This document shows, one piece after another, positions 1-64,000 of a stretch of 64,000 bases of DNA. Both the position numbers and the translations under genes were made by a program. The DNA is taken from the NCBI RefSeq assembly GCF_018977255.1, contig NW_024704742.1:38194001-38258000 (forward strand), in the 5' to 3' direction. The first letter of the stretch is position 1. The number at the start of each line of letters is the position of its first letter. This stretch comes from Callorhinchus milii (Eukaryota). Below the pieces are notes generated by a model. That model did no database searches. It worked only from the letters and a program-made list of their open reading frames with translations, and had not been told where the DNA came from.

Positions 1-24
1 TGCCTGTGTGATGTGTCTCCACAG

Positions 25-212
25 CTCCATGAGAAGTTTGATCACCTGAAGAAGACTCACCAGGACGAGAAGAAGAAGGTGGACGATAAGAAGAAGGACC
101 TGGAGGAGGAATTGAACGCGTTCAACAAGAAGAAAGCAGCCGCTCAGCTGCTTCAGTCACAGGCTCAGCAAGCGGCCTCCCAGACCAGCAAGAAGGACAA
201 GGATAAGAAAAA
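25..212 (+). CDS. SEPTIN11: Septin 11, penultimate coding exon (C-terminal coiled coil, [10 protein letters not shown]...SKKDKDKK)
   Basis: AG acceptor at 23-24 and GTAAG donor at 213. Translation closely matches the SEPT6-group C-terminus ([39 protein letters not shown]). SEPT11 assigned from the NASFT tail and adjacency to CCNI. Confidence 0.93.
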
Positions 213-319
213 GTAAGGCAGTGTTCTTTATATATAGAATTTTAACGCTTTCATCTGTTTATAATACAGTGGGCCAGGCTCCCTAGTCTAATTTTAACCC
301 CTGTGTTAATATGGGAAGT

Positions 320-765
320 CTTAGCTGAGGAGGAGAAACTGGATAAACTAGGGTTGTTTTCACAAGAACCGAGAACGTTAAGCGATCACTTTTCAGGGCC
401 TTGGGATGTCCTTCCAATGTGAAAGGCGCAATATAAATATAATTTGTTGTTATAGAGGTGTTCCAGATTATGAGGATTTTGATGAAGTAAATGGGGAGAT
501 GCTCTTTTCACTGATTTAATGAATTGATACCTAGAGGCAGTAAATTTAAGATGTTTACCAAAGAAAGAGAGGTTGGAGGAATTCTTTTTTTTACAAATGG
601 TTAATAGAATACCATGCCAAAACGGTGATTATAGCAGAATTCATATCATCTATTAAAAGGGAATTAGACATGCATCTAAAAAGGATAACCATAAAAGGAT
701 GTGGGTGGAGGGAAGAAAAGGAGAGCTTCCATAGGTATGATGGGCCAAGTGGCCGCCAACTGTGC
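320..765 (+). mobile_element. Degraded CR1-type LINE 3' fragment interrupted by an L2/SINE tail
   Basis: Remnant 'gaggagaaactggataaactagggttgttt...gatcac...gaggtgttccagattatgagg' (LERLGLFS...DLIEVFKIM-like) ending in 'gatgggccaagtggcc'. Confidence 0.55.
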
Positions 766-3700
766 TGAAACGTTCAAATCCTTTGATGGGAACAAGAGAA
801 CCTGGTTTGAGATCCAGATGTTTTGAAAGATTATTCATCTGGTTGTTTGTGTGAAACTGTCTGCCAGGCAAAAGTAAGCTTGTACGTTTTGAATCTCTAT
901 GACCCAGCAATGCTCTGTGCTGACTGACTGATGTCTCGTGCTAGCCAGATTTGTTTTGGGATTTTTGAACTTCATTCTTTGGAAATTTCTGAACTGTGTC
1001 TCCCCATGTTGTCTGTGCTCTAAAGCAATGTGTTTCTCTTTAACGGTGAAGTTGATGACTTAAATCATCAAAATGCTTCACAGTATCTATGGGGATCACT
1101 AAGTGAGGGAGAAAAGGGAGGAGGAGATTGAGGGTGTTGACCAAGGGAAATTTTTAATAAAAAAAGACTATTTTGAATCGGGGTGAGAAGACGCAAGGCA
1201 GAAGCTGTTGGAAGAGTTTCAGTGAGAAGGGCTATTGTGGTTAAAGGATTAGCTACTGATGGTGAGATGGAGAGAGTTTGGAAAGAGCAATAGACTAGAA
1301 TCGGAAGAGCACATGAGAAATTGCATCTGAAACTAAAGTTAAAAGGGGCAAAACTGAACTCTGGGAGTCTGAAATTAAACCCTAAAATACTGGTGATCCG
1401 CAGCAGGTCAATCGACATCTGAAAGAGAAAGTCAGGTTAAGGTTTCGGCCAAACTCTTCACCAGAAGCAACAGTGGCGCCAAGCTGCATGGCAACCTTGC
1501 CCACCACCCCCTTGCCCTCCACCACTCTCGGCTCTAGTCTATAGCTAGGGTGAAAACCCTTGACTATCCAGCACCTTGAGACGTCCTCCTGACGTGAAAG
1601 GCGCTATGTAAATTCAATTTGTTGTTGTTACTAATGTAATTGAACACTGTTGCCCATTATCATACTATCTCTGAAGTTAGCTCTTGCATGTCAAGTCGCC
1701 AAGCCTTGCTTTCCAGTTTTTCTTGTGTCAGCCTCCCTGTCTTTCGCATTCTTTGACGAGACCTGATGAGGTCCCAGTGTTTTTACTAGTCACAGAATTG
1801 GATGTTTTTCATTGCGGATCATGTAGGTTCCTCAGCATCATGTTTGTATGGGACATCGCTGGTAGTTACGGAATTGACTATCCCATAAAGTTTACAGCAT
1901 GAGAGAGACTGTTCAACCCAATATCTCAGTGCTTCTGCTGGTCCCTCACTGCAGTTGTCTTATCTACTTCTGGCACGTTGTTCCCAAGGAACAGAAATTT
2001 CTGCAATTGCACAGTTTTGCAACTCCCCATTTCACTTCTTCCCTATAGATCTTGTACTTTTGCAGAGCTGTAGTTTCTCACTCTTCTTAGAGGATGTATC
2101 CTGGTGCAGGGAGCAGGAGATTCGTGCAGGACTGATGTTTGAGCAGATAATTATTTTCACTGATTGGTATAAGTAACTGTTTAACACTTTTTGGGAGGCG
2201 AATGGGGAGATTTCTGAGGTACAAAGTATATCCGTAACTGGATTTAACTTGAATTCAGCAGAATGATTGCTTTTGTTCAGTGATCTTTGACACAGATTCT
2301 GTACACTATCATTTAGGTATTGTATTTGAATTGTCTACTGTAATGATACTAATTCTTTCCGTGTGCCTGTGATCATTATGACTGAAGGGAAACATGTGAT
2401 TTACTCCAACATGGGAGGTGATGAAACTTCCTTGTTCTAATGATGGATGGTGACAACTATAATCCAGAATTTGGGACTTTGGGACACGACGAGAGTTATA
2501 TTTTAGCCTCTATTATCCTACACGTTTTGTTGGGGATGGAAAGAGCAGGAAATGGTTTTAATTTACTTCCACATTTTCTATGCATGGCTTCTTGTATGAA
2601 TATCTTTAACCAATGACCAAATAACCAATGTACTTTCCACTCGCAGGAGACAGAAATAAAGCACTTAATGATAAATCGGGCGTCTTAGTGCATTCCTTTC
2701 ACATGGAGTCCACACTAAGGAAATGCCTATGTGTGAGGACAAATCATGTGACCTATCACTAGTGTTGGTGGGGGAAAAGTCTCAGATGGAAACTGGGGGA
2801 ACGGCTATCTACACGTACACCTCCAGGTGCCCACATTTAGACAGGTGCATTGACTTGCCACAGCTTGTTGAACTAAGAATTTCCAATGTCCAGCACTTGT
2901 ATCTACTGCTTTGATTCCTTTCATTGTTTGAATGCAGAAATCCAGGCATGCCCACTTCATTACTGTGAGTCACTAATGTTGCTGTATCGCTGCACGATGC
3001 ATTGACAAAGCAAATCTCAATTGAACTCAATGTGATGTGAACCCTGCATCATTTGTTTGTACTGAACATGCTCAGAGCTGCTAGAACTTCAGCATTGCTT
3101 TTTTTAAAAGTTGATATTGAACAAGGCATCGACTTAGTTACTGGTCAGAATCGGAAGTAGCCATAAGCCAACTGTGATCTCTTCGGACACAGGTTTCATT
3201 TCCTCTCTAATAACCCAACATCCCCCTTCCTCCCACCCGCCTCCCACAAAGAGTTAAGATAGTCCAGCTGGGATCAAGATGTGATAGTTGCAGTTAGCCT
3301 CTATTTCTGGTCTAGGGATGGGAAATGTTAGCCAGTGTTCCACGCTTTTTCAGTATCCAAAGAACCATTGTTGAAAGTGTGTGGATGAACTTTGGACAGG
3401 ATCTGGCTTGTCTGATCTCTTACCCAACCTCTGCCCCTTCCTTATATTTAGTGCATTAGCACATGTACAAACTTGTACAATGGGCAAGGTATCAGAGAAG
3501 CATCAGGACCCACAGATCTACTGTGGAGGAGAAAATTGGGAAGAAAACCTCTGTGAAGTCATCTGTCATTTAGTACTTAACAATATCTTATTAAAACCAA
3601 TTGGCTGTGCTAACATTACACTACTTATACAATTGCCCTCTCAGAACATTGGTGGCCTATTCAGACTTGTCTGATTTTTATTGCTCTTTTTTGGTTTATA

Positions 3701-4636
3701 ATTAATAACTACTGATCATTGCTCCGTAATCATCAATCCTTTGCCAACAGCTCACTTAATTTCTGACATCGAATTTGTAGTTCAGCTCTTTCCCATTCAT
3801 CATGAATAAACCATTGGGGTCCGTTACTGCACACTCATTCTTTTGCCGGATGATGCAGCCTGTGTAACTGTTCATCTCAGTAAATTGACCAAACAACTAC
3901 ATCACATTTCATTGGTGAATTCATATCTTTTTAGCAACTTGACCAAGTGGGAGGAATGTTGAGATCTGGTTAATCTTGCAAAATAGTTCAAATTATCCAA
4001 TACTCCAAACAAACAAACGTCACTGCCTTTGAGTCTCGGCTGCTGAGTTGAGTTGTTCTACCATAGTACACCACACAGAGGTGGAGAGATGGGATTGTCT
4101 CTCCAGGGAATACGTTTGGTTGTTTTTGAGGAAAAACTGATTTTTTTTACAAAAAAAGGAAATCAGACAAATGGCTTTTAAATTTCAAGCTTAAAAGTTC
4201 GTGAACAAAATGGTACCAATGATGGATTACTTTCAGGGCAGGGCATTTATTTCATATGTGTTCTTCAAAGATTAATCAAACTTTTTTGAATCTATATATC
4301 TCGAATCATTAAATAAATATTATCCTGTGTGTATATATATATATACACACACACATATACAGGATAATGTTTCTTTAATGATTTGATCCGTTAGCTCTGT
4401 GATTTGCCAGTAATTAGCCCATTTTTGTGTGTGTCTGTGTGTGTCGAGTAGATTTTGTAAACTACAAAATCTCAAGTTGCTAACATGCATGAAACCTTAT
4501 CAGTAGCTGTTCCATGAATAAGTATGGTTTATTTTTTATTATTGCTTGCAAAAATATGAGAATACAACCGTTTTGGTGTGTTTATGAATTTTGATTTCTT
4601 ACCGTCTCTTATTTTTTTTTCCTTTTTTAATTGCAG

Positions 4637-4652
4637 TGCGAGCTTCACATAA
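4637..4652 (+). CDS. SEPTIN11: Septin 11 terminal exon giving ...KK-N-A-S-F-T-stop
   Basis: Long polypyrimidine tract + TTGCAG. Phase-2 join AA|T GCG AGC TTC ACA TAA reproduces the canonical SEPT11 ending NASFT. Confidence 0.9.
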
Positions 4653-6466
4653 GCAAAGCTGACAAGCCAAGGATGTCGCCCCCACTCATTCATCTGCTTA
4701 GCTGTAAAGTGTCTGCATTAAGAATGCCCATCTTTTTGTTAAAACATGTAGAGAACAGTTAGCTTGTCACTTAATGCAGGGACATTCTTTCAAATGCATT
4801 CCGTGATCTGGAGGGAGGAGGGAAGGACCAAGCTGGTACTGTATGTGTCAGGTGGCTGTGCGGGGGAAACGGATGAAGACTGAAGCTGTAGCTTTGAGAA
4901 CAGCAGCAATAGCCAGCAAATAACAGAACTTTATTACTCTTCAACAGGAGGGTGATGCAGAACATCCTTCATTCAGGAAGTTGATGCATATTATTAGCCA
5001 TCTCCCAACTAACTTCTTATTTGGGTATCTTAAAAGAATTGAAATTTAACTGAGCAAATTTCAGTCTACCTTGTTTAAATATAGTACATAATGTACAATT
5101 TAATGCCTCAACATCAAATCTTTCCTCCCAATATCACTGTCTCAAGAAGCCATCTTTTTTAGGAAAGGTAACGATCATATTGTTCTTGTTGTACATGAAT
5201 CCATTGGCATTTCCCAATTGCACAAGGTGAATCTGATTGCTATTGGTACTAATGAGGTGCTTCAAGCAGGTGAAATTTGTGATGATATTGTGCCCCTCTT
5301 TTAATGTATTAACTATCCAAATCAAAGAAGTTCTTTAACTTTCTTTTGTGCCATTCTCCCTTGGATAGATTCTCCTTCTGATGATATTGCTATGTGGCTG
5401 CTGTTGGATTTGCCACTATTACTGCTGCTGATCTCTCCGCTCTCTTCCTCTGGCTTGGTAGATTTTCTTCCTTATTTCAGACTCACTGACCCATAATGGG
5501 GTGGGGAATGCCAGCGACTGCAGCATTGTTTCAAAGCTTCACACTTTTCAGCGTCAGACTTCAGTTTTGCTTGCCAAACATGGCCCTGGGAGAGGAGAGA
5601 TGCCATCAGTGTCCACCTTAAAATGTTGCATGAACAGACTTTTAATGTCGACTGGCTGTCTGCCTTTTTTGAAAAAAAACTGTCGGTCAAAAACTTTGCA
5701 CATTAAAACTCAAAATGAAAATGTATTACTTTGGAAACAAGTGTTAACTTAAGTACAACCCTTTAATCAGTATGAATATAGTATTAATTTGTATAAGTAA
5801 CCTTTTTTTTGGAGGGGGGGGATATGAAATGGATATGAAAAGCCCTGCTTGAAATTCATAATTTTTATAGGGGGTTGTAAATGCAGTGCAATATTAGAAT
5901 TTTCTTTCATATCTGAATATTGAGACAAACCTTGCAGTTTTACTGTATCATTGAAAGACAACAGTATGCAGGGACTGGATTGCTCAGTGTCTCTGCATTT
6001 AGAGCTTTGGAGTTCCACACAGAAGGTTTTTTCATTTCATAAGCGTCATTTATCCTCTCTTCACCTTGCCTCAATTGGCGAGCTCTCAGCTGGGCCGCTA
6101 GGTCAAGCTTGGCCTGTGGGTAAGAAGAGTACTGGAGCCATCTGTGCCTCAGAGAGGAGTAAAACTCGGGTAACTAATAAATAATACCAGCTTCAGCACC
6201 CTTTCCCCCCAGGCTAGCAACACGATTTGAGGAATCTAAGTGAAGTTTGAGCTCTAAGGGTTTAAAAATGACAATTTGTTGTTTAATAAAGCAATGAGTT
6301 GTAGTGAGCAAAGTTTAAAAAGTATTGCACTAGATTGACCTTGACGACAGGCTAATCAAAAAGATGGTGCTTTTTAGTCGCATCCCTTTCCTGGGCCATG
6401 TTTAGCCAATGACCTCAGCGGCAATTCCATTTTTGTTTTTGTATTTCTTCTACCTTGTTTTCACAG

Positions 6467-6491
6467 CAATCCTTGGCTCTGCACGGAATAA
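6467..6491 (+). CDS. SEPTIN11: Septin 11 alternative exon giving ...KK-N-N-P-W-L-C-T-E-stop (exon probably 6467-6536)
   Basis: Polypyrimidine tract + CACAG. AA|C AAT CCT TGG CTC TGC ACG GAA TAA; NPWLCTE is a known SEPT6-group isoform ending. GTAAGT donor at 6537. Confidence 0.85.
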
Positions 6492-7988
6492 CTAATATCC
6501 CACCAATCTAACTGGATTGTGCTTTCACCTATGCATGTAAGTATTGCAGTTGGAATTCTTTATTCTCTCAGCAGTTCTGGGTGAACTTATAGAGCAACCC
6601 ATTGGTATCCTGTGGCTCTCATCTCTTTTCTACCATGATTTCCTCGAAATAAAGTGCCTCAGAGCTTTAAGGGAAATCCAGTTTGATTTCACCACTGCAA
6701 AGTACCGCTTCTGCACCCCTATCCTGCTTTGCTTTGTGCCTCTGTCAAAGTAGTTTGCACATCACAACCTGCCACTTTTGTTTGTATTCACTGTTTGTAT
6801 TCACTGTACTCCCATCACAATATAAATAAAAACTCAAAATTTTTTAAGACCATTTTTAAGACAGTTTCTGTGAACTGCAGACTCCTGAGTGAACTTGTTT
6901 CTGAATCTCACTCTTGTAATAATCTTGTAATATCCTCAGGTGCACCGGTGCATACATGGGTTATTTGGGCTTTTGGTCTGTTTTTACTTTGACCAAGTCA
7001 TTTCATATTGGTTACATTGAGTCATTTCCTGAAAGCTGGTGAATGCGTGTATACCAATGATCTTTCTATATCCTTTCTTTTAATGCTTGCTTTTTATTTG
7101 AATTTCATGGGATGGAATTGGTAACTTCTGAACTAATGCACTAAAACTTGTATGCATTAGTTAATTGTCTTATTAGGAAAGTTTGTTACAGTTGTCATTG
7201 AAGTAAATGACTTTTATAGTGAATATAGTATACTGTAACCTATTTCTATATATAATGCACACACTTGAATTTTCTGAATCACATCGAAATAATATAATGG
7301 TCAGCACTAAGAAATGCATTTTACCCAGATAACTGTTTTGCATTACCTGTGATGTGTGTTTGTTAATGCCTCTGTTCTGCTTTAATTGTTACAAAAATGA
7401 GGTAACTGCATGTGACATCAATAGACAGACTTAAAACCCTGCACCACTTGTATTGAAGCTACAGCCTGCACATCCTGAGTGCATTCCAAGATGATCATTT
7501 TTTCCAGTGTTGAGATTTTGTTTTACTGAACAGGATTTCATCCCCCACCCCTCACCCAATCACGCACATTGCTTTGTCATACACTTGGCTGACTAGACTT
7601 GCTTGCAAGAAGTGATTTGATGTTCTGTGAGGCTGTATGTTTGTGGATGGCAAAGCTAGGATTACTGAACCCTAATTGAAGGTACAAAGTTGGTACTTGT
7701 GGAGGGAATAAATGGGGTGGGGTGTGGAGATACTGCCATACAGTAGCAGTGTGGGACATAACAAGGATGTTCTAAGAAATGCTAGAATTGAGAATTGTAA
7801 AAACTTGCTGTGGAGGAATGCAATTTCTAAGGATTATTATTATTATGAAACTTCAATCAAGCTGTTTAACAAGTGTTTTTACTCCTAAAGTGTATTTAGT
7901 CATTTATTGGATTCTGCTCCATTTTCCTTCCCTCCCTCTGACCTGCTGTGTATATAACTGATTCTCTTTCTTTAACTTTCTCCTGTAG

Positions 7989-8001
7989 CTTCTTTATCTA
8001 A
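7989..8001 (+). CDS. SEPTIN11: Septin 11 alternative last exon giving ...KK-N-F-F-I-stop
   Basis: Strong polypyrimidine tract + CTGTAG. AA|C TTC TTT ATC TAA resembles the NFF-type endings I recall for SEPT6-group isoforms. Confidence 0.7.
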
Positions 8002-9937
8002 TTGTCCTGCTGCCCGACCTTCTCTGCTGGATAAGATTGCTAAAAGTATTGGAAGAGCTACAATATATTTGCATATCTTGCAGAAGATCTCTGTTGTGTC
8101 ATCACGTTACCTCTGCTCCTCCGTCACATTTCTTGTGTTGCTGTAGCATCTTAGATATGTGGCCCTTCTATTGCTGTCACGTGTAGAAGAATACCAAACA
8201 AAATGTCCACTTTCAACACATGAGAGAGATCAGGCAATTTATAGTGCAGTTGACCATCTCTTGCTTTTAATGCTTTTTCATCGGTCATATTGTACCGTCA
8301 TATCTTGCAGTCAAGATTATTGATAAATTCTCTCTGCTGGTTCCTGCTGTCCTTGATTAATTCTCCCACTTTCCCAATGGATCAACTTCAAGATCTGATT
8401 TGAAGACTTCAAATGCTTCCACATCTGTGTCCCATCCTCTACCTCTAACATTTTTTTCAGCTCCACACCCTCTACAAACTCTGAGCTGCTGCACTTCCCT
8501 TACCCTCTATTGGAAGTCGAACTTTCAGCTTCTGAACCCCTACTTTCTGGCACTCTTCCCTAAAGTCTCTTTACTTCACTCTCCCTTGCTACTTTCAAAT
8601 CCCTTCGAAAACCTACCTCTTTGACGCTGAATCCCATCAATTATTTCTTTCCTTACACCATCCCACCTTGCTTGGGTTTTCACTCTGCCTCTGAAAAGAT
8701 TTGAGATATTAATCCACATGAAAAGCCCTATCGGAGTGCAAGCTGCTGTTCTTGTTGCAAATAGTTGCAGTCTTTAATAACTGCACGATTTAAACCTTTC
8801 TTCCCACCCCCAAAATGCACAGGTGCACACAACACACATGCAGGCCAAACCCTGAACTAATGTAGATTTTCGATCACAGCCCAGCACCCTCTACAAGCAG
8901 TCCGAAATGCTACCCTGTGTGAAGGGCGCTTTATAAATGCAAATTGTTGTTGTACACAGGCACCCCTTCACAAAGGTAACGTTGCATTAAAAAGAACACC
9001 TCATAAATATTACCAGTGTTACAGATGGGAGCAAAAATTATAATGGAAGGAAAGCTCGGCTTTTTTTTAATCTCTGCATGCAAGCTTTACTGTTACAGCA
9101 GTGTGGACACCAATGAAGAGCTGATTTTGTGGAAGGCATCACCAGTCTCTGCATTTTCTACGTGTTGTAAATCAGTTTCCAGTGTCAACAACTGTTGTTG
9201 CTTTCTCTGAGTTCGCAATGATCTGTCTTTGAAAAACATTCTGCAGTAAGAATGTAAGGGAAGAAATACTGAGAGTTTGAATGGCTGCTGAACTATAAAC
9301 TCAGAATGACTGTGGAGATTCTCCTACTGCAGAGGTCAGCAGAGACCCGTGGGTGGGAAAGGCGCACAGTACTGCTTAGCTAGTCTAAATGTAATCGCAT
9401 CACAATCTTCAAATGTGAAATGTTGTGCTCCAGTGCGCAGTGATTTACAACAGGATTCCATCATTTGAAAAATTCAAAGTGCAGTGTTTTGACCCTGCAG
9501 AACTCCTTTCTGATGCAGAGGTGGTGTTTCCAGTGTGTTCTACAGTAGTTAATTAAGTGGCATACTTAGTTGGTTACTGGAAAGACTCACAACTTGGATT
9601 CCTTAGATAGGAACAAAATGTTCCTGACTCAGTATACTTCCATTTTCCTTAATTAAGAAATCCTGTTAGAAATCATCACCTTATGAACCATGTTTGTGAC
9701 CCAGAAGAGCATGTCCTCTATCAGACCATATATTTGACGTAGCGTTTTGAAGAATGTGAAAAGTGAAGTTTTACAAGGAAATAAATTGATTTTAAAACAC
9801 AACTTCACCCTCATCATTGTGGCAAAACCTGTGCCAGATTTCTGCTATTGCTGTCCCTGCCACTTGTTTACTGATGATCTCCCTACAGTACAACCCAACC
9901 ATTCCCTAAAATGAATTGTTCTTGTTCATCATTAGTA

Positions 9938-10296
9938 GAGTCCTGTAGCTTTATGGTTAGAGCACTCGCCTCACAAGTGAGGGTTCAATTCCTGGCAGGA
10001 CGAAATGCTGGGCAAGTTTCCTTATTCCACACGCCTCTGTTTACCCAGCAGTAAGTAGGAACCCGGTTGTTAGTCAATTTATTGAATCGCTTTTCCGGGG
10101 GTAATAATTCCTTCCAAAAAATATAATAATTTGGTCAGTTTGTCCAACGACTGTTTGTGGGACACTGCTGTGTGCAATTGGCTGCCGCGTTTCACCCACA
10201 AAATGTACAATCAATTCACTTTACAGTATATTCTCTGAAGCACTTTGAGATGTCTCGAAGACATGATAAGGCACTATATCAAATACAAGTATTATG
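9938..10296 (+). mobile_element. tRNA-derived SINE, near full length
   Basis: Head GAGTCCTGTAGCT..TGGTTAGAGCACTCGCC...GGTTCAATTCC (Pol III A/B boxes); core CTGTTTGTGGGACACTGCTGTG.GCAATTGGCTGCCGCG; LINE-like tail. Many copies in the window. Confidence 0.85.
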
Positions 10297-10611
10297 TATG
10301 ATGGTGTAAAATGATTTAGCTTTATCTGGAAAATTAGGTGTGTTTCCCTTCCCCTATAGATCAGATGTGTTATTCTCTTTCCTGCACTGGAGGGGAATTA
10401 CCATCATGGTCAATTGTCTTTGATATAGATGTGTAATCAGATCATACATTTGAAATATTTATTTGCTAATAAATCCCATCCTCCTTAACTTTAATGAATC
10501 ACTTTCAAAGGCTTCCATGGCTCCACCCTATCTCTGAACTCCTGTGACACCTTAATCAGAATAATAATCTTTGCATTTGATATAGATCACAATTATACAA
10601 TATAATGCAAT

Positions 10612-11140
10612 ACAAAATCACATTTGTATAGTACCTTTCACATTGGGGAGGATATCCCAAGGTGCTGGACAGTCAGGGATTTCAATCTGAGCTGGGTTGG
10701 GATCAGGGAGGGTTGAAAGCAGGCAGGGTAGGAGGTTGGTTAAAGGCACAGTGGAAGAGATATGCCTTGAAGGAGGCAAGGGAGCAATGGGAATGTGAAA
10801 TGGAGTTCCAGAGTGGGGGGGTAAAGGCTGAAGGGCTAATCGTCGATGGTGGGGCAGGTCAGGCACATAACGAGCGGGGTAGGCCAGACAGGGACGTGGA
10901 GCAGGCTGGAGCCTGCTGAGCAGAGAGATTGATTTGGCATTAGCAGATCAGAGGTAGGAAGGGGCGAGGGCCTTGAAGGCGAGGATGAGAATTTTGAACT
11001 TGATCCTCTGGGGGAAGTGGAGGCCGGTGGGGGTCACGGAGCCTGGTGCGGGAGAGGACGCAAGCCACAGAGTTCTGAATGATCTGCAGCTTGTGGCGCG
11101 GAAAGCTGGGAAGGCCAACAAGCAGGGATGACATCTTCAT
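10612..11140 (-). mobile_element. L2-clade LINE 3' fragment
   Basis: Minus-strand translation SLLVGLPS...KLQIIQNSVACVLSRTRLRDP, FKILIL-type motif, and the family 3' tail. Confidence 0.8.
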
Positions 11141-11184
11141 GACGTCTCAAAGCTCTTCACAGAAATCCCTCTTTGAACCCCTCC

Positions 11185-11860
11185 AATCTGGCTTGTCAGC
11201 CTTCCCAACTCCTCCCTCCACAGGTGCAGATAATCCAGAACTCTGCAGCCCGTGTCTTCTCCCGCACCAAACTCTGTGACCCCATCTCCCCCATTCTCGC
11301 TCGACTCCATTGGCTCCGTATCCTTCAGAGGATCCAGTTCAAGATCCTGGTCCTCACCTACAAAGCCTCAATGGCTTCGCCCCACCCTACCCCTGCGACC
11401 TCCTAACTGCTTACCACACACCCGTTCCCTCCGCTCAGCCGGCTCCGGCCTGCTCCACGTCCCGAAACACTGTTCCACAATTGGCGGGAGAGCCTTTAGC
11501 CACTTTGCCCCCAATCACTCCGCCTCGCCCTCTCCTTAGCCTCCCTCTGAAATTCCATTCCCCCAGTCACTCCGCCTCACCCCCTCCTTAGCCTCCCTCT
11601 GAAATTCCATTCCCCCAGTCACTCCGCCTCACCCCCTCCTTAGCCTCCCTCTAGAATTCCATTCCCCCAGTCACTCCGCTTCACCCCCTCCTTAGCCTCC
11701 TTCAAGTCCCACCTCAAGACCCTCTTCGACCATGCCATCAGTCACCCCCCTTCTCCCTCCCTGACCCCAGCTCGGGTCTAAAATGCTGTACTCTGTCCAG
11801 CGCCTTGGGACGTCCTCCTGAAGTGAAAGGCGCTATACAAATGCAATCTTCTTGTTGTTG
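11185..11860 (+). mobile_element. L2-clade LINE 3' fragment with an internal ~3.5x 52-bp tandem duplication (11516-11700)
   Basis: QIIQNSAARVFSRTKLCDPISPILARLHWL..QRIQFKILVLTYKA and GGRAFS motifs; tail GCGCCTTGGGACGTCCTCC.GA.GTGAAAGGCGCTATA...(TTG)n. Confidence 0.85.
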
Positions 11861-11861
11861 A

Positions 11862-12119
11862 ATGTGTTTTGTGGGCAAAATGTGGCAGCCAATTGCGCAC
11901 AACAGTGTCCCACAAACAGTCATGGATTGAGTGACCAAATTATTATTATTTGTTTGGATGGATTTATATTACCCCCAGATAAGCTGGTTCCTACTTATTG
12001 CTAGGTAAATAGCAATGTGTGGAGGAAGGAAATTTGCCCAACATTTCACCCTGCCCAGGAATTGAACTCGGGTCCTCTTGCTTGCGAAGCTAGTGCTCTA
12101 ATCACTAAGCTACAGGACT
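11862..12119 (-). mobile_element. tRNA-derived SINE
   Basis: Reverse complement of the SINE head and core seen at 9938 and 17553. Confidence 0.8.
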
Positions 12120-12176
12120 TGTGCCTGTAAAGAGTCACTTAAAACACACACACGTTGTTTTAAATCAAGGACAACT

Positions 12177-12182
12177 TTTATT
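12177..12182 (-). terminator. Probable CCNI polyadenylation signal (AATAAA)
   Basis: AATAAA on the minus strand ~1.28 kb past the CCNI stop, followed by a GT-rich downstream element (GTGTGTGTGTTTT), just before repeat DNA begins. Confidence 0.65.
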
Positions 12183-13455
12183 GCTGCCAGAAGCTTCTCA
12201 GCAGTGCAACTGCACTTTTTCAAAGTATGCAGTACCTTTTTCAGACTAGAGAGCACTGTGCCCACTGGGAAATATGAAATAAGAAACAGTAGGGAAAAAT
12301 ATTTTTCTATTTTCAGGATCAGTTAATGCACACTGGAGCTGAAATAAGTAAACGTTTGCACAGAATTTTAAGTTTTAACTGCCCCCCTATAGCTCAGTCA
12401 TTATTGATCTTATGTGAATTCCTGGTACTAAAACCACTTTGATGTGAATTTTGACAAAAGTTTCAAAAATATTCAAAGCTAAGGTTTCTGTGTCTAAACT
12501 AAATTGACACATTTATGGCAAGTTCATGGTTTCCCATAAAATGGCACAAAGTTTCACATAAAAGGACAAACTATTTTCTACAAACAACAGTGACATGCCA
12601 CTTTAGACAGTTAATTGATTTTAAATATTAAATTTACAAAATGATACACAGAATTCACATAAAACCAACCATCTCCTCCTGAAAAAAATAAACTTAAATG
12701 GCTCTTGCTTCAGACCCAAAGAAAATACAGCATGTCTTTCAAATAGTATCTGAAATAAAATTCAAAAGTGCCATATTCATTACAAAATAAATCTCCACAG
12801 CATGTTAGCAGTGTAAACAGTCTCTTCTCATGTTCATAACCAAAATCTCCCAGCATTTCTAGCTTTTGGGGCAGTTTGCAAGCAGCTTTGCCACCTGAGA
12901 AAATTTGCTTATTCACTTGACAAAATTTATGTGTTAACATCACGCACACACAACCTAAATACACTGAAGAGTTATGCAAACACTCCTCTCCAAAACTCTC
13001 TTCAGCAAAGGTTAGGGTGTATAAGACAACATGCAGATTACTCAAAACATTAGATTTCTAAACACAGGAAACTGCAGATTGAAATTAGACAGTAACAATT
13101 AGGCTGTGAAACTGAATGCATCTCACAGTGAAATGTGGACTCAACAGGGAGAACAGGTGGCACAAAAACACATTTCAAGATTTAGAAACAGATGCAATCA
13201 TACTGACAACCACTAGAGAAATGTTTAAAATCGCTACAACTTTTTTTTTGTTCCAGGTTTTTTGGGGTCTTTTAATTTTTTTGATATTCTTTTTTTAATA
13301 CTTTTTATTAGTGCTTGAATAAATGGTTAGACTAAAATTAGCAGCATGAAAAGGTTTGGCTCACTTCATTTCAGCCTGGTAAGGTAATGCATGCCCTTCA
13401 ACACTTTAACTCCCTGCAATAATAGCCCAAGTCTTGTACTTTAACCACTGCCGAG

Positions 13456-13911
13456 TTAGATGACTGTGACAGGCTGAAGTGGAGGACAGGGAGAGGTACT
13501 ACCCTCTTGAAGCTGCAGATTTGGGCCATAGCTAGAGGTTACAGTATCCATCCCTGTAATTTCCTGACCGCCATCCTCATTGTACAAGCGCTTTATGCCA
13601 TCATAGAAATCATCCACTTCCATCTCTTCTACTTTACGTTTTGCTGAGGCCTGCTTGCAGCCATAGGAACTACTCGGGCGTCGGTAGGGTGCAGCTGTAC
13701 TGGCTATCTTCTTGGCGTTGTCCTTGACATTAGCAAACTCTGGTTCTGTGGTAGGGGAGGAATAAAGCCGAAGCATTCCTCTACCACAATGAACCATGGT
13801 TTGCTTGCGGGGATTGTAGATGTACACCGCATTGGGGGGTAGGGAAGCTGGAAATGTGGACAGGCAACCTGCTACAAGCTCTCGACAGCGAATCAGCTGT
13901 GCGCTATCAAT
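13456..13911 (-). CDS. CCNI: Cyclin I, last coding exon (IDSAQLIRCRELVA...KRKVEEMEVDDFYDGIKRLYNED...PPLQPVTVI*)
   Basis: TTTCAG acceptor; diagnostic cyclin I C-terminal motif KRKVEEMEVDDFYDGIKRLYNED; TAA stop. Confidence 0.96.
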   Translation of the reverse strand: MDSAQLIRCRELVAGCLSTFPASLPPNAVYIYNPRKQTMVHCGRGMLRLYSSPTTEPEFANVKDNAKKIASTAAPYRRPSSSYGCKQASAKRKVEEMEVDDFYDGIKRLYNEDGGQEITGMDTVTSSYGPNLQLQEGSTSPCPPLQPVTVI

Positions 13912-14698
13912 CTGAAAAATACAAGAACATGCATTTTTTTTAGTTGTAATAAGTTGTAAGGACATGAACAAAATATCTGGGTATCTGAGGCTCCTACAAT
14001 TTAACTCTTAAGACAGGATATTAAAACTGCAACAATTTTATATTTAATGTCATTGCATTTTTTCTCATTTCTAGGAAATTTCAACAGCTTGAATATTGAA
14101 CCCTTGTGGAGTAGCAGTGAACATCTGAAAGCCATTTGCTCCCAAATGTTCAATATGCTGCAACATTAATTCTAAGAAATGCACCTGACATTGAACCAGC
14201 CAAATAGTTCTATTTCAATACAGTACACTCTTAATGTTGTGTCCTTTAATAATGCCAGGATTTGAACACGAGCTATTTACATTGAATACAGACTCAGGGT
14301 GAAAATTCCGAATAAACATGAAGTCACATAGAGATTCCCAAGTGTCAAAGTGCAGCTCCTGCTCGTAACCAGAAGCCTGCAGAACCTCCGCTCCAGAATG
14401 TGGCATCCTTTGGACGTCCTACAGATCAGGGGGAAACTCTAGGTTACCCAAAGGAGTCACTATTATTTTGGCTTCCTCCTACAACTACCACATTTTTGCC
14501 CCTACTATCTGCTCTGCTCCCATTTTTCCATATGTGCTGTGACTATGACTAGAGAGAGGACTCCATCAAGCTACCAGTTTACCATTTAAGTACGTGTTAA
14601 CAAAAATGGTCTACATATAACCTGACATTTTAAACAGGTGGTCGCGACAGGAACTGGACTTAAAACTATCGACATTAGATCAGGTAATTAGCTCATAC

Positions 14699-14929
14699 CT
14701 TTGCTTTTTTCAGAAGATCAATAGTGAGAGCGAGCCAATCAGGAATTGATGTTTCCAGCTCCAGACTGATAATGGCCAGTGCAAGTGTGGAGCCTTTAAA
14801 CTGCAGAAGCTGGTGACAGGCCACACACTGATGTAGCTGCCGGATAAGGAGTGCAACATGTTGGGATGGGTTCATCTTAGGTAGGCTGCTGAGTATCTGG
14901 GGACGGCTGGACATCATCATCGCATGAAA
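14699..14929 (-). CDS. CCNI: Cyclin I coding exon 5 ([11 protein letters not shown]...IDLLKKAK), 231 nt
   Basis: AG/GT boundaries, phase 0, homology to cyclin I ([30 protein letters not shown]). Confidence 0.95.
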
Positions 14930-16781
14930 CTAAACAAAAATTAAAGCAAGTTAACACCAAATTGGACAATCTGCATGTTTCCCTCTGAAGGAGCTCTGAA
15001 TCTTCCTTATACTTACTGGGATACAGCTCCACAGGAGCCAATTTTTCTACAGGATTCTATCAGAAAGCTCGACATTCACATCAGCTATAATCCTGGTGGA
15101 CTATTTGATGAGGTAGCATCATAACAAAGCCACCCCACCACCCCCCCCCCTCAACAGACTACTACACAAATATCTCTTGCAAGAGTTTCAGAATAGAAAT
15201 TGGGCAGTCAGCCTGGTTGATTTGCCCCTCCCCTGCCCAAGGATGCTGAGGCCTTCAGTAGAACTGAAATATGGTATTTCTGCAAAAGAATCTCCAACTT
15301 TTCTAGTTTGCATGGAATCTCAGCTCTGATAGTTCAGAGATAGTCTTACTCTAGTCCCCTTTGTCAAGATTAACATATTAAGGCTACATTAACATTTTAA
15401 CACTCATATATCCCAATAGGTAGAATTCCAACCCAATTTCCTTCCTGTCTCTGGCCTTGGCTTTCCCACCCCTGACAATGACCTTCTCAAGTCCAGCCAC
15501 CTTGGCTTCTCTGGTGTGTTTGGCATTCTGCCAGCTGCCACAGTCAGTTGCCAGAACAGTCCTGTCTAATAATTTCTTGCATTCTTTCACTGAACCAGAG
15601 GGATCAGGAGTAGCATTGAATTCCAATGCTGCCAAGTGACAAGAGGAAGCCAGGCGTAAGGAGATTTTCATTGATGGTCTGGGATTTTCACAAAATGCCC
15701 TGAACTTTTCAAACGTAATTTGACTCACTTTTGACAACTGAAATAGATGAAAATGTTTTGGGCTGAAATGTATGCACACCTCATTATTCAGGTTTCAAAC
15801 TGTCCATTCTGTATAGGTTTACACACAGTTCCCCCACCCCCTTCCCCAACACACACACACACTCATTTTGAATTAACCACAACAGTTTTAACATGGATTG
15901 TACTACAGTTAAAATGGGAATCCATCAGAGACTGGTACAGAGTCAACTCTATAAACTTTTAAATGAATGAAATAACAGTAAGTGGAAACTAGATGGTGCA
16001 ATATCCACCCGTTGTATGAAGCCCAACTTCAGCTGCCCTGCGTGTAAGGTGTTGACACCGTATGGCAATAGGGAGATGAGTAAAAATCACAGATGGCATT
16101 TCTTCACTAGTCACCCTCCTGTGCGTTTGGGAGTGCAGAATACCATTTGGGACTTTAAGGACAAGAAGGAAAACCACCAGTTGATATCTGAACATAATTG
16201 TCTATTTTTTATTAATTAAAGCCTAGCATTTAAACATAACACAATCTGAGCTAAGATGTGTGCAATCGTTGCTGGATGAAGGTAAAGCACTTCCCAGGAA
16301 GGAAGGAAACGTACTTACAATGCGTCAACTTACATCAAATGACTTGCACGTATTCTAGCAGTTGGTTACAGAGCTGTATACAACTGAGACTCCTGTCTAA
16401 TTTTTTGACTAGGAAATTACAAGATCACAGGATTGGTTTGGATCAAGAAGGCCCTTCGGCCCATTTGATCTCGATCTTTCTAGAACACCCACCCTCCAGT
16501 CTCCCCATTACAGCATCAAACTATATACCAGTGTCCTGGTCTTAACCACCCAACCGTTCCAGTTATGAATTACTGTTTGGGTAAAGAAAAACTTCCTGAT
16601 ATCTGTCCTGAAATTGCCCTAAACCTACTGTGTCGGTGCATCCAATAATATTGTTCTGGGTTTACTTTTTCAATCCCATTTAAACTTTCTGAGCAGCCAA
16701 ATCTTTGCTAAAGTGCTTGCATGTAAATTACAGACAATTGTGCATTTTAAAACACATCATCTTGGGAAAAAAACTATTTAC

Positions 16782-16922
16782 AATGTGAAGGAAGTCCAAA
16801 GGAGTTGACGTGTGCAGATCCCAGTTCAATTTATCCAGTATAATTCTTTCCATTCTGAGAATATCAGCAGAAGAACAACCACAATTGCTGTTCTTCACCA
16901 TGTCCTTCAGAGATGGAATGTT
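16782..16922 (-). CDS. CCNI: Cyclin I coding exon 4 ([10 protein letters not shown]...[27 protein letters not shown]), 141 nt
   Basis: CTGCAG acceptor, GTAAAT donor; end of the cyclin box. Confidence 0.95.
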
Positions 16923-17552
16923 CTGCAGGGTGGAGATAAAAAAACAAAATTCAAGTAATTATGGATTGGACAAGCGTTGATCTAGAACAAATCCACGTTA
17001 CTGGGTATATTGGCTAAGTACACAAGAGGTGCTTTCACAAGATTTGGGGGTATCTTTAAAGTATTTTGAATTTAAGGACCCTTCCCACTCAAATACGATG
17101 CCACAATGGGACACATTTTCTGGACTAACTGAAAACAAAATATTAAATGTGTTGTGGTGAAAGTTATTTTCACATGTTTAATTGATCATAAATTGTTTAT
17201 AAATACGCATTATAAATAAAAACATAAACATCATGCAGTCAGTATCACTCATTATACAAAATATACACAATATCCTTGATCTTTTAGATAGCTTGCTCTT
17301 CTTCCAAAACTTGAAGGGATTACTGGCTTAAAAGCAGCTTCAGGTCTGGGAAACACAGCTGTAAGGTTCTCCTCAAAATCTTAAAAATGGCTCTTTAGGA
17401 TCAGTTGAGGAATCAAATTACAATGGGACGAGGCTTGAATATACTCAAAATAAAGGAAAGTTTACACACTAAAAAGGGTTACTGCTAAGTATATCAAAAT
17501 CCTTCCAATATGCATTAAACTCGTGCATCGACAGTTAAACCACACAAGGCTT

Positions 17553-17858
17553 GGAGTCCTGTAGCTCAGTGGTTAGAGCACTCGCCTTGCAAGCGAGAAC
17601 CTGGGTTCAATTCCAGGCAGAAACCTTGGGCAAGTTTCCTTACTCCACACGCCTAATAATAATCCCTCCAAAACAAAACAATAATAAATTGGTCATTTTC
17701 AATCCACGACTGTTTGTGGGACACTGCTGTGCGCAATTGGCTGCCGCGTTCACCCACAAATATACGCTCATTCACCTTACAGCATATTCTGTGAAGCGCT
17801 TTGAGTCGTCTCAAAGACGTGAAATGCGCTATATCAAATGCAAGGATTATTATTATTA
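17553..17858 (+). mobile_element. tRNA-derived SINE
   Basis: GGAGTCCTGTAGCTCAGTGGTTAGAGCACTCGCC head, B box GGTTCAATTCC, conserved core, (TTA)n tail. Confidence 0.9.
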
Positions 17859-17911
17859 AGGCATTATTCATATTAACTAATTATCTTAAAAAGTACTGCA
17901 ATAAGTGAAAT

Positions 17912-18170
17912 CAGGAGGCAGTTTTTCATCGAAAGGCTAGTGAAAATCTGGAACTCTCTTCCCCCAAAAGACTGTGGATGCTGTATCCATTCACATTTTC
18001 AAGATGGAGGTAGAAGAATATTGTTAGGTCAGGGAATTAAGGGATATGGGGCAACGGCGGGTACTGGACTTGGAAGTATAGATCAGCCATGATCTTATAA
18101 AATGACAGAACAGGCTCAAGGGGCTGAATAGCCTACTCCTGTTTCTATGTCTGTATCTATGTACCTATGT
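17912..18170 (+). mobile_element. CR1-type LINE 3' end
   Basis: Typical CR1 3' region 'ctggaactctcttccc...gatcagccatgatctt...aggggctgaatagcctactcctgtttctatg' with a short tandem tail. Confidence 0.7.
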
Positions 18171-18584
18171 AAAAAAGTGTGAAGTGCTAAGCTATATATT
18201 TTTTAAGTCAGTCAGGTTCTGACACGTAGTCTCCAAACTAAAATACTGAGAGTTCTAGATATGTACAGTTTCTGTTTGTTTGTTATTGATGCTTCATGCG
18301 CTATTCCACAGAGTAGTAAGTGTAGTCCACAGCTCTATAGATACTACATTACCATCTCTGCTGTAAAGTCAGAAAACACAAAATAGAAAAGCCAAAATTA
18401 AACGCACACACATTGTGATTTTGAATGTAGAGTGGAATTAGCAGACAGAGTAACAAGTCACCCTCAGTTTGGGGAATTGCATGCAGCATGTTTGCTTTAT
18501 GAAGGGTACAGAAAGGTTAGAGAAGAGAAAGGAAATAAACTTTCGGCCACGATTTTTTGAAAAAAATATATTTTTTTTACCAAC

Positions 18585-18659
18585 CTCATCTTCTTCGTTG
18601 GTTTTAGCTGCTAGGAAGAAACCACTAACAGCTATGCAACGCAGATACTTTGGACGGGC
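18585..18659 (-). CDS. CCNI: Cyclin I coding exon 3 (ARPKYLRCIAVSGFFLAAKTNEEDE), 75 nt
   Basis: TTTCAG acceptor, GT donor; cyclin-box FLAAK..EEDE motif. Confidence 0.95.
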
Positions 18660-19375
18660 CTGAAAATATATCGTTTTTTTTAAAAATCATTTAAAAATTT
18701 TAAATGAAAAGATTAATAAGCACATAGTTAAAATCCTTCAACTCCAAGGAATCAAGTAGTCTTGGGCATTTAGGCTCAAGAGTAGCTCTAGAATCTTAAA
18801 ATCTTCCAATCTTAAAATCTTGTATATTTTCGCCCACAAAATATATAGTCAATTCACTTTACAGTATATTCTGTGAAGAGCTTTGAGTCTTGAAGACGTG
18901 ATAAAGCGCTATATCAAATGCAAGGATTAATATTATTATTAATGGCCCAATTCCATACTTAATGAATGAAACATTATATGGCAAATCCTGTTGATTTCCA
19001 GGTTTGGGTTTCACACACGTGTGCAGAACACACAACTCCAATGTGTTACGGTTAGGACGTGAAAAGTACTGTACAAATGTAATTTGTTGTTGTAGTAATT
19101 AATATGACATCATACATTCCAAGTATGTGTGGATCCTTTTTGGACAGTTTTTCCTCCAATTGGCACTCTCTAAACAATGTTGGCACTATCTAAACTGACA
19201 GAAACGACACGATTTCAGCATGAAATAAAGCTGAATAACCAATATATCACCCATGGTGTAAACATGTCTCAAATGACTTTATTGGAAAATTTTCAGCTAA
19301 GCACAAGGAAGTGAATGACAGAAAATAGCTCTTTCAAACACAGCTCATGTTAAATAAAACTTCAAACAATCTTAC

Positions 19376-19510
19376 CTTTACCAGAGCTAAAAACCGGTCC
19401 AAAATAGTGATGGCAAGGGAAAAGGTTTCTGGATAAAAGTAAAACTTGTTGTTGAGTTCAACCAGCCATCGAATCACCTCATCCCTGTGTGCTGGAGAAA
19501 CATCTATATC
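19376..19510 (-). CDS. CCNI: Cyclin I coding exon 2 (DIDVSPAHRDEVIRWL...YPETFSLAITILDRFLALVK), 135 nt
   Basis: CTGTAG acceptor, GTAAG donor; cyclin-box start RDEVI.WL and ETF.LA...LDRFL. Confidence 0.95.
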
Positions 19511-22500
19511 CTACAGAAATAAAAACAATCGTTATATACAATTGACTAACACAAATAAAAAGCTGCAAATACTAACAAGGCTGACCAATAATTAAGCAAA
19601 AAATATACACAGAGCATTTTTTCTCAGAATAGACTCAAACCCAATTCAGAACCATAAAAAAACTACACACAGGATGAACAGTGGTTCCCTCATGATTGTA
19701 GAACTATACCATACTGTACAAGGCTCCTGGTTTGCATTCCAGTCTATAGTGCGTCATCTGATCAGTCAGTGCTCTACAAGCGCTCTGAAACACTACCCTG
19801 CATAAGGGGCACTATATAAATGTAAGTTGTTGGACTCGTGGTCCATGGGTTTCGGTGAGTAAATCAATCAAACATCCCAGTTTTGCACATTATGCAGTTT
19901 TTTTGCTAGAATGCCTGTGGACGCCAGTGAAAACAGCGAGTACATTTCCAAAATAAAAAAGCGTCATTAACTTGCTCACAGCAGGAAGGAGAACCATAAA
20001 AAAATTACACACAGGATGAACAGTGGTTCCTCATGATTGTAGAATTGTAGATTGTAGAACTATACCATATTCAGCGATTGCTGCCCTCTGCAGCAGACTA
20101 TCTGAACTGTTTCTACTTGAATTGCAGTGAAAATCTACAGCTCCAGGCTAACTTTTATATTCTTGATCCTTGGAAAGGGTTCCAATTTACAAGATTATCC
20201 CTATTAAGATACTTTAGTTGAGATCAATCCTGTTACATGAATTTTTACCAAAGATCTGATCCCTTCAAATCATCAGTTTACTCTGAGCTGAGTTCAAGTA
20301 GTGGTGGTGACTAATTAAGCCAGTGCCTTATTATCCAGGGTTTACTGTATTTATGCCAAAGAAATTATGGGAATGCTGATTTATGGTTCTTCCCACCTTG
20401 TAAAATACTCAAGCTGGCACGTACATTTACTCCTTCCTGTTGTGAACAAGTTAATAACCCTTTTTCATTATAGAAATGTACTCGAGCTTCAAAAATAAAA
20501 GTGCAGTATTTTGGCATAAATACAGTAAACTTTACTCTAGACCTTGAGTACAACAGATTGTTGAAATACAATACAGGAGCTTTAAAGATGATTTTAATAA
20601 AAGGCAACTTCCTTCTGTGACTAAGTATTGCCCATTCTCAGCCAAGTCACAGGATGGAATACAGCAAATTAGAGAAGCAGATCTCAGGAAGAAAATAATA
20701 GTGGCAACATAAGTGTTATTTCAGAGATACACCACCACCTACCATGCCAAATGGCAGCACATGCAGTGTTCATAGAAAAGTGTGCCCAGAACACTTCCTT
20801 TCCAGGTGAAGCAAAATGCATTTACGGGGAACCAAGGACAGAGAAAATAAGAAAATAATAATAGTTTAAAAGCTGAAGAAATTACATTAATATAATTGAA
20901 ACAATCACTGTAAAACCTTCATGCAGACTTTTTTTTAACAACCTGCAAATATGAAATGAACCCCACACACCATATTTTGCAGTGCCAACATGACATTTGT
21001 GTAACTCAAACAAACTTGTACTCAAAAAGGAAATGAGCATCCCTCTCCCATCTGCCATTCATAAGGGTTCCTCCATGTATTATCAATAATAAAACACAGA
21101 TATCAGATTTGCATGTAATCTCAATAAATTAATTGTCCATTTGGTCATAGTATAACCTCCAAACAACAATCATGGGAATCCAAGCACCCTCCAGCTTTGT
21201 CATCCTATCTTTCCCTTAATGCTTATTCAACAGAAGCTTTGCTTAGTGTGTCTCAACCTGCCAAGATCACATTTCAACAGTGGCGAGAAACATAATTCTG
21301 CTTTCTACACAGCCATCTTTCTCGTAACAAATTACAACGAAAAGTAATTGCATTTCACAACCCTAACTCCTGGCTGTAAAGGAGAAACCTGCACTGGAAT
21401 TCTACTGCACACATATCGTCTCTGTTGACTTCTCAACAAAGAAAGGAATTTGAATGAGTGCCAACTGGGAACTAATAATTTGCTTCTTAAATTGGCACTG
21501 CACAAAATGAGGTTAATCGACATGTTAATCTGAATAACTCAGTCCAACAGCTTTTTATTAAATACCATCTAATGAAGGAGTCTTTCAGCACAGGAGTTTC
21601 ATTCTAAGACAGAAAATGTAACCTACTGCATTAATATACTTCGGAAGAGTGGAAACATTCATGACCAGTCTTCCTACATCCTGTGCCTATTATACCACCA
21701 AAAGAAACTGAAAACATTTATATTACCTCTGAGACATTTGTGGGGCATTAATAAAAATAAAGCCAAAATGAAGAATTTCTTTCTATAATGCCCATACACA
21801 CCTTAGTCTTGGGAAAGTGAAGATGAATTTCCATATACACAAGGAAGGGATGGTGAAGGGAAACTAGAATATTATGGGTACTACTTTACTGCAATTATTT
21901 TTTTTTACAGAAACACGTACTTCCAATGGTAAGATACATTTCCTTTCGCTCTAATACATTTTGAAATGATTGCATTTTCTTTGCCCTGTTTTGTCCCCTT
22001 CCCTCTTGAAGGCCTCGACTGTTACTGGAATAGAATTCCACAAGTGCGGCATTACTCCAGAATCTCACTTAAATAGAGGAAAACCCCGTTATAATGTTAG
22101 GCTGTTTCGTATAATGGGTCACACAGTTAAAATGGCTTCCGCAATAACAGTTCTTGTACAAAAAGTAAGCAAAGCAGACACTGCTGAAGTGACTTCCTGT
22201 GTGGTTTGCACAGCATGCAAGTGTGAAAGAGGCAATTTCCTGAAAAAGCGCCTGCAACAGACATCACTTCTTGTGCACTGCATATACATGTAGAAAGCAC
22301 AGTTGACTGAATTCCCTGTGCGCATGAAAGCTGGCAACCATGCTCACAAGTTCCACAGCAAACTCATTATAACCAAACTTGTGCAAAAGCTTAAGTAGGT
22401 TTCCCATCCAAATTAATTTTCTGCGTTTGAATCTAAACAGCAAATGTCAGCCATCCCAACTCAACTTGACCCTTCCTCAATCAGCGTCATCAGACATCAA

Positions 22501-23706
22501 CAATAGATCTATCTTAGGGATAGAAGTCCAGGTTGAATTTTCCTCTTCCTAGTTGTGGAACAGAGGTTCTCATCACTACCTCAGCTAAGAGGAGACATCA
22601 GCATGGATTTGGACTCAAATCTGGTTGACAACACCATCCATTTACATACAGTGCCACCAGGAAACCTAAATTATTTTTGAATAAAGAAAAACAACTTCAA
22701 TAAGAAGATCATCGAATCACTGAAAAACAACCAGAGCAAAAATAAGTCATTTGATCTACTGAATCTGTGCTGGTGTTTTTCTCCACGACCACCTAATCTA
22801 ATCCCATTTTTTGATGACTCCTCATACCTTTTGAAGTATCTATGTAATTCACGTAGAATTAATGCACTCTGCTTCAACAACAGATATTCCATTCATAAAA
22901 AAGCAGCTCGAGTTCTGCCATTCCAGGTCTCCAAGCCTGAATAACACACTCAACAAGATCATCTCCAGAATGCTGCAATTACAGTGGTTCACCATTAGTA
23001 TCCCATTAGTTATGGATTCTTATCCCACCACATTATCAGAACTGTTTTAGGAAGGAAATTTGCATTGAAAGCAATTCTCCATTATTGTTATTCTACATTA
23101 ATAAAATATTTATTCATCTTCTACCATATTATCAAAATTACAGTGCATTTCCACAGCAGCTGAACAGTTTAAGAAGTAAACTATATAGCTGAATTAAAAT
23201 GCTGATAAATCTCTTTGAAGTAACCATGATTTAAGAAGTACACAAACTTCTTGTTCCTTAAAACTAATTCACTGGGGGTGGGGGGGAGGGTTGAAACCAT
23301 GAAACATTCCATTCAAAATATTAAAAAGTTTCTAAGTATATTACCACGAGCTGAATCCGTTGCAGCTACACTTGCAACTAAAGGATCGAATATGGAATGT
23401 AGATTTCCGTGATATCACTCACAAACCATTTAACATACCATAAACACTGTACATCTTAAGCACCGATTATTGCGTTATTGGCAGACACACACACAGACAT
23501 TTCAGCTTTATTAGTATACTCTCTCGGAGGGTGTGTGATTACCTCTGTCACTACTTTGTTGCAGAATACCATACATACCTCATACTTTGGGGCTTAATTA
23601 AAGCATTTTTTAATACAGCTCATCAACGATAGGAGATTCCCCAAAACAAATATGCCCGGTACAAGAACAGACACACAGACAGACATTTTGTCTTTATTAG
23701 TATAGA

Positions 23707-23852
23707 TAATAATAATCCTTGCATTTGATATAGTGCGTTAGCACATCACTGAGATGTCTCAAAGCACTTCACAGAATATACTGTAAAGTGAATGGACTGT
23801 GTAGTTCATGGGCGAAATGCCAATTGCACACAGCAGAGTCCCACAAACAGTC
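23707..23852 (-). mobile_element. SINE 3' half
   Basis: Reverse complement of the SINE core and (TTA)n tail. Confidence 0.7.
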
Positions 23853-24316
23853 ATTAACCATTAAAGGATTCTGTGGTTGAAGCTTTGGAGTCATATTACT
23901 CATTTTCAGAACAACTGCTAAACGTTTAATGTTCCACTGGAAATGTACATCACACAGACATGAGAGTGCACACCCACTGAAAGTAGATCGTGTTTTTGAC
24001 ACGACTGGGATCATATCTGCAGTTCAGTGACCCTGCAATCAAAAACTGGCACAACCTTTTCCACAACACAGCTGGGTTATAGCTTCACCCAGACATTGCA
24101 AGCTGATCGCAGCTACTAAAGACTCTTTGCAAGTTTCAAGGTAGAATAAATATTTCCATCGTACGGCATCGTATCTGACCCAGCAAGGTGCCTTCAAATC
24201 AAGTGAACTTTTTAAAATCTACACCTACAGCCAGAAGACACCAATTCAAAGTCTAAGTTATGAGTTCTCTTTGTCTAGTTAGTACATAAAGAGAAATTGT
24301 GTAATGAGTATCTTAC

Positions 24317-24430
24317 CTGATCGGTTAGATTTTTTGGCACATACACCTTCCACATCTGTGCTTCCCTAGAGACTGTCTTCTCCAAAAGAAGTGACAGCCT
24401 CTGGCTCTCCAAGGGTCCTGAATACTTCAT
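24317..24430 (-). CDS. CCNI: Cyclin I first coding exon (MKYSGPLESQRLSLLLEKTVSREAQMWKVYVPKNLTDQ); exon spans 24317-24473 including 43 nt of leader
   Basis: GCCATGA start, GTAAG donor, TTACAG acceptor ending at 24474. Matches the vertebrate cyclin I N-terminus. The six exons join in frame to 383 aa. Confidence 0.95.
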
Positions 24431-24623
24431 GGCACCCCTTGGATCCACCAACCTCCCAAATGGATACAGCTACCTGTAATTGAAAGCAAAAAGGAATAAC
24501 GTGCTTTGGTTAGTAGGATATGTTTAACCTTAGTCAGATTAAAGACATTTCCTTATAATTTTCTTTTGGTTAGCCATGACTGACACGCTGAAACCCAACA
24601 CGCTTGAGTGTATCCAAACCAGA

Positions 24624-25075
24624 CAACAACAACAACAAGATTCCATTTATAAAGCGCCTTTCACGTCAGGAGGACGTCCCAAGGCGCTGCACAGTTGGGT
24701 CATGACCCGAGCAGGGGGGAAATGGTCAGGGTGAGGGGAGGGAAGGGAGTGAGCGAGGAGGGGGGAAATGGTCAGGGTGAGGGGAGGGAAGGGAGGGAGC
24801 AAGGAGGGGGGAAATGGTCAGGGGGAGGGAAGGGAGGGAGCGAGGAGGGGGTAGAGAGTCGAGAGGGGAGCTGAAGGCACGGTCAAAGAGAAAGGTCTTG
24901 AGACCGGCCTTGAAGGAGGAAAGGGAGGAGGCGGCGAAGGCACTGGGGGATGGAGTTCCAGAGCCTGGGGGCTGAGAGGCTGAAGGCCCGACCACCGATG
25001 GTAGGGCGGTTGGGGCGGGGGACGTGGAGCAGACCAGAGCCAGAGGAACGGAGGGTACGGGCAGGTAGGTAGGGG
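24624..25075 (-). mobile_element. L2-clade LINE 3' fragment
   Basis: FKAGLKTFLFDRAF motif and the family tail with (TTG)n. Confidence 0.85.
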
Positions 25076-26509
25076 TTAGGGTTAGGAAGTGTTACACATA
25101 TGCAATTTCCCTGTGTAGATGGTATACATATGTGTTAAGCTATTCTTTGGTCATTCTCAGAACAATTCTATTCTCAACTAATGCAAGGAGGTTGGACAGC
25201 ACTAATTTAATCCAATAAACGAGTGTAGTGAACATATGATTTACGAGTTAATACAATTTCTAAAGATAACTCTTACCCGAGTTTTCACTGTACAACAAGG
25301 TGATCATTTGCAGCTATACAAGTCCTGATTTTGCATTTTTTTCTGGCAAAAATTGAAGGGCTAACTTGTTGCCAAGTTTAGAACATAAGAAAGAATGAAA
25401 CAAGACAGCCATCCAGCGTTTCAGTTCACTGTTGATTCTTGTAGGAATTCCCTTTCCTCTGCAGACAAATTCCTCTTCTTCCCCTCCCCCCCAATTTGCC
25501 AGTATAGGAACACTCATCCTCCTTGGGAGTTTTTGTTCATCATATAACCCTGAATGCTCTCCTCAAACAGATAATTACTCCGTACTGTTGAAGGTTATAA
25601 ACACAGAATCAGTTGCTTTCATTAGGATTCCATTAATCCATTATTCTTTCTTTTGGTCTCATTTGAGACTTATTTTGTTAACCCACATTTTCTAGTTCTG
25701 AGTTCAGTCTAAGTCATAAAGCTTGATTAAATTTACATAATGTATCAGTTTCATCATTTAAAGACACGGATTATAGACACTCTCCGCCAGTTTATTTTCT
25801 CTGTAATAAAAGTCCAGCAGTGTGAGCCTCCACTCATAACTTAATGTCATTGTCATTGCTCTCTCCTCTGAACTCTCTTCAATAATCAATGTTCTTATGA
25901 AGGTATGATCTATAAAAACTCATAATGTTGTAAATGGGATTTTACTAATGATTTATCTTGACATAGTGAAAACTTGAGATGCAGCACAGATATGATTAGC
26001 TTTGAAAAGTGTGTCACATGAACTGAAAACCTTCAACGAATCATCAGTAATCATACAAGTTCCTCCAGCTGCCCCCACCTTTACTAATGTTCACGCGTCA
26101 TTTTTACTGGTACCCAATTCGATTAAATTTACCTTACATCAGAATGTACCTGCTATTTCATAGCTAATTTAATGAATTGGTTCAGATCTGCTCAGGTGCT
26201 CTTTATCCTGCTATTCAAGTCTTGTACAATACTTACAAAGCTTGATCTCATCAGCAAGGTTTACAATACAGTGCACTCCTTCATTTCATGTGAAAACATT
26301 AGGAAAATTTAGTGTTCACTGTCTTCCCCAATTCCATCCAAAGTGCTTTTTCCATAAGCAAATTTTCAACACTAACTAACTAACTAACTAACTAACTAAC
26401 CAGCCATTCATTATTACAGGTAATTTTCATGCTGTGGGTCCACTCAAAGTAAAACATAAGCTGCAAAACATAGAATCATGGAATTATACAGCACAAAACG
26501 AGGCCTGAC

Positions 26510-26780
26510 AATGAGTGGGGCTGGGCAAGGCGGGGGACGTGAAGCTGAGCGGAGGGAGCGGACAGGTTGGTGGGGGTTAGGAGGTTACGGATGTAGGGAG
26601 TAGCAAGGCCGTAGAAGGCTTTGAAGGTGAGGACCAGGACCTTGAACAGTATCCTCTGTGTGATGGGAAGCTAGTGGAGTCGGGCGAGGATGGGGGTGAT
26701 AGGGTCACGGCACCTGGTGCGGTAGAGGACATGGGTTACAGAGTTCTGGATGACCTGCAGCCTTTGCAAGTAGGGAGTTT
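26510..26780 (-). mobile_element. L2-clade LINE fragment
   Basis: Reverse complement of the 'ctgcaggtcatccagaactctg...ttcaaggtcctggtcctcaccttcaaagcc' segment shared with the other copies. Confidence 0.75.
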
Positions 26781-28691
26781 GCTCACTCTAGTCTGTATGT
26801 AATCAATTTGTGGATCTGGACATTAGAAATGTGTTCATGTGTACCACCATTTCTGATGCTACGAGTTATCACTTTATTGTGCTGACAATCTCAAAGTTGT
26901 AGTAAATGAGATTAACAGGGCACAGGTTCCATCAAAGCAAATGTTTATTAGGGATTGTCCACAGGGAGCTGCTGTTAGTGACCTATTTGAATTATTAAAA
27001 TTTGTGGGTTTTTGGAAAATTCACTGACGTCAGTAAATAGTGCAACATCACAGTATAGCAACAATGATTAATTGAAGTTGCTGCTTTCACTTCAATAAAT
27101 TGCCCAAAATGACACCAAAATACCGTTAAAATAAGGTACCAGAAAAAGTATTCGGTGCAGCAAGTACGTTGAAAGTTTTCTTTTTAAAAATTTGGATACG
27201 ATAACAGCAGAAACAAAGTTTTGAAGATCAAGTGCCCAGTTTATTATTCAAATCTTAATCTTCCTGAATCTGATGCTCTTTAGGGATATAAATGACCTGA
27301 TTGACCAAACTCACCTACAATCCATGCCTGCCAAGACAAAACTGAAAGCTATGCTGCTTACAACCATGTAAAGTGACATCAGCTTCACTCTCAAATTTCG
27401 GACAAAAACATCACTGCTCTTCTCACATGCCTGTTCTCACCTTTTCATAGGCTGAAGTCATCCTGAAGAGCTTTCTCCCCCTTAAACCCAGCACAAGAAT
27501 CAGATTATTCACCCCCCACCCCCACCCTCCCGCATTATAAATACATAGAGGTAATAATCCCTTCAAAAATAAATTTAGTTCCTCAATCCACGACTGTTTG
27601 GGACACTGCTGTGCGCAACTGGCCCGCAAAGTAGTCACTTCACTTTACTGTATAATCTGTGAAGTGCTTTGAGACTTTTCAAATATTAAAACCAGTTAGT
27701 ATCAGAACTCTGGAACTATAGTTCAATCCAGTCAACTAGAGGATAAACTTCTGGGGCCAAATGTCACAGCAACTTCGCAGCACAGTCCTGCTCCAAAACT
27801 GACTTGTCAAAACATCGACCTCAATTGCTGTTTGTTGCACACTATGCTTGACCTCACTCAGTTAGTTATCCATCCGACAAATGTGATAAAAATGACAATA
27901 TATCATTGCTCCTGATAGGAAACAGTATAGTAGAAACACGCATTAGTATATTAAAAAAATAAGTAAACATCGGGCTGCCAATTGATGAAGGCAAATTAGA
28001 TCTCGCAATAGAAACCATTAGTGAATTAATGGTCCAGCACTTTGGGACGTCCTCCCGACGTGAAAGGCGCTATACAAATGTAATTTTGTTGTTATTGTTG
28101 TTGAATTAGTTTGTAGTTAAATTTAAGGCCAGTTGAACAATTACGGGGTGGGGGGGGGGGAGGGAAATGAAGACAGGGGCTGAGAGGACCTATATTAAGT
28201 GACAATGGTCTCAGAGCACTATACCAGCAAGCTTAAAAAGAATAGCATAGAAACAAGGCAAGTGAAGAGGTACAAAGCTTAGGTCTTTTGGACTGCTTGA
28301 AAGAAAGGAAGATTCAAAGAGTTTCATAATCTTGATACCAGGAAGAGAGGGGCACAGAAACGAGTTAAGAGTAGGAGATATGTAATTGATTTTTGAAAAC
28401 ACTATTGAGGAGGCGTGGATAGAAGAAGAGAATTTCAAGAAAATAGAGATCCGTGAAAAGTTGCAAGAAAAAGTTTGCAGGCCAGAGGAGAAGAAGGTAT
28501 AATCTATCAGACAAGAAGCCTTTTTGGGATCCTGTACAGGAATGGAAGGGATGCAAAAAGATTCCCTAAGTATGGGAGCAATAATCAAATCTTGAATAAA
28601 GTGGAGCTTTATAGAGTTCTAAAGAGTTGAGGAGAAAAGTTTGACACGATAGGTGCACAACGGAAAAAATAACAACAGAATCAAGTCAACC

Positions 28692-29078
28692 CTCTGTGGC
28701 AGTCTAGTTCAGTTCCTGAGCAGGCAGGTCCACAGTATTCCAGGGCACTGCTGATGACAGCGCAGCCATCCTGGCTCATCGGCAGGACTTAGAAAGGCAG
28801 ACCAGCCACTGGGGGCAGGGAAACCTCCCACTCATCTTCAGTTAACCCTGCAAGAAAAACCCCTCATAGGAGGGTGGTCCTAGCTGACCAAGCAAAGCAG
28901 CAGGAAAGCATGCCAGACTGTCCTATCAATGGTTTTAGTTGGTTTGACTCCAGCAGTACCCCAACCTATACTCTCAGGTACCCAAGCCTTGGCTCTTGCC
29001 AACCTGCGCCTAATACTTTCCGGAATTAGGTGAGCAGGATGCATCCCTCCACGGAGAGAATGTGCATTCCATTCCAAT
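28692..29078 (-). repeat. Unclassified interspersed repeat (second copy at 63364-63762, opposite strand)
   Basis: Collinear similarity over ~400 bp with 63364-63762. Confidence 0.75.
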
Positions 29079-29364
29079 AAATAATTGTATTTTTCATGTG
29101 TAGTAGGGATGCATGTAACTCTTTTTGGTTTGGATACTCTTAAGTACAGTGAAGGGTTTCTCAGGACTTCCTCTCGACGTGAAAGGCGCTATATAAATGT
29201 GTTGTTGTTGTTTCCACGTGTGTCAGACACCCGGCTGACCCCCCAAAAAACAATATTGGAGCTTTACAAGTCTTGAAGTGTGGATTGTTCAATACATTGT
29301 TATCTAATATCATTTCAATAATAGCTGCATTTTATAAAAATACAGTAAATACAATACAAAATTT

Positions 29365-29845
29365 AGACATTTGTAAAGCACCTTTCATATCGGGAGGACG
29401 CCCCAAGGCACTGAACAGTCAGGGATTAGGGATTAAAACCCTGAGTGGGGAGGGTTGGGATCGGGGGGGGTGGCGGGCAAAGAGGATAGCTGAAGGAACA
29501 GTCTAAGAGGAGGGTCTTGAGGCACGCCTTGAAGGAGGTAAGGGAGGGAGCGAGGCGAAGAGCACGTGGGATGGAATTTCAGAGGGTAGGGGCAGAGAGG
29601 CCAGTGGAATCGGGCAAGGGTGGGGAGGTGATAGGAAGGATCGTGGAGTCTGTGGGAGAGGGCACAAGCTGCAGAGTTCTGGATGATCTGCAGCTTGTGG
29701 AAGGAAGAGTTGGGGAGGCCGACAAGCAGAGAGTTGGCGTAGTTGAGCCTAAATGTAACAAGCGCACGGATGAGGGTCTCAGCAGCCTGAGCTGGGCAAT
29801 GTTGCGGAGGTGGGAGAAGGCAGAACAGGTTATGGCACGGGTCAT
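29365..29845 (-). mobile_element. L2-clade LINE 3' fragment
   Basis: AETLIRALVTFRLNYANSLLVGLP...KLQIIQNSAA motif. Confidence 0.85.
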
Positions 29846-30366
29846 TGCACACAGCAAATGCTAGACTGAAATAAATATGCCAAAAATATAAATCTAGAGT
29901 AAATCTGGCAGTGAAGCACATCAAATTCTGCATTTAGATTGCAGCGCGGCTACAGTATAAACCAGGTGGTTGTCATTAGCTGTAACATGGCTCTACATTC
30001 CTAAATGCGCTCAAGATAGCAAGATAACTGGGCCCTCCTGTTGCATCCAAATTATTTGTTTTTTGGGGCGGACGGGGGTTGAGCTGCAAGCCTACAGACT
30101 GCCAATGCAGCGTGCAGCTCTTCCCAGAGATTAGTCCACAAGCCAAGACCTCTATTGGTTTCCAAATTCCAACGCATGCTTTGCATTCTGCCAACAGGGC
30201 AGCGTTCCAGCACCAGTGGCGTTTAGGGTACTGATTGCCAGGTCTGAGGTAACTAACGTACAAAGTAACAGCAGCATCGTACAGTAGAAAAGGTCACTCT
30301 TGCTGCTCAAGGGGACGTTTCAGCTGTGAGCAAATTTTATGTTTTCCTACTTCTAAATGTTTCACT

Positions 30367-31133
30367 GGATAGAATCATACTGCACAAAAAGAGGCCATTC
30401 GGCCCATCGAGTTTGTGCCGGCTCTTTGAATAGAGCAATTAATGTCAGCCCCACTCCCCAGCCCTTTCCCCATAACCCTGCAAACCCGTCCTCCTCAAAT
30501 ACCCACCGACACACCCACCGAAACAGTTTTTCTTTTTCTAACCTATCAAATCCCTCATGATTTTGATGACCTCTATTAGGTCTCCTCGTAACCTTCTCTG
30601 CTCCAATGAGAATAATCCCAGCCTCTCCAGCCTTTCCTCATAATCAAGGTCCCTCATTCCTGGGACCATCCTCGTAAATCTCCTCTGCACCCTTTCCAAT
30701 GCCTTAACATCCTTCCTATAGTGTGGTGCCCAGAACTGGGCGCAGTATTCCAAGTGAGGCCTAACCAGTGTTTTATATAGGTTAATCATAACCTCCTGAC
30801 TCTTGTACTCTATGCCCCTATTTATAAAGCCTAGTATCCCTTCAAGGATTCATTTACCTGAACCGCCAGGTCTCTCTGTTCTTTCACCCCCCCTTAAGAT
30901 TGTATTACCAGCCTGTATTGCCTCCCCTCATTCTTTCTACCAAAATGCATTACTTTGCATTTCTCCACATTGAAACTTATCTGCCATGCGTCTGCCCATT
31001 TTACCATTCTGTCTATGTCTTCCTGCAGTTGTCTCCTATCCTTCTCACTGTTTACCACACTACCTAACTTTGTGTCGTCCGCAAACTTGGAAACGGTGCT
31101 TACTATACCCAAGTCCAGATCATTTATGTATAA
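30367..31133 (-). mobile_element. CR1-type LINE ORF2 (RT C-terminal) fragment with 3' end
   Basis: SKFADDTKLG...LQEDID...W...WQ..FNVEKCKVMHFG and LYKTLVRPHLEYCAQFWAPHYRKDV.ALERVQRRFTRM motifs, diagnostic of CR1. Confidence 0.92.
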
Positions 31134-32179
31134 CTTTAAGATCAGAATTTAGTAACATTATTCATGAATACATGATGCATAAATTATGAAGGAATGCTAA
31201 GAATTTTCACATACATTGCTACACAGCCCAAACAATCTGTGTTGCTTCTGTGATCAAAGCTTCTCTGCTACGTTATCTATTTTTCACAATATTCTTCTCT
31301 GTGCACAAACCTCCCCATAGTCCCCACTACTTGCCCATATTTCCAAGTAACGTGGAAAAAATTGCCTCAGTAATGTTACAAGCTAGAACTTGAGCAAATA
31401 CAAAAGAAAATTTCCTATCATGTAGTCATTATATTTTATTCAAAAATTCACAAATTTCAGCACTGAAATGTAAATAAATCCAATCCCAAAGGTCAAATAG
31501 TTTGAAAATCCTCCACAGATAGGGGAGGAATTGAAGACATGACCATTATCCCAGAGTGGATGAAAGTTATGATTCTTGTGATTCTTTGAGAGATTTGAAA
31601 GTTTCAGACACCAAAGGTCTGCAATCTGAAGAAAGAATTGGCAACAAATGTAGCACTGAATAATTCACAAATAGTTGATATGGTTGGGAGATGACTGAAG
31701 ATCATTAATGTGGAGAAGAAGCAAATTGGCAGAGTTTCAGGAAACTCCTGGAACAAGATATTAAACCTTCATATGCAAGAATAAATACATTTTTCAAAAG
31801 TTTATTTTGAAATTTTCAAATGTGTAACAAATCACCAAAGATATGGAGTTTCCAATCCAACTCTGCATATGTGGAAGGCTCAGTTGGAGGAAAGAAGCTA
31901 CCAAGAACAGGTTCAAACATGATTGTGAGTCGCATGGCCAGACCATTCATTATATACGAGGCATGAGAACAGATACACTGCATCTTGTGGCCATCTTACC
32001 AAGCCAAGAGTCCTAACACCTACTTTTTAATCAATAAGTTATCACAAGTTTATTACAGGTTTAGATTGAAGTGGCACAGCACAACTAACAGTAGCAATAG
32101 TAACACATTACAATATTCGAGTTTATTATTTTGTGAACTGTACCGATTCCTATATTCTAACAAGAGATGGATTGTAAGA

Positions 32180-32553
32180 TTGGCACTGCCGGCTGACTCG
32201 GTTGGTAGGACTCTCACCTCGGGTGAGAAGGTTGTGGGTCCAAACCCCACCGTTGGACTTGGAACTCGTTATAGTCGAAACTGACACTCCAATGGAGTGC
32301 TGAGAGTGTACTGCAGTGTCAGAAGTCTTTTGGGTGAGATGTTAATCCATCTACTTGTTTATCAACGATCCCACGGCATTATTCAAAAAGACAAGGGAGT
32401 TTCTACCATGTCCTTGCCAACAACACCCAAATAAAAGAAAGTCATTCACTTCATGGCTATTTGTGGGATAACTGGCTGTCACGCTTGCCCACAAAACACA
32501 GCTGCTACATCCTCCTGAGGTGAAAGACTCTATTACAATGCAAAGATTATTAT
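32180..32553 (+). mobile_element. Old tRNA-derived Deu-domain SINE (SacSINE1/AmnSINE-like), near full length
   Basis: tRNA-like head, then 'ctgacactcca.tg.agtgctgag.g.gt.ctgca.tgtc...gatcccacggca.tatt..aaaga.aagggagt' resembling the Deu domain as recalled, then a LINE-like tail. Confidence 0.7.
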
Positions 32554-32689
32554 TTTGATAAAACTACCTGCCAAATTCTGTTGACTCAATCAGTTGGGCA
32601 AGCAAGCTTTTTTGGTACCCAAAGCCCACTTAAGACTTGCCTCTTTGACTGCAGTTTCGGTCATCTGCCCCCATTCCCACTCCACATAT

Positions 32690-33065
32690 TGTTTCACAAA
32701 CAAAACATTCAAATCCCTCCATGGCCTCACCCCATCCTACCTCTGCGACTCCCTGCACCCTACTGACCCACCTGCTCCCTTTGCTCAATGAACATTGCTT
32801 TGTGTCCCCCACCCCATCTGGCCCACATCGACGGCCGTGCTTTCCATCATTTTGCTTTACTCTCTGGAACTCCATCCAAGAGCCCCTCCAATTCGCCACT
32901 TCACTCCCTACTTTCAAAACCCATCTTAAGCCTCTTTGACCACACTTTCGGTCATCTGCCCCCATTTCCAATCCACATGCACCCTCTTCAGCTCCCAATC
33001 TGCTGTGTAAAGTGTTTTGAGAATCCCCCCAATGTGAAAGCACTATTGTAATATGAACTATTGCA
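32690..33065 (+). mobile_element. L2-clade LINE 3' fragment
   Basis: FKSLHGLTPSYLCD, GRAF, TLWNSI..., FKTHLK motifs. Confidence 0.75.
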
Positions 33066-33510
33066 ACAACAACTTGCATTTATATAGTGCCCCTCACGCA
33101 GGGTAGCGACCCAGAGCACTTAAAGATGATGCAGTAGAATTTTGTACTTAAGTGACAAAACAAACATTACACAACGGTTACTATAGTCCACCCGTAGGAA
33201 ATCCTACGCAACACTATGATTGATCGGAAATGATTAAATGATTTGCATTGGAGGATTTCATCAGATTAAATCCCACAAGCATTTTCGAAGAAGATTAACA
33301 TGAATTACTGGCCTGTTCGGGCTACAGCACGAGAGAACCCGAAAGCCATGAACTATGCCTTAGACAACCTTAACTGAGGAATTACTTATGGTATCACAAT
33401 TGCCGTTAATGGTAATGGGAGAGGGGCAGGGAGGGGGAAGATGTAAACTTCTTCTAACTATTACAAGAAAGAGAGGGTTATAAGAATGGGCAGAATTAGA
33501 ATTGGCTGTT

Positions 33511-33845
33511 ATAATAATAATAATAATAATAATAATAATCCTTGCATTTGATATAGCGCTTTTCACGTCGGGAGGACGTCCCAAAGCGCTTCACAGAATA
33601 GACTGTAAAGTGAATTGACTGTATATTTGTGGGCGAACGCGGCAGCCAATTGCGCACAGCAATGTCCCACAAACAGTCGTAGATTGAAAATGACCAATTT
33701 ATTATTGTTTTTTGTTTTGGAGGGATTATTATTAGGCGTGTGGAGTAAGGAAACTTGCCCAAGGTTTCGCCCTGACCTGCCTGGAATTGAACTCAGATCT
33801 CTCGCTTGCAAAGCGAGAGCTCTAACCACTGAGCTACAGGACTCC
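33511..33845 (-). mobile_element. tRNA-derived SINE, young copy
   Basis: Close reverse-complement match to 17553-17858 with a long (TTA)n tail. Confidence 0.9.
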
Positions 33846-34164
33846 ACGATGCACTTCATTATGCACTTCATTCTAACACATGAGTCAAAACAGTGTGGAC
33901 CCTTCCACGAGCAAACAAGTACATTTGAGAGGTAAAAAAGAATGTGAATCTATGATTTTGCACAATAAACATTTTGCAAGAGGGAAGAAACAAGAAGAAA
34001 GGGCAGTAGGATTCAATAATATTTTTACAGAAACAAACATTTCAAGGCTCATTTCACAATGCTCTGCTCAAACTTTACTCAGTTTCTGACATTTCCAACA
34101 CCCTTGATGCATTATAGCATGTTACACTCTGAACTGCAACATCCCACACAGGGAAGTCATCAGG

Positions 34165-34330
34165 ACTGTGAGTTCATGGTCAAGGCTAACACTACAATTG
34201 CAGAGGGGCTCTCCTTCAGATGAAACATTAAAAACTAAGGTCCAGACTGCCTGTTCAGGTGGTCTAGTTATGATCTCACGGCACAATTCGAAAGAGAAGC
34301 GAGTTTCTCCCAGCGTCCTGACCAACAATC
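34165..34330 (+). mobile_element. Deu-domain SINE fragment
   Basis: 'ccttcagatgaaacattaaaaactaaggtcc...ctgcctgttcaggtgg...gatctcacggcacaattcgaaagagaag...gtcctgaccaaca'; similar fragments lie near 44785-45000, 45060-45490, 54085-54200 and 61190-61410. Confidence 0.65.
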
Positions 34331-34357
34331 AGATAACAGTCAACACTTTTGTCACAG

Positions 34358-36705
34358 TCTCCGGCCTGTGTGTGTGTGTGTGTGTGCGCGTCTCCGGCCT
34401 CTGTGTGTGTATGTGTGTGTGTTTTCGGCCTGTGTGTATGTGTGTGTCGCTGGTCTGTGTCTGTGTGTGTCTGGCCTGCGTGTGTGCATGTTTCTCTGGC
34501 CTGTGTTTGTGTGTCTCCGGCCTGTGTGTGTGTGTGTGTGTGTATGTGTGTCTGGCCTGTGTGTGTATGTGTGTGTCTGACCTGTGTGTGTATCTGGCCT
34601 GTGTGTGTGTGTGTGTGTAACTAGCCTGTCTGTGAATGTGTCTAGCCTGTGAGTGTGTGTCTGGCCTGTGTATGCGTTCCTGGCCTGTGTGTGTGTGTGG
34701 GGGGGGGGGGGGGCTGTGTGTGTGGGGGGGCGCTGTGTGTGTGGGGGGGCGCTGTGTGTGGGGGGGCGCTGTGCGTGTAGAGGCGGGGGGCTGTGCGTGT
34801 AGAAGCAGGGGGCTGTGCGTGTAGAAGCAGGGGGCTGTGCGTGTAGAGGCGGGGGGCTGTGTGTGGGGGGGCTGTGTGTGTGTATGGGGGGCTGTGGGGC
34901 TGTGTGTGTGTACGGGGGGCTGTGTGTGGGGGGGCTGTGTGTGGGGGGCTGTGTGTGTGTATGGGGGGCTGTGGGGCTGTGTGTGTGTACGGGGGTCTGT
35001 GTGTGGGGGGGCTGTGTGTGTGGGGGGGCTGTGGGCTGTGTGTGTGGCGGGGGCTGTGGGGCTGTGTGTGTGTATGGGGGGCTGTGTGTGGTGGGGGCTG
35101 TGGGGCTGTGTGTGTATGTGGGGCTGTGTGTGTATGGGAGGCTGTGGGGCTGCGTGTGTGGGGGGGGATGTGGGGCTGTGTGTGTGTGTGAGGGCTGTGT
35201 GTGGGGGGGCTGTGGGCTGTGTGTGTGGGGGGGGCTGTGGGGCTGTGTGTGTATGGGGCCTGTGGGGCTGCGTGTATGTGGGGCTGTGTGTGTGTGTGAG
35301 GGCTGTGTGTGGGGGGGGCTGTGGGGCTGTGTGTGTGGGGGGCTGTGGGCTGTGTGTGTGGCGGGGGCTGTGGGGCTGTGTGTGTGTATGGGGGGCTGTG
35401 TGTGGTGGGGGCTGTGGGGCTGTGTGTGTGTATGTGGGGCTGTGTGTGTGGGGGGCTGTGTGTGGGCTGTGTGTATGTGGGGCTGTGTGTGTGTGAGGGC
35501 TGTGTGTGGGGGGGGCTGTTAGGCTGTGTGTGTGGGGGGGCTGTGTGGGGGGGGGCTGTGTGTGTGTGGGGGGCTGTGTGTGTGGGGGGGGCTGTGGGGC
35601 TGTGTGTGTGTATGGGGGCTGTGTGTGTATGGGGGGCTGTGGGGCTGTGTGTATGTGGGGCTGTGTGTGTGTGTGAGGGCTGTGTGTGGGGGGGCTGTTA
35701 GGCTGTGTGTGTGTGGGGGGGGCTGTGTGTGTTGGGGGGGCTGTGTGTGTGTATGTGGGGCTGTGTGTGTATGGGGGGCTGTGGGGCTGTGTGTGTATGG
35801 GAGGCTGTGGGGCTGTGTGTGTGGGGGGGCTGTGTGGAGGGGGGCTGTGGGGCTGTGTGTGGGGTGGCTGTGTGTGGGGGGCTGTGTGTGGGGTGTTTGT
35901 GTGTGTGGGGTGTGTGTGTGTGGGGGGGGCTGTGTGTGGGGGGGCTGTGTGTGGGGGGGGCTGTATGTGGGGGGGGGTGTGGGGTGTGTGTGTGGGGGGG
36001 CTGTGTGGGGGGGCTGTGTGTGGGGTGTTTGTGTGTGGGGGGGGGCTGTGTGTGGGGGGCTGTGTGTGGGGGGGCTGTATGTGGGGGGGTGTGTGGGTGT
36101 GTGTGTGGGGGGGCTGTGTGGGGGGCTGTGTGTGGGTGGTTTGTGTGTGTGGGGTGTGTGTGTGGGGGGGGGCTGTGTGGGGGGCTGTGTGTGGGGGGTG
36201 TGTGTGGGGGGGTGTGTGTGTGTGTGTGGGGGGGGGGGCGCTGTGTGGGTGGGGGGGGGGTTGGGGGGGTTGGGCGTGTATGAGGGCTGTGTGTGTGTGT
36301 GTATGAGGGTTGGGGGGTTGGGGCTGTGTATGAGGGCTGTGTGTGTGTGTGTATGAGGGGTTGGGGGGTTGGGGCTGTGTATGAGGGCTGTGTGTGTGTG
36401 TGTATGAGGGTTGGGGGGTTGGGGCTGTGTATGAGGGCTGTGTGTGTGTGTGTATGAGGGTTGGGGGGGTTGGGGCTGTGTATGAGGTGTGTGTGTGTGT
36501 GTATGAGGGGTTGGGGGGTTGGGGCTGTGTATGAGGCTGTGTGTGTGTGTGTATGAGGGGTTGGGGGGGTTGGGGCTGTGTATGAGGGCTGTGTGTATGT
36601 ATCTGTGTGTGTGTGGGGGGGGGTTGGGGGTGGGGCTGTGTGTGTGTGTGTATGAGGGGCTGTGTATGAGGGCTGTGTGTATGTGTGTGTATGAGGGGTT
36701 GGGGA
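34358..36705. repeat. Compound GT/G-rich tandem array: (TCTGGCC(TG)n), then (G4-8 CT(GT)n), then a ~50-bp unit with GTATGAGGGGTTGGGGGGTTGGGGCT
   Basis: Directly visible low-complexity periodicity; ~2.3 kb at the 5' end of CCNI intron 1. Confidence 0.97.
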
Positions 36706-36718
36706 CTGTATCTCTCAC

Positions 36719-37300
36719 CTTCCCCGCGAAGCTGCGATGTTCACAGTCGTTCTCGCGCATCAGGTCCATGAACTCCGGGTCTGACCGCGAGCGCTCTCAC
36801 TCCTCCATCCCGGGGGTCCGCGCCTCTCCGAGTGTGTGTTCGGGGGCCGCGGGCCGGGGGGCCGGGGGCCTGGCGGGCCGGGGGGGCGGGGGGGGCCTGG
36901 CGGGGCCTGGCGGGGCCGGGGGGGCCTGGCGGGCTGGCGGGGGGGGGGGAGGCCGGGGGGGGGGAGAGCACAGTGCGGGGCCCCGGACTGGCGGAGCCGC
37001 TTCCCGGGAGAGGCCGACCGTCCACACCGCCGCCTCACCCCCACTCCCCGGCTCGCATCCGCCGCCCACACCCCGCCCCCGGCACGGCAGGCGGACACAC
37101 CGGCCACACCCGCCCCCCGGGACTCTGCCCGGGCCGACACCCGAGCTCGGGAAGGCCCGGCCGGCGCCGCGCCAGCCTCGGCCGAAGGCCCGCACTCATT
37201 TCTGTCGGCGGAAGCGCACGGACCCGGGAGCCGACAGCTGCGGTGAGGCGGTCCACCTCCCACAATCCATCGCGCGGTTGGCAACAAACCCCAGAAACAG
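36719..37300 (-). promoter_or_regulatory. CCNI: CpG island / probable first (leader) exon and promoter of CCNI
   Basis: Very GC/CpG-rich unique sequence between two tandem arrays. Strong minus-strand donor AAG|GTGAGA at 36719/36718. The ATG exon has an acceptor and so needs an upstream exon. TSS not located. Confidence 0.75.
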
Positions 37301-37324
37301 ACTCACAGCGAAACACAGTGCACA

Positions 37325-40300
37325 CACTGTGTGTACTATACACACCACAGCACTGTGTGTACCACACACACCACAGCACTGTGTGTACCATACACACCAC
37401 AGCACTGTGTGTACTATACACACCACAGGCACTGTGTGTACTATACACACCACAGGCACTGTGTGTACTATACACACCACAGGCACTGTGTGTACCACAC
37501 ACACCACAGCACTGTGTGTACCATACACACCACAGCACTGTGTGTACTATACACACCACAGCACTGTGTGTACTATACACACCACAGGCACTGTGTGTAC
37601 TGTACACACCAAGGCACTGTGTGTACTATACACACCACAGCACTGTGTGTACTATACACACCACAGGCACTGTGTGTACTATACACACCACAGCACTGTG
37701 TGTACTATACACACCACAGGCACTGTGTGTACTATACACACCACAGCACTGTGTGTACTATATACACCACAGCACTGTGTGTACTATACACACCACAGCA
37801 CTGTGTGTACTATACACACCACAGCACTGTGTGTACCATACACACCACAGCACTGTGTGTACTATACACACCACAGCACTGTGTGTACTATACACACCAC
37901 AGGCACTGTGTGTACTATACACACCACAGGCACTGTGTGTACTATACACACCAGCACTGTGTGTACTATACAACACACCGGCACTGTGTGTACTTACACA
38001 CCACACAACTGTGTGTACTATACACACCACAGGCACTGTGTGTACTATACACACCACAGGCACTGTGTGTACTATATACACCACAGGCACTGTGTGTACT
38101 ATACACACCACAGGCACTGTGTGTACTATACACACCACAGGCACTGTGTGTACCACACACACCACAGCACTGTGTGTACTATACACACCACAGCACTGTG
38201 TGTACTATACACACCACAGGCACTGTGTGTACTATACACACCACAGCACTGTGTGTACTATACACACCACAGCACTGTGTGTACCACACACACCACAGCA
38301 CTGTGTGTACTATACACACCACAGCACTGTGTGTACTATACACACCACAGGCACTGTGTGTACTATACACACCACAGCACTGTGTGTACCACACACACCA
38401 CAGCACTGTGTGTACTATACACACCACAGCACTGTGTGTACTATACACACCACAGGCACTGTGTGTACTATACACACCACAGCACTGTGTGTACTATACA
38501 CACCACAGCACTGTGTGTACTATACACACCACAGGCACTGTGTGTACTATACACACCACAGCACTGTGTGTACTATACACACCACAGCACTGTGTGTACT
38601 ATACACACCACAGGCACTGTGTGTACTATACACACCACAGGCACTGTGTGTACTATACACACCTCAGGCACTGTGTGTACCACACAACCACAGCACTGTG
38701 TGTACTATACACACCACAGCACTGTGTGTACTATACACACCACAGGCACTGTGTGTACTATACACACCACAGGCACTGTGTGTACCACACACACCACAGC
38801 ACTGTGTGTACTATACACACCACAGCACTGTGTGTACTATACACACCACAGCACTGTGTGTACTATACACACCACAGCACTGTGTGTACTATACACACCA
38901 CAGCACTGTGTGTACTATACACACCACAGGCACTGTGTGTACTATACACACCACAGGCACTGTGTGTACCACACACACCACAGGCACTGTGTGTACTATA
39001 CACACCACAGCACTGTGTGTACTATACACACCACAGGCACTGTGTGTACTATACACACCACAGGCACTGTGTGTACCACACACACCACAGCACTGTGTGT
39101 ACTATACACACCACAGGCACTGTGTGTACTATACACACCACAGCACTGTGTGTACCACACACACCACAGCACTGTGTGTACTATACACACCACAGCACTG
39201 TGTGTACCACACACACCACAGCACTGTGTGTACCACACACACCACAGCACTGTGTGTACTATACACACCACAGCACTGTGTGTACTATACACACCACAGC
39301 ACTGTGTGTACTATACACACACAGGCACTGTGTGTACCACACACACCACAGCACTGTGTGTACTATACACACCACAGGCACTGTGTGTACTATACACACC
39401 ACAGCACTGTGTGTACTATACACACCACAGCACTGTGTGTACTATACACACCACAGCACTGTGTGTACTATACACACCACAGGCACTGTGTGTACCACAC
39501 ACACCACAGCACTGTGTGTACTATACACACCACAGGCACTGTGTGTACTATACACCCACAGGCACTGTGTGTACCACACACACCACAGCACTGTGTGTAC
39601 TATACACACCACAGGCACTGTGTGTACTATACACACCACAGCACTGTGTGTACTATACACACCACAGGCACTGTGTGTACCACCACACCACAGGCACTGT
39701 GTGTACTATACACACCACAGGCACTGTGTGTACATACACACCACAGCACTGTGTGTACTATACACACCACAGGCACTGTGTGTACCACACACACCACAGC
39801 ACTGTGTGTACTATACACACCACAGGCACTGTGTGTACCACACACACCACAACACTGTGTGTACTATACACACCACAGGCACTGTGTGTACCATACACAC
39901 CACAGCACTGTGTGTACTATACACACCACAGGCACTGTGTGTACCATACACACCACAGCACTGTGTGTACATAACACACCACAGCACTGTGTGTACTATA
40001 CACACCACAGCACTGTGTGTACTATATACACCACAGGCACTGTGTGTACTATATACACCACAGCACTGTGTGTACTATAACACCACAGGCACTGTGTGTA
40101 CCATACACACCACAGCACTGTGTGTACTATACACACCACAGGCACTGTGTGTACATACACCACACAGCACTGTGTGTACTATACACACCACAGGCACTGT
40201 GTGTACCACACACACCACAGCACTGTGTGTACTATACACACCACAGGCACTGTGTGTACCATACACACCACAGCACTGTGTGTACTATACACACCACAGG

Positions 40301-43107
40301 CACTGTGTGTACCACACACACCACAGCACTGTGTGTACTATACACACCACAGCACTGTGTGTACTATATACACCACAGGCACTGTGTGTACTATACACCA
40401 CAGCACTGTGTGTACTATACACACCACAGGCACTGTGTGTACCATACACACCACAGCACTGTGTGTACTATAAACACCACAGGCACTGTGTGTACTATAC
40501 ACACCACAGCACTGTGTGTACTATATACACCACAGGCACTGTGTGTACTATACACACTACAGGCACTGTGTGTACTATACACACCACAGGCACTGTGTGT
40601 ACTATACACACCACAGCACTGTGTGTACTATACACACCACAGGCACTGTGTGTACCATACACACCACAGGCACTGTGTGTACTATACACACCACAGGCAC
40701 TGTGTGTACTATACACACCACAGCACTGTGTGTACTATACACACCACAGGCACTGTGTGTACACACACACCACAGCACTGTGTGTACTATACACACCACA
40801 GGCACTGTGTGTACTATACACACCACAGCACTGTGTGTACTATACACACCACAGCACTGTGTGTACTATACACACCACAGGCACTGTGTGTACCACACAC
40901 ACCACAGCACTGTGTGTACCACACACACCACAGCACTGTGTGTACTATACACACCAAGCACTGTGTGTACTATACACACCACAGCACTGTGTGTACTATA
41001 CACACCACAGGCACTGTGTGTACCACACACACCACAGGCACTGTGTGTACTATACACACCACAGCACTGTGTGTACTATACACACCACAGGCACTGTGTG
41101 TACCACACACACCACAGCACTGTGTGTACCACACACACCACAGCACTGTGTGTACCACACACCACAGCACTGTGTGTACTATACACACCACAGGCACTGT
41201 GTGTACCACACACACCACAGCACTGTGTGTACTATACACACCACAGGCACTGTGTGTACCATACACACCACAGCACTGTGTGTACTATACACACCACAGG
41301 CACTGTGTGTACCACACACACCACAGCACTGTGTGTACTATACACACCACAGGCACTGTGTGTACCACACACACCACAACACTGTGTGTACTATACACAC
41401 CACAGGCACTGTGTGTACTATACACACCACAGCACTGTGTGTACTATACACACCACAGGCACTGTGTGTACCATACACACCACAGCACTGTGTGTACCAT
41501 ACACACCACAGCACTGTGTGTACTATACACACCACAGCACTGTGTGTACTATATACACCACAGGCACTGTGTGTACTATATACACCACAGCACTGTGTGT
41601 ACTATATACACCACAGGCACTGTGTGTACCATACACACCACAGCACTGTGTGTACCATACACACCACAGGCACTGTGTGTACCATACACACCACAGCACT
41701 GTGTGTACTATACACACCACAGGCACTGTGTGTACCATACACACCACAGGCACTGTGTGTACCATACACACCACAGGCACCGTGTGTACCATACACACCA
41801 CAGTCACTGTGTGTACTATACCACCCACAGGCACTGTGTGTACCACACACACCACAGGCACTGTGTGTACTATACACACCACAGCACTGTGTGTACTATA
41901 TACACCACAGGCACTGTGTGTACTATATACACCACAGCACTGTGTGTACTATATACACCACAGGCACTGTGTGTACTATACACACCACAGCACTGTGTGT
42001 ACTATACACACCACAGGCACTGTGTGTACTATACACACCACAGCACTGTGTGTACTATACACACCACAGCACTGTGTGTACTATACACACCCACAGCACT
42101 GTGTGTACTATACACCACAGGCACTGTGTGTACTATACACACCACAGCACTGTGTGTACTATACACACCACAGCACTGTGTGTACTATACACACCACAGG
42201 CACTGTGTGTACTATACACACCACAGGCACTGTGTGTACTATACACATCACAGCACTGTGTGTACTATGCACACCACAGCACTGTGTGTACTATACACAC
42301 CACAGGCACTGTGTGTACCATACACACCACAGGCACTGTGTGTACCATACACACCACAGGCACTGTGTGTACTGTACACACCACAGGCACTGTGTGTACT
42401 GTACACACCACAGGCACTGTGTGTACTATATACACCACAGGCACTGTTTGTACTATATACACCACAGCCACTGTGTGTACTATATACACCACAGCCACTG
42501 TGTGTACTATATACACCACAGGCACTGTGTGTACTATATACACCACAGGCACTGTGTGTACTAATACCACACAGCACTGTGTGTACTATACACACCACAG
42601 GCACTGTGTGTACTATATACACCACAGGCCACTGTTGTACTATACAACACACAGGCACTGTGTGTACTATATACACCACAGCACTGTGTGTACTATATAC
42701 AACACAGCACTGTGTGTACTACACACACCACAGGCACTGTGTGTACTACAACACACCACAGGCACTGTGTGTACTATAGACACACCACAGGCACTGTGTG
42801 TACTATACACACCAACAGCACTGTGTGTACTATACACACCACAGGCACTGTGTGTACTATATACACCACAGGCACTTTGTGTACTATATACACCACAGTG
42901 ACTGTGTGTACTATATACACCACAGGCACTGTGTGTACTATATACACTACAGGCAGTCTGTGTGCTATACACACCACAGGCAGTGTGTGTGCTATACACA
43001 CCACAGGCAGTGTGTGTCTAATACACACACAGCACTGTGTGTACTAACACACCACAACACTGTGTGACTATACACACCACAGGCACTGTGTGTACTATAC
43101 ACACCAT
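37325..43107. repeat. Minisatellite of 26/27-bp units CACTGTGTGTAC(T/C)A(T/C)ACACACCACAG(G), ~5.8 kb, roughly 220 copies, truncated by the gap
   Basis: Directly visible; near-homogeneous, with more degenerate units toward the right end. Confidence 0.98.
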
Positions 43108-43132
43108 NNNNNNNNNNNNNNNNNNNNNNNNN
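43108..43132. other. Assembly gap (25 N)
   Basis: Run of N characters. Confidence 1.
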
Positions 43133-43209
43133 GGTCTAGTTATGATCTCACGGCACAATTCGAAAGAGAAGCGAGTTTCTCCCAGCTGGAAACCGCTATC
43201 ATTGTATAT

Positions 43210-43383
43210 TTCAATCCATGACTGTTTGTGGGACACTGCTGTGCACAATTGGCTGACGTGTTTCACCCACAAAATATACAGTCAACTCACTTTACAGTGA
43301 AGCGCTTTGAGACATCTCAAAGACTTGATAAGGCTCTATATCAAATGCAAGGATTAGTATTATTATTATTATATTATTATATT
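43210..43383 (+). mobile_element. SINE 3' half
   Basis: SINE core and (TTA)n tail. Confidence 0.75.
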
Positions 43384-43588
43384 GGGAACCTGATGAGGAG
43401 GGCCTAGGGTCTCTATCCCTTTTCACATCCTACCACTGGAAGAAGATGTAACCTAATTTTTATGAGTGTTTGATCATGTCAAAACATCTCAAAGTGCTTT
43501 ACAGGTAATTATTGTCAAGTGAAGTGTTTTTTTAAGGAAATGTGGCAGCCACTTCTTCCATCAAGATTAAACACACACCCTTGTATTT

Positions 43589-43800
43589 AATAATCCTTGT
43601 ATTTGATATAGCGCTTTTCACATCTTCTAGACGTCTCAAAGCGCTTCACAGAATATACTGTAAAGTGTATTGACTGTGTATTTGTGGACGAAACGCGGCA
43701 GCCAATTGCACACAGCAATGTCCCACAAACAGTCGTGGATTGAAGTGACCAATTTATTATTGTTTGTTTTCTTGAAGGATTATTATTATTATTACCCAGG
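43589..43800 (-). mobile_element. SINE 3' half
   Basis: Reverse complement of the SINE core and tail. Confidence 0.8.
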
Positions 43801-43837
43801 AGATAAATTACTAAGTAATGTGGAGTTTATTGATCCT

Positions 43838-44782
43838 GTATGCGGATGACACCCAACTGTACGTCTCTGTCTCCACCCTTGACCACTGCTGTCCTGACAG
43901 AATGTCCGTCAGACATCAAGTCCTGGATGAGAGCTAAGTTTCTACAGTTGAACATCAACAAGGCCGAGGCTCTCCTGATTGGCTCCTGTCAGCACCTCCT
44001 CACCTCAGGCACTGACAGCTTCACCATCCATGTTTGCACACTCCACCTTACTAAGCCAGTCCGGAACCTTGGGGTCTTCTTTGACCCTCAACCATCCTTT
44101 CTACCCCACATCCGTGCATGACCTGCTCTGCCTCCCCCCACCTCCGCAACGTCGCCCGGCTACGCCACTGTCTCACACCGCAGGTCGCCGAAACCCTCCT
44201 ACACGTATTCATTACATCGAGGCTTGACTCTGCAAACTCACTGCTTGTCGACCTCCCCATCTCCTCCCTCCATAGGCTGCAGATCATCCAGAACTCTGCA
44301 GCCCGTGTCCTCTCCCGCACCAGGCTCTGTGACCCTATCATCCCCTATCCTCACCCGACTCCACTGGCTTCCCATCACACAGAGGATACAGTTCAAGATC
44401 CTGGTCCTCACCTTCAATGGTCTTGCTCCCCCCTACCTCTGTGAGCTCCTAAACCCCTACAATCCTGCCCGTTTCCTCCACTCAGCGGGCTCCGGCCTGC
44501 TGCACGTCCCCCGCCTCACCCGTCCCACCATTGGCGGATGGGCCTTCTGCCACTCTGCCCCCACCCTCTGGAACTCCATCCCGCAGTCCCTCCACCTCAT
44601 CCCCTCCCATCTCAAAACTCTCCTCTTCGACCGTGCTTTCGATCAACCTGCTTCCCACCCACCCTCCACCCTCCCCAATCCCGAACCCCAGCTCAGGTCC
44701 AAAACTCTGACTGTCCAGCGCCTTGGGACTTCCTCCCGACGTGAAAGGTGCTATACAAATGTAATTTTGTTGTTGTTGTTGT
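43838..44782 (+). mobile_element. L2-clade LINE, 5'-truncated (~950 bp, RT C-terminus to 3' tail), frameshifted
   Basis: Starts at YADDTQLY (tatgcggatgacacccaactgtac), then DIKSWM..KFLQLN.NK.E, VRNLGV.FD, AETLLHVFITSRLD, LHWLPI.QRIQFKIL, LWNSIP, and the (TTG)n tail. Confidence 0.92.
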
Positions 44783-45059
44783 CCTGAACACTGGGAGAAA
44801 CCCCCTTTTCTTTTCAAATTGTGTCAAGGATCTGTAATATTCATTTGAACAGGCAGATGGTTAAAAACACTTAAACAGTTTAATGTATCAACCAAAAGAC
44901 AGAATCTCTGACAATTCAGCACTCCCACAGTACTGCATTTGAGTTTCAGCCTACAAGTTGAAATCTCAATGCAAGAGTTTAACCTACAACCGTTTGAGCT
45001 CTTCCATGTTAACAATAACCACAATGGAAAAAACAGATTCAGTAATCAGAATCAGTGAT

Positions 45060-45490
45060 ATTAATAATAATAATCCTTACATTTTGTAGGGCATTTCACA
45101 TCTGGAGAACGTCTCAAGGCTTCATAGGTTATATTGTAAAGTCCAGTGACTGTGTATTTGTAGGTGAATGCGATCGCCAATTTGTGCACACCAACGTCCC
45201 ACAAATAGCCATAATGTGAATGATAAATTCTATGAGGTAAATTACTGATTAATTAATGTGGGATTGTCGATCAGAACATTGGGAGAAACCCTTCTTTTTT
45301 CAAATCGTGCCATGGGATCTTTAAAGTCCGGCAGACAGAACCGCGGTTTAACATCTCAATCGAAGGATGGCATCTTCAACAATCCAGTGCTCCCCAATGG
45401 AGTGTTATCTTAGACGATATGAATTCCGAATCCTGACGTGGGCTTGAACTATCTACCACCCTCTGAGCAGAGACAGGAGTGGTAACAACT
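45060..45490 (-). mobile_element. Deu-domain SINE
   Basis: Reverse complement similar to 32180-32553 from tail to tRNA-like head. Confidence 0.65.
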
Positions 45491-46074
45491 GAATTCCAAG
45501 CACTACAACAACAACAACAACAACAACAACGACAAAATTACATTTGTATAGCGCCTTTCGTAGTTGGGAGGACGTCACTACGTGAGCAGGTACAAAATTA
45601 TTCACTTGGCATCTGTACCCTGATTGGCAGGACTTAACCTTAGAATAATAATCCTTGCAGTAGCTCCTTGGGACATCCTCCTGACGTGGAAGGTGCTATA
45701 CAAATGTAATTTGTTGTTTGTTGTTAATTCAACACTCTGGGAAGAAAAACCAAAGCATAAACCATGTTATTCTGTCACTGTTACTCTACACCTCCTTGTG
45801 GCTGGTTCTAAAATGACAGAAGAGGACAACCAATACAATTTGTATATTTCCTCTTTGTGAAGAGAGTCGCGTTGGAGATGATTACTCTTGATCAGGCATT
45901 TGGGTAAAGGGAACCTAAAGATTAAAAAAAAGTTGAAGTATGGGGGAAGGATAGCACTCACCATTCTAGTATTATTTTGGTCATTTTGGGAAGAATGAAA
46001 TTAATCTAAAGCATGATGAATTTGATGCAGGCTTTGTAACGTGAGTCCATTTCGTATATTTTGGAATCCTAGAA

Positions 46075-47617
46075 AACCCTGTAAATCTCCTCATAGTCGA
46101 CACCATAAATTCTGAATGAGATGGACAAAACCCTGGATAAGGGGGGGAAAGGTGTCCCTGACGTAGCCCTGATCCTCATGCCCATCTTTGTGTGTAGCTG
46201 CCTGAGTCTACGCCGGCAACAAATGCCGCTATGTGCTGGGTTTCTACCTTTACCCGGTGATAAGAAGGGTGGGTCTGGCAGAGCTGCCTCAAAATGTTCC
46301 ACGTTGGAGCGTGCCGAACCACCTATCCTACGTTGAGGAATTCCTGCAGAAAAGCATTCCAGACCTCCGTGCAATCACCGAGTGGTCCGCAAGGCAGGTA
46401 GTCGAAACAGTTCGAAAAGGGTAGAGGGCAGACCCGATTAGGAGGTACCCTGTGGCGATAGCCAGCTATGTCTGGCAAAACACCTCATCACCGGCATTGA
46501 CCAACGACCATCAGGACATGGCCTGGCTGGCGATAAAAGGGCCAACCCCCTCCCCCCCATCCCCCCCGGGCTTTCATGCACAGTCGAGGTCTGGGCCAGT
46601 CACCACTTTGCCCTCAGGCCGGCTGCAGAGACCAGGAGACCGTGGACTACCTCTTCCTGGGGTATTCGAATTCAAGATCCTCATCCTCACCTACAAGGCC
46701 ATTCACGGCCTTGCTCCTCCTACTTCGACCGTGCCTTCAGCTCCCCTCTCGACTCTCTACCCCCTCCTCGCTCCCTCCCTTCCCTCCCCTCACCCTGACC
46801 ATTTCCCCCCTGCTCGGGTCCTGTCCAGCACCTTGGGATGTCCTCCCGACATAAAAGGCACTCTATAAATGAAATCTTGTTGTTGTTGTTTGTTTCTCAA
46901 AGGCGGTTTGGAAAAAGATGGAATGGATTCTCTCGCGGTTCATTCCTGGGAACCTACTGCCAGGGGCACTTGGTACTGTACGGCCTGTTCCCTGGCACTC
47001 ACAGCAAAACCCAAATCGAGTGTGCCTGGAGGATCATAAACTCGGTAAAGGAGGCCCTTTGGCACTCCGGAAACTAGATGTTCTTTTGGCAGAACGAGGG
47101 GATGGTGAGGGCCTGCCTCAGGCTCAGGCGTGCTGGGATCAGGGACTATATACTGAGGAACAAGCTGAAGTTCGGCTCAACCGCGTCAAAGGCCAGATGG
47201 GGCCTGATCCTGGCAGGAGCCTCTCCAGCATAATCCGCTCAAGGCGCACCCACCGGGTAGCCCACGAGGGCATCCAAAACTGACTGAAGTAAGGGTACAG
47301 AAGGACGCTCGAGATGTAACCAAAGAGCGTCCCAAAAATGTATGTACGGTAAACATGTGCGCGTACGGTGCACATCGGGGCACCTTCCGAAAGCGGCAAG
47401 TGCGCCTTATCGGGGTGTGTGCAGGCACAAACATGGATGTGGTGTACACAGGGGCAACTCCCGACTGTGTTAAAGGGAGCCTCCCAAAAAACGTGTGCAC
47501 AACCTACGTGTGAGTGGAAGGAATGTGTTTTGTATTGGGAGAAAAGGAAAAGAGTTGTAACAGAAGATTCCTGTTGTACTAAGTATTATATTTATCAATA
47601 AATATATATTTTTAAAA
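46075..47617 (+). mobile_element. Degenerate Tx1/L1-clade LINE 3' part (post-RT region, zinc-knuckle remnant, 3' UTR) with a nested L2 fragment
   Basis: Frameshifted motifs K..DKGGKGVPD, WQNTSSPALTN.HQD.AWLAI, CP..GC...ETVDYLF, VLYGLFPGTH..., WRIINSVKEALW; ends with AATAAA (47597) and an A/T-rich tail. Confidence 0.7.
46668..46892 (+). mobile_element. L2-clade LINE 3' fragment nested in the Tx1-like element
   Basis: FKILILTYKAIHGLAP plus the family tail and (TTG)n. Confidence 0.8.
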
Positions 47618-49258
47618 ACATTCTGAATGAGTGGATGGGCTAGAGTCTATAGGTATTTTCATAGCCTCTGCCAGAACCACTTGGACAAGCTGGTAGCCTG
47701 TGCTGCAGTTTTGACCCGAGGCAAATATTCCTTTACTCCCTGTTTCCAGGCTCTTAGTCCTGCTTCTTTTGACCAGCTGAAAGTGGTTACAATTATTTGC
47801 GTTGTCTATGTTTCCAGTACTGGATACATTTCACCCTGATACCTACTTTTCTGTCACAAGTTATTGTTATTATTTAGCGAAATCAGAGCTTACATTGAAA
47901 TAGGATGCAGGGCTATTGTGACCCCAGTAATATTCACATCAAACAGAGGGGAAAATTTAATCAGTAACAATGCTCAAATAACATAATCTTAAGGTGGGGG
48001 GTGAGGGGCGGAGAGGTTGTAGTTGCTATTCAGATTACTGCAAATCATCTCTACTGCAGTTACAGATATTTATCTATTCTCAGAACCCATGATAGTGATT
48101 CCCTCAGCATTTGCTTCTTCCCAGCAAAAGGCATTGCAATTATCTGTATTCAAATAACTACTTAATAATATATCAACCCCAATACTATAGGAGGGACAAC
48201 TCAAACAACAACAGAAACAAATTACATTGGCATAGTACCTTTCAGGTTGGGAGCACTTCCCAAGGCACTGGACAGTCAGAGATTTGGACCTGAGCAGGGC
48301 GTTGAGGTCAGGAGGGGTGGAGGACAGGGAAAACAGTGGTAGGAAGATGACCGCGAAGAGGAGGATCTTGAGATGTATCTTGAAGAAGATATGGGAGGGA
48401 GCAAAACGAAGGGAGTTCCAAAAGTAATTTGTTGTTGTTGTTTGAGTTCCCCCTCCTATAGTATTGGTATTGAAATCTTATTAAGTAGCTACATGAAATC
48501 AGAGAATGGCAATGTTTGTTCCTGGGAAGCAAATGCTGAGGGAATCACTATCACGGGTTCTGAGAATAGATAAATGTCTGTAACTCCATTAGAGATGATA
48601 TGTTGCAAAATAAGATTGAATGTTATATTTTTTTCCAGGTGGTTTGACTTTGGAGGCGGTCGCAGCTCCAAGATAGTGATCCGGAGTAAATCCGTCGTCT
48701 TTCCCGTGCCCAGAGATACGAGGGGGAGCTGTAATCTCCCTCCACCAGCAGCATGCTGCAATGAAAGCTGAGTGCATTCAATGGATAGCTTTGTTGATGG
48801 AAGAGTGGATCAGCGGCTACAGGTAAAAAGCCCAACTCTACCACCCTCACATCGCTAACATCAATGGTATGAGGGCACATTTATTTTTGGTAGATTTATT
48901 TCAGGCCGTGCAATCTGATCGTTATCCGTAAGAGTATCCAAACCGGACCGAGAGTTCAACATATGTATAACACTTACACACGAAAAGCCCTCTGCGTTCG
49001 GAATGAAATGGTCACTTTCTCTCTCTCTCTCTCTCTCTCTCTCTGTGGAGAGCTTGTCTAGATCCAATAATAATAATAATAATAATAACAACAGCACAAA
49101 ATATGCAGTCAATTCACCTATAGGGGCTATATAATGGTGAAGCGCTTTGAGACGTTTCGACGGCACGACGAGGCTCTGTATCAAACGCAAGGAATATCAT
49201 TAATAATCATATTTTAAGGGCTCTTCTTTCCTATTCTTTCCTATTTCCAAAACCAAAA

Positions 49259-49428
49259 GCAATAATAAATTGGTCATTTTCAATCCACGACTGTTTGTGG
49301 GACATTGCTGTGCGCAATTGGCTGCCGCGTTTCGCCCACAAATATACAGTCAATTCACTTTACAGTGTGTTCTGTGAAGCGCTTTGGGACGTCCTCCCGA
49401 CGTGAAAAGCGCTATATCAAATGCAAGG

Positions 49429-49467
<39 letters not shown>
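49259..49467 (+). mobile_element. SINE 3' half with a long (TTA)n tail abutting the COQ2 promoter
   Basis: Near-identical to the 3' half of the 33511-33845 copy. Confidence 0.85.
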
Positions 49468-49469
<2 letters not shown>

Positions 49470-49684
49470 GGTCTCCAAACCCGAGCCCACTTGACTGACG
49501 GGCTGACTGATGAGCGTTGGGGGGTCACGTGGTGGCGGTGCTTTTGGTTGCCGCCCCCTTTTCCCGGGCGGAACCAGTGGGAGGTCCAACCGTGTTCCGG
49601 GGGGGACGCTTAAAGTGCTGGACCCGGAGGTCGCGAAGGAAAAGCCGCCGGCGGGCGGGCGGAGGGCGAAGCCCCGCGCACAGG
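49470..49684 (+). promoter_or_regulatory. COQ2 CpG-island promoter/5' UTR with E-box GTCACGTG (49524-49531), ETS-like CGGAA/TTCCGG and GC boxes
   Basis: CpG-rich sequence directly upstream of the COQ2 ATG. Motifs seen directly; function inferred. Confidence 0.6.
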
Positions 49685-49940
49685 ATGTGGCTGCTGTCTG
49701 TCTCGGGCCGCCTCGCGCCGCTCAGGAGCCGTTTAACGGCTCGGCTGGTGGTGGCGGCGGCGGGGGGGGCGGGGGGCGCGCGGCACTGGCCGGCGGGGGC
49801 GGGGGCGGGGGGCGCGCGGCACTGGCCGGCGCCGGGAGGGCCCGGCAGGAGCGGCAGCCTCTCCGCGGCCGCCGTGGTGGCCAAGGCCCCCGCCTCCCTC
49901 CGGCCTTACCTCCGCCTCATGCGACTCGACAAATCCATCG
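49685..49940 (+). CDS. COQ2: COQ2 (4-hydroxybenzoate polyprenyltransferase) exon 1: mitochondrial targeting peptide + LSAAAVV...PYLRLMRLDKSIG
   Basis: AGGATGT start; Arg/Leu/Ser/Ala-rich N-terminus with no acidic residues; conserved PYLRLMRLDK.IG; GT donor at 49941. Confidence 0.9.
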
Positions 49941-49993
49941 GTAAAACAGCAGCGCGACGCCGTCCGCGGGGCCTATCAGCTCATAGGCTGAGC

Positions 49994-52880
49994 GACACTG
50001 ACACTGACCCGTCACTGACACTGACCCGTCACTGACACTGACCCGTCACTGACACTGACCCGTCACTGACACTGACTGACCGTCACTGACACTGACCGTC
50101 ACTGACACTGCCACTGACTGACCGTCACTGCCACTGACTGACCGTCACTGCCACTGACTGACCGTCACTGCCACTGACTGACCGTCACTGCCACTGACTG
50201 ACCGTCACTGCCACTGACTGACCGTCACTGCCACTGACTGACCGTCACTGCCACTGACTGACCGTCACTGCCACTGACCGTCACTGACACTGACTGACCG
50301 TCACTGCCACTGACTGACCGACACTGACACTGACTGACCGTCACTGACACTGACTGACCGTCACTGACACTGACTGACCGTCACTGACACTGACTGACCG
50401 TCACTGACACTGACTGACCGTCACTGACACTGACTGACCGTCACTGACACTGACTGACCGTCACTGACACTGACTGACCGTCACTGACACTGACTGACCG
50501 TCACTGACACTGACTGACCATCACTGACTGACTGACCATCACTGACACTGACTGACCGTCACTAACACTGACTGACAATCACTGACACTGACTGACCGTC
50601 ACTGACACTGACTGACCATCACTGACTGACTGACCATCACTGACACTGACTGACCGTCACTAACACTGACTGACAATCACTGACACTGACTGACCGTCAC
50701 TGACACTGACTGACATTCACTAACACTGACTGACCATCACTGACACTGACTGACTGTCACTGACACTGACTGACCGTCACTGACACTGACTGACCATCAC
50801 TAACACTGACTGACCGTCACTAACACTGACTGACTGTCACTGACACTGACTGACATTCACTAACACTGACTGACCATCACTGACACTGACTGACTGTCAC
50901 TGACACTGACTGACCGTCACTGACACTGACTGACCATCACTGACACTGACTGACCATCACTAACACTGACTGACCATCACTGACACTGACTGACCATCAC
51001 TAACACTGACTGACCATCACTGACACTGACTGACCATCACTGACACTGACTGACCATCACTGACACTGACTGACCATCACTGACACTGACTGACCATCAC
51101 TAACACTGACTGACCGTCACTGACACTGACTGACCATCTCTAACACTGACTGACCGTCACTGACACTGACTGACCATCACTAACACTGACTGACCGTCAC
51201 TGACACTGACTGACCGTCACTGACACTGACTGACCATCACTGACACTGACTGACCGTCACTGACACTGACTGACCATCACTAACACTGACTGACCGTCAC
51301 TGACACTGACTGACCGTCACTGACACTGACTGACCATCACTGACACTGACTGACCGTCCCTGACACTGACTGACCATCACTGACACTGACTGACCGTCAC
51401 TGACACTGATTGACCATCACTAACACTGACTGACCGTCACTGACACTGACTGACCGTCACTGACTGACCGTCACTGACACTGACTGACCATCACTGACAC
51501 TGACTGACCGTCCCTGACACTGACTGACCATCACTGACACTGACTGACCGTCACTGACACTGACTGACCATCACTAACACTGACTGACCGTCACTGACAC
51601 TGACTGACCATCACTGACTGACCGTCACTGACACTGACTGACCGTCACTGACACTGACTGACCGTCACTGACACTGACTGACCGTCACTGACACTGACTG
51701 ACCGTCACTGACACTGACTGACCATCACTAACACTGACTGACCGTCACTGACACTGACTGACCATCACTGACTGACCGTCACTGACACTGACTGACCGTC
51801 ACTGACACTGACTGACCATCACTAACACTGACTGACCGTCACTGACACTGACTGACCATCACTGACTGACCGTCACTGACACTGACTGACCGTCACTGAC
51901 ACTGACTGACCGTCACTGACACTGACTGACCGTCACTGACACTGACTGACCGTCACTGACACTGACTGACCGTCACTGACACTGACTGACCGTCACTGAC
52001 ACTGACTGACCGTCACTGACACTGACTGACTGTCACTGACACTGACTGACAATCACTGACACTGACTGACCATCACTGACACTGACTGACCGTCACTGAC
52101 ACTGACTGACCATCACTGACACTGACTGACCATCACTGACACTGACTGACCATCACTAACACTGACTGACCGTCACTGACACTGACTGACCATCACTAAC
52201 ACTGACTGACCGTCACTGACACTGACTGACCGTCACTGACTGACCATCACTGACACTGACTGACCGTCACTGACACTGACTGACCGTCACTGACTGACCA
52301 TCACTGACTGACCGTCACTAACACTGACTGACCATCACTGACACTGACTGACCGTCACTGACTGACCATCACTGACACTGACTGACCGTCACTGACACTG
52401 ACTGACCGTCACTGACACTGACTGACAATCACTGACACTGACTGACCATCACTGACACTGACTGACCGTCACTGACACTGACTGACCATCACTGACACTG
52501 ACTGACCATCACTGACACTGACTGACCGTCACTGACACTGACTGACCATCACTAACACTGACTGACCGTCACTGACACTGACTGACCGTCACTGACTGAC
52601 CATCACTAACACTGACTGACCATCACTAACACTGACTGACCGTCACTGACACTGACTGACTAGCAGTGCCACTGACTGACCGTCACTGACACTGACTGAC
52701 CATCACTGACACTGACTGACCATCACTGACTGACCATCACTGACTGACCGTCACTGACTGACTAGCAGTGCCACTGACTACCACTGATTGTCATTGAGAC
52801 TGACTGGTACTGACTGACTGTCACTGACTCCCGACTTTCTCTCACTGACACTAAATGACTGTCACTGACACTGACTGACT
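49994..52880. repeat. Minisatellite of 20-bp units CACT(G/A)ACACTGACTGACC(G/A)T, ~2.9 kb, in COQ2 intron 1
   Basis: Directly visible; starts ~50 bp after the exon 1 donor, with 17-, 16- and 14-bp unit variants. Confidence 0.98.
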
Positions 52881-53586
52881 TATCAGCATTGTGTTTTATC
52901 CCAACTCTGGATCAAAACAATTTGTGCATAGCTGACACACATAAATTCTATTCTGTATGTTTCTGTGCTATATTAGGACACAGCATACACAAATGTACAA
53001 TTTATAGAGCAGATTTTACATTAAATTTGTTGGACATTTCGGCACTCCAAAATTATACCCCGCGTGAAGGGTGCTACATACATGCAAGTTGTTAAGCGTA
53101 CCTCTCCTTCATCAGTGGTCCTAAACACAGCTGTGATCAAGAGTTGCTATTCAACACAATGTTGCTAGGAAGGTTTATCCTGGCATCCATACAACAGTGA
53201 ACATTTTCAGTTAAAACTTATACGACACGTATCTTTAATAAAGCTGTTGGTTTCTCCTTTTCCGTAAGAAAGTACTGTACTTGGCCTCTACTTTGCAGCT
53301 ACCAACAATAGAATAAATAAACCCCATCAATTTACATTGCAGGGTGTTTGAGTATTATAACCATAATGGTTAGGATTCTAACTTGCAACAAATTGTACAA
53401 ACATTATTGTAAATTGTATCATTATTTGACAGTTGTTGCGCTGTAAGGTAGAATGTTCAATGGGGTGAATGTCCCTGTTTTCTATAATGCAAACATCAAA
53501 GGAATTCTTGTTACCTATTTTGTATTCTATAACTACAACAATTGTGATGTGCAGCACTTTATTAATTCAGGTAACTGCTGTTCTAG

Positions 53587-53753
53587 GTACATGGCTATTG
53601 TATTTACCTTGCACCTGGAGTATAGGCCTAGCGGCAGAACCAGGCTGCCTGCCAGACCTGGCTATGCTCGCACTCTTTGGTACTGGAGCAGTGTTGATGC
53701 GAGGAGCTGGGTGTACAATCAACGACATGTGGGACAAAGACATTGACAGAAAG
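53587..53753 (+). CDS. COQ2: COQ2 exon 2 ([16 protein letters not shown]...[19 protein letters not shown])
   Basis: AG/GT boundaries, 167 nt; first UbiA aspartate-rich motif NDxxDxxxD. Confidence 0.97.
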
Positions 53754-54741
53754 GTAATATTCATTTCTAGTGTCTTTCAATAAGGGTGTGTTTTGGGGGT
53801 TAGCTTGGCGTAGTGCCTTGGACCTGTCTGGTCAGGAGCGAGAATATTGAGGTCCTCGGGATTGACTCATTTTGCATATTCCATTACCTTGGAGCTAAGC
53901 CAGCTCAAATAGATCTTGCTTATCTCCCCTTCAAGGAAGATAGTTTACTCTTTGGTCATTAAATATCTAACGAGTGCAGATCTGAGCCATTATAATAATA
54001 ATAATAATTATTAAAGTGGATAGCACATACTAAGAAATATGTAAACTTGGTAAGCAACACAATGAGAAAGACATGCATTGGAGCTAAGTACTCCAGTGCA
54101 GTACTGCAGGAGCGCTGCTTTGTTGGAGGTGCCATCCTTCAGATGAAACTTTAAACTGAGGTCCCGTCTGCCCGTTCGGGTGGACATTAAAGATTCTCAG
54201 TAACATTGCCCTCCTCTGCCACTACTTTTCCACAGGCTGCCGAGATCCTTATTCATGCTTTCATCACTTGCAGGCTTGACTATTCCAACACATAACTTGA
54301 TTTAATTAGAAAAATTAAACTGCTGTCCTAACTAAACTAGTGCCTTGGAAACATGATTTTGATGTTGATTCAGATTTCCATTTTGTGTGGAACATGTATA
54401 TCAAAGCAACAGGATGGCAGTGTGGTATTAGTACATAACTACATAACAGCAATACTAATCAACTCCATCACCAAGCTTCTGTGTTTGATGTGAAGTGCCT
54501 GGTATAAGATAATGAACTCACCTTGGAATTCTTCAAGTAAAAATGCTGTGAAGTGTTTTGAGATGTTTTGAAGATGCGATAAGCTGCTTAGATTATTATT
54601 ATTATAGATTATGCAAACAGTATTATTGTAATAACTCAGTAGGCTATGTATTTTGGAAGTACAAGTTAAATGGGCTGAAGAGCTTTCTTCATCGGACCCA
54701 GTTTTTTTTCACAAAACTGCAATTTGCTTGCTCTGAAACAG

Positions 54742-54863
54742 GTGGCTAGAACTGGAAATCGTCCCATAGCTGCTGAAGAAATCAGTCGTTTTCAAGCCTT
54801 GGTGTTTCTGGGAGGCCAGTTGAGTTTGGCGCTTGGTGTTCTTTTGTGTTTGAACTATTATAG
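54742..54863 (+). CDS. COQ2: COQ2 exon 3 ([15 protein letters not shown]...LLCLNYYS)
   Basis: AG/GT boundaries, 122 nt; RT..RP motif. Confidence 0.96.
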
Positions 54864-56089
54864 GTAAAGGAAATGCTTATTCCTAAGCAGGAAATAGAAT
54901 ATTGGCAATTATTTTGATAAATATAAATGGTACTAGAAACGTTACAAATTACATTTGTAATTTTAAAAAAATATAATAAACATATTGTGCTTTTGATGCT
55001 TTCTTTACATTGTTTGGGGATCAGCAGGTGTCTGACACGTGTGGAAACTCATTGCAGAAACCCATTACCATGTTTAAAAGTACTCAACAACAACAACAAC
55101 AAGATTCCATTTATAAAGCGCCTTTCACGTCAGGAGGACGTCCCAAGGCGCTGCTACTCTTAGTTTCCTGAAAAAAATTAAAAACAGCAAATATAGTAGT
55201 ACAATGATTTGTATTTGAGCTGGTCTGAATTTCTCTCTTTCTGTGACTCATTAAGATTGTAATCTGATACACTTTTTTAAATAGTCAGTTTTGAAAGTAT
55301 CTGAAATTGGCTACAGATGAGCCTGAGTTGGAATAATATAGATCTTTGTGAGTTTGAGGTTAAGATGCATTGTTGGACAAAGTTAAGAGAACTATGCTCT
55401 TGGTCTAACTCCTACTGCACCTGACTTGTCTTAAAGTTGACTTAACAAACCAACATTTACTTTGGTGTTGTTTAAGAACAAATATAAAATTATTTACTGT
55501 AAATATTGCATGGCGTTACTTATAATTTCTAATTGTTAAATGTTAAATTCACAGAGATCAGATCCATGTTAATACTGTATTAGCATAATGCTTATCTGGA
55601 AAATATGGTTTGTGTGTAGTTGACTGAACCTTTTTTTCCATAATAACCTAAAGATAAGTAGATTAGTTTGATCAATGAAGGGTATTAAATAGACTTAGCA
55701 GATGTCCAATCTCTTGTCTTATTACAGGTCTTCTATGCTTAAGAGTACTTCAGATGTTGTATTAAATAAATTGAATGTTTCAATCATGAGCCCTTTTAGT
55801 AGCTTTACAGTGTTTGTATTTGAGATCAGCCGACTCAGCACAGATTAGGGGCCATAGCTAATTCTTTCCACCTTCACTTTCACACTTGCCAGTGAGGTTA
55901 CTGACTGAGCCAGCAGGAGCAGAATAAAACAGACCATGTTGTGTCACCAGCAATTTAAAGATCATTTGTGCATTTAATGATTTTCACCTTAACATTGCAT
56001 TTGCACTGGCAGTTGTTTCCTGGAGAACTTATTAACACACTTAACATCACCTAAACACCCAATTATTTTTGTTGTTTTATTCAACAGTG

Positions 56090-56640
56090 TTTGCTATCTT
56101 ACCTCCATAAGCTGAAGGTCATCCAGAACTCTGCAGCTCGTGTCCTTTCCCGCAATAGGCTCTGTGACCCCATCACCCCCACCCTCACCCGGCTCCACTG
56201 GCTCCCCCCCCAGATGATAGAGTTCAAAATCCTCATCCTCACCTTCAAGGTCTTCCACAGCCTTGCCCCTCCCTATCTCTGTGACCTGCTGACTCCATAT
56301 CAACCTGTCCGCTCCCTCTGCTCAGCAGGCTCTGGTCTGCTCCACGTCCCCCGCTTAGCCCTCTCCACCGTAGGTGACAGGGCCTTCAGCCTTTCTGCCC
56401 CCACCCTATGGAACTCCATCCCACATTCCCTTCACCTCGCTGCCTCCCTTGCTTCCTTCAAGACCCATTTCAAAACCCTCCTTTTTGACCATGCCCTCGG
56501 CCATGGCCACCCTCCTAACCTGCCTGCCCTCCATCCTCCCCGATCCTGACCCCCAGTTCGAGTCCAAATCCCTGACTGTCCAGTGCCTTGGGACGTCCTC
56601 CCCAATTGAAAGGCGCTTTACAAATGTCATTTTGTATTGT
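56090..56640 (+). mobile_element. L2-clade LINE 3' fragment
   Basis: KLKVIQNSAARVL...LHWLP...FKILILTFK..H.LAPPYL...GDRAFS..APTLWNSIP...FKTHFKTLLF. Confidence 0.9.
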
Positions 56641-56931
56641 ATATTTAGCACTGATGTACATTATCCTGCATTTCTCAGAGACAAAATGTCAAACATCAAT
56701 CATGTGAATAATGTCATTCTCCTTGGTGCAATTGCTTCACTATTGCTAAATGCAGCAGAAGCCAGTAAGACATTATTCAGGGTACAATATAGAAATATTT
56801 TCTGAAAATGTGTCAACTCTAGTGGTCTAATTCAGCAATATAAAACTGCCACAGTAGTTTGTATACTTTGTAGTTTCCGCTTCTATATATTACTTTACTA
56901 CAAAAGATGTTGATTTCCTTTCTATCAACAG

Positions 56932-57017
56932 CATTGTTCTTGGAGCTGCATCTCTGGCTTTGGTGGTCACCTACCCTTTGATGAAGAGAATAACGTACTG
57001 GCCACAGTTAGTTCTAG
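56932..57017 (+). CDS. COQ2: COQ2 exon 4 ([29 protein letters not shown])
   Basis: AG/GT boundaries, 86 nt; YPLMKR motif. Confidence 0.96.
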
Positions 57018-57998
57018 GTATGTATGTGTAAGAGGTTCATCCAACAGAATGGGTATTTGGTCTGTAACAAATGGTTTTCGAACCTCAAACTCAGACTGCA
57101 ATAACACATCTACAAACAGGTTAATTACAAACATACACTATTGAAGTTTTATCTTTTTTATTTTCTGCTATCCATCTGTCTGTTAGCTGTTTAAGGAACT
57201 GCAAAGCAATTTTAAAAAACTTCAGTAGAACTATATTTCTTTGGAGCTCCTCTACTCCCATTAAGGACAAAGAAAGATCCAAATCCACATTCCTACAACA
57301 AAAGCTTCTTGCTAATAGACTTGTATTGCAGTGTCTTCAAGCTAAACATAGGAACAGATCGAATGACTTTAGTACAGATACAATTTCACTTTAGTAATTG
57401 TTTAAAGTTTACAAATACAAAGAGTGGACAGTTGTAACTGATTAGTGGATTATTTTTTCCCAAGAGCAGAATGTGCTGGTGGTAGGAAGGGGTGAAGGAG
57501 ACAAGGGAAATGAAAAAGTAGCCAGAGATTACTTTGTCAGAGATGGAGATGTCTGATTTTAAGAGATCTTGGGTAATTTCATGTCAAGGGAGTGACCATG
57601 GATATGAGTGGGGTGTTTATATGAAGGTGAGGATGAGAGAGGAGGGTAAAGAAGCCAGTGGAAATGTAGCAGATAGGGGCGAAAGAGAGATTGAAATCAC
57701 CCAAAATGAAACACTACATGAAATTCAAGTACAGTATTACTTAAATGCTCATCAAAGAATGACTTGAGGAATCTGTTCTTTATTTCATTAAGCTGTGCCT
57801 TGTTTTCTGTTATCTGAAAGCCCTTCATTTATTCAACAGTCTGTATCTATGGTTAGTATTTTCACAAATATGCATTGATAACGCTTAATTCATCAGTCAA
57901 AATAATGTCAAATGTGTAAAAGATTTGTCTTATTTGAAAACTGATGAATATTTTTTCTATGTATAGCATATTAAATTTGAAATATCAATTGCCTTTAG

Positions 57999-58132
57999 GT
58001 TTTACATTCAATTGGGGGGCACTTTTGGGATGGTCCGCAGTGAAGGGTTCCTGTGATTTGTCAATCTGCCTGCCACTGTATATCTCCGGGATCATGTGGA
58101 CAATGATATATGACACCATTTATGCACATCAG
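57999..58132 (+). CDS. COQ2: COQ2 exon 5 ([18 protein letters not shown]...[12 protein letters not shown])
   Basis: AG/GT boundaries, 134 nt; YDTIYAHQ(D) second aspartate-rich motif. Confidence 0.97.
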
Positions 58133-59787
58133 GTAGAGTGCAAGTAAATCGTTTGAAAGAATGTGATTGAAGCAGCATCACAAGAGTTGCTAGTGCTTAA
58201 CCAAGATTTTCCTTTGTCAGGAATCCAAACGGTGCTACAGTTCAATATTTGACTTCAGTCCAAAATGTCTACATAAGATGCCATCAGCAGACTTTCACAT
58301 ATTGCACTCTTGTCTGTTGAACACTGCCAGATTGTGTCACCAGGCATTTTATTTCTGGAAGTTCATACACAGAGTTAACCATTACTTGCTGAATATGTGT
58401 TTTGGTGAGGGATTTAGGCTATGCAGAAACCCATCATCATGCTTAAGAGTATCCATACCAAACAGTTCAGTGCATGCTAGGCGGGCGATCCTTCATGGTA
58501 CTGTCCTTGACTGGTTCAGATCGTACCTCTCACATCGTCTCCACTTCATCTCCACAAACGGTTTCTCCTCCAGCCCCTGCACCGACTCGTGTGGCATTCT
58601 TCAGGGCTCTGTCCTTGGTCCCCTCCACTTCAATATCTATATGCTCCCTCTTGGTGACATAATTTCAGAGGGGTGATATGGTTGCAAACTTTACAGGGAG
58701 ACATTGCATAGATTGCTGGATGTCAATATTTAGCCCCTAATCTCAATTGTATTGTGCATTGTTGTGGACTGGAAACAAAGTATGTTTCTAATGATGAGGT
58801 GGTTTTCTTTCTATTCTATTGTGACTCTCCATCGTTTCAAGACATATCTTTTGATCAAACTCAATGGTGTCGTCTATGAAAGCTATTGCAGAGAACTGAG
58901 CAAGAAAGCTTGCATGTTATTTGGGTTATGTAAACATCTGAATTCAATGTTACTTTCGTGAAAGGACACATCCGATTATATTTGAATCTCAGCTGTACAA
59001 ATACTGTATTTGTAAAACCATAGTAAAGGTAACCAAATCAGTTACAATGTGGAATTTGAATTGATTATATTGAAACAGGACTATATAAATAAAATGTATG
59101 TGCAGTAACCTCTTAATAACTAGTCACTCCAAATGGAAAGGATTTAGCATCTAGTTATCCAGAGTGGCTAATTGGACATAGGCCCTCCCGGGCCACAGAG
59201 GGGCGCTGTAACTGGTGCGGGGTCTGGCAAAGCTTGGTCACGAATGCTCAGATGCATTCTGGTCTTTTGGAGGGATGCTCCATGGCCTCCTGTCCTATCC
59301 TATCGCAGAGGCCTCTGGATTATTGGAGGACCATGTTGCAGTCTCCAGCTCTACCCTGTCACAGGCGGATTGCTTTTCCGGGGGTAATAATCCCTTCAAA
59401 ACAAAAAATAATAATAATAATAATTTGGTCACTCAATCTGTGGTAGTGACAAGTTAAGCCAGAGTCTTGTTATCAGGAGTTTACTGTAAATGAAACAGGC
59501 AAGTAAATAAGTTATATTCAATGGGTGTTGTGTATGACTTAAAATTTAAAAGATTTACAAAGAATACCAACAGGGAAACTTGCACTCAGCCCAACCAGTC
59601 CGTGCCATTGTTTATACTCCACACAATTCTTCGCCCATTCCTTTACTCCCTCCCATATCCTTCTATTCTCCTCTCATTCATGTGAAGGTCTAGCTTCAGG
59701 CAGCGAGTTCCACAGTCTCTAATAATAATTATTATTATATTTATATATAATATTAATAATTATATATTATATCTTTTTATATATATA

Positions 59788-59987
59788 AGGCCTAATAATT
59801 CCTCCAAACAATAATAAATTGGTCATTTTCAATGCACAACTGTTTGTGGGACACTGCTGTGCGCAATTGGCTGCCGCGTTTCGCCCATAAATATACAGTC
59901 AATTCATTTTACAGCATATTCTGTGAAGCGCTTTGAGACGTCGAGAAGACGTGGAAAGTACTATATCAAATGCAAGGATTATTATTA
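59788..59987 (+). mobile_element. SINE 3' half inserted in a CR1 remnant
   Basis: SINE core and (TTA)n tail. Confidence 0.8.
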
Positions 59988-60129
59988 TCTCAGTACCCTC
60001 TGTGAAGTAGTTCTCCTAAGTTCTCTTTTTGATCCCCTAGTCACGATCTTGTATTTGTGTCCCTTGATTACGGATTCCAACCAATGGAAACAGCCTATTT
60101 ATGTTAACAGTACTTAACCTTATATCATT

Positions 60130-60575
60130 TTAAATCTTTTGTTAGATTCCCCCCGTTAAACATCTCCTACTTAACGAAAAAAGGCCCAACCTACCCAGTA
60201 TATCCTGATAGTAATAACCTGCCAGTCCTGTTATTCTTGTAAATCCACACTGTACTTTTTCCATCTTGCTATATCCTTCTTATCATGTGGAGGCAAGAAT
60301 TGAACACAGTGCTCCAAATGTGGTCTAATCAGTTTTATATAAATTTAATATCATCTCCTCACTTTTATATTCTATCCCTCTGGATATAAAACCCAAGACT
60401 CCATTGGCCTTTTTTTAATAGCCCTATCTACCTGTGTAGCTGGTTTTTTGAGTTTTGAGGATCTGAATCCCCAGATCTCTGCTCCTCCTCTTCTCTTAAG
60501 TTCCTAACATATAGGCGGTTTCTTTATTTTTCTTGCCAAAGTGAATATATTCCTCCATTAAACTTCATTTGCCAG
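60130..60575 (-). mobile_element. Degraded CR1-type LINE fragment
   Basis: Similar to 30560-30990 ('aattgaacacagtgctccaaatgtggtctaatcagttttatata'). Confidence 0.65.
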
Positions 60576-60673
60576 TGAAGCTTCATTTGTGGGATGAGAT
60601 AACATGTGCTGTTAATATTCTACATTTCAGGCATGACAGGAGCATCTTTTATATATTGCATTTCTTTATCTAG

Positions 60674-60862
60674 GATAAAGCAGATGATGTTCTAGTAGGA
60701 GTAAAATCGACTGCATTAAGATTTCAAGAAAATACCAAGCAATGGCTAACTGGATTTAGCACCGTCATGCTAACAGGATTGATGACAGTAGGAATAAGCA
60801 GTGAACAGACTTTACCTTACTATGCTGCTGTAATGGCTGTTGGAGCTCATCTAACCCATCAG
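60674..60862 (+). CDS. COQ2: COQ2 exon 6 ([17 protein letters not shown]...AVGAHLTHQ)
   Basis: AG/GT boundaries, 189 nt; DD..G.KSTAL motif. Confidence 0.97.
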
Positions 60863-62706
60863 GTATGAATGTTTATAGGTTTCAGAAATGGATGCTAAAA
60901 GACATTTTAATACAGAAGACCTTTTTTTTCATTTTCTCCAAAGTATTTTTTGTTGTTTATTGGTACTTAAGATATTTGTTCCAATACCTTTCTTTCACAA
61001 GTTCCAACAGAAGGTTTTGGGATAATTAGCACTTCCCTATAGTCTTGATCAAATTTGATGAGTGTTCCTTTTGTGTTGAAGATTGAAAACACAACTTTCT
61101 GATTTAGAGGCAAGAGTGCTATCAAGTGAGCCAGACGCCGTTAATTCTGTTCCGATGAAGTGAATGACCAATTTTATGTGGAGGAATAACAGAAGAAATT
61201 CCCTTTTTTTTGAATAATGCCAAAGGGTCTTTAAAGGTCCACCTGTAAAGGCAGATGGCACCTCAGTTTAACATTTCTTCTGAAGTACAACATTTCTGAC
61301 AATGTAGCAGTCCCCCAGAACAGTATTGTAATTAATCAACCATAGATAAAAATCCTAACATGTGGCTTGAACACACAACCTTCTAACTCAGAGGTTAGAG
61401 TGCTGCCACTTATCAATAAAGCTACTGTTTTGTTAGTATTTGGCTTGCTTATTTGAGTTTTTTTCAATGTTACCCAATAAATCCAAATTTTCACTGAATT
61501 TACCTGATTTGGATCTTTTGTACGTCCCTCATCCCTTCACTGCGCAATTAGTGGCTGTGCTTTCAGCCACTGTACCCCTGAATCTCTGGAACTCCCTGCT
61601 TGAGCAATCTTCAAATCACACCTGAAGACTTTCCTCTTTGACCGTGCCTGCTGTCACCTCCCCTCTCTTTCCAGCTCAGCGTGAAATCGAAGTGTGGAGG
61701 GCGTTATATAAATATTAAGCAATAATATACTTCTGACATTCAAAGTAGGTGGAGTTAGGTTCAGTGAATTTGGGTTCACGTTAGGTAAGATTATAAATAC
61801 ATAAGAACATAGGAAATGCTAAACGAGAAAAGACCAAGATCCATGTAGTTCGCTTTCCACCTTCCTGGTGGTCGCATGCACATATGTCCCAAACTACCTA
61901 TGTACTATATCCCATAATGTTAATTCCTAAAAGAAAACTATTTAATCTGTGTTTGAAAGAATCAACACTTCGACTATATACTGTTATAATACGATTATAG
62001 ATCACAAGCACAATATAAATTTAACTTGTTGTTGATTGCACACAGTCCTTTAAAGAGTGGGTGTGAAGTGTAGAATACTTTTTGTAATCAACAGAAACCT
62101 CAAATAACTATTACTCAAAACAGTCAGACTGAGTTCTCAGTTATGCCTTTCACTCAAACTCTAGCGTTTGTTTAATGAGGTCTCAACCAGATGAGCAGCT
62201 GGGTAACATAGAATGTGAAGTGTCCAATAACACTAGTTGAATAATATCTGTAATTGGTAATCCATTGGGACACTTCATTTCTCATGGGATTCGTGTGATT
62301 TTGTTTGTATTCCACACTGTACTGCTTTCTGGCTGGGTGCCCTGTCACTCATCCTGAAGAAAAACAAAAGCTGAGTTCAAATTTCCAGCAGCTCTGAGTT
62401 CTTAAAATATCTGCCTTTAAAATTATTGAACAATTATTCAGACAATGAAATGTGTAAGCAATCAAAGAAGCCTTTCTACTACATTTAACAATAGGAATCA
62501 GAAATTGTGACTGTCTTCGTTGTGTCTTCAGTTTTCAATAAGTACTCTTAAGATTGAGATCAAACCACCCACTCAGTCACTTAATTTGAGATCACCTTAT
62601 TTTGGCTGTTGACTTTATTTGAAAGATGTGCGGTTAAATGGTGTATAAAACTTGTTCCACGTAATGTTGATTTATATCATATGCAAAAATTTTCCTCCCC
62701 AAACAG

Positions 62707-62859
62707 ATCTATTCTTTGGACATCAGTGAACCGAAAGATTGCTGGGAGACCTTCGGTTCAAATCGCACTTTAGGACTTATACTTTTCTCTGGAATAGTGC
62801 TCGGAAATCTGTGGAAAGGGAAGAATAAGACTGATCAAACTGAAGATGTTCAGCAATGA
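62707..62859 (+). CDS. COQ2: COQ2 exon 7 ([37 protein letters not shown]...QQ*)
   Basis: ACAG acceptor, TGA stop; the seven exons join in frame (1107 nt, 368 aa). Confidence 0.96.
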
Positions 62860-63363
62860 ATTAATGGCAGTCTACAATTCTGGAAGCAGAAATCAAACAG
62901 ATGTAGTGGAGAGATACAGATTGAGATTGGTTCTACTTGTACCTTCATTTTTCTAATTTGTATCATGAATTATAGAAGTGTGCTGTACGTTCTTTCATGG
63001 ATCAGTCTTAAGAAAAATATTTCAGTCTTTTAAAAAAATATTTGGTTATTAAAATGAGTTAATTTATAGAGAGAACACGTTTTGAAATCTGAATTTGACG
63101 ACAACAACAACAACAACTTGCATTTATATAGGGCCCTTCACACGGGGTAGCATCCTGGAGTGCCCACAATACACGTATCAAAGAAGTTCGAAGGGGATAT
63201 TTCACGCAATGCAGGGTAGCCCTGCAATTCTGCGCCTCACTAGAGCTCTGGTATTATTGTGTATTCACCAACCAATTATATCACTTTATGGTGGAAGTCA
63301 GCCTTTTTCCGCACTTTCCTTTTAATGTGGCCTCAGAGACACATGGAAATCCCAGAGATAGAT

Positions 63364-63762
63364 TGTTGGAATGGAATGCACGCTCTCTCTGGAGGGACGC
63401 ATCCTGCTTACCTAATTCCGAAAAGTATTAGATGCAGATCGGCAAGAGCCAAGGCTTGGGGACCCCAGAGTGTGGGTTAGGGTACTGCTGGAGTCTAACC
63501 AGCTAAAACCACATAGCTTGCCATTGATACTGCTGTCTGGCAAGCTTTCTTGCTGCTCGTCCATCTATGACTATCCTACCCATTAGGGCTTTGGCTTGCA
63601 GGGTTAACAGAAGTTGAGTGGGAATGTCCTCTGCTCTCAGTGACTGGTCGGCCTTTCAGGTCCTGCCGATGAGCTAGGCTGGCTGTACTGTCAGCAGCAG
63701 TGCCCTGGAATACTGCAGACCCGGAATCGGCTCAGGAACCGAACTACTGAAACCGCCACAGA
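63364..63762 (+). repeat. Unclassified interspersed repeat (copy of 28692-29078)
   Basis: Collinear similarity to the reverse complement of 28692-29078. Confidence 0.75.
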
Positions 63763-64000
63763 AACTGGCTCGATACCGACATTCCATTGCCAGGCATGTC
63801 ACCCCGGAGTCAGTTTAGACCCCGTTTACCTCCACCTAACCCCCCACTCCACCCAAGGAGGATAGTCACTAGTTAGTCGTTTGTCATCCGATAGGCACCG
63901 AATTGAGCACTGACTAGATTGTACCTCTATTAACCACCCTGGAACAGACCAGGTAGATTTTGCATAATAAACCTCTATTCAGCATCCACTTGTCAAAACG

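Follow-up and report, generated by a model that had tools for sequence, protein, structure and literature searches.

Introduction

Cyclin I (CCNI) is an atypical cyclin whose mRNA is reported near the top of screens for eIF4G2, eIF4A, PCBP2, eIF2 stress and neuronal depolarisation. The human CCNI mRNA has 5 upstream AUGs (uAUGs), depends on eIF4G2 and is described as showing increased sensitivity to eIF2 inhibition (Smirnova et al. 2022, PMC8789081). It is also reported among 7 mRNAs especially sensitive to arsenite (PMC4383229) and in the top 7 mRNAs responding to hippuristanol (PMC7515738). Moreover, a CCNI-Fluc reporter was very poorly translated and was repressed by PCBP2 (Smirnova et al. 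2019, PMC6573783), and after KCl the translation of CCNI is reported to fall at constant transcript level (PMC5269599). A preliminary description of the shark locus studied here had proposed that cyclin I may be under translational control; such control is already published for human and mouse (PMC8789081, PMC4383229, PMC6573783, PMC7515738, PMC5269599). Because the reported 560-nt human leader has five uAUGs, the responsible cis-element of CCNI is still undissected. Indeed, the authors of one study state that they avoided CCNI on account of its 5 uAUGs (PMC8789081), and we found no human reporter carrying mutated CCNI uAUGs in the literature.

A further described element is the human open reading frame c4riboseqorf52, which a Ribo-seq ORF catalogue lists with 1 mass spectrometry (MS) study, with PhyloCSF scores of -33.4 (primates) and -354.9 (mammals), and with the age label 'primatomorpha - young, de_novo_ORF' (Sandmann et al. 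2023, PMC10032668). Here, we analysed the leader of CCNI in the cartilaginous fish Callorhinchus milii, using a window of 64,000 nt in which all features given below lie on the minus strand.

Results

Exon 1 of CCNI is spliced directly to exon 2

The gene is C. milii CCNI, as the preliminary description had recognised: the protein of exon 2 matches C. milii cyclin-I, and all coordinates of that description check out against the sequence. Exon 1 (36719..36868, a minimum extent taken from the RNA-type contig X1) is non-coding, again as described, and terminates precisely at 36719, followed by GTGAGA with the donor GT at 36718-36717. Intron 1 (24474..36718) is a 12.2-kb GT...AG intron, and long G/TG-rich tandem arrays occupy its 5' end at about 34350-36660. 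After the acceptor ...ttacag, exon 2 (24317..24473, 157 nt) starts at 24473 and holds a 43-nt leader and the initial 38 cyclin I codons, with the main start codon gccATGa at 24428..24430 (A of ATG at 24430). Exon 3 (19376..19510) starts in phase 0 (DIDVSPAHRDE...).

In order to check the junction, 4 sequencing runs were compared with window positions 36660-37320. The RNA-type contigs X1 (2610 nt) and X4 (386 nt), which come from two runs and two studies, span 36717-36868 and 36717-36830, respectively, and both break at the donor. Past the donor they carry the identical 30 unaligned letters, whose single match in the window is 24442-24471, that is, exon 2 immediately after the GT with which both the intron and exon 2 begin. 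Therefore, exon 1 is joined to exon 2 at 36719-24473, bearing out the predicted splice, and neither contig has between these positions an extra leader exon that would change the phase. Unlike these two, contig X2 (179 nt) shows no splicing. The contig 5' ends lie at 36829/36830 (X2, X4) and 36868 (X1) and do not fix the transcription start; more ATGs are present upstream of the minimum extent of exon 1, at 37058, 37199 and 37270. The shark CCNI leader is thus at least 155-193 nt long, with 3 uATGs. Directly upstream of uATG1 lies a C-rich tract (36841..36990), either promoter or the 5' part of longer leaders, of which an RNA-type contig reaches only the first ~28 nt, up to 36868.

A three-codon uORF and a spliced overlapping uORF in the leader

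The first upstream ORF, uORF1 (36797..36808), reads ATG GAG GAG TGA (ATGGAGGAGTGA), M-E-E-stop. Its start context, cccGGGATGG, has G at -3 and G at +4, so that its description as a short uORF in strong context was correct, and contigs X1, X2 and X4 all contain it. A spacer of 27 nt (36770..36796) leads from its stop to uATG2 at 36769 (T at -3, G at +4), which opens uORF2 in the same frame as uORF1. A second in-frame ATG follows at 36760 (C at -3, C at +4), 36 nt from the uORF1 stop. Both uATG1 and uATG2 are contained in the spliced contigs X1 and X4.

This second frame is an overlapping uORF (uoORF). Its exon-1 part, MDLMRENDCEHRSFAGK (36719..36769), reaches the donor in phase 0; across the junction the frame continues VAVSIWEVGGSKGC and crosses the main ATG (24430) out of frame. 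The exon-2 part (24366..24473, 108 nt) encodes VAVSIWEVGGSKGCHEVFRTLGEPEAVTSFGEDSL and ends at TAG (24368-24366), giving in total 52 codons (51+108 nt), of which 65 nt overlap the cyclin I CDS. In the spliced mRNA, the main ATG is 94 nt downstream of uATG2 and 121 nt downstream of the uORF1 stop. The uoORF is present in the mature CCNI mRNA: the 52-aa spliced frame with its 65-nt CDS overlap, until then a prediction, is real, and its junction is seen in X1 and X4.

We asked how often such a leader arises by chance, using 5000 dinucleotide-preserving shuffles. Shuffled leaders had a mean of 3.1-3.2 ATGs, compared with 3 in the real leader. Of the shuffles, 64-66% contained a uORF overlapping the CDS out of frame, and 11-16% had a uORF of at most 5 codons upstream of such a frame. 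This last fraction means that the layout, taken in a single sequence, is not beyond chance, and the folding of the leader RNA is unexceptional as well (z = -0.73). What makes the candidate element real is the conservation of the second uORF across species, and not the layout alone.

The uoORF, but not uORF1, is kept from shark to mammals

The human orthologue of the uoORF is c4riboseqorf52, given in a supplementary table row with two exons of 72+108 nt (PMC10032668); its exon-2 segment (77066298-77066405) has the same 108 nt, with the stop at the same position as in the shark. By BLASTP, the shark exon-2 part matched the whale protein P0132 with 11/17 identities (E=4e-5), and a search among 5.8 billion proteins returned P0170 at E=1e-4. 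A profile search gave 12 proteins at E<=0.001, among them P0172, P0173 and P0175, whose E values range from 1e-11 to 1e-16; the matching peptides come from mammal-type and non-mammal-type transcript contigs. In 10/10 peptides compared, 7-12 of the 14 leader codons outside the CDS overlap are identical, and in the same comparison 9-18 of the 21 codons under the cyclin frame. The junction motif occurs in 31 database peptides, whose exon-2 part has 35 residues in 23 cases, 36 in 2 and 15 in 5, and is incomplete in 1. Since a uoORF with 15 exon-2 residues, as in those five mammal-type peptides, terminates close to the main ATG, the 65-nt overlap is not obligatory.

The exon-1 peptide is similar to those of coelacanth P0014 and of P0170, P0172 and P0173 (0-1/2000 shuffles reach the observed score). 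These are the 4 shuffle-significant cases in 13 comparisons; 5 mammal rows are marginal (20-66/2000 shuffles), and for turtle, P0175/P0179 and P0147 this 2000-shuffle comparison found no similarity. Outside mammals, the length from ATG to donor is 15-19 codons, and the same exon-1 frame occurs in isoform predictions of coelacanth, turtle and mammals. Of the lineages sampled, which extend from cartilaginous fish to mammals, none has lost the ATG, the open frame or the junction phase. At the level of sequence, these comparisons show the shark uoORF to be orthologous to the translated human uoORF, and the data argue that c4riboseqorf52 is ancient, against its published 'young, de novo' label.

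In these peptide comparisons the two uORFs differ: the uoORF is kept in its ATG, frame and peptide similarity and, in most peptides with the junction motif, in its stop, while no conservation was found for uORF1. An MEE-like in-frame mini-ORF was not present upstream in P0172 and P0170, the two relatives with visible in-frame upstream sequence, and the Ribo-seq catalogue, in its two rows for human CCNI, lists a 24-codon uORF in place of uORF1. Because uORF1 is not conserved, it may be neutral.

Discussion

We consider it likely that an ancient repressive uoORF constitutively limits cyclin I output, and that ribosomes bypass it by leaky scanning or reinitiation. The uoORF probably dampens cyclin I synthesis with no stress induction, and we infer that it is translated and repressive in the shark. 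It would open at the conserved double ATG (M-D-x-M) in exon 1 and terminate 65 nt into the cyclin I CDS. Ribosomes initiating at uATG2 or at the ATG at 36760 would thus terminate past the main AUG and therefore make no cyclin I, from which a constitutive ceiling on its synthesis would follow. The main AUG could be reached by two routes. In this species, 40S subunits might resume scanning after uORF1, whose role depends on the length rules of reinitiation spacing: with a recharge distance of 27-36 nt, most 40S subunits would miss both uoORF starts and initiate anew at the main AUG, 121 nt after the uORF1 stop. Less eIF2 ternary complex would lower cyclin I synthesis instead of inducing it. The other route would be leaky scanning beyond the weak-context uATGs, whose human counterpart is reported to need eIF4G2 (PMC8789081).

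The preliminary description had instead likened the leader to the ATF4/ATF5 delayed-reinitiation design, by which ribosomes would normally reinitiate at the uoORF and, under eIF2-alpha phosphorylation, skip it and induce cyclin I. Both parts of this design are found in the mRNA: near the 5' end a 3-codon uORF whose start context is strong, and after it the uoORF, out of frame with cyclin I. What the leader lacks is a spacer long enough for reloading before uORF2, as well as conservation of both uORFs: the spacer measures 27 nt, or 36 nt when taken to the second ATG, whereas a count on the printed human ATF4 leader gives 87 nt (the shorter spacing had been recognised from the beginning), the main AUG is a mere 94 nt past uATG2, and uORF1 is absent from the in-frame upstream sequence of P0172 and P0170 and from the two human CCNI catalogue rows. 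Moreover, human CCNI mRNA and reporter are reported to be hypersensitive when eIF2 is inactivated, contrary to the behaviour of ATF4 (PMC8789081, PMC4383229). We therefore find the design unsupported and an induction of cyclin I by this route highly improbable. At the other extreme, the leader could be neutral, its uATGs being tolerated noise and the similarity being due to a slow rate of change, to constraint on splice sites or Kozak context, and to the cyclin frame. The layout is indeed usual for a leader of such composition, its folding is unremarkable, and the cyclin frame in any case restrains the 21 overlapping codons; against this, ATG, open frame and junction phase are retained in all lineages sampled, the human uoORF is catalogued as translated (PMC10032668) and CCNI is recurrently reported among the most translationally regulated mRNAs, so that neutrality is very unlikely.

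The conserved peptide itself could be taken as a sign that the uoORF acts via its product, either a 52-aa micropeptide or a nascent peptide stalling ribosomes in cis. The motif ...C-E-x-x-S-[FS]-A-G-[EK]|V-A-[VT]-S-x-W-x-x-G-x-S-K-G is common to shark through mammals, the 14 non-overlapping codons are kept about as well as the cyclin-constrained part, and the human uoORF has its MS study. However, the PhyloCSF scores of the human frame are negative (PMC10032668), the N-terminal half is freely variable, with a variable poly-E run inserted in mammals, and the five mammal-type forms are 41-45 aa in length or have a 15-residue exon-2 part. The conservation, seen as peptides, is compatible with RNA-level as well as peptide-level constraint, and we regard a role of the product as rather unlikely. 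A different use of the exon-1 ATG is suggested by the phases: the end of exon 1 and the beginning of exon 3 are both in phase 0, and an exon 1-exon 3 join puts this ATG in the cyclin I frame. The ATG might then be kept chiefly as the start of an exon-2-skipped mRNA encoding cyclin I with an alternative N-terminus, the uoORF being a side effect or second use. Exon-2-skipped isoforms are predicted in coelacanth (P0014), turtle (P0020, P0140) and many mammals, and 10/15 listed members of a 116-member cluster begin MTPR...; yet these isoforms are automatic predictions, the listed C. milii isoforms X1, X2 and X3 all start MKYSG, with none exon-2-skipped, and both spliced RNA contigs join exon 1 to exon 2. 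The phase match is a 1-in-2 coincidence, given by geometry for one of two non-main frames. We regard this role of the ATG as unlikely.

A broader and more tentative picture, to which we give a low probability, is that of a uoORF ~450 million years old and fixed in jawed vertebrates, whose M-D-x-M start has a dual use: it would open a repressive frame with a selected junction peptide (SFAG[EK]|VAVS.W..G.SKG) or, when exon 2 is skipped, supply an alternative cyclin I N-terminus, with splicing as the switch between repressor and coding start.

The favoured reading, a constitutive repressive uoORF, reveals no new mechanism, and the idea of stress induction is unlikely. It does single out one human uAUG, which opens a uoORF kept from shark to human, as the likely core control element, and the shark leader (155-193 nt, three uATGs) provides a short natural version for testing it. 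In addition, the published age label of one human Ribo-seq ORF is corrected, which calls for caution with ORF age estimates built on mammal-only amino-acid scores.

Among the known systems, the ATF4/ATF5 leaders resemble the shark leader in that a first uORF of three codons precedes one that runs out of frame into the CDS; they differ in the spacer (87 nt in human ATF4, 27 nt here) and in that the shark uORF1 is not conserved. With the eIF4G2 (DAP5)-dependent mRNAs (Maf1, Stard7, APAF1, CCNI; PMC8789081), the likeness is in the gene itself, CCNI being a validated target, and in uORFs that scanning ribosomes have to pass; in that report, eIF4G2 dependence is described as a feature of the human CCNI reporter, without assigning which CCNI uAUG matters (PMC8789081). 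The leaders reported as PCBP2-repressed (eIF4G2, CCNI; PMC6573783) are C-rich, and the shark tract directly upstream of uATG1 is likewise C-rich in sequence. The closest counterpart is human c4riboseqorf52, in which the start in a non-coding exon 1, the phase-matched splice to exon 2 and the out-of-frame overlap of the main ATG are the same as in the shark. The two differ in the exon-1 part (72 nt with a poly-E run, beginning MTPRHH, in human; 51 nt, beginning MDLM, in shark) and in the leader, reported at 560 nt with 5 uAUGs in human vs at least 155-193 nt with 3 in shark, whereas in the exon-2 part 16/35 residues are identical by eye.

Upstream reading frames in the leader of shark cyclin I

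We re-read the sequence on the minus strand, where all coordinates of the preliminary description proved correct. The leader of CCNI (cyclin I) carries a three-codon frame, uORF1 (ATGGAGGAGTGA, M-E-E-stop, 36808-36797), in the context cccGGGATGG, and, after a spacer of 27 nt, the ATG at 36769 of a second frame whose exon-1 part MDLMRENDCEHRSFAGK reads to 36719, directly followed by GTGAGA. Exon 2 begins at 24473 after the acceptor ...ttacag, and there the second frame continues as VAVSIWEVGGSKGC to a TAG at 24368-24366, passing out of frame the main cyclin I ATG at 24430, 43 nt into the exon. This spliced frame (uORF2, hereafter the uoORF) thus has 52 codons, of which the last part overlaps 65 nt of the CDS. 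It is in the same frame as uORF1 and contains a further in-frame ATG at 36760; both of its starts have T or C at -3. The distance after uORF1 is 27-36 nt to the uoORF starts and 121 nt to the main AUG.

The other cyclin I exons lie downstream of exon 2 on the same strand, and a protein search showed the last-exon product to be 100% identical to Callorhinchus milii cyclin-I, whose isoforms X1-X3 each start MKYSGPLES. Two of these predicted isoforms lack a segment inside the cyclin box, namely the exon-4 segment (18570-18660) in X2 (358 aa) and the exon-5 segment (16770-16900) in X3 (336 aa). We also noticed a transcript-derived cyclin I, P0003, with 85% identity to the last exon of the window, that begins MYPMGATKYSGPLES: Thr replaces the usual initiator Met, and the exon-2 leader has two in-frame Mets further upstream and lacks 7 codons of the window's leader. 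Known from a single contig, P0003 may be a relative with a moved start codon or an assembly error.

Both upstream frames are present in spliced transcripts

CCNI exon 1 lies in a unique GC-rich island of about 600 bp flanked by long tandem arrays, and reads were aligned to this island only (36660-37320), using four runs. A run search with 36700-36900 had returned 12 runs, 11 of them holding part of the stretch; none is recorded as RNA, ten small ones were guessed to be RNA, and runs were judged RNA-derived solely because their contigs are spliced. Two contigs from different studies, X1 (2610 nt, covering 36717-36868) and X4 (386 nt, covering 36717-36830), match up to the donor and then continue with the same 30 letters. 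These have a single match in the window, 24442-24471, which is exon 2 right after the GT with which intron 1 and exon 2 both begin. The predicted junction of 36719 with 24473 is therefore real in contigs of two studies and includes no extra leader exon, the evidence being the loose-end letters of the contigs rather than a joint alignment row. Since the ATGs of uORF1 and of the uoORF are both inside X1 and X4, the uoORF is part of the mature mRNA. A further contig, X2 (179 nt, 36661-36829), runs unspliced from exon 1 into intron 1 and represents pre-mRNA, a retained intron or DNA contained in the run, while X11 resembles DNA at low depth. At their 5' ends the contigs reach 36829/36830 or 36868, which does not pin down the transcription start.

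The surroundings of the island are repetitive. Directly upstream, a long 26-bp tandem array with a 79-bp higher-order period and 93-94% matches (37321-38500 and beyond) adjoins the CCNI promoter island. Degenerate G/TG-rich tandem arrays, with a GC skew up to 0.6, make up about 2.4 kb at the 5' end of intron 1 (34350-36660) and include an array of 50/101-bp period and 90% matches at 36257-36659. Just upstream of the uORF1 ATG lies a tract very rich in C that contains short repeats (36841-36990), covered by an RNA-type contig only up to 36868; it is reminiscent of the C/U-rich leader of human CCNI, which is described as bound by PCBP2, the protein that represses a CCNI reporter (PMC6573783). 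An assembly gap of 25 N is found at 43108-43132.

We compared the leader with 5000 dinucleotide-preserving shuffles of itself. Three ATGs were observed against a shuffle mean of 3.1-3.2, an out-of-frame overlapping uORF was present in 64-66% of the shuffles, and a uORF of at most 5 codons stood upstream of such an overlapping uORF in 11-16%. Folding of the leader RNA was unremarkable as well (-62.6 kcal/mol, z = -0.73). On the C. milii sequence alone, the uORF "design" is thus indistinguishable from chance.

The uoORF is conserved between shark and human

A human CCNI Ribo-seq ORF catalogued as translated, c4riboseqorf52, appears in one of the supplementary tables that accompany Sandmann et al. 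2023. It is a uoORF split between two exons (72 + 108 nt) and encodes MTPRHHCEAYSSAGE(E)nK/VATASWVAGRSKGYHEVSRAFGKPEIVFPVGKGNH (slash, exon junction); its start is taken here from the peptide table and not from the UTR. The shark exon-2 segment is exactly 108 nt, as in human, ends at the identical position, and agrees by eye in 16 of 35 residues. A "low quality" whale cyclin-I record (P0132) reads through exon 2 in the uoORF frame and matches the shark exon-2 part with 11/17 identities (BLASTP, E = 4e-5). Used as query among short proteins, the first 60 residues of P0132 gave 27 matches, many being transcript-contig peptides of 56-67 aa with the full mammalian uoORF. The shark exon-2 part itself gave one match, P0170 (...MDRMIARSNCESHSFAGE/VAVSSGVVGVSKGCHEVFRTLGEPEIVFPSGNGNL, E = 1e-4), and a seven-row profile retrieved 12 proteins at E <= 0.001 among 1.84 billion. 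Its matches that are not of the mammal type include P0172 (...MDRGIQADGQERSFAGE/VAVSIWEAG...), P0173 (MELMLDSPTCTYYSFAGE/VAVSIW...) and P0175, whose cluster-mate P0179 reads MDRMISKCNSEAYSIAGE/VAVSGW.... Scanning metagenomes for a degenerate exon-2 pattern yielded no match. The exon-1 frame is also seen in predicted isoforms that skip exon 2, in coelacanth (MDRMITESDWETHHRFAGE/DTDISP), turtle (MGRPGQPRPTGNSCAGEQ/DVAISP) and many mammals (MTPRHHCEAYSSAGE(E)nK/NVSP).

Among the database peptides P0142-P0183, a count that omits the translation of the window itself (P0169), the junction motif is present in 31 of 41. The exon-2 part has 35 residues in 23 of these motif peptides, 36 in 2 and 15 in 5, and is cut off in the remaining one. 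In 10/10 peptides, 7-12 of the 14 codons outside the overlap with the cyclin frame are identical to shark, about the same as in the 21 overlapping codons (9-18 identical). The exon-1 peptide clearly beats its shuffles for P0170, P0172, P0173 and coelacanth (0-1 of 2000), is marginal against five mammal rows (20-66 of 2000), and shows no excess over shuffles against P0175, P0179, P0147 and turtle.

The catalogue, whale, peptide and isoform matches together show that the uoORF is common to cartilaginous fish, coelacanth and mammals, and they establish the shark frame as the orthologue of the translated human uoORF. In the same table c4riboseqorf52 is labelled "primatomorpha - young, de_novo_ORF", a label based on an amino-acid score over non-primate mammals and on ORF-structure checks in primates and colugos; judged by the present matches, this label does not hold for the CCNI uoORF. 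The titles and abstract openings of the CCNI literature on uORFs and eIF4G2 (supplementary tables being outside this scope) contain nothing on conservation of the uoORF. The deep conservation of a human uoORF previously catalogued as young is a modest new point.

In five mammal-type peptides (P0153-P0156, P0158; ...EEKKK), the uoORF has just 15 exon-2 residues (...GRSKGIP/IS) and stops close to the main ATG, not 65 nt into the CDS; the overlap length therefore varies among mammals. By eye, the shark uoORF start (MDLMR) also resembles a human 5-codon uORF (MELIR-stop) in the readable part of the UTR; this likeness was set aside, because P0179 (MDRMISKCNSEAYSIAGE) ties MD.M to the frame of mammalian ...CEAYSSAGE instead.

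Conservation speaks for the uoORF only and does not extend to uORF1. As uORF1 shares the uoORF frame, a counterpart in relatives would show up among the in-frame residues upstream of their uoORF. In P0172 the frame is open and free of Met over the 13 codons preceding the MDRG start, P0170 has MVFYFIL immediately before MDRM, and the human catalogue rows hold a 24-codon uORF in place of uORF1, with an additional 5-codon uORF within the readable 400 of the 560-561 letters of the human UTR. By this comparison, uORF1 appears not to be conserved.

What the conserved frame might do

A role for the peptide across the junction is one alternative, against which stands the strongly negative PhyloCSF listed for the human ORF. 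Another is that the ATG in exon 1 may also be used by an mRNA in which exon 2 is skipped: exon 3 begins in phase 0, but the isoforms listed for C. milii include none of this kind. In P0171, a mammal-type peptide of 94 aa, the last residues of cyclin I exon 3 (...LDRFLATVK) run directly into the beginning of exon 2 in its uoORF reading (VATASWVAGRSKGYHEV...), a segment order that would be expected of a back-spliced (circular) exon 2-3 RNA.

In the most likely mechanism, regulation of cyclin I translation by the uoORF would work as follows. Ribosomes starting at 36769 or 36760 would end 65 nt beyond the main AUG and make no cyclin I; the main AUG would be reached by leaky scanning past the weak-context uoORF starts and, in C. 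milii, also by subunits rescanning after uORF1. Such subunits would meet the uoORF starts after only 27-36 nt, but the main AUG after 121 nt, and less ternary complex would mean fewer main-AUG starts on this wiring. The predicted direction agrees with the human data: the CCNI reporter and the endogenous mRNA show above-average sensitivity to eIF2 inactivation (PMC8789081; PMC4383229). The human leader has 5 uAUGs and confers eIF4G2 dependence on a reporter (PMC8789081). Next to other mRNAs, a CCNI-Fluc reporter showed very poor translation (PMC6573783); the reverse primer given there ends at the codon pair forming the uoORF stop, and the reporter therefore kept the uoORF intact. CCNI is also within the top seven hippuristanol-responsive mRNAs (PMC7515738), and in KCl-treated mouse neural cultures its ribosome occupancy falls at constant mRNA level (PMC5269599).

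Comparison with the ATF4 leader

Translational control of CCNI, as the preliminary description had suggested, thus finds support in the human and mouse papers, whereas the ATF4-like design proposed with it does not stand. The parts list of the CCNI leader does match that of the ATF4 leader. However, the spacer is 27 nt in shark CCNI against 87 nt in ATF4, shorter as had been noted, so that a defining ATF4 feature is absent; uORF1 is unconserved, and the stress response of human CCNI is opposite to that of ATF4. For these reasons the shark CCNI leader is not to be filed as ATF4-like, and belongs instead with the vertebrate CCNI uoORF.
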